Assembly: GCA_964599405.1 (NCBI GenBank)
Contig: CAZRED010000004.1
Location: forward strand, 1-55,361
Reading direction: 5' to 3'
Source of the DNA: an uncultured Candidatus Saccharibacteria bacterium
Lineage (GTDB): Bacteria; Patescibacteriota; UBA1384; 2-12-FULL-50-11
DNA length: 55,361 nucleotides
In this document: positions 1 to 55,361 of the stretch, piece after piece
How the letters are laid out: each line of letters begins with the position of its first letter
Position numbering within the stretch: position 1 is the first letter of the stretch
Notes under the pieces: model-generated
Told to the model about the DNA's origin: nothing
What the model saw: only the letters and a program-made list of their open reading frames with translations
Databases searched by the model: none
Program-made: the position numbers and the translations under genes

Positions 1-2
1 CA

Positions 3-485
3 CCAGATGAGCATACCCACGTCGGGGTGACTTTCTCCGGTCAAAAAAACCTAGAAACACTCCAGAAAACTCTCAAAACGGCTCTTGGGGCTGAAATATT
101 GTTGCATTCACCGCCGTCCGAGCTGCTGCATCGCTATAACGTCAAGCAACCCCATGTTTACTACGGCGAGATTACTTTAGAGAAACTGACCGTTAGCTCT
201 AGCGGCGACGTTAAAACCGCCTTGCCAAGCTTCCAAGCTCTAAGCAAATACCCACCACTCGTGCGTGATGTTTCCATTACCGCTAACCTCGACTCAACTG
301 AATTGTCCAAGCTATTTCCCGAGCTACTGTTGGTGGAAAAAATTGACAGCTATACCAATCCCGAAACCAACAAAACCAGCGATACCTACCGGCTAATCTT
401 CCAAAAACACGCCGGAAGCTTCACCCAGGAAGAAATCTCCAAGATTGACACCAAAATCAATCAACACTTCTTCAACGAAGCCTAA
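3..485 (+). CDS. pheT: Phenylalanine--tRNA ligase beta subunit, C-terminal part (5' truncated by window)
   Basis: Frame open from the window edge; C-terminal FDX-ACB-like motif SKYPPLVRDVS...YRLIFQ...FTQEEI. Confidence 0.8.
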   Translation, partial: PDEHTHVGVTFSGQKNLETLQKTLKTALGAEILLHSPPSELLHRYNVKQPHVYYGEITLEKLTVSSSGDVKTALPSFQALSKYPPLVRDVSITANLDSTELSKLFPELLLVEKIDSYTNPETNKTSDTYRLIFQKHAGSFTQEEISKIDTKINQHFFNEA

Positions 486-504
486 TCAGGTAAGATACCT
501 AGTG

Positions 505-1878
505 ATGAAACGGGTTCTTAGCGATAAAGTTGCTCACCACGTTGGCCAAGAGGTGCTAATGCAGGGTTGGGCGGCGACAGTCCGCGACCACTCGAAAGTT
601 GCCTTTATTGACCTGCGTGATCGAACTGGCGTCACCCAAGTAGTTTTAACGGGCGAATTGTTAGAAATGGCCCGAAAAGTTACCGCCGAATCGGTGATTA
701 GCGTTACCGGCGAAGTCACGGAGCGACCGCAGTCACTGGTTAACCCAAACCTTCCGAGCGGCACAGTGGAGCTACAAGCCAAAGAACTTGTTATCGAAAC
801 CCTGGCCGAGCCCTTGCCGTTTCCGCTCAACGATCGCAACGTATCGGAAGAAAGCCGGCTGAAACACCGCTACCTAGATTTGCGCTCGCAAAAAATGGCC
901 GAAAATATCCGCCTTCGTCACGCCATGAACCAATATCTGCGCGACGAACTAACTAAAAACAATTTTACTGAGGTAGAAACACCGTATATCTCCAAATCTA
1001 CTCCCGAAGGCGCCCGTGACTACCTGGTTCCCAGCCGAATCATGCCCGGAAACTTCTACGCCCTGCCGCAGTCACCGCAGCAGTACAAACAGTTGTTGAT
1101 GGTGGCGGGCGTTGAGCGCTACTTCCAAATTGCCCGCTGTTTTCGTGACGAAGACGCGCGTGGTGATCGACAGCCGGAGTTTACCCAGCTCGATATTGAA
1201 ATGAGTTTTACCAGCCAAGATGAGCTATTGAATCTTGTTGAAGAGCTATTCCTAGGAATGGTCAAAAAGTATTTCCCGGAAAAAACTTTAACCTTTACCA
1301 CTATTCCACGGCTGACATACCAAGAAGTCATGGAAAAATACGGCACCGACAAGCCGGATCTACGTAAAGACACTGGTAACAATGACGAGTTGGCTTTTGC
1401 TTTTATTGTTGATTTCCCCCTGTTTGAATGGAAGGAAAAAGAACAGCGCTACGACTCCGTTCACCACCCCTTTACCGCGCCAAAACCGGAATGGGCCGAT
1501 AACTTTGAAAAGAAACCTAAAGTTGCGCTTTCCCAGCAGTACGACTTTGTATTAAACGGCTCGGAAATTGCCGGCGGCAGTATCCGAATCCACCAACCGG
1601 AGATGTTAGAGCGGGTATTTGCTTTTCTGGGCCACGACAAAAAGAAAATTCATGACGATTTCGGGCACATGTTGGAAGCTTTTCGTTACGGCGTCCCACC
1701 GCACGGCGGCATTGCGCCAGGACTGGATCGGATCTACGCCATCCTGCTCAAAGAACAAACCATTCGCGACGTCATTGCCTTTGCCAAAGCCGGGGACGGC
1801 CGGGATTTAATGATGAACTCGCCAAGCCCAGTCGATCCTAACCAACTAAAAGAGCTTGGTATCAAGTTAACCAAGTAG
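505..1878 (+). CDS. aspS: Aspartate--tRNA ligase (short form without GAD domain, probably non-discriminating)
   Basis: RDH..FIDLRDRTG, TPEGARDY, LPQSPQQYKQLLM, FRDED, PPHGGIAPGLDR; ATG at 505 preferred. Confidence 0.96.
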   Translation: MKRVLSDKVAHHVGQEVLMQGWAATVRDHSKVAFIDLRDRTGVTQVVLTGELLEMARKVTAESVISVTGEVTERPQSLVNPNLPSGTVELQAKELVIETLAEPLPFPLNDRNVSEESRLKHRYLDLRSQKMAENIRLRHAMNQYLRDELTKNNFTEVETPYISKSTPEGARDYLVPSRIMPGNFYALPQSPQQYKQLLMVAGVERYFQIARCFRDEDARGDRQPEFTQLDIEMSFTSQDELLNLVEELFLGMVKKYFPEKTLTFTTIPRLTYQEVMEKYGTDKPDLRKDTGNNDELAFAFIVDFPLFEWKEKEQRYDSVHHPFTAPKPEWADNFEKKPKVALSQQYDFVLNGSEIAGGSIRIHQPEMLERVFAFLGHDKKKIHDDFGHMLEAFRYGVPPHGGIAPGLDRIYAILLKEQTIRDVIAFAKAGDGRDLMMNSPSPVDPNQLKELGIKLTK

Positions 1879-1880
1879 CA

Positions 1881-2876
1881 ATGGACGGGATTGCTTACCG
1901 GCCAGTCAGTGCAATGTCTGAGCGCAAAAAACGGCCACTGCGCAAAGCGATATTACTATTATTAGGGTTGTCGTTACTGTTTATTCGCCAAACCGGCGAC
2001 ATTGTTGGTGTCGAAGCATCCCAGCTCACCATCGTACCGCCAGCGCTGCTAGCTGAAACCAAAGACTACCTAGCCGTTGCTGATAAAGCCCCGAAACCGC
2101 CGGTCTTTGCCAAAAGCTACTTATTGCTTGACCCACGCACGGCGGAAGTGCTGATTGGCCAAAATACCGAAGCATCGGTGCCGATCGCCTCCACGACCAA
2201 AATGGTCACGGCGCTGGTGGCCAGGGAGCTCTATAAACTAGACGAAACGGTCAAGATATCGTCGCTGGCCGCCAATATCAACGGCTCTGACATCCAATTA
2301 ACACTGGGCGAAGAAATAACGGTTCACGAACTGTTGCGGGGGTTGATGATTCAATCCGGTAACGACGCCGCTTTCGCCCTGGCCGACCATTACAGCCCGG
2401 ACGAGAACGACTATAAGATGTTCGTGGTTAAAATGAATGAGTACGTCCAAAAAGTCGGTTTGAAAAACACCGTTTTTGGCGACCCCGCCGGCCTGGATGA
2501 TGAAATTGGTCGCTCCACTGCCTGGGACTTAGCCCAAATCGCCCGCTTGGTGCTGGCCGATAAGGTCTTGGCCGACATTGTTGCCACAGCCCGAACTACT
2601 ATCACTTCCATTGATGGCTCGGCCATCCACGAACTAACTAGTTCCAATCGTTTGCTACTTGGCGATTCACCATACTACCTGCCGGGTGCGCTCGGTGTTA
2701 AAACCGGTTTCACGCCCGACGCCGGGCACTGCCTGGTGTCGGCCTACCAATCCACTAACGGTTTACTCATTGGCGTGGTTTTAAATACTGCCGAATACAC
2801 CATCACCGCTTCCGCATCTGAATCACGGAAACTTTATCAGTGGGCAGACCGATATATTGAACAGCGCACTTACTAG
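1881..2876 (+). CDS. D-alanyl-D-alanine carboxypeptidase (peptidase S11)
   Basis: SxxK (ASTTK), SGN and KTG motifs; N-terminal hydrophobic anchor. Confidence 0.9.
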   Translation: MDGIAYRPVSAMSERKKRPLRKAILLLLGLSLLFIRQTGDIVGVEASQLTIVPPALLAETKDYLAVADKAPKPPVFAKSYLLLDPRTAEVLIGQNTEASVPIASTTKMVTALVARELYKLDETVKISSLAANINGSDIQLTLGEEITVHELLRGLMIQSGNDAAFALADHYSPDENDYKMFVVKMNEYVQKVGLKNTVFGDPAGLDDEIGRSTAWDLAQIARLVLADKVLADIVATARTTITSIDGSAIHELTSSNRLLLGDSPYYLPGALGVKTGFTPDAGHCLVSAYQSTNGLLIGVVLNTAEYTITASASESRKLYQWADRYIEQRTY

Positions 2877-3002
2877 ATAGAAGATCATCCAACACCCCTT
2901 GACAAGCTTTGTAATAGGTTTAGATATAGGTATTAACAAGAAAACATCTTTTGGTAAAAAACAATATAATATTTACCAAATAGGTATTAAGAAAGGAGTT
3001 AG

Positions 3003-3686
3003 ATGAATATCGATATGTGGGGAACAGAAGTGCGAGACGCTCTCCAGACCCTTTGGGACCGGATTGTTGATTTTGCACCGAATTTGATTGGCGCCGTCGT
3101 CATTGCCGTTGTCGGCGCGATTGTCGCTGTAATTTTAGGTTACGTGGTAACCGCCATACTGCGAGCTATTCGCTTGCAAAGCTTGTCGGATCAGAGCAAG
3201 TTCACAGAAGTTCTGAAACGGGCACGGCTGCGAACTGACATTGCCGAGATTTCCGGCGTTTTCGTTCGTTGGTTGGTTATCCTTGGGTTCTTAATTCCGG
3301 CTGCCATTGTTCTACGAGTAGATGGTGTCCGCGAATTCGTTGAAGGCGTACTAGCTTACATCCCACGTGTGTTGGGTGTAGTTGTGTTGGTCTGGTTTGC
3401 CCACGTGATTATCGAATCATTGGCTAAGCTTACCCGCGCTGCCGCAGACAGCCTTGGCTCAACTATCGGAAAACTATCCGAGAGCACTGTCCGCTGGGCA
3501 ATGTATCTGTCGGTAGGTATTACCGCAATGTTTGCTCTAGGCGTACCGCGAGAATTCACCGTTATTATCTTTGTCGGTGTTGTCTCTGCCTTGGCACTCG
3601 GCATCGGCTTGGCTCTGGGACTCGGTGGTAAAGACCACATGAACGATCTGGTCAAGAACGTCCGCGACGAACTCAAGCAGAAGTAA
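3003..3686 (+). CDS. TM-helix repeat membrane protein (CmpX / MscS-associated type)
   Basis: Repeated FAPNLIGA / YIPRVLGV helices, GLALGLGGK end; SD AAGGAG upstream. Confidence 0.75.
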   Translation: MNIDMWGTEVRDALQTLWDRIVDFAPNLIGAVVIAVVGAIVAVILGYVVTAILRAIRLQSLSDQSKFTEVLKRARLRTDIAEISGVFVRWLVILGFLIPAAIVLRVDGVREFVEGVLAYIPRVLGVVVLVWFAHVIIESLAKLTRAAADSLGSTIGKLSESTVRWAMYLSVGITAMFALGVPREFTVIIFVGVVSALALGIGLALGLGGKDHMNDLVKNVRDELKQK

Positions 3687-3704
3687 TTGAATTTAAAGTT
3701 TAGA

Positions 3705-3736
3705 AAAAGCGGCTGGTCGGAAGATCAGCCGCTTTT
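3705..3736. terminator. Bidirectional intrinsic terminator
   Basis: aaaagcggctggtc/gatcagccgctttt inverted repeat between convergent genes. Confidence 0.7.
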
Positions 3737-4021
3737 GTTGTAGTCGCCCTCTTTCATGTCCCGTCTCTGCGAAACGACGAACACATGGGTTGCGACTGCC
3801 GATGCTAGAAAAAGAGCAAAGCTTATTGACCCCAGAACGCTCGGGAAGCTCAACGCAACTGCGGTAGCCGCTATAGATACTGCAAATACCCAAAATGCGT
3901 AGAGAAGTGTCGTGAAACCAAAAACCCAGTCATCGAGTTCAGGGTTCATAAGGCGTTCAAGCGGAAGACGCAACATCACGCCGGCAAGTGACATGCCTAG
4001 GAGAATAATTGTAAGGTCCAT
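3725..4021 (-). CDS. Hypothetical membrane protein (98 aa)
   Basis: Three hydrophobic segments; TTGACT-17-TAAAAT promoter ends 6 nt before the ATG. Confidence 0.75.
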   Translation of the reverse strand: MDLTIILLGMSLAGVMLRLPLERLMNPELDDWVFGFTTLLYAFWVFAVSIAATAVALSFPSVLGSISFALFLASAVATHVFVVSQRRDMKEGDYNKSG

Positions 4022-4056
4022 GGCGGAATTTTAGACCCGAAATGCTGTTAAGTCAA

Positions 4057-4740
4057 TCAGTTCTGCCAATTTTTCAGTGCGTTGGCGGCGGCGGCTTGCT
4101 CGGCTTTTTGCTTGGACTGGCCATCGCCTTGGGCAACTAATTCACCTTTGACGTAGACGCCGACGGTAAACATTTTGTCGTGATCTGGCCCCTCGTCTTT
4201 CATCACCCGGTAATCCGGCGTGGCACCGCGGTCTTGTTGGGCCAACTCTTGTAAGTGAGATTTCGGATCAACGTAGAGCTTTTTCTCAATTACTTCCGGC
4301 AGCAGTGAAATAATGTATTTAGTAATAAAAATTTTGGCGGCGTCGTAGCCTTTGTCTATGTATATCCCGCCAATTAACGCTTCGAAGGTGTTAGCCAGAA
4401 TTAACGTCCGGTCGCGACCGCCACTTTTTTCTTCACCCTTGCTAAGTTTTAATAGTTTGCCCAGCTCTAACTTTTCAGCCACTTTAGCCAATACTTCGCC
4501 CTTCACTACGGCGCTGCGCCAGTTGGTTAGTTCGCCCTCCGGATTGGGGAAGGTATTATAGAGGTACTCTGTAACTACCAGCTCCAGTACCGCATCACCC
4601 AAAAATTCCAGCCGTTCGTTGTGCTGCAGGGTCTTATCGTTAACTTCGTTGATATATGAGCGGTGGGTGAACAGCTGCTCCAACAACTTTTGATCGCTAA
4701 AAGTAACACCAATCTCTGCTTGAAGGTCTTTAAGACTCAT
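4057..4740 (-). CDS. rnc: Ribonuclease III
   Basis: HNERLEFLGDAVL signature plus C-terminal dsRBD. Confidence 0.98.
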   Translation of the reverse strand: MSLKDLQAEIGVTFSDQKLLEQLFTHRSYINEVNDKTLQHNERLEFLGDAVLELVVTEYLYNTFPNPEGELTNWRSAVVKGEVLAKVAEKLELGKLLKLSKGEEKSGGRDRTLILANTFEALIGGIYIDKGYDAAKIFITKYIISLLPEVIEKKLYVDPKSHLQELAQQDRGATPDYRVMKDEGPDHDKMFTVGVYVKGELVAQGDGQSKQKAEQAAAANALKNWQN

Positions 4741-5275
4741 CAGGCTTTGGCCCCTCGACTTCGCTCGGGGTCACCTTGAGCTTGTCGAAAGGTGGTTCTT
4801 CAGTTATCTCTTCAATCGGCAGCTCCAGCGGTGGCTCCACGGTTTTTTCTTGCGGGTCTTCTTTGTATTGGTCGCTGTTGCGGTAAAGCGTGCCTAGCAC
4901 ACCATTAATAAACTTCGATGAATTCTCGCCGCCGAAGGTTTTGGCGATTTCCACCGCTTCGTTAATTGCTACTTTCGGTGGTATGTCATCGTCGTGGAGT
5001 AGCTCAAAGGCAGCAAGTCGTAAAATGCTTTTATCAATTATTGAAATCTGGTCCAGCGGCCATTCGGGAGCGGCGTCGGTAATTAATTTATCAATTTCGT
5101 CGCCATACTTAACTGTTCCTTCCAACACCCGTTTTGTGTAATCAACGTCAACATCGTCTTTCACCGGACCCATTACTCGTTCAGCAATTTTTAAAATATC
5201 GCCGCCTGGGTGGAAATCCCATTCGTACAAGGACTGCATAGCCACCGTTCGTGAGAGATGGCGGTTAACCGACAT
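4730..5275 (-). CDS. nusB: Transcription antitermination factor NusB
   Basis: RHLSRTVAMQSLY, IDKSILRL, INEAVEIAK, FINGVLG; ATG overlaps the rpmF stop (TAATG). Confidence 0.95.
   Translation of the reverse strand: MSVNRHLSRTVAMQSLYEWDFHPGGDILKIAERVMGPVKDDVDVDYTKRVLEGTVKYGDEIDKLITDAAPEWPLDQISIIDKSILRLAAFELLHDDDIPPKVAINEAVEIAKTFGGENSSKFINGVLGTLYRNSDQYKEDPQEKTVEPPLELPIEEITEEPPFDKLKVTPSEVEGPKPDES
4751..4792. repeat. REP-like palindromic element in frame within the nusB 3' end
   Basis: cccctcgacttcgctcggggtcaccttgagcttgtcgaaagg imperfect hairpin; translates as PFDKLKVTPSEVEG. Confidence 0.6.
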
Positions 5276-5502
5276 TACTTTTCGTCTTTCTTCTCGTCGG
5301 AAGAATCCAGCACTATTCGCTGGGTTGGCACGTTGCTTTTCACGGCTTTGCCGTTGTAGTAACCGCAAGCTGGGCAGACAAAATGTGGCCGGCTGGGCTT
5401 GCCGCAGTTTTTGCAAAGCACCACGCTGGTTGCGTCAATTTTGTATTGGGCGCGGCGGCGGTGCGTTCGGGTTTTAGATAGTCTCTTTTTTGGCTCAGCC
5501 AT
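5275..5502 (-). CDS. rpmF: 50S ribosomal protein L32
   Basis: MAEPKKRLSKTRTHRRR plus CxxC...CxxCGYY zinc ribbon. Confidence 0.96.
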   Translation of the reverse strand: MAEPKKRLSKTRTHRRRAQYKIDATSVVLCKNCGKPSRPHFVCPACGYYNGKAVKSNVPTQRIVLDSSDEKKDEK

Positions 5503-5529
5503 TACCTGCAAATTGTACCAAAATACTGG

Positions 5530-8340
5530 TTACCCAACAAGGATGTTTACTACTGCCCCAGGTTTATAAATAACTGTGCTACTCTTTCCAGCAATTTTCG
5601 CTTTTATGTCGGCGTTATCACCAACAACTGCTTCTGCCGCTGCTTGCGAGCCCGGATCATCAATGTTGGCAATAAATCGCTGGTTTAGTAGTACCGGTAT
5701 CTGTTTGGTTGCTAATTTACCACTGCTGACCGGCCAATTTGCGATAAATACCGACTGGTCATGTCCTAAGTTGCTATACAATTCTTCGGCTAGGTAGGGG
5801 AAAACGGGGGATAGGGTAATAACGAATTTTTCAACCAGTTCCTGGGAAATACCGGTTTTTTCCACGGTATTGGCGTACTTCATGTACTCTGATACCACTG
5901 TATTCAGGCGGAAATTGGCGATCATGTTGTTAATTTGGTCTAAATATTGCTCAAACGCCGCTGTCATTTCCGGAGTAGTTGTCTCGCCGATTTTCTCCGC
6001 TAAGTTAGATGCTTTAATTATGAAACGGTGAACGCCGTTAATCCCGTTCGGGCTCCATTCTGCTTCGATATCCAGCGGACCGATAAATAGTTCGTAACCG
6101 CGTAGCGCGTCAGTGCCGTAGTGCTGGATTAGTGGGTCGGGCGAAACGACGTTACCTTTGCTTTTACTCATCTTAGCGCCGTGCATATTAATCATTCCTA
6201 TATTGAAGAGTTTCTTGAAAGGCTCTGGCTCACCTGGGCTGATGTATTTATGTTGGACTAAAAACCTGTACATAAATCGGGCATATAGCAGGTGCAGGGT
6301 AGCGTGCTCAATGCCGCCGATATACAGATCCACCGGTAGCCATTTTTTAACCAAATCTTTGTCGAACGGCTGTTTTTCGTCGTTGGGTGTTAGATAGCGC
6401 ATGAAATACCACGATGAATCAACGAACGTGTCTAATGTGTCCGTATCAAAATGCCAGCCCTTGCCGTAGAGTTTCTCGGCTAGTTTTTTGTATTCGGCAG
6501 ATTTGGCCAACGGACTCTCGCCGCCCGGTAAAAAGTCGACATCTTCTGGCAGCTGCAATGGCAAGTGCTCGTCTTTAACTGGGTGCGGCTTACCTTCAGG
6601 ATCGTAAACAATCGGAATCGGTGCTCCCCAGTAACGTTGGCGGCTAACTAGCCAGTCGCGTAAGCGGTAGGTGGTGGTAAACTTTCCAACGTCGTTAGCT
6701 TCTAGCTCGGCGACAATCCGGTCGGTGGCCTCTTCCGAAGATTCTTCCGAATACGGGCCGGAGTTAACTAAAATACCGCTGCCAGAAAATATTTCACCTT
6801 TCATTAAACGATTAAACACCGTTCGATGCAGTTCATCGGCCACTTTTTGCTCGGCAACGTTTTTATCTAACCACTCAACGGTAAATTTGCCTTTTTCCAT
6901 GTCGTCGAGAGCAGTTTTATCTTGTTCGTCGTTCTCTAATTGGAAATACAGCCCGGTGGCCTGGATATAGCGGTTAACCCCTTTGGAATGGGCAATATAG
7001 TGATGATGGATTGTTTCTGTTTGAGCGATAAACCGGATGTTTTTATATCCTGTTTCTTCAGTAATTTCGCGCTTGGCAGTTTCAGCTGGGTCTTCACCCT
7101 CTTCCGTCCCGCCACCAATGAATAAGTTACCGCCCAGTTCCGACCCCCAATTAATTGATAACACTTTGCCGCTTTTGGGGTTTTCCACAATCGCCACAAT
7201 ACTCCGACGAAACTCCTCGTTTTCCAGGGGAGCTCCGGTAACTGGCTCAATAACCACTTTCACCGGCAGATCGTGAGCTTTGGCAAACATGAAGTCGCGC
7301 TCGTCGTGGGCTGGTACCGACATTACTGCGCCGGTGCCGTATTCCATTAATACGTAGTCGGCGATCCAAATTGGTAGTTTTTCTTGAGTTAGTGGGTGAA
7401 CGGCGTAACCGCCGGTAAACACCGCTGTTTTAGCGGTTTCTTTACCTTGTGCCCGATCAACGTTGGTTTTCGCCGCCACCGTCTCATAGTAAGCCTCAAA
7501 TTCGGCTGCTTTACCGTTTTTAGCGCAAAGTTCTTTGGCCAGTGGGTGCTCCGGAGCTAAAACAATCGCCGTCACGCCGAACAACGTGTCCGGCCGGGTA
7601 GTAAAAACCGTAATTTTGAGATTTGAGGTTTGAGTTTTGAACTCAACTTCCGCCCCGTTGCTTTTCCCAATCCAGTTTCGCTGCAAGGTTTTGACGTGTT
7701 CCGGCCATTCAACATCGTCTAAGCCTTCTAATAACTCATCAGCTAGTTTGGTGGTTTGAAAATACCACTGCTCCAGCTCTTTTTTGGTAACCTTGCTACC
7801 GCAGCGCTCGCAGCAACCGTTAACAACTTGTTCGTTAGCTAGCACTGTTTGATCTTTCGGACACCAATTTACTAACGATTGTCGTTTTTCGGCAAAACCG
7901 TGATTAAACAGCTGTAAAAACAGCCACTGCGTCCAACGGTAGTATTCGGGGGAGCTAGTATTGAGGGTTTTGGTCCAGTCGTAAGCAGCCCCGATTTGCT
8001 TCAATTGTTTCGAAAATGTCTCAATAGCTGCGTCAGTAAATTTTTTCGGGTGGGACTTACTTTTGATCGCAGCATTTTCAGCCGGCAAGCCGAAAGCATC
8101 AAATCCCATTGGATGTAGAACAGCTTTTCCTTGCAAACGGGCATGGCGGGCGTAGAAATCACTCATCACGTAGCCGCGCCAGTGGCCGACGTGCAGGCCA
8201 TCACCGGAGGGGTAGGGGAACATATCCAGGCAGTAAAACTTGTCAGTGGCTTTGGCTGGATTCACTACATACAGCTTCTGTTCCGCCCAGTATTTATTCC
8301 ACTTCGCTTCAATTTCGCGGTGGTTGTAGGACTTAGCCAT
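5530..8340 (-). CDS. leuS: Leucine--tRNA ligase with inserted Nudix domain
   Basis: MFPYPSG.LHVGH (HIGH), GTGAVMSVPAHDERD editing motif, KMSKS; Nudix box near 7045-7116. Confidence 0.97.
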   Translation of the reverse strand: MAKSYNHREIEAKWNKYWAEQKLYVVNPAKATDKFYCLDMFPYPSGDGLHVGHWRGYVMSDFYARHARLQGKAVLHPMGFDAFGLPAENAAIKSKSHPKKFTDAAIETFSKQLKQIGAAYDWTKTLNTSSPEYYRWTQWLFLQLFNHGFAEKRQSLVNWCPKDQTVLANEQVVNGCCERCGSKVTKKELEQWYFQTTKLADELLEGLDDVEWPEHVKTLQRNWIGKSNGAEVEFKTQTSNLKITVFTTRPDTLFGVTAIVLAPEHPLAKELCAKNGKAAEFEAYYETVAAKTNVDRAQGKETAKTAVFTGGYAVHPLTQEKLPIWIADYVLMEYGTGAVMSVPAHDERDFMFAKAHDLPVKVVIEPVTGAPLENEEFRRSIVAIVENPKSGKVLSINWGSELGGNLFIGGGTEEGEDPAETAKREITEETGYKNIRFIAQTETIHHHYIAHSKGVNRYIQATGLYFQLENDEQDKTALDDMEKGKFTVEWLDKNVAEQKVADELHRTVFNRLMKGEIFSGSGILVNSGPYSEESSEEATDRIVAELEANDVGKFTTTYRLRDWLVSRQRYWGAPIPIVYDPEGKPHPVKDEHLPLQLPEDVDFLPGGESPLAKSAEYKKLAEKLYGKGWHFDTDTLDTFVDSSWYFMRYLTPNDEKQPFDKDLVKKWLPVDLYIGGIEHATLHLLYARFMYRFLVQHKYISPGEPEPFKKLFNIGMINMHGAKMSKSKGNVVSPDPLIQHYGTDALRGYELFIGPLDIEAEWSPNGINGVHRFIIKASNLAEKIGETTTPEMTAAFEQYLDQINNMIANFRLNTVVSEYMKYANTVEKTGISQELVEKFVITLSPVFPYLAEELYSNLGHDQSVFIANWPVSSGKLATKQIPVLLNQRFIANIDDPGSQAAAEAVVGDNADIKAKIAGKSSTVIYKPGAVVNILVG

Positions 8341-8435
8341 CTTGCCACTAGTATATCGAGTCGTATCTGGTTAGGGAACTAGGCAGCCAAACAGTGTTCT
8401 GCTACAAATAACCCAAAGGGGAGGAGGTGAGACGC

Positions 8436-8648
8436 ATGAAAATGAGTGGAACAGATATGATAATTTGGGTGTTGGTGACGCTTGGAGCCCTAAACTGGGG
8501 TCTAATCGGTGCCTTCGACTTTAACTTGGTAACGTCTATTTTTAACGATGGTACGTTTACCCGGGTGATCTACATAATTATCGGTTTGGCTGCGGTTTGG
8601 AGTTTGGTAACAATGTTCTCCAAGAGTGGTTCTAACCAGCAGATGTAG
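8436..8648 (+). CDS. DUF378 family small membrane protein
   Basis: LGALNWGLIGAFDFNLV...YIIIGLAA; strong SD GGAGGTG. Confidence 0.9.
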   Translation: MKMSGTDMIIWVLVTLGALNWGLIGAFDFNLVTSIFNDGTFTRVIYIIIGLAAVWSLVTMFSKSGSNQQM

Positions 8649-8657
8649 CGTCTCGCC

Positions 8658-8798
8658 ATGGATAATAGTTCGTATTATGGTCTCGCTATTTTAGGTGTCG
8701 CCCTGCTATTCGGAATATTCTTCGCCCGCAAGCTTTTTGCGATAATTTTGCTACTTGGCGTTATTGCCGCCAGTGCTTGGTATTTTTTCTTCCGGTAG
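8658..8798 (+). CDS. Small hydrophobic protein (46 aa, not in ORF track)
   Basis: MDNSSYYGLAILGVALLFGIFFARKLFAIILLLGVIAASAWYFFFR; 9 nt after the DUF378 stop. Confidence 0.6.
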   Translation: MDNSSYYGLAILGVALLFGIFFARKLFAIILLLGVIAASAWYFFFR

Positions 8799-8869
8799 TC
8801 GTCTCAATCCTCTTGAAGAGTAATTAAAAAGCGCCCAACTTGCCAATGTTTTAAATAATAGTCTTAAGG

Positions 8870-8895
8870 CGAATATGTGTTTAAACACATATTCG
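8870..8895. promoter_or_regulatory. Perfect 26-bp palindrome upstream of a sigma70 promoter (TTGATA 8913-8918, TAAAAT 8936-8941)
   Basis: cgaatatgtgttt|aaacacatattcg. Confidence 0.5.
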
Positions 8896-8963
8896 TCCCA
8901 TGGGCGTTTCTATTGATATTTTGGTGAAAAATAGTTAAAATATTGGCACTTCGGAGGAAAGAT

Positions 8964-9398
8964 TTGGAAGAAGAATTCTGTGAAACGCACTTTACAATGT
9001 TCGTCCGGGCGCTCGACAGCTACCCCGGCGGCGTCACCACTGGGAACGACCTCAAAGACTTGGCTGACTTGGTTATAAAAGAGTGCTGCAAGAGCCACGC
9101 TCTAGACGCACTAATGCTAATGGCCGAGAAGGATTTCCGACTGTACCGGGAGTATGTTGTCGAAGGGTTTGAGCAGTTGGGGGCCGCCAAAGCGCTTAAT
9201 TGCCTTGAGATGGCCGAAGAAGCGGATACTGACATGTCCGTCTTTCTTGACCTATTCGATAAGGTAATCAAAGAAGATAGCCAAGCGGTTTACTTGCGAA
9301 TGTTTCCGTACGTGATTCATTTTCGAGAGGAAGAGATACTGGCCCACATTGATCGCACCAGTAACGCTTCAGCAGCGCTACTAATCATCGAGCTATGA
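8964..9398 (+). CDS. Hypothetical protein
   Basis: Own promoter, SD GGAGG 6 nt before TTG 8964, terminator at 9412-9436. Confidence 0.65.
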   Translation: MEEEFCETHFTMFVRALDSYPGGVTTGNDLKDLADLVIKECCKSHALDALMLMAEKDFRLYREYVVEGFEQLGAAKALNCLEMAEEADTDMSVFLDLFDKVIKEDSQAVYLRMFPYVIHFREEEILAHIDRTSNASAALLIIEL

Positions 9399-9411
9399 GC
9401 CACACGACTTA

Positions 9412-9436
9412 GGCCGCGGTAAAACGCGGTCTTTTT
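9412..9436 (+). terminator. Intrinsic terminator
   Basis: ggccgcg-gtaaaa-cgcggtc followed by T tract. Confidence 0.6.
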
Positions 9437-9477
9437 CTTACATTGAAACATCCGGTCATAGAGATTACGGTAATTAT

Positions 9478-9987
9478 ATGAGCAACGATACACAAGAATT
9501 GATGGAAGCGGGGACTAAGCCGGTCAAAGAACACGAATGGTTGCAGAAGCTGGTGGGTGAGTGGCGGGTTGAATCCGAGATGGCCATGGAGCCGGGTGGG
9601 CCAAAACAGAAGTCGGAAGGCACAGAGACCGTCAAGAGTCTGGGGGGCCTGTGGGCATTTGCAGAAAATAAGGGAAAAATGCCAAACGGCACCGAAATGA
9701 CGGGGTACCTTGTCCTCGGGTATGACGTCTCCTTCAAAGAGTACCGGGGTTGTTGGTTCGGCTCGATGTCGTCCCACCTTTGGAAATATGTGGGTGAATT
9801 AAGTGCCGACGGCAAAACTATGACCCTGAACTGCGAGGGCCCGAGCATGACCAAAGACGGAGAAACTGCACTGTATCGCGATGTTATCGAGCTAATCGAC
9901 GAGAACCACCGAACACTAACCTCAAACGGCCAGGATGACAAAGGCGAGTGGCAGGAGTTTATGAAGTCCCACTACTACCGGGTTTAG
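9478..9987 (+). CDS. DUF1579 family protein
   Basis: KEHEWLQKLVGEW, LGGLW, LGYD...YRGCWFGSM pattern. Confidence 0.85.
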   Translation: MSNDTQELMEAGTKPVKEHEWLQKLVGEWRVESEMAMEPGGPKQKSEGTETVKSLGGLWAFAENKGKMPNGTEMTGYLVLGYDVSFKEYRGCWFGSMSSHLWKYVGELSADGKTMTLNCEGPSMTKDGETALYRDVIELIDENHRTLTSNGQDDKGEWQEFMKSHYYRV

Positions 9988-10100
9988 CTCTAAGATAGCT
10001 CTTCGAAAAGCTCAAGGTTTCTCATGTGAGTTTTTACTGTGTACCACCCACTCTTGAGTCCGAAGAAGTTTACTTCGACCGAGCGTAGCGAGTGGAGAAG

Positions 10101-10173
10101 TGGACCGTACCGGGATCGAACCGGTGACCTCTTCCATGCCATGGAAGCGCGCTACCAACTGCGCTAACGGCCC
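10101..10173 (-). tRNA. tRNA-Ala(GGC), CCA not encoded
   Basis: Cloverleaf; anticodon stem cttcc/ggaag with GGC; G3:U70; TTCGATC T-loop. Confidence 0.96.
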
Positions 10174-10207
10174 AGTGTTTGAATTTTACCCTAAATTTGC
10201 TTGAAGA

Positions 10208-11806
10208 TTAAGCAGTTTTAGCGGGTTGAGCTGCTGCGACAGGGGCTTTTTCGCGTTGGAGCGAAACAATTAGACTCTGACCGGTCATTTCGGTAGATTT
10301 GGGAATACCAAATAGCTCTAAAACTGTTGGGGCAATATCGGAGAGTTTACCGGTGGGACGGAGCATCATTGCTCCCAGTTGATCAGCAATAAGGGCGAAC
10401 GGCACAGGGCTATTGGTGTGCTCGGTGTCCGGCTCACCGGTTTTCGGGTTAACCATCTGTTCAGCATTACCGTGATCAGCTGTGACCATCAGTATCCCAC
10501 CGTGCTGCTGGATCGCCGCATAGATAGTAGCTAAGCCGTGATCAACCGCTTCACAAGCCTTAATCGCTGCTCGCAGATTACCGGTATGCCCAACCATATC
10601 CGGTGGGGCGTAGTTAAGAATAATGAAGTCGTACTGGTCGAGATTTTTGACCACCGCTTCTGTGACTGCTGCCGATGCCATCTCCGGCACTTGGTCGTAG
10701 CTGGTAGCTTTCGGTGACGGTACAACGATCCGCTCTTCGTTCGGATAGGTATTCTCGCTACCGCCGTTAAAGAAGTAGGTAACGTGGGCGTACTTTTCCG
10801 ACTCGGCCACGTGGAGTTGCTTCAGGCCCGCTTCCGACAACATCAGGGCTAGTGGCCGGGTAACGTTGCGCGGCCGAAAGGCTACTTCCATCGGTAATCC
10901 TTCTTGGTAGTAAGTGAAACCAACAAAATAAACATTCTCCAGCACGATTTTGCGCTTAAACCCATCAAAATCCGGTTTGACAAGCGCTTGGGTTAGCTCC
11001 CGAGCCCGGTCACCGCGGAAATTGTAAAAAATCACCGAATCGCCGGACTGAATCGGTTGGAAGCTGTTGCCTTCACCCTGAATAACGGTAGGGGGAATAT
11101 ATTCATCGGAAAAACCGTCGCGATACGCCGCCGCCACGGCTCCTTCAGCGGAATGAGCCATTTGGCCGACGCCTTCGGTCATAGCCCGGTAGGTTTTTTC
11201 AATTCGTTCCCAACGATGGTCACGATCCATGGCAAAGTAGCGCCCGGAAACGGTAGAGATAACACCAAAGCCGTATTGCTCGAGCACTTTGTTGAGATGC
11301 GATATGTGAGTTTGGGCTTCAAATGGTGGGGTATCGCGCCCGTCGGTAATGCAGTGGATATAGACTTTAGTAAAATCAAGCGCTTTGGCCATTTTCAACA
11401 GGGCGTAGAGATGATCAATATGGCTATGAATTCCGCCGTTGCTGGCTAAGCCAATTATGTGAACAGCGGTATTATTTTTCTTGGCCAGTTTGAATGCTTC
11501 TACTAATGGCTGACTTTTCGCAAATGAGCCATCGGCGATGGCAGCAGTGATCGCCGGCAAGGATTCGTGGACGATTTGACCAGCACCGATATTTAAATGC
11601 CCAACCTCCGAGTTGCCACGTTCATGGTCGGGCAAACCAACGGCAGCACCGGAAGCCTCCAAAACCGAGTTTGGGTAAGACTTCATCGCCATATTCATAA
11701 ACGGCGTGCGAGCCAGCGACACAGCATTGCCGCCCCAATGCGGGGCGATACCCCAGCCGTCAATAACGGCCAATACGACTGGGCGGGGTAGCTTACTGGT
11801 GGTCAT
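10208..11806 (-). CDS. gpmI: 2,3-bisphosphoglycerate-independent phosphoglycerate mutase
   Basis: IDGWG, GNSEVGH, DGRDT, GRYFAMDRD, DMVGHTG, ADHGNAE. Confidence 0.97.
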   Translation of the reverse strand: MTTSKLPRPVVLAVIDGWGIAPHWGGNAVSLARTPFMNMAMKSYPNSVLEASGAAVGLPDHERGNSEVGHLNIGAGQIVHESLPAITAAIADGSFAKSQPLVEAFKLAKKNNTAVHIIGLASNGGIHSHIDHLYALLKMAKALDFTKVYIHCITDGRDTPPFEAQTHISHLNKVLEQYGFGVISTVSGRYFAMDRDHRWERIEKTYRAMTEGVGQMAHSAEGAVAAAYRDGFSDEYIPPTVIQGEGNSFQPIQSGDSVIFYNFRGDRARELTQALVKPDFDGFKRKIVLENVYFVGFTYYQEGLPMEVAFRPRNVTRPLALMLSEAGLKQLHVAESEKYAHVTYFFNGGSENTYPNEERIVVPSPKATSYDQVPEMASAAVTEAVVKNLDQYDFIILNYAPPDMVGHTGNLRAAIKACEAVDHGLATIYAAIQQHGGILMVTADHGNAEQMVNPKTGEPDTEHTNSPVPFALIADQLGAMMLRPTGKLSDIAPTVLELFGIPKSTEMTGQSLIVSLQREKAPVAAAQPAKTA

Positions 11807-13010
11807 GGCCGCCCAGCTCGCGCTCGATGGTCAGTAAACGGTGGTATTTGCTCATTCGTTCGGCGTGGGAATCGTTGGGCGCACCGGTTTTAATAAACTG
11901 GGCGCCGATGCCAACAGCGAAGTCGGCGATATAATCGTCCAGAGTTTCGCCGGAGCGATGGGAGACGATAATCACGTAGCCGGCTTTGCGAGCGATGTCG
12001 CAGACCTGCATGGTTTCAGTAAGGGTGCCGATTTGGTTGAGCTTGACCAAAATGGCGTTGCAGGCCTCCGTTTCGATACTTTTCTTCAAGCGCTCGGCGT
12101 TGGTAGAGAGCAGATCGTCGCCGACGAGTAGGAGTTTTTTACTGGTTTGGTTGGAAGTTTCGAATTCTTTTTTAAACTTCGACCAATTTTCCCAGTCTTC
12201 TTCTGGGAAGGGGTCTTCAATCGAGAGGATGGGGAAGTCGTGAAGTAAGCCGAGGTAGCGCTTGGGCGATATTTCAAAGGTTGGTGCGACACTGGAGGCC
12301 GCGACATCTAGGCCAAGCGACACTTCGTCCCAGGGTTTGTAGCCGGATTCTTTAATTGCTTGGACCAGGTAGTCCAGGGCCATTTCGTTGGTATCCATGC
12401 TCGGGGCATAGCCACCTTCGTCGCCGATCGGTAAGTAAACAGACGATGAACCATGGAGCAGTTCGCCAACAGTGCTAAAAATTAACTTGCCGGCGGAAAG
12501 TTGGTTGTGAAAGCCTTCGACTTTGTCGGGAATCACCATGAACTCCTGAATATCCAGGTTATTATCGGCGTGTTTACCGCCGTTAATCAGGTTCATCATC
12601 GGAATTGGCAGCGAATAGCCGTGCCGGCCATCCAGTTCGCCGATATATTTGTAAAGTGGGAGTTTCTTAGAAGCGGCAGCAGCCCGGGAAACAGCCAGTG
12701 AGACGCCAAGGATAGTGTTGCCGCCCAAGCGGCTTTTGTCAGCCGTGCCATCTAGCTTGATCATTTTTTCGTCGATTTCGGCTTGTTTGGTAGCGTCCAT
12801 GTCCCGCAAGGCTGGGAAAATTTCTTTCGCAATGAATTGAACGCCCTTGCCGGGTTCAATGGCAACGGCTTCAAAAGATGATTTGGAAGCACCGGCCGGA
12901 ACAGCGGCGGCACCGGTATGGCCACCAGCAGTTTTGACGCTAACTTGAATAGTTTCGTCGCCGCGCGAGTCGTGAATTACTTGGCCGATAATTTCAGTAA
13001 TTTTGGTCAT
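11793..13010 (-). CDS. eno: Enolase
   Basis: DSRG, NGGKHADN..IQEFM, GDEGG, VGDDL, KLNQIGT, SHRSGET. Confidence 0.95.
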   Translation of the reverse strand: MTKITEIIGQVIHDSRGDETIQVSVKTAGGHTGAAAVPAGASKSSFEAVAIEPGKGVQFIAKEIFPALRDMDATKQAEIDEKMIKLDGTADKSRLGGNTILGVSLAVSRAAAASKKLPLYKYIGELDGRHGYSLPIPMMNLINGGKHADNNLDIQEFMVIPDKVEGFHNQLSAGKLIFSTVGELLHGSSSVYLPIGDEGGYAPSMDTNEMALDYLVQAIKESGYKPWDEVSLGLDVAASSVAPTFEISPKRYLGLLHDFPILSIEDPFPEEDWENWSKFKKEFETSNQTSKKLLLVGDDLLSTNAERLKKSIETEACNAILVKLNQIGTLTETMQVCDIARKAGYVIIVSHRSGETLDDYIADFAVGIGAQFIKTGAPNDSHAERMSKYHRLLTIERELGGHDHQ

Positions 13011-13068
13011 TTCCCTCCGAAATTCATAGTGCCAGCAACGCTGTCCCTAATCAACTTGAGGGTTGCTT

Positions 13069-14091
13069 TCATACCTTCTTTAATTCTTCCTTCAAAAAGG
13101 TAATTGACTCGACAGGTGTTGGGTCAACGCCGTAGACACCGGCCAGGTAAAAACTTAGCCAGTCACCAAAATGCAGCAGCAGCCACTGTTCGGCTAGCTG
13201 ACTATTCGAGGCAACAGACAGTGGGACGGCCGATATTTCTTTATTTAAGAATAGTTTTTCAATAATTTTACCCCGGGCGATGTTGCGCGAGAAAGCGTAT
13301 TTCGATTCCAATACCAACACCGACAGTTTTTCCGGGACAGCATAATCAACACCAACTATGGTGTTATGGCATAGCTCCGGAAAATCAGCACTAGTTGCAA
13401 AAGTTTTACTGTTTTCGTTGAGTTGGCTTACCCAGCGATCGGCGACAGCAGTTAGGGGGGCACTGGCAGCAATCATCGGTACTTTGTTATTGAGGGAAAT
13501 TGCCAATTCTTCCGCTTTGTCGGTAAATTTCGTGTCGGTACCAACTTTACGGAGCTCTTCAAGCGCCTGGAAGTACTGGGTTTCTAAAAAATTCACCAAC
13601 TTCATCTTGGTTAGTAGGGTAATTAACGAACCATAAAGCCAGCCAATGGCAGCGCGTGGCGCGGCTGCATCTTGATAGATAACAATCGGAAAAGCGTGAA
13701 TTTGGGAGAGTTCCTGGAGTTTGCCGCCAGTAGTGATGACGACCACGGGGATTTTCTTTTCGACAGCCGATTTAACCGCATCTACCGTTTCTTCGGTGTC
13801 GCCAGAGTGACTAACGCCAATAACTAATGTTTCAGTGTTTACCCAGGTTGGCAGACCGTAGTCAGCCCAAGTTTCAATGTGAATAGCTTGGTCGGCAAAA
13901 AGTTCTTTGGCGAGTTTTCCGGCAATACCGCTGCCACCCATGCCGCAGATAACGATGTGGGAAATTTTCCCTTCCCAGTGTGGAACATCTTTGGTCCAGA
14001 GGGTCGTCCAGGCTTTTTCCAGCTGGTCAGGAAACTCCCGAATTTTTTCTTCCATCTTGCCTTCGTCAAGTACGACAATCTGTTCAGACAT
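13069..14091 (-). CDS. Bifunctional phosphoglucose/phosphomannose isomerase (SIS domain)
   Basis: GMGGSG, SHSGDTEET, QLNENSK, PELCHN, GVDPTPV. Confidence 0.92.
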   Translation of the reverse strand: MSEQIVVLDEGKMEEKIREFPDQLEKAWTTLWTKDVPHWEGKISHIVICGMGGSGIAGKLAKELFADQAIHIETWADYGLPTWVNTETLVIGVSHSGDTEETVDAVKSAVEKKIPVVVITTGGKLQELSQIHAFPIVIYQDAAAPRAAIGWLYGSLITLLTKMKLVNFLETQYFQALEELRKVGTDTKFTDKAEELAISLNNKVPMIAASAPLTAVADRWVSQLNENSKTFATSADFPELCHNTIVGVDYAVPEKLSVLVLESKYAFSRNIARGKIIEKLFLNKEISAVPLSVASNSQLAEQWLLLHFGDWLSFYLAGVYGVDPTPVESITFLKEELKKV

Positions 14092-14138
14092 AGATTAACC
14101 GTACCGGGAAAGAGGGTATTAGAAAAGTGCTTACGTTC

Positions 14139-14906
14139 TCACAGGGATGTAAAAAACGAAGCAATTATAAAGGTGAGGTATCCATAAGCAAGCATCAATC
14201 CGATAATCGTAGGTTTATTTACGCGATAAACTCCTCGAAGCGATGGGGTAAGTAAGGCGGCCGCTAAAACTGCCGTCAACGGAGTAGGCAACACCAAAGT
14301 ATCTAAATTTAGGTTTGCGTAAAGGTTTGGATTAGAGTTATTTAGAAAGTAAGCCGTGCCCCCGATGACCCAGGATCCAATCGCCAATAGTAAACCTACC
14401 CAAACAATTGGTCTTATGGTTGTAGCAACGGTGTCTTTCACTTCATCTCTCTTTTTATACAGAAGAATCACCACCCAAAGAACCAAAAATATTAAACCCT
14501 TATAAATATAATTAAGTGTGGAATAGGGTAGTTTGAACCAGGGGTGGAGTATCGCGGAATGACCATCTTTAATGTTGTCTTCGTTGGAGTACCTGGGGTT
14601 ATATGCTACCGGCAGTTTGTCGCCAACATGCACTCGCAACGCTCCACAAATAGCATCGCTAGTTTTTTCTTTTTCACCGTTTACGACGTACTCGACAATT
14701 GGACAAACGGCTGTTCGAACTGGACTTCCTGCAGAGGTCAGCACGGTATCAAACTTGGTTACTGTTCCTTCGGTACGGGCCGTTAAGTCTTGAAACTGAA
14801 TATTATAGTAGGTAACGCGATAAGCTTGCCAAAAGAAAAATAAAGCCAGTACTGCCGTAATGGCTAGAAGTGGGTACGCAACTGTACTAGGAATCTGTAA
14901 ACGCAT
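14139..14906 (-). CDS. Membrane protein, DUF3592-like N-terminal domain
   Basis: TM, then TEGTV...PIVEY...VGDKLPVAYNP, then further TMs; TATAAT ends 6 nt before the ATG. Confidence 0.6.
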   Translation of the reverse strand: MRLQIPSTVAYPLLAITAVLALFFFWQAYRVTYYNIQFQDLTARTEGTVTKFDTVLTSAGSPVRTAVCPIVEYVVNGEKEKTSDAICGALRVHVGDKLPVAYNPRYSNEDNIKDGHSAILHPWFKLPYSTLNYIYKGLIFLVLWVVILLYKKRDEVKDTVATTIRPIVWVGLLLAIGSWVIGGTAYFLNNSNPNLYANLNLDTLVLPTPLTAVLAAALLTPSLRGVYRVNKPTIIGLMLAYGYLTFIIASFFTSL

Positions 14907-14927
14907 AATATAATTATACCCTTTCTG

Positions 14928-14998
14928 TGGACCTACCGAGAGTCGGACTCGGATCTCAGCAATGCGAATGCTGTGTTCTACCGTTTAACTATAGGCCC
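14928..14998 (-). tRNA. tRNA-Ala(CGC)
   Basis: GGGCCTA/TAGGTCC acceptor with G3:U70; cagca-ttCGCat-tgctg; variant T-loop TCCGACT. Confidence 0.88.
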
Positions 14999-15086
14999 GG
15001 GATACGGGCCCTAAGCAACAACCTAGTTGCTACCGGCCCTTAATCAGTACAATTTTACCTGAAAATTTGTTAAAATTAACCCGTCA

Positions 15087-15169
15087 GCCAGAGTGGTGGA
15101 ACGGTATACACGCAGCACTCAAAATGCTGTGGGCGCAAGCCCTTGCGGGTTCAAATCCCGCCTCTGGTA
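15087..15169 (+). tRNA. tRNA-Leu(CAA)
   Basis: cagca-ctCAAaa-tgctg; long variable arm gggc-gcaa-gccc; TTCAAAT T-loop. Confidence 0.96.
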
Positions 15170-15170
15170 C

Positions 15171-15896
15171 ATGAAAGAACTGCAAGTGAACGAGCGAGAC
15201 TTCAAAAAGCTGTTTATTTCCGACAGTCCAACGGCGCGGTTTTGGCGATTTATCCGCGGCAGTCTGCGTCAATTACTATCGCTGGCTGGCTGGTTTCTGC
15301 TATTTTTCTTGATTTTAAACTTCGGCGCCTACTGGCAACGCTTTGAGTACACCGTTAACGCCCAACCGGTGGAGAAAGAAGTGATCGTCGCTGCTCCTGT
15401 TGTTCAAGAGATTCAGTACAAACCAGAGCTGCAAATTCCCAAACTCGGTATTGTTGCCCCATTATTAACCGACATCGATCCTGCCGTGATGGTGGAGTAC
15501 CTGAAACAGGGTGTTACCCAATACTTAGACACGGCCAAACCCGGCCAAGTTGGCAATAGCGTGATTGTCGGACACTCATCCGATTATCCGTGGAGTGACG
15601 GGCTATATAAAAATGTTTTTGCCTTACTCGATAAGCTGGTAGCCGGCGATCAAATTATTATTCCGTTTGGTAGTCAACGCTATATCTACGAAGTGTACGA
15701 AACCAAGATTGTTCGGCCAACTGAACTGTCGGTGCTGAAGAAAACCGATACGCCGATCCTGACGTTGTTGACTTGTTACCCGGTGGGCACCACCCGCAGC
15801 CGGTTAATTGTTCACGCCAAATTAGTCAGCAACAATGTCGGATCCCCGCAACTGACCGAGCCGTTTACTGGGGAAGGGCTGCCGCGGCCACGGTAG
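15171..15896 (+). CDS. Sortase family protein
   Basis: [27 protein letters not shown]; N-terminal TM. The longer ORF start lies inside the tRNA. Confidence 0.9.
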
Positions 15897-16578
15897 GCTC
15901 GGTGAGATTGATTAAATAGCTGGTGGTGCCGTCCTTAACGGCAAACGACCAACTGAACGGCTTCGGGTTAATCGTTACTTCGTCGCTCGCCACTGTGTGA
16001 ATAAGAAAGTCTTGAGTAGTTTCCGGATCATATGTCCGGATTTGCTGGTCGAGTTGGTAGAGATAAATATGGTTAAGCCGGTAAACTTTTAGCGGCGCGG
16101 CGGCAAACCGGGTGATAAAAATGGTGCCGTCGTAGAGCTCGCCGTCGGTGAGCGTTAGTCCCGAGCTAAGAGGACCGAGGGTAATAAAGCGGTAATCAAC
16201 CGGGAGTGCCGTGGTTAGGGGATTATCGGCAATTAACACGACATCTTTAATTCGTTCAACACCACCAGTTTGCAGAACGATATTTTTAACAAAGCTCCGG
16301 TATCCGGCTCGAGCGATCTCTAATTCATATAGTCCGGCTTTCAGTTGGCGCTGTTGTAGCGGCAGCTCGGTACCAACCTTTAAGCCGTTAAGTGTAACAG
16401 TGACGTCATTAAGCTTTTCCTCGATAGCGATAACTGACGTCTGCTCGAAGGAACCGGTCGCCCGATCGTAGCTTAGGCCGTTCACCCAGAGCAGCGAAAA
16501 AACGGTAATCGTCACAAACGCTGTCGTTCCAAATAGGCCAACCAGGAAATTTTGAACGAACTGCTGTTTACGGGTCAT
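15865..16578 (-). CDS. PEGA-domain-like membrane-anchored protein
   Basis: N-terminal TM then VTLNG...LKAGLYELEIARAGY. Confidence 0.65.
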   Translation of the reverse strand: MTRKQQFVQNFLVGLFGTTAFVTITVFSLLWVNGLSYDRATGSFEQTSVIAIEEKLNDVTVTLNGLKVGTELPLQQRQLKAGLYELEIARAGYRSFVKNIVLQTGGVERIKDVVLIADNPLTTALPVDYRFITLGPLSSGLTLTDGELYDGTIFITRFAAAPLKVYRLNHIYLYQLDQQIRTYDPETTQDFLIHTVASDEVTINPKPFSWSFAVKDGTTSYLINLTEPTVAAAALPQ

Positions 16579-16688
16579 TTTACGAGGCTCGGTGAGTAAA
16601 AGAAACTTTTAGTTTCATATCTTTTGATTGTAGCACGACTATTAATACTTGGTTTAGAGGTAATTACCTGGTACGATGCCGGTCAGTA

Positions 16689-17696
16689 ATGGTTAGAAAA
16701 ATCGGCATTGATTTAGGCACTAATAATATCTTAATTTTTGTTCCCGGTCAGGGGATTGTGATTGACGAGCCAGCGGTGGCGGCGATTGATGCTTTTGACA
16801 ATAAAATTGTCGCTTTCGGTGAAGAAGCCCGCAAAATGCTGGGGAAAACGCCGGACAGCATCGTTGCTGCCCGGCCACTCAAAGATGGGGTGATTGCCAA
16901 CTTTAAAGTAACGGAAGCCATGCTCCGTTACTTCATTAACCGCATCAGCGGCCGGCTCCGTTTATTACGGCCGGATATTATGGTGGCTGTGCCGGTGGGC
17001 GCCACTTCCACGGAACGCCGAGCGGTGGTTGATGCTTGTGTTTCGGCCGGCGCTAAGAAAGCCTATTTAATTAAAGAGCCAATTGCGGCGGCGCTGGGGG
17101 CTAATGTGCCGATTGCGGCCGCGGAAGGGCATTTGATTATCGATATTGGCAGCGGCACAACCGAAGTGGCAGTGATTTCCTTGGGCGACGTGGTGGCCTC
17201 CACCTCGGTACGAGTGGGCGGCAATAAAATGGACGTGGCAATTGCCAGCTTTGTCCGCAAGAAATATTCGTTAGTGATTGGTGAGCAGACCGCCGAAGCG
17301 ATGAAAGTAAAAGTTGGGTCAGTTTTACCAATGAAAAAAGAGCTAACGATGGAACTCTCCGGCACTAATTTTGTGACTGGTTTGCCGCAAAGTGTGTTGG
17401 TTAATTCGTCGGACGTGATGAACGCTGTTCAAGAAGAGCTAAAAGAAATTATCGGCGCAGTTAAAACTGTCCTCCAAAAAACCCCGCCAGAACTAGCAGC
17501 CGACATTATGGACAAGGGAATGATTATGACTGGCGGCGGCTCGCTACTGCGCAATCTAGACCAAATGTTTACCAAAGTTACCGGCGTACCGTGCCAGCTA
17601 GCAGAGGAACCCCGGCTCTGCGTGGTGCGCGGCACCGGCATTGCCGTCGAGCATCTGGATGAATATGTCCGATCGGTCCTTTGGGCAAAGCGCTAA
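16689..17696 (+). CDS. mreB: Rod shape-determining protein MreB
   Basis: IGIDLGT, RPLKDGVIA, DIGSGTTE, TGGGSLL. Confidence 0.96.
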   Translation: MVRKIGIDLGTNNILIFVPGQGIVIDEPAVAAIDAFDNKIVAFGEEARKMLGKTPDSIVAARPLKDGVIANFKVTEAMLRYFINRISGRLRLLRPDIMVAVPVGATSTERRAVVDACVSAGAKKAYLIKEPIAAALGANVPIAAAEGHLIIDIGSGTTEVAVISLGDVVASTSVRVGGNKMDVAIASFVRKKYSLVIGEQTAEAMKVKVGSVLPMKKELTMELSGTNFVTGLPQSVLVNSSDVMNAVQEELKEIIGAVKTVLQKTPPELAADIMDKGMIMTGGGSLLRNLDQMFTKVTGVPCQLAEEPRLCVVRGTGIAVEHLDEYVRSVLWAKR

Positions 17697-17739
17697 AATA
17701 TCCGTAGAAATATCCGTTTAACCTGGCATAATTGCAGTA

Positions 17740-18891
17740 ATGAGTATCATAGCAAACGGGATACCCGTATCGCTTAACGAGCGACAAACGCTCGTTATTG
17801 GCATTGACGCTTCCCGCGCTGTCCGCGCCGTCCGAACCGGGCCGGAGAATTACTCTTGGGAAATTATCCGCCAATTAGTTCAAATCCCCACCGAGCACAC
17901 CTTCCGGCTCTACTCGCCAACGTCACCGCCCAGTAATTTTCTACCACAAGAGCGCCCGAACGTGGAGTGGCGAATTTTGCCACAGCGGCGTTTGTGGTCG
18001 CAAGTCCGGCTCGCCCGGGAGCTAAAAGATCATCCGCCGGATGTGTTGTTTGTGCCGTCGCACGTGGTGCCGTTTTTCTCCAGCGTCCCCACGGTGGTAA
18101 CGCTCCACGATGTTTCCTACAAATACTTTCCAAAGCAATACTCCGCTTTTGACCGACGTTACTTAAACTTTTCGACCGCCGTTTCGATTGGCCGAGCCAA
18201 AACTGTACTAACACCCACCGAATCAACTAAGGCCGATTTAGTGAAGTTCTACGGCGCTAAACCGGAGCGAATTGTAGTGACGCCGTTGGGCTACAATAAA
18301 GAAATCTACTTTCCGGCCAAACCGGGTGAAAAACCGCCGATCCAAGATCCATACATATTGTTTGTCGGACGGATTGAGGACAAGAAAAACGTCGGACTGC
18401 TGGTTGATGCTTTTAGCTTGCTAAGTAAAGAGCAAAAAAGTGTGAAGTTAATCCTGATTGGCCGCCCAGGCTACGGCTTTGAAGAAATCAAGCTGAAAAT
18501 CGACAGACTTCCAGCAGCGGCCAGGCAAAACGTGATGATGCCAGGCTACATGCCGCAGTTCGATACGGTTCGTTACCTGCGTCATGCCAGTGTTTTTGCC
18601 TTTCCTAGCCGTCATGAAGGATTCGGCTTGGCAGCACTGGAGGCGATGGCTTGCGGAACACCGGTAGTGGCTAGCAATACCCCGGCTTTAGCCGAAGTGA
18701 TTGGTGATGCCGGTGTGTCACTCCCGTCCGAAAACCCCCTTACTTGGGCCGGTGCGTTGAGCCGGGTACTCAACCAACCGGATTACGCCAAAACACTGCG
18801 CGAAAAATCACTGAAACGGGCCGAGCGCTACACATGGGAAAAAACTGCCGAAATGACGTTTAAGATTCTGGAAGATGTCGCCAAAAACTAG
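17740..18891 (+). CDS. Glycosyltransferase family 4 (GT-B)
   Basis: FVGRIEDKKN, FPSRHEGFGLAALEAMACGTPV. Confidence 0.92.
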   Translation: MSIIANGIPVSLNERQTLVIGIDASRAVRAVRTGPENYSWEIIRQLVQIPTEHTFRLYSPTSPPSNFLPQERPNVEWRILPQRRLWSQVRLARELKDHPPDVLFVPSHVVPFFSSVPTVVTLHDVSYKYFPKQYSAFDRRYLNFSTAVSIGRAKTVLTPTESTKADLVKFYGAKPERIVVTPLGYNKEIYFPAKPGEKPPIQDPYILFVGRIEDKKNVGLLVDAFSLLSKEQKSVKLILIGRPGYGFEEIKLKIDRLPAAARQNVMMPGYMPQFDTVRYLRHASVFAFPSRHEGFGLAALEAMACGTPVVASNTPALAEVIGDAGVSLPSENPLTWAGALSRVLNQPDYAKTLREKSLKRAERYTWEKTAEMTFKILEDVAKN

Positions 18892-19600
18892 CATTTATTT
18901 ACTGGGAACGCGCCTTGATATCGTCGACTGGACGATGATTGAGCAGTTTTGCCGAGAGTCATTAGTTCAAGGCGCCCCAAAAATGATCACTACCATTAAT
19001 GGCGAGATTGCCTTATTGGCCCGGAAATACCCCGACTATCGCACAATATTGAATCGGGCTGATCTGGCGATTCCCGATTCAACAAACGTGGTTTGGGTGG
19101 CGCGACTGAAAGGCGCCGAGCTCAAACGAACCACACCTGGCGTTGAGCTAGTAGAGCGGCTTGGCGGGATTGCCGCCGAGATGAATAAATCGATCTATTT
19201 ATTAGGTAGCCAGGGAGGTGCTGCGGCTAAAACGGCCGAAATACTGCAACAAAAGTTTCCGGGGTTGGAAGTGGCCGGTGTTAGTGAAGCCGAACCAGAC
19301 GATCCAGCTATTGCGGCAGAAATTCGCCGAAAAAACCCCGATATTGTGTTTGTGGCCTACGGTGCGCCGAAGCAAGAAAAGTGGATTGTCGAGCACAAAG
19401 ACCAGGTAACAGCGAAAATTATGGTGGGGATTGGCGGCAGCTTTGATATGATCTCCGGCATCTTTCCCCGCGCTCCGCGAGCCTGGCGCCGCATGCACCT
19501 AGAGTGGCTCTGGCGGCTAATTTTGCAGCCCCAGCGATTCTGGCGAATCATTAAGGCGGTGATAATTTTCCCGCTGCTAGCACTTTTCAACAAAGACTAG
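18875..19600 (+). CDS. WecB/TagA/CpsF family glycosyltransferase
   Basis: VAYGAPKQEKW, GIGGSFD, RAP...LEWLWRL..QPQR. Confidence 0.93.
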   Translation: MSPKTSIYLLGTRLDIVDWTMIEQFCRESLVQGAPKMITTINGEIALLARKYPDYRTILNRADLAIPDSTNVVWVARLKGAELKRTTPGVELVERLGGIAAEMNKSIYLLGSQGGAAAKTAEILQQKFPGLEVAGVSEAEPDDPAIAAEIRRKNPDIVFVAYGAPKQEKWIVEHKDQVTAKIMVGIGGSFDMISGIFPRAPRAWRRMHLEWLWRLILQPQRFWRIIKAVIIFPLLALFNKD

Positions 19601-19641
19601 TTGTTTTTTAGTGGGACTTTTGTTACTATTACCGAGTAGTT

Positions 19642-19666
19642 ACCAGGATTCATCCTGGTTCTTTTT
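19642..19666 (+). terminator. Terminator/attenuator hairpin in the nusA leader
   Basis: accaggat-tc-atcctggt then tcttttt, upstream of the nusA SD. Confidence 0.55.
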
Positions 19667-19708
19667 GTTAAAAGTCAGTAACCTAAATGTATTAAGGAGC
19701 AAAAATTG

Positions 19709-20971
19709 ATGGCCATTTCCGCCTTTAGCGCCGCATTAAACCAACTAGCCGATGAACGGGGGCTGCCTCGTGACATAATTATTGAAGCCATTGAATCCGC
19801 TGTCGCTGCGGCATACCGCAAAGACTACGGACACCCCGATCAACAAGTAGTGGCAAAGCTCGAAGAAGAGACTGGCGAATTCAACGTAAAACAGCTTTTT
19901 GATGTGGTTGAAGAAGTGGAGAACACCCACGCCCAACTTACTCCGGCCGAAGCCAAGGAGCTGAAAAAAGGCGCCAAAGTCGGCGATGTGATTGAGGTCG
20001 AATTGGAGCCTCACAGCGATTTCGGCCGCATTGCCGCTCAAACCGCTAAACAAGTTATTTCCCAACGTCTGCGCGAAGCTGAGAAAGAAATCCTCTTTGC
20101 CGAATACAAAGAAAAACAGGGCCAGTTAATTAACGGCTATGTCCAACAAGTAGAAGGACCAAACGTCATTATGAACATCGGTAAACTCAATGGTTTGATG
20201 ATTGCTTCCGACCAAATTGCCGGCCAGAACTACTACCCCGGTCAGCGACTGAAAATCTTGGTTTACAACGTGGAAGAAACCCCGCGTGGTCCGCGAATTC
20301 TCGTTACTCGCTCGAGCCCAGATTTTATTATTAAACTTTTTGAGTTGGAAGTGCCGGAAGTAGCTTCTGGTTCAGTAGAAGTGAAAGTAATCGCCCGTGA
20401 AGCAGGGACTCGCACCAAGATGGCCGTTATCTCTAACCAACCTGGTCTTGACCCAGTTGGCTCATGCGTTGGCCAACGCGGTAGCCGTGTCCAAGCGGTG
20501 CTAAGCGAAATTGGTGAGGAAAAAATCGACATTATCCCATGGAAAGAAGACGTTGAGCAGTTTCTGATGGAAGCCCTGAAACCAGCAAAAATCGAGAAAA
20601 TTAAACTACTCAAAAAAGACAAACGGGCCGAAGTAACCGTCCCCGACGATCAACTATCGCTGGCAATCGGTAAAAACGGACAAAATGTCCGCTTAGCCAG
20701 CAAGTTAATCGGCTGGGAAATCGACATCGTCAAAACTGACGGTGAGAAACGCTCACGCGATTCCAGACCGCCGCAACCGGAAGTGCTGCCAGCCCCAGTT
20801 GCAGCCGAAACTCCCGACGTTAGTGAAAAAACCGAAATAGTTGAGGACGTAATCGTACCCGAGTCACCGGCTGAAGAAGCGGTTGTACCAACCGACAAAG
20901 ACATTGACGCCCAGACGCCGGAAGATATCGCTGTCGAGCAAGAGCAGGTCGCGGACGAAGCTGCTAAGTAA
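19709..20971 (+). CDS. nusA: Transcription termination/antitermination factor NusA
   Basis: FGRIAAQTAKQVI, AREAGTRTK, GSCVGQRG, SLAIGKNGQNVRLA. Confidence 0.97.
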   Translation: MAISAFSAALNQLADERGLPRDIIIEAIESAVAAAYRKDYGHPDQQVVAKLEEETGEFNVKQLFDVVEEVENTHAQLTPAEAKELKKGAKVGDVIEVELEPHSDFGRIAAQTAKQVISQRLREAEKEILFAEYKEKQGQLINGYVQQVEGPNVIMNIGKLNGLMIASDQIAGQNYYPGQRLKILVYNVEETPRGPRILVTRSSPDFIIKLFELEVPEVASGSVEVKVIAREAGTRTKMAVISNQPGLDPVGSCVGQRGSRVQAVLSEIGEEKIDIIPWKEDVEQFLMEALKPAKIEKIKLLKKDKRAEVTVPDDQLSLAIGKNGQNVRLASKLIGWEIDIVKTDGEKRSRDSRPPQPEVLPAPVAAETPDVSEKTEIVEDVIVPESPAEEAVVPTDKDIDAQTPEDIAVEQEQVADEAAK

Positions 20972-21072
20972 AGTTTGCTTTACATTGATTTCACAACGTT
21001 TACAGGTTTAGTTGTGGAAAACTCCAAGAAATTCCCCTGACAAGCGCCTTGGTTTTTGGTATATTCTAGGCA

Positions 21073-23571
21073 ATGACTATGCCCCACAATCCCGACAACA
21101 ACATTAACCGCTTGAGCGAAACCGCTCAAAAAATCCTCAACGACGCCGAGCTGTTTGCCCGGACTCTTAACTCCGGCTTTGATACCCACCACCTATTAGT
21201 TGGTATCGCCAGCAATCCTGGCACTTTGGCCTACGAATGGTTGCGGGAGGTGTTTGTCACCCCCGAGCGCTTAAGCTACGTGCTGCACTCGAACACCGGC
21301 AACCTGAAAACTTCGGAGGTAATCTCCACCGATTTGAAACGGGTACTGATTGCCGCCCACAAATCCGCCGCTAAGTACCATACCGCCACGGTTGATTCAG
21401 AGCACCTGTTACTGTCGTTAGTAGAAACTAAAGACTCGAATGCTTACCAACTACTATTATTACTGGAGGTTGACCCGAAGCTACTGAAAGACCAAATCGA
21501 GGAGTACTTCGACCAACTAGCCAGTTCTGCTGATACGGACGAAGACGAAGAAACGGAAGATTCGGCGCCGTACAGCGCCCATAATCACGAAATGACCCGG
21601 ACAATGCAGCAAAACCGCCAAAAATCGGCGATTGACTACTTCACCACCGACCTAACCAAGTTGGCTAAAGATCGCAAACTCGACCCAGTGGTTGGCCGTG
21701 CCAAAGAAATCCAACGGATGACCCAAATTTTGGTGCGGCGCATCAAAAATAACCCAGTTTTAACCGGTGAACCGGGCGTCGGCAAGACCGCCATTGTGGA
21801 AGGACTGGCTCAAAAAATCATCAATCACGATGTGCCGCCGCAGTTAGCCGACAAGCGCATTTTGAGCCTAGATTTAGCGCTGCTGATTGCTGGTACAACC
21901 TACCGTGGCCAGTTTGAAGAGCGCACCAAACGCCTGGTTGATGAAATTATTCGAGCTGGCAACGTTATATTGTTTATTGACGAGCTGCACACCGTGGTGG
22001 GCGCCGGCGCTGCCGAGGGTTCGATAGATCTAAGTAATATCTTAAAGCCCTCGCTAGCAAAGGGTCAGCTGCGGTTGATTGGCGCCACCACTAACGACGA
22101 ATACCGTAAATACATTGAAAAAGACCCGGCCTTGGAGCGGCGTTTGCAGCGCGTAAATGTGGATGAACCGAGCGTTGAGGAAACTGTGGCAATTTTAACG
22201 GGCCTAAAAGCCACTTACGAAAAACACCACAACGTCACGATTGATGCCGATGCCGTGACGGCCGCGGCCGAGTTAGCTAAACGTTATATTTCCGACCGAT
22301 TTCTGCCGGACAAAGCGATTGATTTAATCGACGAAGCCGCTGCCGCTACCCAATTAGAAGAAAAACAGCTGCGCAGCTTCAACCGGTTGAGCGACCTGGA
22401 AAAACGTCGTAAAAAAGCCAAAACCGAGCATTTGAAGCACGCCGAAAACCTGGAGTACGAAAAAGCCGCCGAATGGCGAGTGCTGGAATTTAAGTTGATT
22501 GACGAAATCGAAAAACTCAAAGCCAAGCTGCCGCGCCGCAGCCATACCCGAGTCATTACCCGCGAAGATATCGCCAAAATCGTCTCGATGTGGACTGGCC
22601 TACCCGTCCAATCATTAACCAAAACTGACAAAATCCGCCTGTCTAATCTCGACAAAAGCCTGCAAGAGTTTATTGTCGGCCAAACCGAAGCGATTGGAAT
22701 GATTGCCGCGGCCGTTAAACGCTCATCAGCGGGCATCTCCGATCCGAACCGGCCGCTGGGATCGTTCATTTTCTTGGGACCGACCGGAGTAGGAAAGACC
22801 GAATTGGCGAAAGTGCTGGCTCGGGAAGTTTACGGTCGGGAAGAAGCGCTGGTGAAGATTGATATGAGCGAATTCATGGAGAAACATAACGTTTCCCGCT
22901 TGGTAGGAGCACCCCCAGGTTACGTTGGCTATGAAGATGCTGGTAAATTAACCGAAACCATCCGCCGCCAGCCGTATTCGGTAGTGCTGTTGGATGAAGT
23001 CGAGAAAGCCCATCCAGACGTTTACAATATGCTGCTGCAAATTATGGAAGATGGCTACCTAACCGACGCTAAGGGCCGCCGGGTGAATTTCCGCAATACG
23101 ATTTTAATAATGACTTCTAACATTGGCATGGCCGAGCTCAATCGCCAAGCAGCGATTGGTTTTAAGACTAAGGACCCCGCTGATGCCGAAACCCGTTACG
23201 AAGCAATTAAGGCCCGGATTGCTGACGAGCTGAAGCAGCACTTCCGCCCGGAATTTATCAACCGGTTGGATAAAGTGATTGTTTTCAAGCCGCTCGGCAA
23301 AGACGACGTTAAGGAAATCGTTCGCCGCCAGATACAGCTGTTGAGCGACCGATTACTGCCGGAGGGAATTGAGATTCAAGTTAGCCCGGAAGCAATTAGC
23401 TTTTTGGCCGAAAAGGGCTTTGATCCGGAGTTTGGTGCCCGCCCAGTCCGCCGAGTGATTACTGAATACGTGGAAGATCCGCTCTCCGAAATGCTACTGA
23501 CCGGCAAATTGAACAAGTCTGCACCAATTCGAGTGCTGCGCAAAGGCGCGAAACTAGCGCTGGTGAAGTAA
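21073..23571 (+). CDS. clpC: ATP-dependent Clp protease ATP-binding subunit (ClpC type)
   Basis: Clp N domain and two AAA+ modules ([16 protein letters not shown]), GAPPGYVGY. Confidence 0.92.
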
Positions 23572-23663
23572 AACACCAGCCCTTTTAACCCCCGAGATCT
23601 TGATGTAGGGGGTTGACTTTTGAGGGGTTTTATGGTATGGTTTCTGCGTCTCATGGAGGAGAT

Positions 23664-24029
23664 ATGAAACTTAAAACCACCGAACAATTTTCCACCTCGG
23701 CCCGCCGCTGGTTCTGTGTTCTTGCCCTTGTGGCAGTAATTACAGGCCTTGCAGCACTCGTTGCTGGAATCGGAATCTTCGTCGTCTATGGCCGCGAATG
23801 GCAATCGGCAGTTAGTACCTGTGGCGCAATAGCGCGCTGGTGTCTAGCTGTTGTGGTTGGCTGCAGCTTGGCCATGATGTTCTTTAATCGCGTATTTGAA
23901 GAGTGTGTGAAGGAACGGCAACGCCGCTCCACAGCCCCTCTGAAAGCCGATCGGAACAGATGGCTCTCTATGGTTTTTGCCCGGATGTATGCTAACGCCA
24001 CCATCCGAGTGCTTCAAAACAAGGCGTAA
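23664..24029 (+). CDS. Hypothetical membrane protein
   Basis: SD GGAGGAG, two hydrophobic segments, terminator at 24034-24068. Confidence 0.65.
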   Translation: MKLKTTEQFSTSARRWFCVLALVAVITGLAALVAGIGIFVVYGREWQSAVSTCGAIARWCLAVVVGCSLAMMFFNRVFEECVKERQRRSTAPLKADRNRWLSMVFARMYANATIRVLQNKA

Positions 24030-24033
24030 AAAC

Positions 24034-24068
24034 AAAGGCCCGCAAGCAGCAATGCCAGCGGGCCTTTT
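24034..24068 (+). terminator. Intrinsic terminator
   Basis: aaaggcccgc...gcgggcctttt. Confidence 0.6.
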
Positions 24069-24185
24069 CCATACTCAATTTTCGGCAGTTGTTCGGTTTT
24101 CCACTTCTCCACAATGTTTTCCCCAAACAATAACCAAAAAGAAGCCGCACTGTTGTGCGGCATCAAATACTTGCATGGGTCGTGC

Positions 24186-24755
24186 TTAATCGTGTTTCAG
24201 TCGGTGGTAGAGGGTTTCCAGTCTTTCCTCCAAATTCGCGACTGTTTTCTCGTTAGACACGAAGTAATCAGCGAAAGCAATTGGTCCGCCTTTAGCGGCT
24301 TGCTCGATCTCATTGATATCCCGGGAGATAGCTTCTTCCTTGGTTAAAGGTCGGATTTCCCGGATAGCTAGCCGCTTGTAGCGAGTCGCTTTTTGGGCGA
24401 TGACCGCTACCACAGTGACGTGTTCGAACTTCTCTCTTAGGTAGACAAGTTCATCCCAGCTGTAGAGGCCGTCAATTACAACGTCCTGCTTCTGGTCGAG
24501 TAGTTTTCTGATTTCCGGTTCGTTGACGATGGCGAAGGCGGCCATTCCGTGCTTTTCTCGCAGTTCGTTGCGAACCTTTCGTTCGCTTTCTTCTCCGGGC
24601 GGTAAACCTTGTTCTTGAGAAATCCTCAAGGTGGTGCCGCCAAAGTAGACGACGCCGAGCTGCTTAGTCTTAAAGAACTTGGTAACCTCGCCTTTACCGG
24701 CGCCAGTCATGCCGACAACGGCAACGACGATTGGTGTCTTTTTGAATACTGACAT
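24186..24755 (-). CDS. P-loop kinase (UPF0200 / dephospho-CoA-kinase-like)
   Basis: GMTGAGKG Walker A, VIDGLYS, RYKRLAIR..RPLT, GGPIAFADY. Confidence 0.8.
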   Translation of the reverse strand: MSVFKKTPIVVAVVGMTGAGKGEVTKFFKTKQLGVVYFGGTTLRISQEQGLPPGEESERKVRNELREKHGMAAFAIVNEPEIRKLLDQKQDVVIDGLYSWDELVYLREKFEHVTVVAVIAQKATRYKRLAIREIRPLTKEEAISRDINEIEQAAKGGPIAFADYFVSNEKTVANLEERLETLYHRLKHD

Positions 24756-24796
24756 GTGCGTCCCTCTCTGGGAGAATTTTAGCACACTATTGACAC

Positions 24797-24813
24797 ATTT
24801 GGTATTTGTTCGG
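24797..24813 (+). promoter_or_regulatory. Putative LexA operator (degenerate) between TTGACA and TATATT
   Basis: atttggtatttgttcgg; matches the lexA and dinB promoter motif. Confidence 0.65.
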
Positions 24814-24826
24814 CTATATTGAATGT

Positions 24827-25087
24827 ATGGAGGCAATCGAAACGTTTCAACGCTTAGAAGAACCAATTCGGGTAATTGCCAGTTTCGATGGCCCAAAAAT
24901 ACGGTTGCATTCATTTGAATGGCGGGAACGAATTTACCAAGTTGAGAGCGTTAATCTGTTCCATATTGAAAAAGACGCCAAGAAGTCGCTCTACCACTTT
25001 GCCGTAACGGCTGCCGGCAATGACTACGATATCGTCTTTAACCCTGTTAACTTAACTTGGCAGCTCCAGGAAATAGCCAATGTTTGA
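24827..25087 (+). CDS. Small beta-rich protein, DUF6504-like
   Basis: FEWRERIYQVESV...YHFAV...YDIVFN...WQL pattern; ATG 6 nt after TATATT. Confidence 0.7.
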   Translation: MEAIETFQRLEEPIRVIASFDGPKIRLHSFEWRERIYQVESVNLFHIEKDAKKSLYHFAVTAAGNDYDIVFNPVNLTWQLQEIANV

Positions 25088-25149
25088 CATCGCTGGCCGG
25101 AAAACGTAGCGTAAACGACAGTGTGCACATTCTACCGACGGAAGGATAA

Positions 25150-25416
25150 TTGAATAGGCCGGAGTACTTAGTACTGCTTCGTCCCACAAACGACGGCTGG
25201 CAAGCCGTTATTTTGAAAGATGAGGCCACGATCTGCACCGTACTACCCAACACCCGAGAACAGCCAAAAGTGGTTGAATCCTGGTGGCTGGACTACCTGG
25301 TTAAACAATCGCCGGAAACTGATTGGTTAAAATGGGAGCCGATTAATGTAGCAATCCAGCGAGTTCCGGTGAAAGTTCCCAACGACATTGCTTGCATCCT
25401 GATAAAACATCTTTAG
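25150..25416 (+). CDS. Hypothetical protein
   Basis: SD-like GAAGGA, TTG start, terminator at 25415-25445. Confidence 0.55.
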   Translation: MNRPEYLVLLRPTNDGWQAVILKDEATICTVLPNTREQPKVVESWWLDYLVKQSPETDWLKWEPINVAIQRVPVKVPNDIACILIKHL

Positions 25417-25456
25417 AAGCGCGAAGACCGCGCTTTCTCTTTTTTACACATTGACC

Positions 25457-25473
25457 GTTCGGTGTTTGTTCGG
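25457..25473 (+). promoter_or_regulatory. Putative LexA operator filling the -35/-10 spacer of the dinB promoter
   Basis: TTGACC-gttcggtgtttgttcgg-CAGGAT. Confidence 0.8.
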
Positions 25474-25485
25474 CAGGATGAAAAG

Positions 25486-25554
25486 ATGTTGAGTCAAATT
25501 ATTCTACACCTAGACATCTCCCTCCGCTACGCTCCGGTTGAGCTCCAAATGTAA
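25486..25554 (+). CDS. uORF / duplicated DinB N-terminus (22 aa, MLSQIILHLDISLRYAPVELQM)
   Basis: ATG 6 nt after the -10; IILHLD identical to the DinB start; stop 1 nt before the dinB ATG. Confidence 0.55.
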   Translation: MLSQIILHLDISLRYAPVELQM

Positions 25555-25555
25555 G

Positions 25556-26851
25556 ATGAACATCATCTTACATTTGGACATGAACTCTTACTACGCCACA
25601 ATGGAACAGCAGGCATATCCTAGCTTGCGGGGCCGGCCGATCGGCGTAGCCGGGAAGGGGAGGGGGGAGCGGACGGTGATGGTCGGCGCCTCGATTGAAG
25701 CTAAAAAGTTGGGGATACGCGGTATTATGTCTACTTGGGAAGCCAAGAAGCTCTGTCCGGAAATAATTATCGTCCCCGCCAACTACGACCGTTATATTTT
25801 CACCAGTAAACGGATTTTCGCCATGCTGGAGCGTTTCAGCCCCAAAGTGGAAATATTCTCGATTGACGAAGCCTTCATCGAACTGCCCAATCGCTGCAAC
25901 TGGGACGACGCCGTTCTAATTGCTAAACAAATGAAACGACTGATCCGCACCCAGATTGGCTCGTGGGTTAGTTGTTCAATCGGCATTTCCTACGGCCGGA
26001 CATTGGCCAAGTTAGCGAGCGAGCTACAAAAGCCGGACGGATTAACTGTCATTCGCCCAGAGAACTTTACGGAAATTGCCGCCAAGACCCGCATAGAGGA
26101 ACTGTGTGGAATTGGCTGGCGGATTGGGCCACGCTTAAACCAAATGGGGATTTTCAGTATTGCCGAGCTGGGTAACACACCGGCGGAGATGCTGATTAAA
26201 ACCTTCGGGCCGCACACCGGCAGCTGGCTGCACAATATTGGGAATGGCATTGACGACGGACGGCTACGCTCGTTTCGGGAGTTGCCCCAAGAAAAGTCGG
26301 TTGGGCACTCATATACCTTGCCGCAAGACATCTCTAACCCGGGTGATGCCAGGCGGACGTTATTATTGCTATGCGAACGGGTGGCGGTGCGATTGCGCCG
26401 AAAGGGGTTGCTGGGCCGTGGTATCACCCTCTACTTACGTTTCGGAGATAAAACCGGCTTTGGTCAGCATTTATTAACCCAAACCTATTTAGCGGACGGC
26501 TATCAAATATATTTAGTGGCAGAAAAACTGCTAGCCAGCTCGCCGCTGGGCAAACCGATTCGCTTAGTGGCCGTTAGTGTCTACGAGCTGGTCAAACAAG
26601 TGGAGCACACCAAACCGCTCTTTCTAGACGAACAGCATCACGAAGAGCTGCTGGAAGCGCTGGACAGCATCAATAACCGCTACGGAGAGTTTACCGTTCA
26701 CCGAGCGGCTTTGTCGCGGGTGAAAAAACGGATTTTCAAATTGCCCGACGGTCGCCATAAGCGGCTCTACACGCCGGAGACAGAGAGCGACCAGGCCAAC
26801 CTGCGCCGCCGCAGTATTTCTACCAGCCCCTTCATGAAAAGATTGGGGTAG
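25556..26851 (+). CDS. dinB: DNA polymerase IV (Y family)
   Basis: ILHLDMNSYYA, SIDEAF, LAKLASELQKPDG, KSVGHSYT. Confidence 0.95.
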   Translation: MNIILHLDMNSYYATMEQQAYPSLRGRPIGVAGKGRGERTVMVGASIEAKKLGIRGIMSTWEAKKLCPEIIIVPANYDRYIFTSKRIFAMLERFSPKVEIFSIDEAFIELPNRCNWDDAVLIAKQMKRLIRTQIGSWVSCSIGISYGRTLAKLASELQKPDGLTVIRPENFTEIAAKTRIEELCGIGWRIGPRLNQMGIFSIAELGNTPAEMLIKTFGPHTGSWLHNIGNGIDDGRLRSFRELPQEKSVGHSYTLPQDISNPGDARRTLLLLCERVAVRLRRKGLLGRGITLYLRFGDKTGFGQHLLTQTYLADGYQIYLVAEKLLASSPLGKPIRLVAVSVYELVKQVEHTKPLFLDEQHHEELLEALDSINNRYGEFTVHRAALSRVKKRIFKLPDGRHKRLYTPETESDQANLRRRSISTSPFMKRLG

Positions 26852-26926
26852 GGCTGGATTTTTCTGCTAGAAAAGTTATAATTTACCTACTTTAGCACCT
26901 GCAAATCAGGATGTTCAGGACAAGCC

Positions 26927-27460
26927 ATGTTAATACAAGGAACGTTTGAAGAGATAGTCGTCGGGAAGTGTAGCAGGGAGAACCCGAAGACAGGAGAGAC
27001 GGAGTTCTTGGTCGCAGATATGCGCGACGACGCTGATAACGCACTCGCAGGAATGAAACACTTCCCGGGAGGAGCAGTGTCGTCGGACATGAGAGGTTAC
27101 CACACCGATCTAGGTGTTCCTATTCAAGACACCGCCATTCGACAGCACATGAAGAAGGTGGGCGTTGACTTCGTAATAGGGGATAGGGCCTTTATCACAC
27201 TTCGACGCGCTTACAGGAAAGACGTGGGCACGCGCAATGTAGTTACCTTCTGGTACTTGGGACAATGTGCCGATCCGCACACCGAGCTAGTAGTTGCCGA
27301 AAACTGCGAGATCAAACCAGGGAGCGCTCGCTGGGAAACGGCTAAAACAATTCTGGAAGAAATTAGCACACTGGGCGATTTCGCCTGCGGAAGGCTTCCA
27401 GACTCGTTTATCCCGCTACTTGTCACCACGTTACAAGAGAAGACACCAGCGCTGGCGTAA
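26927..27460 (+). CDS. Hypothetical protein, possible degenerate Nudix fold
   Basis: FLV...HFPGGAV...DTAIRQHMKKVG...RW; SD CAGGA; terminator follows. Confidence 0.6.
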   Translation: MLIQGTFEEIVVGKCSRENPKTGETEFLVADMRDDADNALAGMKHFPGGAVSSDMRGYHTDLGVPIQDTAIRQHMKKVGVDFVIGDRAFITLRRAYRKDVGTRNVVTFWYLGQCADPHTELVVAENCEIKPGSARWETAKTILEEISTLGDFACGRLPDSFIPLLVTTLQEKTPALA

Positions 27461-27477
27461 GCTACCGCTAAAACCAA

Positions 27478-27508
27478 CCCCACAAACTGAAAAGTTTGTG
27501 GGGATTTT
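27478..27508 (+). terminator. Intrinsic terminator
   Basis: ccccacaaact-gaaa-agtttgtgggg-atttt. Confidence 0.7.
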
Positions 27509-27528
27509 ATTAAAATAGCCCTTGACAC

Positions 27529-27544
27529 GTTCGGTATTTGTTCG
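27529..27544 (+). promoter_or_regulatory. Putative LexA operator in the lexA promoter spacer
   Basis: TTGACA(27522)-cgttcggtatttgttcg-TAAATT(27545). Confidence 0.85.
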
Positions 27545-27556
27545 TAAATTGTGTTT

Positions 27557-28156
27557 ATGTTAACACCAAAACAAAAACAGATTTTGGATTTTATCGAGAA
27601 GTTTACGAAAGAAAACGACTATGCGCCTAGTTATCGCGAAATTGCTGAGAACTTCGGCTTTAGCTCGGTAGCCACAGTGGCCGAACACGTGGAAAACTTG
27701 AAAATTAAGGGTTACTTAACCAACGATGAAGGCTATCGCTCGCTGCGGGTAGTGGGAATAGAAGTAGAACCCGGTTCGGTGTTCTCCGGCAACGTACCAC
27801 TGTTAGGTGCAATTCAAGCTGGTAAGCCGATTGAAGCGGTGCGGACCAGTGAAACACTGGAGATTCCCCGGGATATGATGTCCAACAATGTTTTTGCCCT
27901 AAAGGTGAAAGGGGACTCGATGAAGGATGATGGAATTTTAGATGGCGACTACGTGGTAGTAGAGCCCTGCCAGAGCCCGAAAAACGGCGACATTGTCGTA
28001 GCGCTAATTAATAAAGACGAAGTGACTCTGAAGCGTTTTTACCGTGAGAAAGACCATATCCGCCTGCAACCAGCCAACACCCAGTTCAAACCAATTCGGG
28101 TGAAAAAAGTGGTAATCCAGGGCAAGGTCCGCGGCGTGATTAGAAAATTTAGGTAA
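27557..28156 (+). CDS. lexA: SOS repressor LexA
   Basis: LTPKQ..IL.FI, PSYREIA HTH, Ala-Gly cleavage site (QAGKP), GDSM Ser, TLKRF Lys. Confidence 0.97.
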   Translation: MLTPKQKQILDFIEKFTKENDYAPSYREIAENFGFSSVATVAEHVENLKIKGYLTNDEGYRSLRVVGIEVEPGSVFSGNVPLLGAIQAGKPIEAVRTSETLEIPRDMMSNNVFALKVKGDSMKDDGILDGDYVVVEPCQSPKNGDIVVALINKDEVTLKRFYREKDHIRLQPANTQFKPIRVKKVVIQGKVRGVIRKFR

Positions 28157-28158
28157 CG

Positions 28159-28301
28159 AAAAGCCCCCGACAAGTCGGGGGCAGGAATTCTTGGGGCGGC
28201 GCTACAGTTGTCACAGTGTCGTCGTTGTCGACAAGGAGAGCTGAAACCCGACATAGTTGGGATTTTCAGGCAGCGCCGCCGCATGTGTGATCTCAGGTGC
28301 T
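28159..28301 (-). ncRNA. Putative orphan structured ncRNA (~143 nt)
   Basis: TTGACA-17-TAGTAT promoter (28336-28308); 11-bp stem closing two hairpins; gcccccgac/gtcgggggc-UUUU terminator. Confidence 0.55.
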
Positions 28302-28379
28302 GTCGCAATACTACTTTTTTACCGATAAATTGTCAATAACTTCAGTAGTAAAATTGCGTTTTATCTGAAGGGGTGGTAT

Positions 28380-28637
28380 ATGTCATTTATGACTAAGACC
28401 ACTCAACGGAAACTTTTTTTATTCGGCCGCTACTCGTTAGCGCTGTTGCCACCGAAGAAATGGTTAAGCCAACTGGGCGTCAAAGCCGGCGACGAAGTGA
28501 CAGTTGAACTCGATAAAACTAAGCGCCGACTGATTGTTCGGTTCGACAATTCTGCCAAAACCGCCAGCCCCCAAAAACCACCAAAAACAGCTTCGAAAAA
28601 CGACCCCGACGATTGGCAACCGATTCCACAACTGTAA
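28380..28637 (+). CDS. AbrB/MazE/SpoVT family DNA-binding protein
   Basis: RKL...GRYSLALLPPKKWLSQLGVKAGDEV; alternative start at 28389. Confidence 0.8.
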   Translation: MSFMTKTTQRKLFLFGRYSLALLPPKKWLSQLGVKAGDEVTVELDKTKRRLIVRFDNSAKTASPQKPPKTASKNDPDDWQPIPQL

Positions 28638-28662
28638 GTTCGATATATGCTAACGTGGGGGT

Positions 28663-29142
28663 ATGGCACAAGATTTTGATTTTAAGCGGTCCGTAATCCG
28701 ACGACCGGCTCCGGCGGTGGCTAAGCCGGCGGCTAAAAAAGCGCCGTGGTTTCTGCTGGTAGCGGTGCTTGGCCTAGCGCTGGTGGGCGGAGCATTATTT
28801 ATGCAAGCCAATCAAACCCCCACTGAAACAACCCAAACTAGTCAACCACCGGAAAATCCGGAGAATCCAGCGATTGCCGCAACGGAAGTGCAAGTCTTTG
28901 ACGGCGGCAGCGGCGAGGCTGCGGCCGCGACGCTAGTTGGCGTGATGTTAGAGAGCAACATTAACGCCCGTTACGCCGGAAAAACCTTGTCAATCTACGA
29001 AACCACCGAAATTTGGTACGACGAGGGATATAGCGAGCTGGCCACGAAAGTGGCAGCCGCGCTTTCAGACAAATCACCAAAACTCACCCAATCAAAAGTT
29101 CAGGGGGTTTTCACCGTCCAAGTGTTCGTCGGTAAAAAGTAA
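28663..29142 (+). CDS. LytR C-terminal domain membrane-anchored protein
   Basis: TM, then VQVFDGGSG...TEIWY...A..VA..L...VQVFVGK. Confidence 0.7.
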   Translation: MAQDFDFKRSVIRRPAPAVAKPAAKKAPWFLLVAVLGLALVGGALFMQANQTPTETTQTSQPPENPENPAIAATEVQVFDGGSGEAAAATLVGVMLESNINARYAGKTLSIYETTEIWYDEGYSELATKVAAALSDKSPKLTQSKVQGVFTVQVFVGKK

Positions 29143-29175
29143 GCGTTCTAACCAATCTTTTGCTAGAGTGGAAGT

Positions 29176-29682
29176 ATGTTACCGTATTCAGCTCAACGAG
29201 TCGGGGTCTTTGTTGACGTTCAAAACCTCTATTACAGCGCCCGGGCAATGTATGAAATGAACGTCAACTTCGGCAAATTGCTGCAACAAGCCAGTAACGG
29301 CCGGCAGTTAATTCGAGCTATTGCCTATGTGATTAAATCGGAAGCTCCCAAAGAGCAGGGGTTTTTCGACGCTCTCTCCAAGGCCGGCTACGAAGTAAAA
29401 AGTAAAGATATTCAAATATTTGCCGACGGGCAGAAAAAAGGGGACTGGGACATCGGCATGGCGGTGGATGCGATTAAGATTGCCGACCGCCTAGACGTCA
29501 TTGTCTTAGCTACCGGCGACGGCGATTTTATCCCGTTAGTTACTTACTTACGCGAGAACCGCGGTTGCTTGGTGGAGGGGATTTCCTTCGAACGCAGCAC
29601 CTCGGCTAAGCTACTGGAAACTCTCGACAACTTCACCGACTTGGGTGCCAACCCCAAGCAGTACATGTTTAAGAGCCACTAA
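29176..29682 (+). CDS. NYN domain protein (LabA/DUF88)
   Basis: VFVDVQNLY, KGDWDIGMAVDA, TGDGDFIPL. Confidence 0.92.
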   Translation: MLPYSAQRVGVFVDVQNLYYSARAMYEMNVNFGKLLQQASNGRQLIRAIAYVIKSEAPKEQGFFDALSKAGYEVKSKDIQIFADGQKKGDWDIGMAVDAIKIADRLDVIVLATGDGDFIPLVTYLRENRGCLVEGISFERSTSAKLLETLDNFTDLGANPKQYMFKSH

Positions 29683-30401
29683 TGTTGAAGATTCACGATT
29701 TGTCGCTGTTGCATCACCCGGTGCAGGAGTTGCTTGACGTCAACTTGTCGGTCGGTCGCGGGGAAGTTTGCGTGGTCGTTGGCCCAAACGGCGGCGGCAA
29801 AGAGCTGCTGACCCAAGTAATTGCCGACCCCAGCTGGGAGCACAGCGGCGAGATAATTATTAACCACTTCAACCTTTCTCACGATCCAGGCAAAGCTAAA
29901 TACCACCTGGGTTACGCCAGCTCCGCTATCGAGCTAGAGCCGTACCTAACGGGCTATGAACAGCTGGATTTTTGGGGCAGCGTTTTTGGCTTAGCTCCGG
30001 CCGAACGTTCCAAGAGGATTATCGAATTGTCTGGCGAATTTGGTTTTTCGGCCAACCTTTATCACTTGACCGAGGTGTTAAGTGAAGCTGATCGACAAAA
30101 AATTCGCTTGATTGCTTCGCTGCTGCATCGCCCGAGTGTGGTGGTATGGAACGAACCAACGGAATACCTGGACCCAGCCGATAAGCAGCTATTAGCCGAC
30201 TGTGTGGAACAGCTTCGTCACGACAAAAACGCCGTACTAATTGCTTGTAACGACTTGGATTTTGCTCAACATTTGGCGGATAACGTAGTGGTACTACAAA
30301 ACGGCAAAATCAGCGCCAATGGCAACATTGCCGAATTAAAAAACCAGAGCCAGGCCAGTACGAAATCCTTGGCGGAAATCTACTCGCGTCTAGTGGGGTA
30401 A
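29682..30401 (+). CDS. ABC transporter ATP-binding protein (degenerate motifs)
   Basis: GPNGGGKE, LSEADRQK, VVWNEPT..LDP. Confidence 0.8.
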   Translation: MLKIHDLSLLHHPVQELLDVNLSVGRGEVCVVVGPNGGGKELLTQVIADPSWEHSGEIIINHFNLSHDPGKAKYHLGYASSAIELEPYLTGYEQLDFWGSVFGLAPAERSKRIIELSGEFGFSANLYHLTEVLSEADRQKIRLIASLLHRPSVVVWNEPTEYLDPADKQLLADCVEQLRHDKNAVLIACNDLDFAQHLADNVVVLQNGKISANGNIAELKNQSQASTKSLAEIYSRLVG

Positions 30402-30402
30402 G

Positions 30403-31773
30403 ATGGTGGAAACTGCCCAGTTTGCCGCGAGTATCAGGGTGGCTTTTCGGCAAGCCCTAGCTAAACCCGCCACCGTTGTGAGCGGGGGAGTGTTTTTAAC
30501 GATTGTTTTCTTACTAACATTTAGCCTATCGATACTCCAGTCCTACCAACTAACAACGGTGACAGCTCAAGCGGTGCTTTACGTGATAGCGATATATGAG
30601 ATTTTTCTCGGACTCCGAGTGGGGTTGCTGCGCCTAAGCGGTAAAGAAAGTGACTACGCCATTTCGGCCAGTGGTCGGTTCTGGCGGCGGTCGCTGCCGT
30701 ACCTCGCACCAGCCTTGCTCCTACCCCTTCCGGCAGCGATGCTGCTAGCCACCAGCCAAAGTGACACATCTAGCACTGCCCTACTATTTATCAGCCTAGT
30801 CACTAGTTACCTGCAGTTTTTCCTTGCAGCCGTGGCGGCAACCGTGCTGCTGCGCCGGATCAGCAGCAATCTCTTTGCCCGGCTCACCCTGCTGGTTCTG
30901 GGGCTGCTAGCAGTGTTGCTAATACTAACTTCCAACGATTTTATATTCCGAGAAGTCTTTCTTTTTCAGAGCCAGGGCAGTCAAGCGCACATTTTATCAA
31001 TCCTCGCTCACCTTAGTGTGGCGGCGTTAGCGGTGGTAGTAATTGAGTCGCTGCTACAGTCAGTCAGAATCCGACCGCGGCTGTTCGGGCGCTTTTGGCC
31101 AGTCGGTCGTTTGTCGTTTTTGCATGGCTACGGCCAAGGTAGTAGTAGCTTTTTCCAGACCAATCGTTTGCTACTAAGGGATAGCCGCTTGCAGCGGCGC
31201 TTAGCCGCCCTGCTCCTGGGACTACTGGCCGTTGTATCTGTTTCGGTAATTGTCGCATCCATCGACGCGGCTTACCAATTTGACGGCATTGTTTGGCGGG
31301 GACTACTACTATTATTAGCAGCCGCCGCGGCTTACAACATTGCTGAAATCGCCCATTTGCGTCCCAGTTGGGCTAGTCGCCAGACACAGCTCCCGATAGT
31401 AATCACCGAGGTAGCGATTGGCAGTTGGTTCTCCGGGTTGGTCTGGCTGCTGTCCTTTATGCTGGTGATTACCGGCCTAATGGCTGGTTGGGTAACGATA
31501 GTAACCGCCGACTACGCCATTATCGCCCTGGCCGTTTTAAACCAGTACCTACTGCTGTTTGGCTGGCAAGGCAAGCTGCAAGATGCCGAGCATCAGTTGG
31601 CGGCTCGGACAATCGTCTTTTTAATGGCCGCCCTAATTGGGCTGGTACCTTTGGCAGTTTGGTCGATCGCCCCACTGCCGACAATTCTCATCATCCAACT
31701 ATTTTGGCTGCTGCTAACGGGCGTTTTATTGCAAGCTACTAAAAAATCCTTCGAAGGAGTGCGTTATGCTTAA
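30403..31773 (+). CDS. Polytopic membrane protein (putative ABC permease)
   Basis: Many hydrophobic segments; directly follows the ABC ATPase. Confidence 0.65.
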   Translation: MVETAQFAASIRVAFRQALAKPATVVSGGVFLTIVFLLTFSLSILQSYQLTTVTAQAVLYVIAIYEIFLGLRVGLLRLSGKESDYAISASGRFWRRSLPYLAPALLLPLPAAMLLATSQSDTSSTALLFISLVTSYLQFFLAAVAATVLLRRISSNLFARLTLLVLGLLAVLLILTSNDFIFREVFLFQSQGSQAHILSILAHLSVAALAVVVIESLLQSVRIRPRLFGRFWPVGRLSFLHGYGQGSSSFFQTNRLLLRDSRLQRRLAALLLGLLAVVSVSVIVASIDAAYQFDGIVWRGLLLLLAAAAAYNIAEIAHLRPSWASRQTQLPIVITEVAIGSWFSGLVWLLSFMLVITGLMAGWVTIVTADYAIIALAVLNQYLLLFGWQGKLQDAEHQLAARTIVFLMAALIGLVPLAVWSIAPLPTILIIQLFWLLLTGVLLQATKKSFEGVRYA

Positions 31774-31833
31774 GGTTGTTATCTGGATTACGGTTATTTT
31801 CTTGTTACTTGGGTCGGTGGTATTTTTCCTTTA

Positions 31834-33207
31834 ATGCCAAACATCGTCCTCCCTGGCTGGATAATCCGGCTGGCCAACCAATTCAAACAAGAGCGGAAAG
31901 ATTTTTATGTGGTGGGGGGAGCATTGCGCGACCAGCTGCTGGGCCGAGCTCACAGCGAGTGGGATGCTGCGACCAACGCCACGCCTGACGAAGTTATTGA
32001 GCTACTCCGCCAGGCGAAAGCCAAGGCGATTGGAACGGTTGGGAAGCGGTTTGGCACTGTTACCGCCAGTTTCGTTGGTGAGCCAGTGGAAATTACCACC
32101 TATCGCAGCGAAAAGTATGCCGAAGATTCCCGTCAGCCGGAGGTAAAATTTGGCGACAATATTGAAGACGACTTAGCTAGACGGGACTTTACCATTAACG
32201 CCTTAGCCTACGACCCAATTGCCAAAAAACTGATTGATTCTGTTGGTGGTCAGGAAGATTTGGCCGGGAAGCTAATTCGAGCCGTTGGTAGCCCCCGAGA
32301 GCGTTTTCACGAAGACCCACTGCGCATGTTGCGAGCCGTCCGCTTTGCTAATGAACTGGATTTCACGATTGAGCGAGCGACTTTTCAAGCAATTAGTAAC
32401 GAGAAAGAACGTTTTGCGATTTTATCGGTGGAGCGAATCCAACAAGAATTAAATAAAATCTTGCTGTCGGACAAACCCAGCCAGGGGATAGAACTACTCC
32501 GAGAGACCGGTCTAATTGCTTACATATTGCCGGAGCTGCTGCCGTCGATTGACATCGAGTTTGACCCGCGAGAACACAAAGATATCTACCACCACATCCT
32601 CCAGGTGCTCGACAATACGCCGCCGAAATTGGAGCTGCGTTGGTGCGCCCTGTTGCACGATATCGCCAAACCGCTGACACGCAAGAAAATCGGCGGGGAG
32701 TATCACTTCCTGGGACATGAGAATGTTGGCGCCAAGATGGCTAAACAAATTTTAGCTCGGTTGCGTTACCCAAATGATTTCATCAGTTATGTATCCCAGT
32801 TGGTTTATTTACATCAACGGATTCCGAACGATGCCGGAGATTGGAGCGATGGGGCAGTCCGGCGGTTTGTTCGTGATGCCGGCGTTGCACTTGACGATTT
32901 GTTTACTTTCGCCGAAGCCGATTCCACCGGCAAAAACGAGCGGAAAAACGAAACCTATCGGGCCCGTCGTGCAAAGCTGCGCGACCGGATTACCGAGCTG
33001 GAAAAACTAGCAGAGATCGCCAAAATTAAAAGCCCACTGTCGGGCGTTGAACTAATAGAGCTGTTTCACCGACCGGCTGGACCGTGGATTAAACCGATCA
33101 AGGAAGAATTATTGCGTTTAACGATTGAAGGGGAGCTTGGCGTTGACGATAAAGAAAAGGCCAAGGTAATTGCCAAAAAGTTAATTCAAAGCAATACTGG
33201 TAGGTAG
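31834..33207 (+). CDS. cca: CCA tRNA nucleotidyltransferase, HD-domain type
   Basis: VGGALRD, DLARRDFTINA, EDPLRMLRAVRF, LLHDIAKP. Confidence 0.92.
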   Translation: MPNIVLPGWIIRLANQFKQERKDFYVVGGALRDQLLGRAHSEWDAATNATPDEVIELLRQAKAKAIGTVGKRFGTVTASFVGEPVEITTYRSEKYAEDSRQPEVKFGDNIEDDLARRDFTINALAYDPIAKKLIDSVGGQEDLAGKLIRAVGSPRERFHEDPLRMLRAVRFANELDFTIERATFQAISNEKERFAILSVERIQQELNKILLSDKPSQGIELLRETGLIAYILPELLPSIDIEFDPREHKDIYHHILQVLDNTPPKLELRWCALLHDIAKPLTRKKIGGEYHFLGHENVGAKMAKQILARLRYPNDFISYVSQLVYLHQRIPNDAGDWSDGAVRRFVRDAGVALDDLFTFAEADSTGKNERKNETYRARRAKLRDRITELEKLAEIAKIKSPLSGVELIELFHRPAGPWIKPIKEELLRLTIEGELGVDDKEKAKVIAKKLIQSNTGR

Positions 33208-33215
33208 GGGGATCC

Positions 33216-34328
33216 GTGTGGAACAGGTTTAGTTATTTTATTCAAACTCACCGCAAAGCCGTGCTAATTGGCACGCCGATTGTTTTGGTGTTGTTATTTG
33301 CCGGGATTGTCGGATTAGTGCGCTACTTTGGAAACGATAAAGAAGCGGTACCGCCCAACGTGATCAATCAAGAGGTGGTCGCGCCAGTACTAGTACCGCA
33401 CTTGCTCAACGGTGTGTTGGTTGAGTCGGCAATTGCCAATCGTCACCCGGTGGCGGCAATGATTGAAAACTCCACCGCCGCCCGCCCACAGGTAGGCTTA
33501 ACTTCAGCGGATATCGTCTACGAAGCGGTTTCGGAAGGCGGTATTACCCGATTTATGCCAGTTTACTCGCAGACTTACCCGGAAAAAGCCGGACCAATTC
33601 GCTCGGCCCGCAGCTATTTTATTGATTGGTTAAGCGAATTTGATGCCTTTTATGTGCACGCTGGTGGTTCGCCGACGGCCCTAGCTCGGATTGGCACTTA
33701 CGGCATTAAAGACTACCCCCACAGCACCGACGGCACCTACAACCGCGAGTCTTTACCGGGGGTGGCTTCAGAGCACACTTTGTTTGCCAACATTGCCAAA
33801 ATTTATGAAAACGGCGTGGCTAAGAAGGGTTGGAGTGCCACCGCCGACTTTATTAGCTGGAAGTTTAAAGACCCGGAAAAAACGATTGCCCTGGGAGGAA
33901 CGCTAAATATTAACTTTTCTTCCGCCCAGTTTGCCGTTCAGTGGAACTTCGACAAAATCACCAATACTTATGTCCGGACCATGGCCGGGGTTGCCCATAA
34001 AGATCGTTTGAGCGGTGAACAGATTACCGCCAAAACCGTTATCGCCATGACGGTACAGCGCTCGGCCAATGCCGCCTATTCAACCGGCAAAGAATCGGAG
34101 TGGAATATGACAACCATCGGCAGCGGTAATGCCTCGGTCTTCATTGATGGCAAACAAATTCGCGGCACCTGGAGCAAGCCATCGCGAACCGCTCGCACGG
34201 TATTTCTTGACGAACTCGGCGCTGAAATTACCCTTAATCGCGGTAAGATTTGGGTAGAGATTGTCCCGCAGACCGGCTCCTATACATTCACCGCCGAAAC
34301 CCCGCCGGCCCCTCCCGCCACTCCATAA
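33216..34328 (+). CDS. DUF3048 domain protein
   Basis: MIENS..ARPQ.GL..AD.VYE..EGGITRF, GPIRSAR, HAGGS. Confidence 0.9.
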   Translation: MWNRFSYFIQTHRKAVLIGTPIVLVLLFAGIVGLVRYFGNDKEAVPPNVINQEVVAPVLVPHLLNGVLVESAIANRHPVAAMIENSTAARPQVGLTSADIVYEAVSEGGITRFMPVYSQTYPEKAGPIRSARSYFIDWLSEFDAFYVHAGGSPTALARIGTYGIKDYPHSTDGTYNRESLPGVASEHTLFANIAKIYENGVAKKGWSATADFISWKFKDPEKTIALGGTLNINFSSAQFAVQWNFDKITNTYVRTMAGVAHKDRLSGEQITAKTVIAMTVQRSANAAYSTGKESEWNMTTIGSGNASVFIDGKQIRGTWSKPSRTARTVFLDELGAEITLNRGKIWVEIVPQTGSYTFTAETPPAPPATP

Positions 34329-34336
34329 CAGGTGAC

Positions 34337-34462
34337 GGGGAAAGTTCTTTTCGCGACCGCTCGTCGCCTCCAGTGGGCTCCTCGCTTAATTCCTCGGCGA
34401 ATTTTCCGCCGCGGCGGAAACCAAGCAATTCGCCTGCGTACGTCGCTGCAAAGAATTTCCCC
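34337..34462. repeat. Long nested palindromic element (REP/MITE-like)
   Basis: ggggaaagttcttt/aaagaatttcccc ends; inner ggcgaatt/aattcgcc and ttccgcc/ggcggaa stems. Confidence 0.5.
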
Positions 34463-34490
34463 TTACACCGCAAGGGATATATTAACCACC

Positions 34491-34518
34491 AAAAAAGACC
34501 CCTTGCGGGGTCCTTTTT
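34491..34518. terminator. Bidirectional intrinsic terminator
   Basis: aaaaaagacccc-ttgc-ggggtccttttt between convergent genes. Confidence 0.7.
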
Positions 34519-34531
34519 GTCATTTCGGGTT

Positions 34532-35164
34532 TTAACCCTCAATGCTCTTAGCGATTGACAAGACTTTATAGACGTAGCTCATCGAATTGTTGTAGCGAAG
34601 CAATGCTCGCACAACGTCTCCGCCGGCTGCACCGTTGCTGGCCAAAAGTTTGGCCGAGCCATGGAGACAGTCCGGGGCATACGTCACGTCTTTAACGCCG
34701 TCGCCGTTACCGTCGGACGCGTAAGCTCGCCAGGTTCCTGGCATAAACTGACACGGTCCACGGGCACCGGCATACGAAGTAACGGTTGTTCGCCATCGTT
34801 TACCTGACTCTACTTGCCAAACGGCTTCGAGAATTTTCCAGTCGATGCCATGAGCAGCGGCTACTTGTTGAACAAGGACGCGCTTGCCGGCAAGATCAGG
34901 TTCCGGTGCGTAGTTACCAGTTTGGGCAACTTGAACGACCGGACGCGGTGTTGCAACCTTTGTAGGCGCAACAGCCACGGGCATGATGACAACAACGTTT
35001 TCAACGCTGACGATATCTGCCGTCAAACTTTTCAATTTAACGGTTGACGTCACCGATTCATGAGCCTCGGCCAATTCAGTTTGGTTGAGCTTACCAGCCG
35101 GCATAACCAGCGGAACAGCCACCAACAGTAGGCCAATGCCCTTAACGGTTGTCTTATTTGTCAA
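34532..35164 (-). CDS. Secreted lytic transglycosylase (SLT / MltB-like)
   Basis: AVWQVES catalytic Glu, SYAGARGPCQFMPGTW, DGNGDG, YNNS..YV; TTG 35164 follows AAGGAGG (alternative start 35197). Confidence 0.85.
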   Translation of the reverse strand: MTNKTTVKGIGLLLVAVPLVMPAGKLNQTELAEAHESVTSTVKLKSLTADIVSVENVVVIMPVAVAPTKVATPRPVVQVAQTGNYAPEPDLAGKRVLVQQVAAAHGIDWKILEAVWQVESGKRWRTTVTSYAGARGPCQFMPGTWRAYASDGNGDGVKDVTYAPDCLHGSAKLLASNGAAGGDVVRALLRYNNSMSYVYKVLSIAKSIEG

Positions 35165-35391
35165 AGTGCTAAGAACCCTCCTTGAGATCTCCGCCAATGC
35201 GGGGAGATGACAAAGATAGTTATAAATTTTTCATCACTCCTTATCTTGTTTGCCGACAATGCGGCCCTTCTCGGTTACACTTTGGTGCTTGTTGCCAAGC
35301 GGAAAAGCTTCCCGAAAGAAGTTAGGGAATTATACCTGATTAAGTAGGATAGTCAAGGAGTTGGAGGCGGTTTTTGTGCTAGGATGCGCAC

Positions 35392-35724
35392 ATGGAAACC
35401 TGCCTATTCTGCCAAATTATTGCTGGAGATCTACCGAGTGAAAAAGTGTTAGAAACTGCTCACTATGTCGCTTTCAAAGATATCCATCCGAAAGCGCCGG
35501 TTCACGTGTTGCTAGTGCCGAAACGGCACGTTGAACGGCCGGAAGAGCTGCGCGCCGAAGAAATCCACGACATGCTACTCGGTAGCGAAGAAGTTGCCCA
35601 AATCCTGGGAGTCAAAGAAACTGGCTATCGGTTACTCTTCAATGTCGGCCAACACGCCGGTCAGGTCATTGATCACGTTCACCTGCACCTGCTGGGTGGC
35701 CAACAGTCCGGTTCAATGTATTAA
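35392..35724 (+). CDS. HIT family nucleotide-binding protein
   Basis: CLFC, DIHPKAPVH, HVHLHLL. Confidence 0.95.
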   Translation: METCLFCQIIAGDLPSEKVLETAHYVAFKDIHPKAPVHVLLVPKRHVERPEELRAEEIHDMLLGSEEVAQILGVKETGYRLLFNVGQHAGQVIDHVHLHLLGGQQSGSMY

Positions 35725-35756
35725 CACCTACAGAGTTTTTTGCTAGAATTAACCCA

Positions 35757-35951
35757 ATGTCTGAACTAGAACGCCGCGAAGCTCCGTCTGTCGAAGTCCA
35801 ACTTCGCCGTTTTTTCCGTGATATCCAACAGTCTGATTTAATGACAGAGATTAAACGTCGCCGCTACTTCGAGAAAAAGCCGTCCCGCAACGCCCGCCGC
35901 TCGGCTGCCCACGGTAAAGAAATCCGCCGCCGCGAGAAGCGAGGCTACTAA
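35757..35951 (+). CDS. rpsU: 30S ribosomal protein S21
   Basis: LRRF...EIKRRRYFEKKPS; HIT-rpsU-yqeY-ybeY synteny. Confidence 0.8.
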   Translation: MSELERREAPSVEVQLRRFFRDIQQSDLMTEIKRRRYFEKKPSRNARRSAAHGKEIRRREKRGY

Positions 35952-36392
35952 ATGTCCTTGCGACAACGTCTGGAAGACGACCTGCTCGCCGCCATCAAAG
36001 CTAGAGATGAACTGCCCCGGGAAGTTTTGCGTGGCCTGAAAAGCGCCATTAAAAACCAGGAAATCGAACTGCAAACTGGCGAACTTAACGACACCGAGAT
36101 CGAACAAGTAGTGGCTAGAGAGGCTAAGCGCCGCCGGGAATCAATCGTTGCCTACGACCAGGCTGGCAAGCCGGAATTGGCTGAACAAGAAAAAACCGAG
36201 TTAACGATTCTGGAATCGTACCTGCCCGAGCAAATCAACGAAGAAAAAATTGCCGAACTTGTTAAAGCCGCTGTCGCTGAACTGGGAGAGAATGCCAACA
36301 TCGGCTCGGTCATGGGCAAGCTCGGTCCACAGTTGAAGGGCAAGGCCGATATGGGCCTGGTATCCCACCTCGTCAATCAAGAACTTCAGTAA
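35952..36392 (+). CDS. GatB/YqeY domain protein
   Basis: REAKRRRESI..Y, E..ILESYLPEQ, GSVMG. Confidence 0.92.
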   Translation: MSLRQRLEDDLLAAIKARDELPREVLRGLKSAIKNQEIELQTGELNDTEIEQVVAREAKRRRESIVAYDQAGKPELAEQEKTELTILESYLPEQINEEKIAELVKAAVAELGENANIGSVMGKLGPQLKGKADMGLVSHLVNQELQ

Positions 36393-36761
36393 ATGAACGG
36401 TATCGTCGTTGCCTTTAAGAACGAGACCGCTACCCGCATTAACGAAAAGCCCCTTAAAGAGACCTGCTCTCTTATCTTGCGACGCCTGAACCAGCTTGGT
36501 ACTGTAGAGATTGAGCTAATAGTAGTGGGAGATCAAAAAATTAAATCATTAAATAAACAGTATCGACAGGTTAACAAACCATCCGACGTTCTAAGCTTCC
36601 CGGCTACAGACGACAAGAAAACGACCCTATTGGGATCGATTGTTATTTCTGTTGACACTGCCGCCATTCAGGCCAAACAAGCTGGAATCTCCCTTGAACA
36701 AGAACTGCGCACCCTAACTGGCCACGGCTTTTTGCATCTGCTTGGTTATCATCACCGCTAA
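36393..36761 (+). CDS. ybeY: rRNA maturation RNase YbeY
   Basis: LNKQYR..KPSDVLSFP, HGFLHLLGYHH. Confidence 0.95.
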   Translation: MNGIVVAFKNETATRINEKPLKETCSLILRRLNQLGTVEIELIVVGDQKIKSLNKQYRQVNKPSDVLSFPATDDKKTTLLGSIVISVDTAAIQAKQAGISLEQELRTLTGHGFLHLLGYHHR

Positions 36762-36782
36762 TGACCAGAGGGGGCAGCTAAA

Positions 36783-38021
36783 ATGGCGCGCGACCAATAC
36801 TACGTCGGACTAGATGTAGGAACTTCCAAAATTGTGGTAACGGTGGCGACTGTCCACGAAGGTGAAACCCAAGTCATCGCCCTAGCGTCCGTTGGCCATA
36901 ACGGTGTGCGCAAAGGGGTTGTCAGCGACGTTGAAGAAACTGTTAGTGCCATTTCCCATGCCCTAGAGGAAGCCGAGCGTGTTGCGGGAATCCAAATTAG
37001 TCATGCCTATGTCTCCGTTTCCGGTGCTTCCGTTGAGGCGATTCCCGCCCGCGGTGTTGTAGCCGTCTCCAAACCGAGCGGTGAAATTGATGTGTCCGAC
37101 GTTGAGCGAGTGCTGGACGCAGCCCGAGCTTCCACCTTACCGCAAAACCGCGAACTAATTCACTTATTTCCGGTTCAGTACCTAATTGATGGCCAAATTC
37201 AGGAACGCGACCCAGTCGGGATGAATGGGGTACGCCTAGAAGTGGACGCCTTAATTATTAGCTCCACATCGGCAGCGATGCGTAACTTAACGAAAGCCGT
37301 TTATCAATCCGGTTTGGAGATTGACGGGATTGTTTATGCACCACTCGCCGATGCCCGAATATTAACCGGCAAAAAACAGCGGGAAACTGGCGTAGTGGTG
37401 GTGGATATCGGCGCCGGCTCTACCGACCTAGCAGTGTTTGAAGAGGGGCAGCTGATTCATGTTTGCTCTATTCCGATTGGTTCAACCCATATTACCAACG
37501 ATATTGCGATCGGTTTGCGAACCAACCTTGACATCGCTGAGGCAATTAAGGTTAAGTACGGACATGCCCAACCGGACAAAGTTCGGGAAGGCGAGCAAAT
37601 TAATTTGTCCGCATTCGACCCGGCGGAAAATGAGCGGATTTCCCGCAAACATATCGCCGAGATTATCGATGCCCGAACTAGCGAGATTTTTCATTTAGTG
37701 AAAGAGGAGCTGCAGAAGGTCGGCAAAGATGGGTTGTTACCAGCTGGGGTAATTTTTACCGGCGGCGGCAGCGACCTGGAAGGGATTACCGAAGCGGCTA
37801 AAGACGTACTCCGTCTACCGGCAGCGATCGGCTACCCGCAGCAAACGCTTTCGGGAATGATTGACAAGATTGATAGTCCGATATACGCTACCAGCGTTGG
37901 ACTCGTGCTCTGGGCAATTGAAGAGTCTGGAAGCAGAGACGCACCTTGGCGGTTCAATATCGGTAAATTTGGGGGGGTGGTTGACCGATTTAGAGGAATT
38001 TTTAAGAATTTTACAAACTAA
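36783..38021 (+). CDS. ftsA: Cell division protein FtsA
   Basis: GLDVGTSK, DIGAGSTD, TGGGS; precedes ftsZ. Confidence 0.96.
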   Translation: MARDQYYVGLDVGTSKIVVTVATVHEGETQVIALASVGHNGVRKGVVSDVEETVSAISHALEEAERVAGIQISHAYVSVSGASVEAIPARGVVAVSKPSGEIDVSDVERVLDAARASTLPQNRELIHLFPVQYLIDGQIQERDPVGMNGVRLEVDALIISSTSAAMRNLTKAVYQSGLEIDGIVYAPLADARILTGKKQRETGVVVVDIGAGSTDLAVFEEGQLIHVCSIPIGSTHITNDIAIGLRTNLDIAEAIKVKYGHAQPDKVREGEQINLSAFDPAENERISRKHIAEIIDARTSEIFHLVKEELQKVGKDGLLPAGVIFTGGGSDLEGITEAAKDVLRLPAAIGYPQQTLSGMIDKIDSPIYATSVGLVLWAIEESGSRDAPWRFNIGKFGGVVDRFRGIFKNFTN

Positions 38022-38031
38022 CTACTAGGTT

Positions 38032-39273
38032 ATGGACAGAGAGACCTTAGACACCTTCGCAAATATTAAAGTCTGTGGTGTAGGCGGTTCCGGTGGGAAC
38101 GCTATTGCCCGAATGATTGCTTCTCGCGTACGCGGGGTAGAATTTGTTGCAATCAATACCGACGCCCAAGCCTTGATGAACAATCCGGCTCCGATCAAGG
38201 TGCAGATTGGCAAAGACACCACACGTGGATTGGGTGCTGGCGCTGATATCGAAGTGGGCCGCAAGAGTGCCGAAGAAAATAAAGATGAAATTTACGAGGT
38301 GCTGAAAGGCGCCGATATGGTTTTTGTCACCTTTGGCGCTGGTGGCGGTACCGGCACTGGTGCAGCACCGCTCGTTGCCCAAATTGCTAAAGAGCTGGGC
38401 GCTCTGACCGTTGGTGTTGTTACTAAACCTTTCAGCTTTGAGGGTCTGCGCCGCAAAAAGATGGCCGATATCGGTATCGAAGAGCTGCGCGACAAAGTTG
38501 ACACTTTAATTACCATTCCTAACGATCGTTTACTCCAAGTGATCGATAAAAAAACTTCCTTACCTGATGCTTTCGGCATCGTTGATGATATTTTGCGCCA
38601 AGGTGTTCAGGGTATCTCCGACTTAATCGTTATTCCCGGCATTATTAACGTTGACTTCGCCGACGTCCGAACAATTATGGCCGACGCCGGTTCAGCCCTG
38701 ATGGGTATTGGCCGAGCCAGTGGGGAGAACCGAGCGATTGAAGCGGCTCGCCAAGCCATTGACTCACCACTACTTGAATTGTCGATTGATGGCGCCATGG
38801 GTATTCTTTACAACATCACCGGCGGACCCGACATGACCATGTACGAAGTCGAAGAAGCCTCTAAGGCCATCACCGAAGCCGCGCATCCGGACGCCAATAT
38901 TATCTTTGGCGCCATGGTAGACGACGCCATGACCGGTGAAATTAAAATTACCGTCATTGCCACCGGTTTTGAAACCGAAACACCGAAACCGCCATCGAAA
39001 CGCCGCCCCCAAGGCATGGACGAGCCATATGGCTTAGGTAGCATGTCCCGGCCAAGTGAGCCAGCCCAAGCCAGTATCTCTGGTATCCCATTTTTTGGCA
39101 CTTCCCGTCAGGAGCCGACACCGTCTTTCCGTGACCGCGAACGTGATGATTTCGACAGCGACATGCGCAACAAAGAGCGCCCGATTCCACCGCGCCCCGA
39201 ACCAGCTAAAGAGGAAGAAGACAAAGACGACGAACTCGACGTTCCGGCTTTCATACGAAGAAAGCTTCGTTAG
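38032..39273 (+). CDS. ftsZ: Cell division protein FtsZ
   Basis: GGGTGTG signature, NVDFADV, C-terminal LDVPAFIRR. Confidence 0.98.
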
Positions 39274-39378
39274 AAGCTTTCAAGTACGACCGTAGGGAGA
39301 TCCGACGTAAGTTGAGATAAGTCAACGGCAGTTTCACTAAAAAACCGACAGTTTTTTAGAAACTTTTGCAGACATTTT

Positions 39379-39395
39379 CCGTACATTACCCGAAC
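39379..39395 (-). promoter_or_regulatory. Possible LexA operator upstream of the nrdJ -35
   Basis: Minus strand GTTCGG-gtaat-GTACGG; TTGACA at 39410. Confidence 0.45.
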
Positions 39396-39472
39396 AATTT
39401 AACTTAAGCTTGACAGCAGTCCCAACCATTGTGTTAGGGTGAATTGAGATAAATTACTAAGCGGGAGGTGTG

Positions 39473-42400
39473 ATGGCAAAGATGAAGCGAGGTGTGGACA
39501 ACGAGGCAACGGATATCGCGCTAAAGCCGGTGGAAATTTCGGTAGATTTACCGTCGAGTAGACTTGCCCCCGCTAAAAAAGCCGGCCTGAAAGTGCAGAG
39601 GCGTTTCACTAAACCCGGCGACGATGTTTTCAGTTCCGTCACCTGGGAAAAACGCGATACCGTTATCTCCGATGAAAAAGGTAATATCATTTCCCAAATC
39701 ACCGACCTGGAAGTGCCGTCTACCTGGACACAGCTCGCCACCGATATTTTAGCCTATAAATACTTACGTAAAGCCGGCGTCCCCACTAAAGAGGGTCGGG
39801 AAACTTCGGCCCGCCAAGCGATTTATCGGATTGCTCACACCATGGCTGATTTCGGGGAAAAGTTCGGGTACTTTGCCTCAACCGCTGAACGAACCAGCTT
39901 TGAAGACGAACTAATGTATATATTGCTCCACCAGCGAGCCGCTTTTAACTCGCCGGTCTGGTTTAACTGTGGCTTGTATCACCAATATAAAATTGCCGGC
40001 AGTGGCGGTTCATTTTATTGGGATTTCAAGGAGAAAAAAGTCTTGGAGGCCGCAACCGCTTACCGCAACCCCCAGTGTTCTGCCTGTTTTATTCTGTCAG
40101 TTTCCGACACCATGTCGGGCATCTTCGATCTACTCAAGACTGAATCGCGCATCTTTAAGTACGGCTCTGGGAGCGGCGCAAACTTCTCAATGCTGCGTAG
40201 CCGCGTGGAAAAACTTTCCGGCGGCGGTACCTCCAGTGGGATGATGAGCTTCTTGCGGGTATTTGACCGAGCAGCGGGAGCGACTAAATCCGGCGGCACT
40301 ACCCGCCGGGCTGCCAAAATGGTGGTGGTGAACATTGAACATCCGGAAATTGAAGATTTTATTGAGTGGAAAGTTAATGAAGAAAAGAAAGCCCAAGCCT
40401 TAATCGCCGCCGGTTATGAATCGGACTTTAACGGCGAGGCTTACAGCACAATTTCCGGCCAGAACGCCAATAACTCCGTTCGGGTGACTGATGAATTCAT
40501 GAAAGCCTACGAAAACGACGGTGAGTGGCAAACCCGCATGGTGACCACCGGCGAGCCGTACAAAACCTACAAAGCCCGGGATTTGATGGATAAAATTGCG
40601 CTCGCGGCCTGGCAATGCGCCGACCCAGGTCTGCAGTTTGATACCACAATTAACGACTGGCATACTTGCCCGAACACTGACCGAATTCACGCCTCTAACC
40701 CCTGTTCAGAATATATGTTCCTAAACGACTCGGCTTGCAATCTCGCCTCGATTAACTTAGTAAAATTTATCGACAAAGCTGGTAACTTCGATGTCGCTAG
40801 CTACCGCCATGCGTGCCGGGTGATGTTTATCGCTCAAGAGATTGCCGTTGATCTGTCCAGCTACCCAACGGCTGAAATCACCAAAAACAGCCACGACTAT
40901 CGCCCGCTGGGGCTGGGTTACGCCAACCTCGGTACACTCTTAATGCTCAACGGCGTGCCTTATGACTCGCCGGAAGGCTTTGCCATTGGTGGAGCGTTAA
41001 CGGCCATTATGACCGGCCACGCCTATAAAACCTCCGCCGAGATGGCAGCGGTCAAGGGACCATTTGAGGGCTACGCTAAGAACCGCGCTCCAATGCTAAA
41101 TGTCATGCGCAAACACCGTTCGGCGGCCTACCGCATTAGTGAAAAGCACTGCCCCAACAATTTATTGGAAGCGGCGCACCAAGATTGGGACGAAGCGGTA
41201 GCGCTGGGCGAACAATTTGGTTATCGCAACAGTCAAGCCACCGTGATCGCCCCCACTGGCACCATCGGTCTACTAATGGATTGTGACACCACCGGCGTCG
41301 AGCCAGATTTTGCCTTAGTCAAGTTCAAGAAGTTGGCCGGCGGCGGTTCGATGAAAATTGTTAATAACGCTGTACCGAAAGCCCTAGAAAACCTCGGTTA
41401 TAGCGAGCAACAACGCCGGGAAATAATTGACTACGCCACCGGCACCGGTTCACTCAACGATAATACCGCTATCAATGCGGCTACCTTAAAGACCAAAGGA
41501 TTAACCGATGAAGAAATCGCCAAGCTAGAAAAAGTCCTACCAACCAGTTTTGATATTAACTTTGCCTTCAACCGAACAATCCTTGGCGATAGCCTGTTTG
41601 ACCGACTGGGCATTACCGCCCAAGAAGAGCAGAAGCCGACTTTTTCACTCTTGCGAAAACTCGGCTACAGCGGCGAGGAACTTAATAGTAGTAACGAGGT
41701 AATCTGCGGTACTCAAATGCTGGAAGGGGCGCCGCATTTGAAGAGCGAGCATTATCCCGTCTTTGACTGCGCTAATCGCTGCGGAGTGCGGGGAACGCGC
41801 TTTATTCGACCAATGGGGCACGTCCAGATGATGGCCGCGGTCCAGCCGTTTATCTCCGGCGCTATCTCGAAAACTATTAATATGCCCCACGAAGCGACGG
41901 TTGAAGAAGTGAAAGAAGTCTACATCGAGTCGTGGAAACTGGGGATTAAAGCCTTAGCCCTGTACCGCGATGGTTCGAAACTTAGTCAGCCGCTCAACGC
42001 CACCCGTGAAGAGGAGAAAGAAGAAGAAGAAAAAGCTAGCGAACCAGTGGTTGTCTACAAGCCCCGCCGTCGTCGCTTAAGCGATGAACGCCAAGCAATT
42101 ACTCACAAGTTCAGTATCGCTGGGCACGAGGGCTACATAACAGTCGGCTTGTACGACGGTGGCCAGCCAGGTGAAATCTTCATCACCATGGCCAAACAGG
42201 GGAGTGTGATTAGCGGTTTGATGGATGCCTTCGCTACCTCTATATCCATATCACTCCAGTACGGTGTGCCGCTACCCACCATCGTTAGAAAGTTCGCCAA
42301 TAGCCGATTTGAACCTTACGGCTTCACCGCCAATCCCCAGATACGGATCGCTAAATCAATAGTTGACTACATTGCCCGCTACTTAGCGATTAAATTCCTG

Positions 42401-42682
42401 TCAGAGGCCGAGCTGCTAGAGCTGGGGATTCGCTCGGACAGTCCAGCTACTTCCAGCCAAGCACCGCTAGAGTTGGAGAACGACAACACCGGCATTGCCG
42501 TGCCAATTACCGTCAAGGAGACGGAGACAGCGGCAGAGCCAGAGGAGGACGATCTGACCGTAGCAAGACCAATGGCCGTTACTGATGCACCGCCGTGTCC
42601 AACTTGCGGCTCCATGACTACTAGAACCGGTACTTGCTATACCTGCTTGTCCTGCGGCTCCACTACTGGCGGCTGCAGCTAG
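39473..42682 (+). CDS. nrdJ: Vitamin B12-dependent (class II) ribonucleotide reductase
   Basis: FNSPVWFN, QCSACFI, NPCSEY, APTGTI, ISKTINMP, YRDGSK; C-terminal TSCPD-like domain and zinc ribbon. Confidence 0.96.
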   Translation: MAKMKRGVDNEATDIALKPVEISVDLPSSRLAPAKKAGLKVQRRFTKPGDDVFSSVTWEKRDTVISDEKGNIISQITDLEVPSTWTQLATDILAYKYLRKAGVPTKEGRETSARQAIYRIAHTMADFGEKFGYFASTAERTSFEDELMYILLHQRAAFNSPVWFNCGLYHQYKIAGSGGSFYWDFKEKKVLEAATAYRNPQCSACFILSVSDTMSGIFDLLKTESRIFKYGSGSGANFSMLRSRVEKLSGGGTSSGMMSFLRVFDRAAGATKSGGTTRRAAKMVVVNIEHPEIEDFIEWKVNEEKKAQALIAAGYESDFNGEAYSTISGQNANNSVRVTDEFMKAYENDGEWQTRMVTTGEPYKTYKARDLMDKIALAAWQCADPGLQFDTTINDWHTCPNTDRIHASNPCSEYMFLNDSACNLASINLVKFIDKAGNFDVASYRHACRVMFIAQEIAVDLSSYPTAEITKNSHDYRPLGLGYANLGTLLMLNGVPYDSPEGFAIGGALTAIMTGHAYKTSAEMAAVKGPFEGYAKNRAPMLNVMRKHRSAAYRISEKHCPNNLLEAAHQDWDEAVALGEQFGYRNSQATVIAPTGTIGLLMDCDTTGVEPDFALVKFKKLAGGGSMKIVNNAVPKALENLGYSEQQRREIIDYATGTGSLNDNTAINAATLKTKGLTDEEIAKLEKVLPTSFDINFAFNRTILGDSLFDRLGITAQEEQKPTFSLLRKLGYSGEELNSSNEVICGTQMLEGAPHLKSEHYPVFDCANRCGVRGTRFIRPMGHVQMMAAVQPFISGAISKTINMPHEATVEEVKEVYIESWKLGIKALALYRDGSKLSQPLNATREEEKEEEEKASEPVVVYKPRRRRLSDERQAITHKFSIAGHEGYITVGLYDGGQPGEIFITMAKQGSVISGLMDAFATSISISLQYGVPLPTIVRKFANSRFEPYGFTANPQIRIAKSIVDYIARYLAIKFLSEAELLELGIRSDSPATSSQAPLELENDNTGIAVPITVKETETAAEPEEDDLTVARPMAVTDAPPCPTCGSMTTRTGTCYTCLSCGSTTGGCS

Positions 42683-42684
42683 TA

Positions 42685-43239
42685 ATGCCAATCTACACTA
42701 GGAAAGGGGACCGGGGAGAAACCGGCCTTCCTGGCAAGCGCCGTTTACCAAAAACCGACCCACTTTTTGAGGTGCTTGGAACCTTCGACCAACTAAGCGC
42801 TACCATTGGGCTGGCAATGAGCTTTCGGAAGGACAAAAAGTCTGCTGACGTGGTAGCTCACCTCCAGTCAATTCAGTCCGATTTGTTGGGGCTAGGAGCT
42901 TGCCTGGCCGCCGAAAAACCAGAGGATATGCCTATCTTAAAAGCCCTTGACCAAAAAGTTGCTGATTTCGAAAAAGCGATTGATAGCTGGGAGCAGGAGA
43001 CTGGTCCGCTCCAAAATTTTATTTTGGCTGGTGGGTCTCCGTTTGGAGCGACCCTACACCTGGCTCGTACCGTGGCTCGTCAGACCGAACGAAGTTACTA
43101 TCAATTAAAGCATCCAAACGAGGCGATTAGCCGCTATCTCAACCGACTGTCTGATTTTTTCTTCCAAGCCGCACGAGTTACTAACTCCCGAGAAGGTAAA
43201 CCCGAACAAATTTGGAAAAACTCACAAAATTCCCAGTAA
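42685..43239 (+). CDS. pduO: ATP:cob(I)alamin adenosyltransferase (PduO type)
   Basis: IYTRKGDRGET, FILAGG, HLARTVARQTER, YLNRLSDFFF. Confidence 0.93.
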   Translation: MPIYTRKGDRGETGLPGKRRLPKTDPLFEVLGTFDQLSATIGLAMSFRKDKKSADVVAHLQSIQSDLLGLGACLAAEKPEDMPILKALDQKVADFEKAIDSWEQETGPLQNFILAGGSPFGATLHLARTVARQTERSYYQLKHPNEAISRYLNRLSDFFFQAARVTNSREGKPEQIWKNSQNSQ

Positions 43240-43279
43240 AACTATTGACTTTACCGACTACTATTGATATATTGCTACC

Positions 43280-43412
43280 GTCAAGAAACAGGTATGTTTC
43301 TGAAGCGCTAATAGGCTTGGTTGTATCGGAAACGGTCGATCCCCTCCCGTCGTTTCCGGTACTACTAAGCTTGTTAGACGTCAAAGCAAGAGCCCGAGTG
43401 GCTCTTTTTTTT
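43280..43412 (+). ncRNA. Putative structured RNA (leader or sRNA, ~130 nt)
   Basis: TTGACT-17-TATATT promoter; 7-bp hairpin; 27-position rod with 4 G-U pairs; terminator aagagcc/ggctctt plus U tract. Confidence 0.6.
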
Positions 43413-43442
43413 GTTCGGTAGAGCTGCTATTTTAACTTGGCT

Positions 43443-43973
43443 ATGCAAAAACCCACTGCGACAATTCTTACCGTAGTAACGGTTCTTTCCCGCCTGTTGC
43501 CACACCCACCGAACTTCACCGCCTTAGGCTCTAGCGCCCTGTTTGCCGGCGGAAAAATGAGCCGTCCGTGGAACTACCTTGTGCCGTTAATTGCCTTAAC
43601 CTTCACCGATTTAATTATTGGTCTGCACGGCACAATGCCCTACGTTTATGGCGGTATTGCCGCAATTATTTGGATGGGGGAGCGGACATTGAAAAATCGC
43701 CCGACCACCGTTCGGCTAGCCACTGTGGCGTTGGCCGGTTCGACAATCTTTTTTCTGGTCACAAACTTTGGAGTCTGGGCAAGCACAGCGATGTATCCGA
43801 AAACTGCTGCTGGCTTGGTGGAGAGCTTGGTGATGGGGCTACCATTCTGGCGCAATATGGCGGTTGCCGACGTAGTTTTCACAGTCGGGTTTTTCCAGCT
43901 TTATCAATTCGCTGAACATCGTTCTGTTACAACATTATTAGATAAAAAAATCCGTCGACTTGTCACGGGGTAG
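43443..43973 (+). CDS. DUF6580 family putative transporter (S-component-like)
   Basis: SRLLPHPPNFTALG.ALFAG, FFLVTNFGVW, YPKT..GL...GLPF. Confidence 0.85.
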   Translation: MQKPTATILTVVTVLSRLLPHPPNFTALGSSALFAGGKMSRPWNYLVPLIALTFTDLIIGLHGTMPYVYGGIAAIIWMGERTLKNRPTTVRLATVALAGSTIFFLVTNFGVWASTAMYPKTAAGLVESLVMGLPFWRNMAVADVVFTVGFFQLYQFAEHRSVTTLLDKKIRRLVTG

Positions 43974-43989
43974 GATTGGGGGGTTACAG

Positions 43990-44274
43990 ATGAATAAATC
44001 GCCAGTAAAGTTGTTAGATTTTTGGGCGGCTTGGTGTGGGCCGTGTAAAATAATGAACCCGATTCTCGAAGAGATCGAAAAAGTCTACGCCGGTAGAATT
44101 GTTGTCGAAAAATACGACGTTGATGATGAAAAAAATCAAGCAATTGTTCAGAAGTACCAAGTGATGGCGATGCCGACTTACTTTATTGAAAAAGACGGTC
44201 AAGTGGTCGAACAATTCATTGGTGCCCAAGCTAAATCTATTTTATCCGCCGCGCTCGACAAAGCCTTGGGTTAA
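43990..44274 (+). CDS. trxA: Thioredoxin
   Basis: DFWAAWCGPCK. Confidence 0.95.
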   Translation: MNKSPVKLLDFWAAWCGPCKIMNPILEEIEKVYAGRIVVEKYDVDDEKNQAIVQKYQVMAMPTYFIEKDGQVVEQFIGAQAKSILSAALDKALG

Positions 44275-47180
44275 CCGTAGAGCTGGCAGATTTCACAGCC
44301 ACCATCGAATTTTGGCCGTGTATGGAGAAAATCTTTGGTCGAAAGAATCTTCCCGCGCAGTTCAATAATTAGTTTTTCCATCTCCCGAATTTCGTCCGAC
44401 GTAACCGCAATGATTTCGTCACGAAATTCCCCCAAATCGTCGATCACGCTGACTAAAAAATCTTCAATGCGGAAGGGGAAAAGGGGATCGTGCTTAGCTA
44501 AAAGCGCGTAAAAAACCAGCTGTTGTTTAATGTCACCACTACTACTAGCAGTCTTACCTTCAATTTCATTGCGCGAGATTGGTCGGCTTTTAGTTTTGTA
44601 GTCGACCACTCGAACAGCGTTGGTTCTTCCATCTAGCAAGTCCATTCGGTCAAACTTGCCAGTTAGCCAAATGTCACCGTAACGCACTTGGTGGTGAGTA
44701 AAGGAGTACTCAATTCCCACAGGCATTCCCCAGCTTGCAGCCTTGCTGGTCCAATAGGGTTCGAGCACCCCCAACGCGTGTGAAAGAATTTTCTCCTGGC
44801 TGGCTGGTAGTACCGTTTGGGTAACAGCCGCTTCGACCATCGTTAGAAACTTTTCCTTGCTTGGCAGTTTTTTAAAGGCTTTGAACTCCCGAAAATATAG
44901 CTCTAGTGCTTTGTGGACAGCGCTACCGTACATTAGCGAATCGCTGGCCGGTTGTGGTAAACGCAATACCCGGGAAAAAAGATACTGTTGCGGGCAGGTT
45001 TGAAACGCTCGTAAATCGCTGTAGGAAAAAGCTCTGTTGGCAATTTGCTCATGGATATACGCCCCCGTGCCGGCGGCGGTTGTGGCATTCTTGGTGGCGC
45101 TAATCAGCAGGGTATCGGCTAATGAGCTAGCTTTTTTTGACGACAGTTGGCTGACTGCCTGGGGCAGCTCGCCCAGTTCCAGCAGGAACTGACAAGGCAG
45201 TTGGGGCCGCCCGTCGTCGCTGCTGCTGGCATAACTTAGCGACAAGACCGACTTAGCACGGGTGATGCCGACGTAGAATAGTCGTCGCTCGTCCTCAACC
45301 GGATCATCGCTCCAGTCGGAAAGCTCAACAATTTCACCCGGCAGCTTAATTAACTCCGGCTTGGTTTTTAGGCTCCAGCTGCGTTCGTCAGTGTCAGCCA
45401 TAAAAACTTGTTCAAACTCCAACCCCTTAGCGCTGTGAACAGTGCCGACAAACAGCCCGGCGGCAGGAAGTAACGCAGTGATTGGAACTTCCAGTTGACG
45501 ATCTTGAATCGTGCGGCAGTATTGGAGGAAGTGTTTTAGCTCGACGAAATCATCTCGTTCCGAGAAGCTACGAGCCAAATTAGTCAACGACAGCAGTAGC
45601 CCAGTTGCCTCAACGACGTCGCGGTTGAAAAAACGTTGCTGTAAAAAGCGATATTTTTCCAACAGCTCTTGAACCAGCTCCTCAACTGTTAGCAACTCGC
45701 TTTGCCGATGCAGCTCCAGTAAATCTCTGGCGATTTTGCCAAGTTCGCCGCCTTCGCCCAGTAACTTTTCAACAATTGCCGTGCCGGAACGGCTGGTGCG
45801 ATTAATTTTATAGAGCGCCAACAGGGCCTTGTCGCTAAGTAGCGGTTTGAGCGCCGAGATTACTGCCAGATTGTCGGTTGGTCGATCAATGGCTGTTAGC
45901 AAGCGCAGAGCGGACATTGTCACTGGATGACTAAACAAATCAGTTTCCACTTGGCCAGAAATAACCACACCGTAGCTCTTAGCAATCTCTGAAAAATCTT
46001 TGACGGCCCTTCGGCGGCGAAAGAGCACGGCCATTTCCGTTAGGGGAGTACCGGATTTTTCTGCTGCTTTGACGGCGGTAAGTATGGCGTCGTATTGGCT
46101 AACTTTGTTGTCCGATTGAACAATAGTTGGCGGAGTGCCGGGTTTCTTTTGAGCCAGCAGTGCCAGCGGTTTTTTGCCAAGCATCGTCTCGATTTGGCTG
46201 CGGTTGTGGCTAATCAACGTCCCGGCCGCTGCTAGGATCGCCCCGGTGCTGCGGTAGTTGTCGGTCAGCGAGATAATTTTTATCCGAGGGTAACGACGCT
46301 GGAAATGCAGCATGTTGGCCACAGAGGCACCCTGGAAGCGATAGATAGCTTGCTTGTCGTCGCCCACCACAAATAAATTTGGGTCCGGGTAGAAATCGGC
46401 CAGTGCTTCCACCAACGCATTCTGGGAGTTGTTGGTGTCTTGGTACTCGTCCACCAACATATATTGGTAGCGCTCTTGAAAGTAGCTGCGCACTTCGTCG
46501 TTAGCTCGCAGCGCCGCCACGACAAACTGAATAGTGTCCTCATAGTCGTACCAACCCCGCCCCGACAATTGCTCGTTGTAGAGCTCTAGCACGGTGACAA
46601 ATTCCCTTTGGCGGGAGCGAGCTTGCGGAGTGATTTTTTTATCGGTGCTGTGTTGGTACATTTTCTTTAGCTGCTCTGGCGTCACCGACTCTTGTTTGCA
46701 GGTTTTAATTCGAGCACTAATTTCCTGAACATACAGGTCAGGTTTACGTAACGGCCGCAGTTGCTTAAGCGATTTCTCGCGAGTGATAATTTCTTCAATC
46801 AATAAGTAACGATCTGGATCAGCAATCTGGCGCAATGTCTGAGTTTGGGTGAAAAGGTGGGGAAAGATACCGATCACTTCGTTGGCAAAACCGTGGAAGG
46901 TGGCAATCGTCACTCGGTAGGCCAATGGGCCGATCACGCTACTTAAGCGGGAGCGCAGCGCCATCACACCGGCTTCGGTAAAGGTTAGGGCTAAAATATT
47001 CTGCGGCCCTAGTTGAGTTTTCTGCAAAATATTGGCAATCCGCAGCGCCACCACTTGGGTTTTACCGGTCCCGGGACCGGCCAAGACCATCACCGGTCCT
47101 TCAATAGCTTCGACCGCTTTTTTTTGACCGGCGTTTAGTGCCGACAGCGCTGTAGCGAAACTTTTTTCCCAGTTTATCAT
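44271..47180 (-). CDS. UvrD-family helicase fused to a PD-(D/E)xK nuclease
   Basis: AGPGTGKT, DEYQDTN, GDDKQAIYRFQGA, HSAKGLEF; C-terminal GKFDR...VVDYKT. Confidence 0.92.
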   Translation of the reverse strand: MINWEKSFATALSALNAGQKKAVEAIEGPVMVLAGPGTGKTQVVALRIANILQKTQLGPQNILALTFTEAGVMALRSRLSSVIGPLAYRVTIATFHGFANEVIGIFPHLFTQTQTLRQIADPDRYLLIEEIITREKSLKQLRPLRKPDLYVQEISARIKTCKQESVTPEQLKKMYQHSTDKKITPQARSRQREFVTVLELYNEQLSGRGWYDYEDTIQFVVAALRANDEVRSYFQERYQYMLVDEYQDTNNSQNALVEALADFYPDPNLFVVGDDKQAIYRFQGASVANMLHFQRRYPRIKIISLTDNYRSTGAILAAAGTLISHNRSQIETMLGKKPLALLAQKKPGTPPTIVQSDNKVSQYDAILTAVKAAEKSGTPLTEMAVLFRRRRAVKDFSEIAKSYGVVISGQVETDLFSHPVTMSALRLLTAIDRPTDNLAVISALKPLLSDKALLALYKINRTSRSGTAIVEKLLGEGGELGKIARDLLELHRQSELLTVEELVQELLEKYRFLQQRFFNRDVVEATGLLLSLTNLARSFSERDDFVELKHFLQYCRTIQDRQLEVPITALLPAAGLFVGTVHSAKGLEFEQVFMADTDERSWSLKTKPELIKLPGEIVELSDWSDDPVEDERRLFYVGITRAKSVLSLSYASSSDDGRPQLPCQFLLELGELPQAVSQLSSKKASSLADTLLISATKNATTAAGTGAYIHEQIANRAFSYSDLRAFQTCPQQYLFSRVLRLPQPASDSLMYGSAVHKALELYFREFKAFKKLPSKEKFLTMVEAAVTQTVLPASQEKILSHALGVLEPYWTSKAASWGMPVGIEYSFTHHQVRYGDIWLTGKFDRMDLLDGRTNAVRVVDYKTKSRPISRNEIEGKTASSSGDIKQQLVFYALLAKHDPLFPFRIEDFLVSVIDDLGEFRDEIIAVTSDEIREMEKLIIELRGKILSTKDFLHTRPKFDGGCEICQLYG

Positions 47181-47242
47181 CGCCTTCAACGTAGCGGTTT
47201 TTGCCTTCTTCGCCAAGGGAAAAACAGGTACAATATCCAACA

Positions 47243-47959
47243 ATGACTGAGCCGGAAATTATCACCGAAACGGGCGAGTATTACGTCATCAACAAACCCG
47301 CCGGTTTCGCCTGTGAGCCACCCTTTAGTGGGCCAACCGTCCGTGACTGGCTATTGGAGCAACGAAAAGTTGACCCAAATATTTGGGACGAAGAAACCCG
47401 TTATGGGATTGTTCATCGGCTCGATACTGACACTTCCGGAGTACTAATTTGGGCAAAGACGCCGAGTGCTCAAGCCCAGCTACGACTGCTATGGCAGGGG
47501 AGAGCAGTGGAAAAAAATTACCTCGCCCTCGTGGCTGGCGAGATAGGGAAGAGCGGTACCGTGGAGCTGCCAATTATGCGCGACAATAGAAACGACCGCC
47601 AGATAGTGGCCTTTTTCCCCGACCAAAAAGCTCGTCCGGCAATTACTAATTACGTGCGACTTGCCAGCGGTGAGATTCATCATAACCCAGTTAGCTTGGT
47701 TAGCGCCCATCCCATCACTGGCCGGACTCATCAAATTCGGGTTCACATGAAATCAATTGGCCACCCAATTGTTGGTGACAAACTATACGGCGAGAAAGCT
47801 TCAGATATTATTGCGCAAGATTTAGTGTTGAACCGGCAATTTCTTCACGCCCAATCGATAGTCATCGAGGGTGTCCGCTATGAAGCACCATTACCACCAG
47901 AGCTGCAAAGCGCGATGAAACTTTGCGGCGTCGCCGTCGAAGCCGGGGAGGAAAGCTGA
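47243..47959 (+). CDS. RluA-family pseudouridine synthase
   Basis: INKPAG, HRLDTDTSG, TGRTHQIRVH, GDKLYG. Confidence 0.94.
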   Translation: MTEPEIITETGEYYVINKPAGFACEPPFSGPTVRDWLLEQRKVDPNIWDEETRYGIVHRLDTDTSGVLIWAKTPSAQAQLRLLWQGRAVEKNYLALVAGEIGKSGTVELPIMRDNRNDRQIVAFFPDQKARPAITNYVRLASGEIHHNPVSLVSAHPITGRTHQIRVHMKSIGHPIVGDKLYGEKASDIIAQDLVLNRQFLHAQSIVIEGVRYEAPLPPELQSAMKLCGVAVEAGEES

Positions 47960-49018
47960 ATGCGCCACGCAGTAATCATGGCGGGTGGCACCGGCACTCG
48001 GCTCTGGCCGTTGAGTCGCAAGTCAACACCGAAACAGTTCCAGAAGTTAATTGGCGACGAAACACTACTCCAGCAAACCTTTCAACGCCTGGAAGGGCTG
48101 TTTGAACTAGAGCGAATTTGGGTGGTTACCGGCGAGCAGTACCGAGATTTAGTCAAAGAACAGTTGCCGGGTTTACCGGAAGTTAACATTATTACCGAGC
48201 CGGTTGGCCGCAATACCGCCGCAGCGACATTGCTGGCGACGCTAAAAATCGTTGCCAGCGACCCAGAAGCAACGCTATTTGGCTTAGTACCGGCCGATCA
48301 CTATATCGGCAAGCCCAAGGTTTTTGGGCGAGCAACGGAAGCAATCTTGGAATTTCTTGAACGACAGCCGGAGTACGTTGCCACTATTGGCATTCGCCCG
48401 ACCGAAGAAAGTACCGGGCTTGGCTATATTAAAATGGGCGAGAAACTATCGGCACCGAAGGGTAGAGTGATCTTTGCCGTTGAGTCATTTCACGAAAAAC
48501 CCGATCAGCAAACTGCCCAAGCGTTTGTCGAAAGCGGGGAGTACCTTTGGAACGGCGGTTATTATTTATTCAACGGTCAGCAGATGGTTAACTACTTCCA
48601 ATCTCTAGCACCGGATATTTTTAGTGCCGTTCAGCGATTTCTCAAAGCACCCTCTGCTGCCGCCTACGAAAAAGTGCCGAGCATCGCTATCGACAAAGCC
48701 ATCTCTGAAAAACTCGACAAACTGGCCGTCATGCCGGCGGAAATGGACTGGAGCGACATCGGCAACTGGGCGGCATTGCACGAGATTTTAGCCAGCAGCG
48801 GCAAGCAAAGCGCTATAGCAATTGGCGACCACATCGGTAACGGCTCAAAAAACACCTTGGTGATGGGCGGAAGTAAACTAATTGTCACCGTTGGACTAAA
48901 AGACGTGGTGGTCGTTGACACTGATGATGTGATTTTGGTTTGCGACAAGGGGAGTGTACAAGACGTTAAAAAAATCGTAGAACAATTACAGGAGCAGGGG
49001 AGAGGCCACTTGTTGTAA
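47960..49018 (+). CDS. manC: Mannose-1-phosphate guanylyltransferase
   Basis: AGGTGTRLWPLSR..PKQF, EPVGRNTA, F.EKP, WSDIGNW. Confidence 0.92.
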   Translation: MRHAVIMAGGTGTRLWPLSRKSTPKQFQKLIGDETLLQQTFQRLEGLFELERIWVVTGEQYRDLVKEQLPGLPEVNIITEPVGRNTAAATLLATLKIVASDPEATLFGLVPADHYIGKPKVFGRATEAILEFLERQPEYVATIGIRPTEESTGLGYIKMGEKLSAPKGRVIFAVESFHEKPDQQTAQAFVESGEYLWNGGYYLFNGQQMVNYFQSLAPDIFSAVQRFLKAPSAAAYEKVPSIAIDKAISEKLDKLAVMPAEMDWSDIGNWAALHEILASSGKQSAIAIGDHIGNGSKNTLVMGGSKLIVTVGLKDVVVVDTDDVILVCDKGSVQDVKKIVEQLQEQGRGHLL

Positions 49019-49029
49019 ACTAATTTATT

Positions 49030-50286
49030 ATGCGTAGAAACTTTTGGATTGGATTTAGCTTAATTATTGCCACCATCGCCGTCGCGGTGTATGTGGCGTT
49101 GCCGTCCACCACTAATTTATTGGGCCGGGAAAATAAAATTCGTCAGGGTTTAGATCTGCAAGGTGGTGTTCGGTTGGTCTACGAACTTAACTTATCAAAC
49201 ACAGCCGAGACAGAAAAAAACAGTGCGATTGAATCGACCCGAGACGTAATTGAGCGGCGCGTTAATACGACTGGCGTAGCTGAACCGGTCATTCAGCCCA
49301 GCAAGGTTGACGGTAAAGAAACGGTAGCGGTGGAGTTGCCCGGCATCAGTGATGTCCAACAAGCGATTGACCTAATTGGCAAAACTGCCCAACTGGATTT
49401 TCGTGAACAATCCAGCGCTAACCCAGACGACTGGATTGCCACCGGATTAACTGGTAAGCAATTACAAAATGCCGCCGTCACTTTTGAACAAACCACCAAT
49501 GTGCCGCAGATTAGCTTGAAGTTTAACAGCGAGGGACAGGATCTCTTTGCGGAAGTGACCGGCCGAAACGTTGGCAAACCGGTGGCGATATTCTTAGACG
49601 GCGAAGCACTTTCTGCCCCAACCGTTCAGGAAAGAATTACCGCTGGGGAAGCGGTGATAACTGGCCAATTCAGCGTTCCGGAGGCCAGAGAAATTGTCAG
49701 TCTACTTAATGCGGGAGCGCTCGACGTACCAATCGAACTTATTGAACAAAGGACCGTCGGCGCAACGCTGGGCGAAGAGTCGGTAAAAAAGAGTTTGGTA
49801 GCAGGAGTCATCGGCTTAGCCTTAGTGATTTTGTTTATGTTAATTAACTACCGAGCCGCTGGTCTGGCCGCAGTTCTAGCCTTGGCCGGTTATACGGCGA
49901 TTGTTTTAGCACTCTTCAAGCTTATCCCAGTCACCTTAACGCTGGCTGGCATCGCCGGGTTTATTCTTTCGATCGGCATGGCGGTGGATGCCAACATTTT
50001 AATATTTGAGCGGATGCGCGAGGAGCTGAAAGGGGGGAGAGACCTGAAATTAGCAATGGAAGAGGGCTTCAAGCGGGCTTGGCCGTCGGTGCGCGACTCC
50101 AATATGGCCACGATTATTACCTCGGGAATTTTATTTTTTACCACCACCGGATTGGTACGCGGCTTTGCTCTAACGCTGGCGCTTGGTGTACTGGTTTCGC
50201 TCTATAGCTCGATTACCGCCAGCCGAGCCTTCTTACGCCTATTTGCTAGTGTCGGTGTGCTGCGAAGAAGTCTGGAGAAAATATGA
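49030..50286 (+). CDS. secD: Protein translocase subunit SecD
   Basis: GLDLQGG, VELPG, GMAVDANILIFER. Confidence 0.96.
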   Translation: MRRNFWIGFSLIIATIAVAVYVALPSTTNLLGRENKIRQGLDLQGGVRLVYELNLSNTAETEKNSAIESTRDVIERRVNTTGVAEPVIQPSKVDGKETVAVELPGISDVQQAIDLIGKTAQLDFREQSSANPDDWIATGLTGKQLQNAAVTFEQTTNVPQISLKFNSEGQDLFAEVTGRNVGKPVAIFLDGEALSAPTVQERITAGEAVITGQFSVPEAREIVSLLNAGALDVPIELIEQRTVGATLGEESVKKSLVAGVIGLALVILFMLINYRAAGLAAVLALAGYTAIVLALFKLIPVTLTLAGIAGFILSIGMAVDANILIFERMREELKGGRDLKLAMEEGFKRAWPSVRDSNMATIITSGILFFTTTGLVRGFALTLALGVLVSLYSSITASRAFLRLFASVGVLRRSLEKI

Positions 50287-51227
50287 CGTACCGTTTCTTG
50301 GGTAAGAAAAAATTCTGGTGGCTGCTGGTTTCAGGGCTAATCTTGCTGCCAGGGATAGTCTCACTGTTTGTCTGGAAGCTCCCACTGGGGATTGATTTTC
50401 GGGGTGGTGGGGCGGCCGAGTGGCACTTTGCCAAAGCAGTTAGCGAAGAGGAGCTACGCCAAGTTCTTGCTGATCAGGACATCTTGAAGGGGATAACCGT
50501 CTCAAGGTCCGGGGAAGATAGTGTCTTTGTTAAATTCTTGCCGGCCGAAGCAGGGGATTACCAACAAAGTTTGACCGGGGTGAAAGAGAAATTCGGGGAA
50601 ATAACTAAGGAAAAGTTCGAAAATGTCGGCCCGAGCGTTTCTAGGGACTTAACTAAAAAAGCGATTATTGCCATGGTGGTCGCTTCGCTATTTATCCTGA
50701 TTTATCTGGCTTACTCCTTCCGTGGTGTCACCTACCCAGTTTCTTCCTGGCGATTTGGCAGCGTTGCCTTAATCGCCTTAATTCACGATCTAATTATCTC
50801 CGTTGGAGTTTTTTCAATCTTGGCCCACTTTTTTGGCTACGAAGTCGACAGCTCCTTCATAACAGCTCTGTTAACGATTATGGGCTTCTCGGTGCATGAC
50901 ACAATTGTGGTCTTTGATCGAATTAGGGAGAACCTGGCTCATAACCCAGTTGATACGGCAGAGGAATTTGAAAAAGTTGCCGACGAATCCCTGTCTCAAA
51001 CCCTTAACCGTTCAATCGGCACCAGCCTGACTGTGATATTCACCTTAACCGCCCTATTATTGCTGGGCGGTGAAAGTATCCGGGCGTTTATTGTCACAAT
51101 GTTAGTGGGAATTACCGTCGGCACATATTCATCGATCTTCACCGCCACGCCGATACTAACTTTGTGGCAAAAACGTGTCTACCGCCGTACAAATTCAGCC
51201 GCAAAAGGTATTGATACTCGGCGTTAA
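50283..51227 (+). CDS. secF: Protein translocase subunit SecF
   Basis: LGIDFRGG, VGPSV, GFSVHDTIVVFDRIRE, GTYSSIF. Confidence 0.96.
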   Translation: MTYRFLGKKKFWWLLVSGLILLPGIVSLFVWKLPLGIDFRGGGAAEWHFAKAVSEEELRQVLADQDILKGITVSRSGEDSVFVKFLPAEAGDYQQSLTGVKEKFGEITKEKFENVGPSVSRDLTKKAIIAMVVASLFILIYLAYSFRGVTYPVSSWRFGSVALIALIHDLIISVGVFSILAHFFGYEVDSSFITALLTIMGFSVHDTIVVFDRIRENLAHNPVDTAEEFEKVADESLSQTLNRSIGTSLTVIFTLTALLLLGGESIRAFIVTMLVGITVGTYSSIFTATPILTLWQKRVYRRTNSAAKGIDTRR

Positions 51228-51399
51228 AACAAACATCCCTCTACGGCCAAATTTTAACGGTATTATGTATTTAACAGGTTAATCTTTGATAATAGCATGT
51301 AAAGATAGGCTAGTTGGGTGAGCATTGAAGGGGTGGAATAGGAGTGGGTGGTGAGTCAGTACGGAACGAAAAAATATAGGTAAGTTTAGCCACAAGACT

Positions 51400-51427
51400 G
51401 TGTCGTACAATGTATCTTGTGCGACAC
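51400..51427. other. Symmetric dif/Xer-like recombination site (11-6-11)
   Basis: GTGTCGTACAA-TGTATC-TTGTGCGACAC in a convergent intergenic region. Confidence 0.45.
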
Positions 51428-51619
51428 AGCAACTGCGAAGGGCTTCTGAAATTGCTAAAAATGGCCGTTACTAAATCAGGCCCAAATAAGGCGAAATAGC
51501 AGTGTAGCGCCCGCCGCCCCCGTCCGGCCCTCCCCAGTGCGCCGTGAAATTTGCAAAAAATTTAGCCCTTCTCCCCCGCAGTGGTGGGGGAGTAGGGTAG
51601 TAAAAAGAAAATTTATGGT

Positions 51620-54547
51620 TTACTTCAATTCGTCGATCGGTTGAAATTCGTCAGTTTCAGCGCTACGCTCCACCACCGGGTTTTCGACTTTTAGTCCCAG
51701 TTCGTCGGCCTGATCCCAAGTAATTAAATGGGTTGTTTCGTCACTCTCTCCCCCGTCTCCCCCACTCTGCGTTGGTGCGTCCTCCATCTTTTTCTCTTCA
51801 ATTAACACTTCCGAAATTGCTGCTTCCGGCGCTTCAGTTACTTCTGCTTTTTCCGGTTGTACCCCCGTCTCCTTCCTTTCCTGCCCCAAAGGTGACTCAT
51901 CAGCTTTGGTTGTTACTGCGTACCATTGTCTGTCGAAGCGATCTTTCAGAATCTCCACTTTATTTTTTTCCAATAACTCCCCTGCTTTTTCTCCAGAAAT
52001 CTTCTCCTGACTCTCCCCTTCTGTTTTCTTCTCCACCACAACCGTTTCTGGTTGTGGTGCGATTGTCACGATTCGGTCACTAGCATCTTTCCGACGCGCT
52101 CCGTCACTTTTACCGGTACCGTCGTCTTCGGCCAAGTTAATCGGCATTGACCATTCAGCGATGTAGTCTTCCACGTCAGTTAAAGGCGTCGCAAACGCCG
52201 TTCGGCTAGTTTGAATCACCTGGTCTTTGAGGTTAGATTTTTCATCCGGCGGCGGCAAGGTGGAGGCAGAAAAGGCCGGCACCGTCACTCCGTCAACTGC
52301 CATCTTGATGTAGATCTGGCGATTCGGTAGGTTAACTAAATCATTAGCGTCAAAGACCGGCTCAAACTCCTTAATTAACACATCAGCGTCCGCTGCGCCC
52401 ACCCGGAAAGCAATCATCGTGCCGACATTGCCGAATACGGCGTTAGCCACCGTTTCCGGCATTTGGTTGGTGTACTGGTTGATCATAACTAGGTTTAAAC
52501 GGTACTTACGCGCTTCAGACAGAATTGTCGCGAACGAATCGGTGGCAAAGTTTTGAAACTCATCGACATACAGATAAAAATCCCGGCGATCTTGCTCGGT
52601 CACGTTCGTTCGACTCATCGCTGCTAGTTGGATTTTGGTAATTAACATAGAACCCAACAGCGCCGAGTTATCTTCGCCAATCTTGCCGGTGGACAGATCG
52701 GCTAAGAGAATTTTTCCTTCATCCATCACCTGGCGAATATCAAACGCACTTTTTGGCTGGCCGACAATATTTCTAATCGTTGACGACGACAAGAACTGCC
52801 CAACTTTGTTTTGAATCGGCGCAATCGCTTCCTGCCGAAACTTCGGCTCATACTTTTCGTACTCGTTAATAAAGAAGTCGCGAATGACCGGATCCTTAAT
52901 CTCGTTCACAATCTTTCGCCGATAGGCGTTGTCGGTCAAAATTCGCATCACCCCTAAGAGTGTAGAGTTCGGGTGATCAAGCAGCGCTAAGATGGAGTTG
53001 CGCAAAATATACTCCAACCGTGGTCCCCAAGATTCGCCGAAGATTTTTTTAAAGATGCCCACCACGCCGGAGGCCACCACGCTCTGCATCTCTGGGTTAA
53101 CGTTCTCCAGCACATTTAAACCAATTGGAAAATCGCGGTCGGCCGGGTTGAAGTAGATCACATCGTTCACACGGCTCTCGGGGATAAAGTTTAAAACATG
53201 GTCAATTAGCTCGCCGTGCGGATCAACTACTGCCACACCGCGGCCTTCACGGATATCATCGAAAATCATGTTTTCCATCAACGTCGACTTACCGGTGCCG
53301 GTTTTACCAATAATATAAGTATGGAGCCGTCGGTCGGGTTTTTTGATACCAAACTTGCGAACTTCGTTGCGGTAGTTAGTTTGAGCAAAAACCGTTAATT
53401 CATCAGCTGGAACGGTACTGACAATCGGCAAATTAGCCGGTGGCTCCCCCTTCTTTGATCCGGCCCAGGCAATCGTTGGTGTCGCTACAGTCTCCGACGG
53501 AAAATGATAGAGCGAGGCTAACTCCGTAATGTTGAATAACAAAGCGCTTTTTCCTGGCTCACGGCTGCTAAATAGACTAATTGCCGCTTTGTCGTCGGTT
53601 ATCTCCGAAGAAACCAGTGCATTCATATTCAGGGAATTAAATTGTTTGTAGGCACCGATCACTTGCTCCAGCTTCGCCCGGGCACTGTAATGCTCCGGCG
53701 CCACCGCCACCACTCGCAGAGTCGCTTCATAGCCAAGCTTGGTAATCTTTTCCTCAATACCCTTAATTGCTTGCTGAACCGTTCCGCTCAAGTCTTTTGG
53801 TTTATCGTCTTTCTTTTTTTCTTCTTTGGTTGGCTCTTTTACTCCAAACATCACCGATTTAAAAAAGTCCGAACCGAACTGCTTAGCCTCGTCGGTGACA
53901 ATTTTCATGACGCCACTACTTTTGATTGGATCTTTAATGCCTTTTATCACCTTCTCGCCCTCTTCTTGCCAAGCGTCGTCAATTGGCCGGATGATTAACT
54001 GCGTCCAAATTTGTTCATCGTCGCTAGTCGAGCTTAGAACGCCGGTAATGGCCGACAGTGGGTCGACTTCAAAGTTGAGAAAGGTTTTAATTGGGTAAAC
54101 TCGCGGCTTTTTGAACAGTAGCTCGGCGGCGGCCACCGCTTTTCCTTCGTCAACTTGGACGTAGTCATCTGCCAGCTCTTCAATCTCCACCGTTGGGTAC
54201 TGGGCGTAAACCTGGCTTAAAACAAAATCTTTGAGTTTTCTCGGAACGTGAACGTAGAACTTAATTGCTCGCTGCCGGCTAACCATCTCGAAGCTGACTT
54301 GTTGCTGGGTTGTCGTGTCGGAGCGAAATATACCGTGGAGCGCCGCGAACATCTGCTCGGCAGCGAGCGGTGTCCGTTCGTTGTTTTTTGGCACCTGAAT
54401 TGACAGTAGGGCAAACTGGCTCGACAGCTCGGAGTGATCGTCGGTCACGATAATCACTTTTTTCAACTTTCGGGTTTTACTCCAAAAATAGAACGCCCCT
54501 AAAACAAAGATGCCGGTAAAGATAAAATTAATTAGCGCGAAATTCAT
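51620..54547 (-). CDS. VirD4/TraG/HerA-like ATPase (type IV secretion system DNA-binding domain protein)
   Basis: N-terminal TM, GKTGTGKST, VVDPHGEL, FYLYVDEFQNF, EARKY. Confidence 0.88.
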   Translation of the reverse strand: MNFALINFIFTGIFVLGAFYFWSKTRKLKKVIIVTDDHSELSSQFALLSIQVPKNNERTPLAAEQMFAALHGIFRSDTTTQQQVSFEMVSRQRAIKFYVHVPRKLKDFVLSQVYAQYPTVEIEELADDYVQVDEGKAVAAAELLFKKPRVYPIKTFLNFEVDPLSAITGVLSSTSDDEQIWTQLIIRPIDDAWQEEGEKVIKGIKDPIKSSGVMKIVTDEAKQFGSDFFKSVMFGVKEPTKEEKKKDDKPKDLSGTVQQAIKGIEEKITKLGYEATLRVVAVAPEHYSARAKLEQVIGAYKQFNSLNMNALVSSEITDDKAAISLFSSREPGKSALLFNITELASLYHFPSETVATPTIAWAGSKKGEPPANLPIVSTVPADELTVFAQTNYRNEVRKFGIKKPDRRLHTYIIGKTGTGKSTLMENMIFDDIREGRGVAVVDPHGELIDHVLNFIPESRVNDVIYFNPADRDFPIGLNVLENVNPEMQSVVASGVVGIFKKIFGESWGPRLEYILRNSILALLDHPNSTLLGVMRILTDNAYRRKIVNEIKDPVIRDFFINEYEKYEPKFRQEAIAPIQNKVGQFLSSSTIRNIVGQPKSAFDIRQVMDEGKILLADLSTGKIGEDNSALLGSMLITKIQLAAMSRTNVTEQDRRDFYLYVDEFQNFATDSFATILSEARKYRLNLVMINQYTNQMPETVANAVFGNVGTMIAFRVGAADADVLIKEFEPVFDANDLVNLPNRQIYIKMAVDGVTVPAFSASTLPPPDEKSNLKDQVIQTSRTAFATPLTDVEDYIAEWSMPINLAEDDGTGKSDGARRKDASDRIVTIAPQPETVVVEKKTEGESQEKISGEKAGELLEKNKVEILKDRFDRQWYAVTTKADESPLGQERKETGVQPEKAEVTEAPEAAISEVLIEEKKMEDAPTQSGGDGGESDETTHLITWDQADELGLKVENPVVERSAETDEFQPIDELK

Positions 54548-55361
54548 GTGGTTATTTTACGGCCATATTGTGCCCGGCTAGATTTTTTAATCCAATCAGA
54601 CATGGCTGGGTTGCTTTGGTTGGGGCTTTTTACCCCCCTCATATTAAACGGTCTAGTCGGGTTCAAATCAATCAGCAGTTTAACATACGCCTGAAATCTA
54701 TCAAGATTAGCCAGGTCTTCACTGCTGACTCCCGGCATTTCGTGCGCTAAGTATTCGGCGTCATCGGCGCCGATCCGATAACTAACCAAAGTGCCAACGT
54801 TGCCGATTACCGCATCACGAATCCGCTCGGTCAGTTGGGCAAAGTATTGGTTGGTAATGTTGAGATTTAGACGGTACTTACGCGCTTCCGCCAGAATTGT
54901 CGCGAAAGTATCGGTGGTAAAGTTTTGAAACTCGTCTACATACAGATAGAAATCTCGGCGCTTTTCTTCCGGCGTATCGGCTCGGCTAAACGCTGCTACT
55001 TGTAGTTTGGAAACCAATATTAGCCCAAGCAAATTGGAGTTTACTTCACCAATTTTGCCTTTGGCTAAGTTTATTAAGAGAATTTTGTTCGAGTCCATCA
55101 CCTCGCGGAAGCTAAACGATGAAGTAGGTTGGCCAATAATATGGCGCATCAAGTCGTTAGTCATAAAGCGGCCAAATTTCGAGATGAAGTAGTTGTACAT
55201 CTCTGATTTATGAAAGTCCGACGTTTTCGCCAGTTGTTGCTGCCAGAAGGCTTTAACGGTCGGGTCAGCCACGTTGGCAATCGCCTGGTCGCGAAACTTG
55301 TCGTCGGTAAACAGCCTCGGCAGATCAATCAACGTGCCGCCGCCCGGTTGGGCCATCAGCG
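54544..55361 (-). CDS. Second VirD4/TraG-like ATPase paralogue, C-terminal part (5' truncated by window)
   Basis: FYLYVDEFQNF, EARKYRLNL, GNVGT; stop overlaps the next ATG (ATGA). Confidence 0.85.
   Translation of the reverse strand, partial: LMAQPGGGTLIDLPRLFTDDKFRDQAIANVADPTVKAFWQQQLAKTSDFHKSEMYNYFISKFGRFMTNDLMRHIIGQPTSSFSFREVMDSNKILLINLAKGKIGEVNSNLLGLILVSKLQVAAFSRADTPEEKRRDFYLYVDEFQNFTTDTFATILAEARKYRLNLNITNQYFAQLTERIRDAVIGNVGTLVSYRIGADDAEYLAHEMPGVSSEDLANLDRFQAYVKLLIDLNPTRPFNMRGVKSPNQSNPAMSDWIKKSSRAQYGRKITT

Follow-up and report, generated by a model that had tools for sequence, protein, structure and literature searches.

A candidate restart leader that repeats the DinB N-terminus before a hairpin-buried dinB start in a Saccharibacteria genome

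In the 55,361-nt stretch of Candidatus Saccharibacteria DNA that was analysed (the window), which comes from an ultra-small bacterium of Berkelbacteria type, dinB is preceded by a short upstream reading frame (uORF) that encodes part of the DinB N-terminus a second time and stops one base before the dinB start codon, inside a hairpin that covers both. This arrangement raises the question of how ribosomes reach the buried start, and whether the leader controls a mutagenic polymerase or is what an insertion left behind. The following features were considered.

24827..25087, + strand: small conserved partner gene of dinB, with its own leaderless-type promoter carrying a half-degenerate box
25416..25446, + strand: intrinsic terminator of the upstream 88-codon ORF (25150-25416), an 8-pair stem followed by a T run
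25451..25456, + strand: -35 hexamer TTGACC, with a 17-nt spacer to CAGGAT
25457..25471, + strand: LexA-type operator GTTCGGTGTTTGTTC, a GTTC-N7-GTTC direct repeat that fills the promoter spacer
25474..25479, + strand: -10-like hexamer CAGGAT, starting 12 nt before the uORF ATG
25486..25554, + strand: predicted leaderless uORF of 22 codons plus TAA (25552-25554), opening MLSQIILHLDISLRYAPVELQM
25498..25517, + strand: copy X1 of DinB N-terminal codons (IILHLD plus AT)
25518..25543, + strand: spacer between the X1 copy and the hairpin, unique in this genome (G000)
25544..25578, + strand: hairpin with a perfect 16-bp stem (25544-25559 / 25563-25578) and the 3-nt loop ACA
25556..26851, + strand: dinB (Y-family DNA polymerase IV), 431 aa, opening MNIILHLDMNSYYA
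27522..28156, + strand: lexA and its promoter, used as comparator (TTGACA, box 27529-27543, TAAATT, 6 nt, ATG 27557)

The dinB transcription unit and its predicted promoter

Three Pfam families were detected in the dinB product, IMS (PF00817, 1.5e-37), IMS_C (PF11799, 6.1e-18) and IMS_HHH_1 (PF21999, 5.3e-09), and by this content of IMS palm/fingers, thumb HhH and little-finger domains the protein is a Y-family (Pol IV) polymerase. The start position of dinB was set by alignment with 22 relatives, and no Shine-Dalgarno-like motif was found in the 18 nt before ATG 25556. In many relatives the partner gene lies directly upstream of dinB and is ATGA-coupled to it; the partner gene of the window (24827..25087) matched no Pfam family at E<=0.01. 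The terminator at 25416-25446 was the sole one called by the scan in the leader region and, judged from this call, sets the dinB transcription unit apart from the upstream 88-codon ORF. The same terminator and promoter context as at the window dinB was found at two related loci, L033 and L037.

The original prediction had proposed a promoter, TTGACC-operator-CAGGAT, that places the transcription start at ATG 25486. This proposal gained support from lexA, which lies 2 kb downstream of dinB (Pfam LexA_DNA_bind, 2.2e-17; Peptidase_S24, 4.4e-33) and has the same box and leaderless geometry in its promoter. Both promoters consist of a -35 hexamer, a 17-nt spacer with the box, a -10 hexamer, 6 nt and the ATG, and in the lexA promoter (TTGACA-17-TAAATT) the TAAATT stands at offset -12, as CAGGAT does at the dinB uORF. 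CAGGAT is weak, with three of six positions matching TATAAT, and the promoter containing it was not called by a consensus promoter scan. When the 716-kb genome was searched for GTTCGNNNTTTGTTC, only two boxes were obtained, the dinB operator and the box in the lexA promoter (27529-27543); the reversed control pattern had no match genome-wide. Boxes similar to the dinB operator were also present upstream of dinB or of the partner gene in relatives. From the operator that it has in common with the lexA promoter and from the LexA encoded in the genome, dinB is predicted to be a member of the LexA (SOS) regulon, and with the strict box at dinB and lexA only, this predicted regulon is tiny. The SOS network of Patescibacteria has reportedly been treated by Sanchez-Osuna et al. 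in 2017.

Genome-wide, TANNNT hexamers before ORF starts were most frequent at offset -12 (57 of 560 ORFs, with 4-19 at most other offsets), which indicates that leaderless mRNAs are apparently the norm in this genome. A Shine-Dalgarno-like 4-mer was found ahead of 118 of 559 ORFs (21%). By its -10 geometry the mRNA of the dinB uORF is predicted to be leaderless as well, the transcription start being placed by that distance.

The doubled N-terminus and the hairpin over the dinB start

The predicted architecture of the leader was confirmed in the sequence. The uORF (25486-25554) ends in TAA 25552-25554, a single base (g) separates this stop from dinB ATG 25556, the residues IILHLD are encoded twice, GACAT occurs at 25513 and again 64 nt further at 25577, and a perfect 16-bp stem encloses both the uORF stop and the dinB ATG. 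If the 64 nt are omitted, the frame reads MLSQIILHL-DMNSYYA. The doubled residues are encoded by ATT ATT CTA CAC CTA GAC in the uORF and by ATC ATC TTA CAT TTG GAC in dinB (25562-25579), so that five of six codons and 6 of 18 nt differ, with five synonymous and no nonsynonymous changes; the chance that six random nucleotide changes would keep IILHLD is P = 0.0001. When 3246 start candidates of this genome were screened for six residues out of a gene's first 15 that recur exactly in the 150 nt before it, only 4 places were obtained.

Mis-assembly at the palindrome was looked for by comparison with an independent Logan contig from a run of possibly the same sample, and 0 differences were obtained over 601 nt of the locus at contig level. 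Three runs of one sample were covered, all as contigs; one contig spans the dinB leader stretch, and the two other runs gave no matching contig. By eye, the spacer (25518..25543) is homologous to the L002 spacer and, in L003, to the sequence where partner gene and dinB meet. Its origin as a copy of flanking sequence, including a tandem duplication of the first 64 nt, was rejected, as shuffled sequences matched the alignment scores in 1369 (downstream) and 2000 (upstream) of 2000 cases, and local alignments against shuffles at mreB and a Phd-like gene gave a result similar to that for dinB. An apparent YA..E.Q match between the uORF tail and DinB was also unsupported, its local alignment being no better than that of shuffles.

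Within the hairpin, the 5' arm contains the uORF TAA and the dinB ATG, and the 3' arm corresponds to dinB codons 3-8. An extended form of the stem starts at 25537 and comprises 23 nt with 87% complementarity. For the fold of the 141-nt leader, z was -3.37, and none of 200 shuffles equalled it. For the start region a local dG of -26.0 kcal/mol and a predicted probability of 1.00 that the AUG is paired were obtained, and this dG was reached by none of 200 shuffles of the 32 nt upstream of the ATG. Lacking a Shine-Dalgarno motif and sequestered in this hairpin, the dinB start is predicted to be inaccessible alone. The hairpin (25544..25578) is not an intrinsic terminator or attenuator, because no T run follows the stem; CATGAACTC comes next, and the terminator scan called none here. 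An Rfam search of the leader gave no family at gathering score; the palindrome hit only a plant miRNA-precursor family below threshold (23.5 bits, gathering score 100), which was taken as chance. An attenuator-like alternative pairing between the uORF copy and the 5' arm, which by hand reached 12 of 16 positions including G-U pairs with four scattered mismatches, was dropped. By eye, the pairing between uORF copy and 5' arm is similar at L007 and L008.

Occurrence among dinB relatives and at other genes

Because collection scans with the full DinB protein found few loci (4 in metagenomes, 3 in genomes), the relatives were sampled from 162 genomes of the class. Alignment of their dinB 5' regions bore out both elements of the leader, the uORF and a hairpin with arms that covary with dinB codons. 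Of the 17 family genomes in which the 5' end of dinB is visible, 7 have a self-copying uORF before dinB, as has one of two informative new metagenome loci; homologous uORFs are carried by G001, G002, G005, G008, G012 (C6), G018 and the metagenome locus L034. In five of these uORF-bearing relatives, uORF stop and dinB start share bases in an ATGA, and the distance from the Asp codon to the uORF stop is 9 or 10 codons; the indels are thus multiples of three, by which the end of the uORF stays at the dinB ATG. Some upstream ORF ends between -5 and +5 of the dinB ATG in 16 of 18 distinct family sequences. Out-of-frame stops near starts are frequent by chance (26.5% per frame, 296 of 1118, as genome background in the wider window of -5 to +8), so that stop placement alone is weak evidence.

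Start-burying hairpins that were matched by none of 200 shuffles were found in 7 of 20 family rows (L001, L007, L002, L003, L005, L008 and L009, with L008 and L009 identical). The fraction of upstream shuffles that was as stable amounted to 0.015 for L034 and 0.02 for L014, and to at least 13% in 10 of the 20 rows, including the uORF-bearing L004 and L010; the start-burying hairpin is therefore not universal in the dinB family. With the His codon as anchor, at least two Watson-Crick pair types were observed at 6 of 21 offsets among eight sequences, the 5' arm tracking the codon changes. Close relatives differ in carrying the uORF, as seen when L010 is compared with L011, L004 with the second G012 locus, and the window with L033/L037, which indicates that the leader is dispensable. 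In the uORF of G008, Q and S replace His and the catalytic Asp. Outside the family, one clear self-copying dinB uORF (G105) was found among 60 loci scored, and none was seen in a further 11 listed loci.

A copy of the gene start together with a short insert was also found in this genome at mreB and at the Phd-like gene, which makes three loci with dinB; both have the same layout as dinB, a computed fold being part of the evidence at mreB. The same layout is present at tsaD in G001 (two loci with dinB) and at no fewer than eight genes in G004, where lepA and smpB have two uORF units each. Counted from the main ATG, the uORF stops of 8 of 9 single-uORF loci fall within -9 to +10, and that of the remaining locus, a YbaB-like gene, is at -70. 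Synonymous and nonsynonymous differences between the copied codons stand at 40:4 over 11 other loci, a count that was made without dinB because its two copies are out of register from codon 1. The main start of the Phd-like gene carries its own AAGGAG. An Asp codon closes the copy at dinB, mreB, tsaD and G105 dinB but does not do so as a rule, the copies of G004 ending at Phe, Phe, Met, Met, Ile, Lys, Asn and Ile. By the loci compared, the gene-start copy layout is not dinB-specific, and a device special to a mutagenic polymerase is not supported in view of mreB, the Phd-like gene, tsaD and the G004 genes. Recurrence at unrelated genes looks like a recurrent insertion or duplication process in leaderless genes, which restart would keep usable.

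A possible ribosome relay and the competing readings

The translational lock of the original prediction, in which ribosomes on the leaderless uORF melt the hairpin and reinitiate, is supported by the geometry of the leader, by the uORF ends of the relatives and by the covariation. We consider it on balance rather likely that the region acts as a leaderless restart leader, in which ribosomes that have translated the uORF and thereby melted the hairpin stop there and initiate anew at the otherwise occluded dinB start. Upon DNA damage, LexA would leave its box in the promoter spacer, and transcription would begin at or next to ATG 25486 to give a leaderless mRNA. 70S ribosomes would load on the 5'-terminal AUG and translate the 22-codon uORF, while dinB AUG 25556, without a Shine-Dalgarno motif, would be paired together with the uORF stop in the 16-bp hairpin with dinB codons 3-8. 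A ribosome that reaches the uORF TAA would have unwound the 5' arm, and could terminate and restart 2 nt downstream on the dinB AUG. Probably DinB is synthesised by no ribosomes other than those coming from the uORF, and DinB output would depend on, and scale with, uORF translation. As to its origin, the first codons of an originally leaderless gene may have been duplicated around a short insert, whereupon the old start would have become the uORF and the new copy would carry the working start. This duplication process would be recurrent in the lineage, its product at dinB being kept in part of the family. Plain coupling leaves unexplained that the differences between uORF copy and dinB, and likewise those of other uORFs, are near-purely synonymous.

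Alternatively, uORF and hairpin could be functionless leftovers of an insertion or duplication, with dinB initiating internally at ATG 25556 when the hairpin breathes. Such a scar would fit the recurrence of the layout at unrelated housekeeping genes, the differences in uORF presence between very close relatives and the fact that most genes here lack a Shine-Dalgarno motif anyway (21% have one). The insertion rescued by a new N-terminus, as it was formerly put, can be retained for the origin of the leader, since the layout recurs at unrelated genes; as an account of the present leader a pure scar seems unlikely. Stable structure over a start codon limits free translation initiation, and at an internal AUG that has no Shine-Dalgarno motif and lies in a stem of 16 bp and -26 kcal/mol the block should be strong; further, the hairpin arms covary with the codons, and the 3-nt indels preserve the uORF end on the dinB ATG. 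It is very unlikely that the leader is what remains of a mobile element, of multi-copy palindromic or nuclease-borne type, that lands on start codons. In G004, six of eight spacers share a core of ~13 nt in either orientation and two open with the same 13 nt at the junction, and by eye the window spacer matches the G004 tsf spacer at 11 of 13 nt. However, these core words are just ~2-fold enriched genome-wide in G004, the dinB leader is single-copy in its own genome (G000), for the G001 and G005 leaders no further significant copy was found in the five genomes searched each time and clear cross-matches were obtained with other dinB leaders only, and no nuclease gene adjoins dinB. Many copies at unrelated sites of one genome, by which REP-, RPE- or MITE-like elements are recognised, were not found for the dinB leader.

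The two gene-start copies might also form a DNA-level switch, in which recombination or slippage between them deletes or expands the insert and the number of units then tunes or phase-varies expression, a deletion yielding a leaderless, unlocked dinB. Repeated units are indeed found in relatives, with at least 2.1 exact 50-nt units at a contig start in G018, 20 identical nt in common between the copies of G012 (C6) and two uORF units each at lepA and smpB of G004, and removal of 64 nt in the window leaves the frame intact. Yet at the junction the window copies have no more than GACAT (5 nt) in common, 6 of the 18 nt that encode IILHLD are different, a tandem repeat is not detectable in the window, the leaders of L033, L037 and the second G012 locus are other leaders and not precise deletion products, and the contigs of one run show no variant at contig level. 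With only 5 nt common to the junctions, the excision switch considered earlier found little support and is highly improbable. A programmed bypass, also considered earlier, would take off at GAC 25513 and land at GAC 25577, or the 64 nt would leave the mRNA; the uORF copy would then supply the real N-terminus of DinB, MLSQIILHLDMNS, whereas a restart would give MNIILHLD. It would account for the near-purely synonymous changes (5:0 at dinB, 40:4 at the 11 other loci), the 64 nt skipped are not far in length from the 50 nt that are bypassed in T4 gene 60, and take-off and landing codons match (GAC/GAC), which is also a trivial outcome of duplication. Against this, the codon after take-off is ATC, with no stop or slow codon there, and the hairpin begins 29 nt past the take-off codon (25544; extended form 25537) and not at take-off. 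At the point of take-off the nascent chain would comprise just ten residues and be too short to signal from within the tunnel. The downstream ATG is conserved together with the N-terminal codons that follow it, relatives without the uORF have no other start, the G008 uORF has lost His and the catalytic Asp, and the Phd-like gene has its own AAGGAG at the main start. In the absence of a take-off stop, a take-off stem-loop and a nascent-peptide signal, we regard bypass or RNA-level removal at dinB as the least probable of these readings. Just as little credence is given to the general form, in which inserts behind copied starts in these leaderless genomes are skipped in decoding, by ribosome hop or mRNA removal, with the upstream copy as working N-terminus. 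If it were true, DinB, MreB, TsaD and others could have two alternative starts under different conditions, and it would be understandable that amino-acid changes are nearly absent from the upstream copies.

If the ribosome relay holds, the sole mutagenic polymerase of this genome would be set at two levels, by LexA and by the relay, which bears on the damage-induced mutagenesis that is allowed in reduced genomes. Where most mRNAs of a genome are leaderless, ribosomes can enter at the 5'-terminal AUG alone, so that near-start insertions would survive only as restart leaders. The copied starts (three loci here, two in G001, at least eight in G004) are almost purely synonymous and point to a common, undescribed route in CPR bacteria by which leader ORFs and start-burying hairpins would be born. 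They are also a systematic trap for gene callers, by which wrong or extended starts may be chosen. The idea of a restart leader is testable by simple in vitro reporters.

Leader-peptide-dependent translational coupling is known from plasmid replication genes, namely repY-repZ of ColIb-P9 (IncI-alpha) and tap-repA of R1. There, too, a short leader ORF is translated and terminated beside the main start, which opens a sequestering hairpin. The plasmid leaders have their own Shine-Dalgarno motif and are under antisense RNA control, with a pseudoknot in IncI-alpha, and their peptides are not copies of the main protein, whereas the dinB uORF is predicted to be leaderless, has a LexA-type box in its promoter and encodes initial residues of the main protein a second time. 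The literature search found no paper describing a uORF that copies the N-terminus of its own gene. The dinB leader has an upstream stop within a few nt of the start, as in termination-reinitiation at ATGA or TAATG junctions and in the uORF-coupled iraD leader (PMC5574718), where the downstream start needs the upstream ribosome; the cases compared, as far as presented in the cited excerpt, are operon junctions or Shine-Dalgarno-driven uORFs, with no N-terminus copy among them. In mycobacteria, leaderless short ORFs occur as first cistrons, a 5'-terminal AUG opening a short ORF before the annotated gene (Shell et al., 2015; PMC4633059), and a self-copy of the N-terminus or a start-burying hairpin is not described in the portion cited. 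T4 gene 60, the example of translational bypassing (PMC5462505; bioRxiv 10.1101/2022.08.31.505936), resembles dinB in its matched codons around a hairpin-containing non-coding insert of tens of nucleotides, and its insert is linked to a mobile element. According to the sections cited, it differs in that a stop directly follows the codon of take-off, a stem-loop stands at that site and a long stretch of nascent peptide acts as signal, none of which was found at dinB, and has, unlike dinB, no second start and no copied N-terminus. The alphaproteobacterial (Caulobacter) SOS box, given as GTTCN7GTTC in Table 1 of PMC9578287, has the same GTTC-N7-GTTC core as the dinB box, to which LexA is predicted to bind here in a different phylum.

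Layout of the dinB leader

Inspection of the sequence recovered every element of the dinB leader exactly where the original prediction had placed it:

25486–25554, plus strand: uORF of 22 codons, ATG 25486 opening MLSQIILHLDISLRYAPVELQM, TAA at 25552–25554
25556 onward, plus strand: dinB, ATG one base after the uORF TAA, 431-residue product
25544–25559 / 25563–25578: hairpin with a perfect 16-bp stem and a 3-nt loop, extending to 23 nt at 87%

The product carries three Y-family polymerase domains in Pfam (IMS, 1.5e-37; IMS_HHH_1, 5.3e-09; IMS_C, 6.1e-18). IILHLD is encoded twice, with five of six codons differing and no amino-acid change, and the uORF stop lies in the 5' arm of the hairpin together with the dinB start. 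GACAT is found at 25513 and 25577, and the frame stays intact if the intervening 64 nt are skipped. These leader features exceed chance. The fold of the leader has a z of -3.37, its -26.0 kcal/mol was matched in 0 of 200 trials when shuffling was limited to the 32 nt upstream, and the probability that six random substitutions spare IILHLD is 0.0001. Mis-assembly at the palindrome, against which the original prediction had warned, appears unlikely, since homologous structures occur in relatives; an independent Logan assembly, possibly of the source sample, is identical over 601 nt.

By analogy, the dinB leader would functionally be a case of translational coupling, in which a leader ORF opens a sequestered start. 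Such coupling is known from plasmid rep genes. ATGA-type restart is another example, and so is the iraD uORF (PMC5574718). What is new is that the entry is leaderless, that the head of the leader is a self-copy and that such leaders recur at several genes; a literature search found no description of leader ORFs copying the N-terminus of their own gene.

Promoter and probable leaderless transcription

The genome of the window (G000) comprises 716 kb in 13 contigs. In the dinB promoter, the LexA-type box GTTCGGTGTTTGTTC sits between TTGACC and CAGGAT, and its sole sibling genome-wide, GTTCGGTATTTGTTC, lies in the lexA promoter 2 kb downstream. The GTTC-N7-GTTC core of the box is the form given for Caulobacter (PMC9578287). 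Both promoters share one plan, consisting of a -35 element, a 17-nt spacer occupied by the box, a -10 element, 6 nt and the ATG. Because these are the only two strict LexA-type boxes in G000, a minimal SOS regulon is suggested. As a -10, CAGGAT matches the consensus poorly, and the dinB promoter was missed by a generic promoter scan; the same scan called an intrinsic terminator at 25416–25446, which separates dinB from the upstream ORF.

TANNNT hexamers cluster 12 to 15 nt 5' of the first ATG of long ORFs throughout the genome (57, 37, 26 and 30 of 560 at offsets 12–15, compared with 4–19 at other offsets), and a Shine-Dalgarno-like 4-mer precedes 118 of 559 long ORFs (21%). Because of this peak and the small number of such 4-mers, leaderless mRNAs appear to be the rule in G000. 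The position of ATG 25486 is exactly that expected of a leaderless start.

A small partner gene of about 90 residues (24790–25087; ...FHIEKD...YHFAV.A.GN.Y...F.P..L.WQL) precedes dinB across the class (for example at loci L003, L011–L013 and L016), where it is often ATGA-coupled. It matched no Pfam family at E<=0.01. The gene in the window is served by a separate promoter of leaderless type, in which the LexA-type box (ATTTGGTATTTGTTC) is half-degenerate.

The dinB leader in relatives

Nineteen species genomes were compared as the family, and the 5' end of dinB is visible in 17 of them; in G006 a contig end cuts dinB and in G014 the gene is without its N-terminus. A uORF copying DinB is present in 7 of the 17 (G000, G001, G002, G005, G008, G012 at one of two loci, and G018) and at the metagenome locus L034. 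The uORF peptides include (V/M)SIILHLDISPCGLVSK, MSQRLILHLDILALKGSFSK, ...NNLILHLDILVFDSLSK, MRKILHVDILALAASLSP, MKKILHIDIFAHSSLSP and MNKIVLQISAASLRHMQDE, and the dinB leaders are single-copy in each genome searched. A mobile-element reading does not fit the dinB leader of the window. At five self-copying loci, uORF stop and dinB start overlap as ATGA. The Asp codon is 9 or 10 codons from the ATGA stop, and therefore indels are frame-preserving. Homology between spacers, the stretches between the upstream copy and the hairpin or main start, is visible across genera. Homologous spacers are read in different frames in G008 and the window, so that conservation covers the copied head but not the tail peptide. 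G018 carries at least 2.1 exact 50-nt units at a contig start.

Other dinB starts are entered differently. The stop of the partner gene lies on the dinB ATG as ATGA in G013, G016, G017 and G007, an unrelated leader ORF enters the dinB ATG in L033, G003, G010 and G015, and G004 places an SOS promoter directly on the dinB ATG. In 16 of 18 distinct family sequences, an upstream ORF has its end between -5 and +5 of the dinB ATG; the per-frame background, taken over the broader range -5 to +8, is 26.5%. Beyond the family, one clear self-copying dinB uORF was found among 60 loci scored (G105), and none was seen at 11 non-family loci inspected. The G105 copy (L090, C5:31957-32376) is an independent one in another family and lies in frame, with RIITHID against RIIAHID, two differences in 21 nt, and a uORF of 34 codons ending about 30 nt 5' of the main ATG.

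The original prediction had called for conservation of the uORF and covariation of the stem. Among relatives the uORF recurs and the arms covary; the hairpin is not universal in the family. A start-burying hairpin beat all 200 upstream shuffles in 7 of 20 family rows and two further rows scored at or below 0.02, while ten rows, two uORF-bearing loci among them, were no different from shuffles. In an alignment of eight hairpin-bearing sequences, with the conserved His codon as anchor, the 5' arm followed the codons, and two or three Watson-Crick pair types were found at offsets -7, -4, -3, -1, +3 and +5. The pairing comes in two registers: the partner of the dinB AUG is either the His codon CAU or the Ile codons, the latter being the case in the window. 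The stem lacks a downstream U run, and the leader hairpin fits no Rfam family.

Runs of TTGGGATTT/GGGATTTGG fill the intergenic leaders upstream in L005, L017, L018 and L024 and appear to lie inside an extra segment of the dinB frame in L019 (G006). In addition, the relatives G003, G009, G011, G027 and G033 each have about 40 extra residues, inserted in frame after DinB residue ~113.

Copied gene starts at other genes and origin of the leader

G000 was scanned for ORFs with a second copy of their first residues, in whichever frame, up to 160 nt upstream. This gave 14 matches compared with 5 for reversed upstream sequence, two of them clear besides dinB. The same scan yielded tsaD besides dinB on the whole main contig of G001 and at least eight genes with a copied start around a short insert on that of G004. 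The layout is not special to dinB.

G000 contig C1, ~73143–73353, minus strand (L047, 1262–1394): mreB (Pfam 3.8e-140)
G000 contig C2, ~24891–24940, minus strand (L138, 992–1040): Phd-like gene
G001 main contig, position 259488, minus strand (L152): tsaD/kae1-like gene
G004 main contig, loci L194, L196, L199, L210, L179, L185, L186, L203: genes named by eye as NYN-like, YbaB-like, FtsW-like, GalE-like, LepA, RluB-like, SmpB and Tsf

The leaderless mreB uORF of 32 codons, which begins at the family's conserved promoter, copies the first 12 MreB residues (4 synonymous and no nonsynonymous differences, 20-nt exact repeat); it stops 5 nt inside mreB, whose AUG is covered by a 6-bp hairpin. This 91-nt addition is absent in 29 of 29 other genomes examined. 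The Phd-like product (294 aa, Pro-rich) has a weak N-terminal PhdYeFM_antitox match of 25.1 bits, below the Pfam cutoff. Its 13-codon uORF MLNVPINRQRRLK copies 6–8 residues of the gene start, contains the AAGGAG of the main ORF and stops one base 5' of the main ATG. The tsaD uORF (26 codons, ATG 7 nt after TAAAAT) copies the first 11 residues with 5 synonymous and no nonsynonymous differences and ends 6 nt before the main ATG. The LepA and SmpB genes of G004 each have two tandem uORF units. Codon differences in the copied segments total 40 synonymous and 4 nonsynonymous over 11 non-dinB loci. At 8 of 9 single-uORF loci, the stop of the uORF falls from -9 to +10 relative to the main ATG (the exception, YbaB-like, at -70). 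With dinB counted, start burial scores 0.06 of shuffles or less at 6 of 12 loci.

In L071 (G038), a short SD-driven uORF, MLARLFDRLN, lies upstream of mreB and resembles the usual MreB N-terminus (MLNRLFG); the main ORF begins atypically with MPLVDKFWG. A tandem direct repeat of about 42 nt in two diverged copies lies just 5' of a long DHH/RecJ-like ORF in G000 (contig C3, ~9100–9230, plus strand).

A core of about 13 nt (GCAAAGCGAGCA) is common to six of eight G004 spacers in either orientation, two spacers start with an identical 13 nt at the junction, and the core words are only ~2-fold enriched in the G004 genome. Comparison of spacers with flanks rejected an origin as copies of the flanks.

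The restart mechanism of the original prediction is favoured here as the most likely one operating today, and we regard it as moderately probable. The leaderless, LexA-controlled uORF would supply ribosomes, which would open the hairpin, reach the stop at 25552 and reinitiate at 25556. For the origin of the leader, the insertion that had been offered as a third alternative is adopted, in the form of a short insert that came with a duplicated gene start. If the gene is leaderless, ribosomes could then enter only at the old 5'-terminal AUG, and the insertion would therefore survive only as a restart leader. In the DinB tree, uORF presence differs among very close relatives, and thus the leader is quickly gained, lost or replaced; it is probably useful or tolerated, not indispensable.

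Upstream copies change nearly only synonymously, whether a copy is set against its own gene or a dinB uORF against its orthologue (4 synonymous and no nonsynonymous differences between the window and G001, 3 and none between L034 and G005). Two explanations for this pattern require no function of the peptide. Either the insert-bearing 5' end was imported from a diverged strain by homologous recombination, which fits the mosaic found both in mreB and in the FtsW-like gene, with differences in the first 4–5 codons and identity thereafter, or insert-free alleles repeatedly overwrite the upstream copies. Real use of the upstream copy, via ribosome bypass or RNA removal, would also account for synonymous-only change, and the codons match, though trivially; the other hallmarks of gene 60-type bypassing are missing and the G008 uORF is without the catalytic Asp, so that we consider such use very improbable. 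An excision switch, also raised by the original prediction, is not plausible in the window, whereas long, identical copies such as those of G018 and G012 make a deletion/expansion switch plausible there.

Follow-up and report, generated by a model that had tools for sequence, protein, structure and literature searches.

An uncatalogued, conserved family of predicted small RNAs with an anti-Shine-Dalgarno-like loop in one class of CPR bacteria

Background

In Bacillota, the small RNAs RoxS and RsaE target G-rich ribosome-binding sites through single-stranded C-rich motifs that are conserved over a wide taxon, with several such C-rich regions placed on small hairpins and linkers. Among structured RNAs tied to B12, the cobalamin riboswitch needs a multi-helix junction together with a B12 box. 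In Alphaproteobacteria, the Cuckoo, RSs0680 (CcsR) and C14 RNAs have a conserved C-rich loop of the anti-Shine-Dalgarno (anti-SD) type, CCUCCUCCC, and the cuckoo RNAs are presumed to occlude ribosome-binding sites, as the accessible part of the report describes them (PMC4615179). The available sections on PmaR of Agrobacterium tumefaciens present a "spoon-like" RNA with a long stable stem, the C-rich end loop of which binds the targets; a four-letter change in this loop abolishes regulation (PMC6234868).

Here we analyse a structured element on the + strand of a 55,361-nt stretch of DNA (the window), which is one contig of a 0.72-Mb CPR (Patescibacteria) genome that is 94% complete. Unlike the small hairpins and linkers of RoxS/RsaE, the RNA described here is one long rod, and it has no Rfam match. 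It shares with cobalamin riboswitches a setting beside B12 genes (nrdJ, the PduO-type adenosyltransferase gene and DUF6580), but it differs from them in that no cobalamin model matches it, in that it is a single hairpin, and in that its position relative to the B12 genes is not fixed. The closest likeness is to cuckoo/CcsR, in which, as far as the accessible text goes, the stems also vary with compensatory changes while the anti-SD-like loop alone is conserved (PMC4615179). There the resemblance has its limits: the cuckoo RNAs, in the same text, have two to four adjacent short hairpins, each bearing CCUCCUCCC (PMC4615179), whereas the present RNA has only one loop, CCCCUCC(CG/UU), at the tip of one 28-37 bp rod. 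The CCUCCUCCC motif does not occur in 43245-43412. RSs0680a is described as bound by Hfq (PMC4615179, part available), whereas we found no Hfq in the window's genome, and the taxa differ as well, Alphaproteobacteria in one case and a CPR class in the other. By its predicted mode of working, then, the present RNA is of the cuckoo design without being a member of the cuckoo family. PmaR shares the long stem and the C-rich end loop (PMC6234868), but the PmaR loop, in the sections available, is not anti-SD and mostly acts away from ribosome-binding sites (PMC6234868), unlike what is proposed below. PmaR also has no sequence relation to the present RNA and is known from Agrobacterium, not class-wide.

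In open-access texts we found no description of this RNA, nor of any regulatory RNA for CPR/Patescibacteria, and DUF6580 was without any match there. The accessible part of one Patescibacteria paper treats riboswitches merely as prospective tools.

Anatomy and fold of the RNA

On the 5' side of the element lie two genes: nrdJ (39470-42682), for a ribonucleotide reductase of the B12-dependent class II, and one for an adenosyltransferase of the PduO type (42634-43239). On its 3' side, and outside the RNA, lies the gene for a DUF6580 membrane protein (43443-43973, + strand; Pfam PF20221, E = 4.8e-43), with its ATG at 43443, followed by a convergent gene for a UvrD/AddA-type helicase. The element itself, all on the + strand, opens with a promoter, P1 (43245-43273), of the form TTGACT-17-TATATT with a TG extension, which matches the consensus in 10 of 12 positions. 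A hairpin, AGAAACA-GGUA-UGUUUCU, follows at 43284-43301, as read from the sequence and the fold. The main structure is a long rod helix (43305-43381) with a core that pairs 43308-43334 with 43351-43377 and an outermost pair at 43305/43381; the 27 pairs of the core comprise 22 Watson-Crick pairs, four G-U pairs and one U-U at 43322/43363. The rod is capped by a 16-nt apical loop at 43335-43350, GUCGAUCCCCUCCCGU, with the core CCCCUCC as its presumed functional part. An intrinsic terminator, AAGAGCC-CGAGU-GGCUCUU plus eight U, closes the element at 43388-43414, with a 7-bp stem at 43388-43406. A sequence-only reading of the window had described this promoter, 5' hairpin, rod with its pair counts, loop and terminator, and each was found where that reading had placed it.

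Not all of these parts carry equal weight. In the 1.8 kb that were scanned, two promoter-like sites were observed against 1.8 expected, and because promoter-like sites are not enriched, the P1 match means little by itself. The 5' hairpin is kept in the closest relative and is missing from two other members of the same genus; it is therefore lineage-specific and not core to the RNA family. The fold is a different matter. On the + strand it reaches -61.2 kcal/mol (z = -6.77; none of 200 shuffles was equal or better), with the rod contributing about -43 kcal/mol, whereas the - strand gives -42.8 kcal/mol (z = -2.70). A covariance model, R1, likewise scores the locus at 87.1 bits on the + strand and 32.5 bits on the - strand. 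The G-U pairs had been taken earlier to favour a + strand RNA, and both comparisons agree.

Two other readings of the region were considered and rejected. The element is not a dispersed repeat: a DNA search and the model both find it as single-copy in the 716-kb genome, the second model match being the opposite strand of the same site, so that the dispersed copies named in advance as a reason to abandon the RNA did not appear. Nor is it a leader peptide, as the 69-aa open reading frame there (43212-43421) spans the covarying stems, and in genus g4 a GGAGG-plus-UUG start meets stop codons in one locus (L028).

Tests against catalogued RNA families

At gathering scores, Rfam returned only three tRNAs in the whole window. 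With the threshold relaxed to E <= 10 on 43150-43500, the best match, to STnc400, reached 16.3 bits where the gathering score is 80, and an RNA copy from outside the window's family gave nothing credible. The Rfam search that had been suggested for the element thus matches it to no known family. The cobalamin models RF00174, RF01482 and RF01689 had no match in the window at gathering scores, and no member of the cobalamin clan matched 43150-43500 at E <= 10; the same models do detect riboswitches at 12 of 20 DUF6580 loci of sister families. We agree with the earlier observation that the hallmarks of a cobalamin riboswitch (AGGGAA, GCCACUG / B12 box) are absent here, and the fold, a single unbranched rod plus terminator, has no multi-helix junction.

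SRP RNA and 6S RNA were also considered and rejected. For SRP RNA, RF00169 matched in none of 19 family genomes and RF01854 in none of one; the Ffh M domain (PF02978) was found in none of the 19 family genomes and in none of five near-complete class genomes, and no SRP54 GTPase exceeded the cut-off in the window's genome. 6S RNA has as its hallmark a long helix broken by a large central bubble. RF00013 had no match at E <= 0.1 in the genome, and the rod here is interrupted by single mismatches only.

Conservation and covariation in the window's family

The R1 model matches 14 of the 19 genomes of the window's family. In four more, reading the DNA 5' of DUF6580 revealed the same loop on a diverged stem, which brings the count to 18 of 19, and the only family genome in which the RNA is missing is 80% complete and shows no DUF6580 either. 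Of 80 DUF6580 loci from metagenomes, two also carry the RNA. The order promoter, rod, terminator and DUF6580 is the same in each of the 20 family sequences, and the ATG follows the U-tract at a distance of only 24-60 nt. All 20 likewise have a TTGAC-type -35 element, a 17-nt spacer and TAnnnT, and all have the CCCCUCC loop core. By our own reading of sequences and folds, most members have a terminator or U-tract 3' of the rod. The terminator hairpin is not clear by reading in members of genus g4, and in one locus, L041, the rod itself passes into the U-tract and serves as the terminator. The distance from rod to terminator ranges from 6 to more than 100 nt within the family, and the inserts that fill it are unrelated.

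The rod is conserved as a structure. Among eight family sequences, 15 of 25 pairs are altered on both sides. Pairing holds in 88.4% of alignment cells, compared with 77.1% in shuffles, with none of 500 shuffles reaching the observed value on any measure, and when the partners were slid by one to three columns as a control, only 32-49% remained paired. Covariation, the lack of which would have spoken against the RNA in the sequence-only reading, is strong in this set as well as in the class-wide set described below. In genus g4 alone, the loop could also pair with a GGAGG on its 5' side to form a pseudoknot; such a pairing is not seen in the window.

A sister form across the class

Copies outside the family came to light in several ways. 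The first was an R1 match 690 nt 3' of a DUF6580 gene, at a locus with the order DUF4430, DUF6580, thioredoxin, promoter, rod (loop UUCACCCCUCCUUA), terminator, UvrD-like helicase. A hairpin scan of DUF6580 loci yielded two further copies. The loop pattern TTYNCCCCTCCTTR was present in 54 of 162 class genomes, and its reversed-pattern control in eight (counted by hand). Among 30 pattern loci, 15 were rods, and the other 15 were not, most of them reading as the reverse complement of Shine-Dalgarno (SD) sites. A second model, R2, which covers the apical 42 nt, was run on 151 class genomes and had matches in 69 of them at E <= 0.05, with 30 bits or more in 26 by hand count. At least 26 class genomes beyond the window's family have the sister form, with the loop UUUNCCCCUCCUUR.

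We inspected 30 class loci, of which one is truncated by a contig end, and the predicted fold of each is a rod of 28-37 bp with the motif in the loop. CCCCUCC is in every copy collected and is the sole invariant sequence of the RNA, although these 30 loci were collected with a pattern and a model built on CCCCUCC. TTGACA-17/18-TAnnnT lies upstream of 29 of the 30, the remaining one being the contig-end case. At 27 of the 30 the RNA strand has the better fold of the two strands; one locus is a tie and two are reversed. Covariation could be assessed class-wide over the apical 42 nt only, as the lower stems are unalignable and MAFFT recovered just five apical pairs; over this stretch, nine of 10 pairs are altered on both sides, the covariation score is 0.78 against 0.27 in shuffled alignments, and 86% of cells are paired against 58%.

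Beyond the class, none of 144 genomes in a phylum-wide sample of other classes had a match. R1 also matched none of 132 class genomes outside the window's family, but this model missed a true copy in G151, and its class-wide blank is therefore uninformative. Within the class, families f5, f11, f17 and f29 gave no R2 matches or only weak ones. As model searches lose weak matches, these distribution figures are lower bounds. As far as searched, the RNA family is confined to one CPR/Patescibacteria class. The structure is real and conserved, and represents an uncatalogued small RNA family of that class.

The loop and its predicted action

The 16S 3' end of the window's genome reads GGAUCACCUCCUUUCU, and within the loop GAUCCCCUCC is identical to GAUCACCUCC of that tail in nine of 10 letters. 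In the window's family, in which the loop reads CCCCUCCCG (it reads CCCCUCCUU elsewhere in the class), the likeness reaches past the CCUCC core, as GAUCNCCUCC. Because the loop copies the core of the 16S anti-SD tail, we read the RNA as the presenter of an anti-SD-like seed.

The element has the sequence signals expected of a trans-acting base-pairing small RNA, namely its own promoter and terminator and no fixed downstream gene, and a free-standing RNA gene family is predicted with high confidence. The sequence-only reading had left two options, an attenuator or riboswitch on the one hand and an independent small RNA on the other; the evidence favours the second, and the first is weakened by the variable position of the RNA and by the -10 element that DUF6580 has of its own, both detailed in the next section. 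Our best explanation overall, which we put at nearly an even chance, is a free-standing RNA gene of about 130 nt with a loop that pairs with G-rich SD sites. Region 43245-43414 would be transcribed from its own strong sigma-70-type promoter to the intrinsic terminator, giving a transcript of about 130 nt. Its anatomy would be that of the family: a short variable 5' tail, a rod of 28-37 bp and a pyrimidine-rich apical loop of 12-16 nt, with a rod sequence that drifts by compensatory changes while the CCCCUCC core stays. The rod would display the anti-SD-like loop for pairing with G-rich, SD-type sites (GGAGGGG, GGGAGG) on mRNAs, and this pairing, independent of Hfq, would alter the translation or stability of those mRNAs, with the start region of the adjacent B12-dependent nrdJ as a candidate target. 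Taken on its own, SD pairing as the mechanism of the RNA is a tentative proposal.

Complementarity alone is weak evidence for a target, because any CCUCC loop complements any SD site. The ribosome-binding site of nrdJ in the window, GCGGGAGG (39461-39468, + strand), is complementary to CCUCCCGU of the loop, and the nrdJ start region ranks sixth among 902 ORF start regions in a genome-wide scan for duplex energy with the loop. In four family genomes the nrdJ SD reads ACGGGAGG or GCGGGAGG(G), which fits the family-specific CCUCCCG(U/C). For example, in one of these, G010, the loop has CCCGC and the nrdJ SD has GCGGG. The extended match is seen in just these four of the 15 family genomes examined, the others having ordinary AAGGAGGG sites, and many RNA-bearing genomes have no nrdJ by the query used. 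Cognate loop/nrdJ duplexes are slightly more stable than non-cognate ones, at -15.5 against -14.4 kcal/mol, with a permutation p = 0.003 that is confounded by relatedness. We take nrdJ as a lead only. GGGAGGGG is present at nine places in the genome, which are not clearly biased to gene starts, and GGAGGGG sites in the window's genome form no clear target pattern. GGAGG sites precede 43 genes only, with G as the next base in 14, which is not clearly above background. In other genomes, the genes that follow sites with full complementarity to the class loop are unrelated, and the DUF4430 leader, considered as a target, offers only about 4 nt of complementarity.

A serious rival, with a modest chance of being right, is that the loop on its rod binds a protein, and that the RNA sequesters or scaffolds this partner with no mRNA pairing at all. 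The partner could be a single-strand binder of the KH or S1 type, a factor whose usual binding site is the 3' tail of the 16S rRNA, or, on the rod, a dsRNA-binding protein. Such a partner would fit the 7-11 loop letters that stay strictly invariant while the stems diverge fully between families, the resemblance of the loop to the 16S tail beyond the CCUCC core, and the scans from which no conserved mRNA target emerged. The rod, moreover, is kept at 28-37 bp where 10 bp suffice to present a seed, and this excess length is suggestive of a protein partner or of RNase III. However, no candidate protein is genomically linked to the RNA, the neighbours of which vary, and the anti-SD-like C-rich loops of the described analogues act through base-pairing, as given in the accessible portions of both reports (PMC4615179, PMC6234868).

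A broader version of the anti-SD idea has a low probability in our view: the RNA would be strongly transcribed and could act as a global competitor or decoy, contending for SD-led mRNAs, or for a factor which recognises the 16S 3' end, and so tuning the balance between leaderless and SD-led messages, with nrdJ and the B12 uptake operon among its clients. Such a decoy would work in cells where leaderless and SD-led mRNAs occur side by side and both Hfq and the SRP system are lacking.

If the free-standing RNA is expressed, it would offer a first way into the post-transcriptional control of these reduced, host-dependent bacteria. To the Alphaproteobacteria and Bacillota examples of a design in which the stem is variable and the C-rich loop constant, it would add a case that evolved independently.

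Relation to DUF6580 and B12

A structured RNA between B12 genes and a transporter candidate invites annotation as a leader. The link of DUF6580 to B12, proposed earlier, is borne out: the riboswitches at 12 of 20 sister-family loci are classical Cobalamin or AdoCbl-II riboswitches, located 5' of DUF6580 and in the same orientation, usually in front of an operon of DUF4430 and DUF6580; in other phyla, nine of 20 DUF6580 loci have a cobalamin riboswitch no more than 1.2 kb away. The RNA itself behaves differently. It lies directly 5' of DUF6580 in the window's family only. Elsewhere it is 3' of DUF6580 on the same strand (four genomes), convergent with it (eight genomes), or on another contig or tens of kb away (at least 10 genomes), and in one genome (G063) the RNA is present and DUF6580 has no match. 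The gene 3' of the RNA varies between families.

DUF6580 also appears to have a promoter of its own. Past the terminator, about 9-12 nt 5' of the DUF6580 ATG, there is a TGnTAnnnT element; in the window this is the extended -10-like TGCTATTTT at 43425-43433 (+ strand), 9 nt 5' of the ATG, which we call candidate promoter P2. Of the 20 family sequences, 18 have a TAnnnT hexamer 11-22 nt 5' of the DUF6580 start codon, and in genus g2 we read a TTGnnA -35 element for P2 at 16-nt spacing. Throughout the window's genome, TAnnnT peaks at -15 to -12 from the start codons (22, 24, 31 and 45 of 451 genes), which suggests that leaderless or near-leaderless mRNAs are common there. Transcription from P2 would give a near-leaderless DUF6580 mRNA.

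As the position of the RNA relative to DUF6580 varies and DUF6580 has its own -10 element past the terminator, the RNA is unlikely to be a DUF6580 leader or B12 riboswitch. One form of this idea is confined to the window's family, in which a new attenuator or riboswitch, for B12 or another signal, would act in cis and the terminator would gate read-through from P1. It would explain the constant order and the short distance from U-tract to ATG in all 20 family sequences, and it agrees with the classical riboswitches at sister-family and other-phyla DUF6580 loci and with nrdJ and the PduO-type adenosyltransferase gene as flanking genes. We nevertheless regard it as improbable. Apart from the downstream, convergent or unlinked copies and the separate -10 element, rod and terminator coexist in the minimum-energy fold with no competing pairing seen by eye, and the spacing between them, with its unrelated inserts, varies from 6 to more than 100 nt. 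The structure is a single hairpin with neither junction nor pocket, and its pyrimidine loop alone is conserved. Finally, the genome already has a cobalamin riboswitch candidate, 5' of a DUF4430 gene, which scores 27.2 bits against a gathering score of 31.5; a relative scores 32.6 bits.

That the element is mainly structural and has no function in trans, as an unusually long terminator or insulator between converging or tandem operons or as an RNase III processing site, is very improbable: the rod meets the U-tract directly and acts as terminator in five members (L041 among them), faces the 3' end of the DUF4430-DUF6580 operon in eight genomes, and occurs in a genome that encodes RNase III, but all 20 family sequences and 29 of 30 class loci have a dedicated consensus promoter at a distance of 25-80 nt upstream, termination does not require an invariant loop sequence, and many members have a separate terminator 3' of the rod.

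The RNA also corrects a tempting annotation, in that a structured RNA 5' of a B12 transporter candidate need not be a riboswitch. It may still have a functional tie to the B12 uptake operon, since it always lies 5' of DUF6580 in the window's family and is less than 2 kb from DUF6580 at 12 of the 30 class loci.

Cobalamin riboswitches and the DUF6580 family

The open-access texts that we searched contained no literature on DUF6580 (PF20221), the family encoded downstream of the predicted small RNA gene (43245-43414, + strand). A putative role for DUF6580 in B12 uptake is supported by two features of genomic context. First, a cobalamin riboswitch lies within 1.2 kb of the DUF6580 gene in 9 of 20 loci sampled from many phyla (L165-L184), among them Bacteroidota, Proteobacteria, Ignavibacteria, Elusimicrobia and CPR. 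Second, within the class to which the window belongs, the DUF6580 gene is usually preceded by a gene for a DUF4430 protein. The genome that carries the window, G000, has a classical cobalamin riboswitch candidate of its own (contig C1, 17155-17294, + strand; positions 1501-1640 of locus L075), which scores 27.2 bits (genome-wide E = 1.6e-5), just under the Rfam gathering score of 31.5. The gene downstream of it encodes a secreted DUF4430 protein, and the same arrangement is found in the relative G005, where the riboswitch scores 32.6 bits.

Translation signals and the nrdJ site

The ribosome-binding site of nrdJ, the gene for the B12-dependent class II ribonucleotide reductase, is GCGGGAGGUGUGAUG (39461-39473). 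It is complementary to CCUCCCGU, the portion of the RNA loop specific to the family, through 8 pairs that include a single G-U wobble, and its match to the 16S tail is not optimal. Across the genome, a GGAGG site is present in only 43 genes. TAnnnT hexamers cluster 12-15 nt ahead of start codons (22, 24, 31 and 45 of 451 genes), as against about 6-12 genes at other offsets; an example in the window is at 43425-43433. Given this peak and the few GGAGG sites, leaderless or nearly leaderless mRNAs may be numerous in this organism.

The signal recognition particle (SRP) pathway appears, from model searches, to be missing from this lineage. SRP RNA was found in none of the 19 genomes of the window's family, G000 included (RF00169), nor in the single genome searched with RF01854. 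The Ffh M domain (PF02978) was likewise absent from all 19 family genomes and from five further genomes (G038, G106, G055, G040 and G004), and G000 had no SRP54-type GTPase above the cut-off. A passage in PMC8080830 describes many CPR bacteria as being without SRP subunits.

Possible additional copies and elements of the RNA

Upstream of DUF6580 in genome G014 (locus L040), the RNA gene is partly duplicated locally: the apical half of the rod, with its loop, stands in two tandem copies spaced about 105 nt from each other. When a 42-nt covariance model of the apical part (R2) was run across the class, two separate matches per genome were obtained in G055 (46.3 and 34.0 bits), G095, G063 and G084. 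Folding covered both copies in the last two genomes, where the loops are UUUUCCCC and UUUGCCCC, and a single copy in each of G055 and G095. Judging from these double matches, some lineages may keep two paralogous copies of the RNA.

Six loci of g4, a genus within the family (L025, L026, L028-L030 and L081), have a GGAG(G) element about 20 nt 5' of the rod, followed by additional C-rich stretches, CCUUCCCC and CCUCCCCC; both features are absent from the window's RNA. In g4, they could pair with the loop or serve as further seeds.
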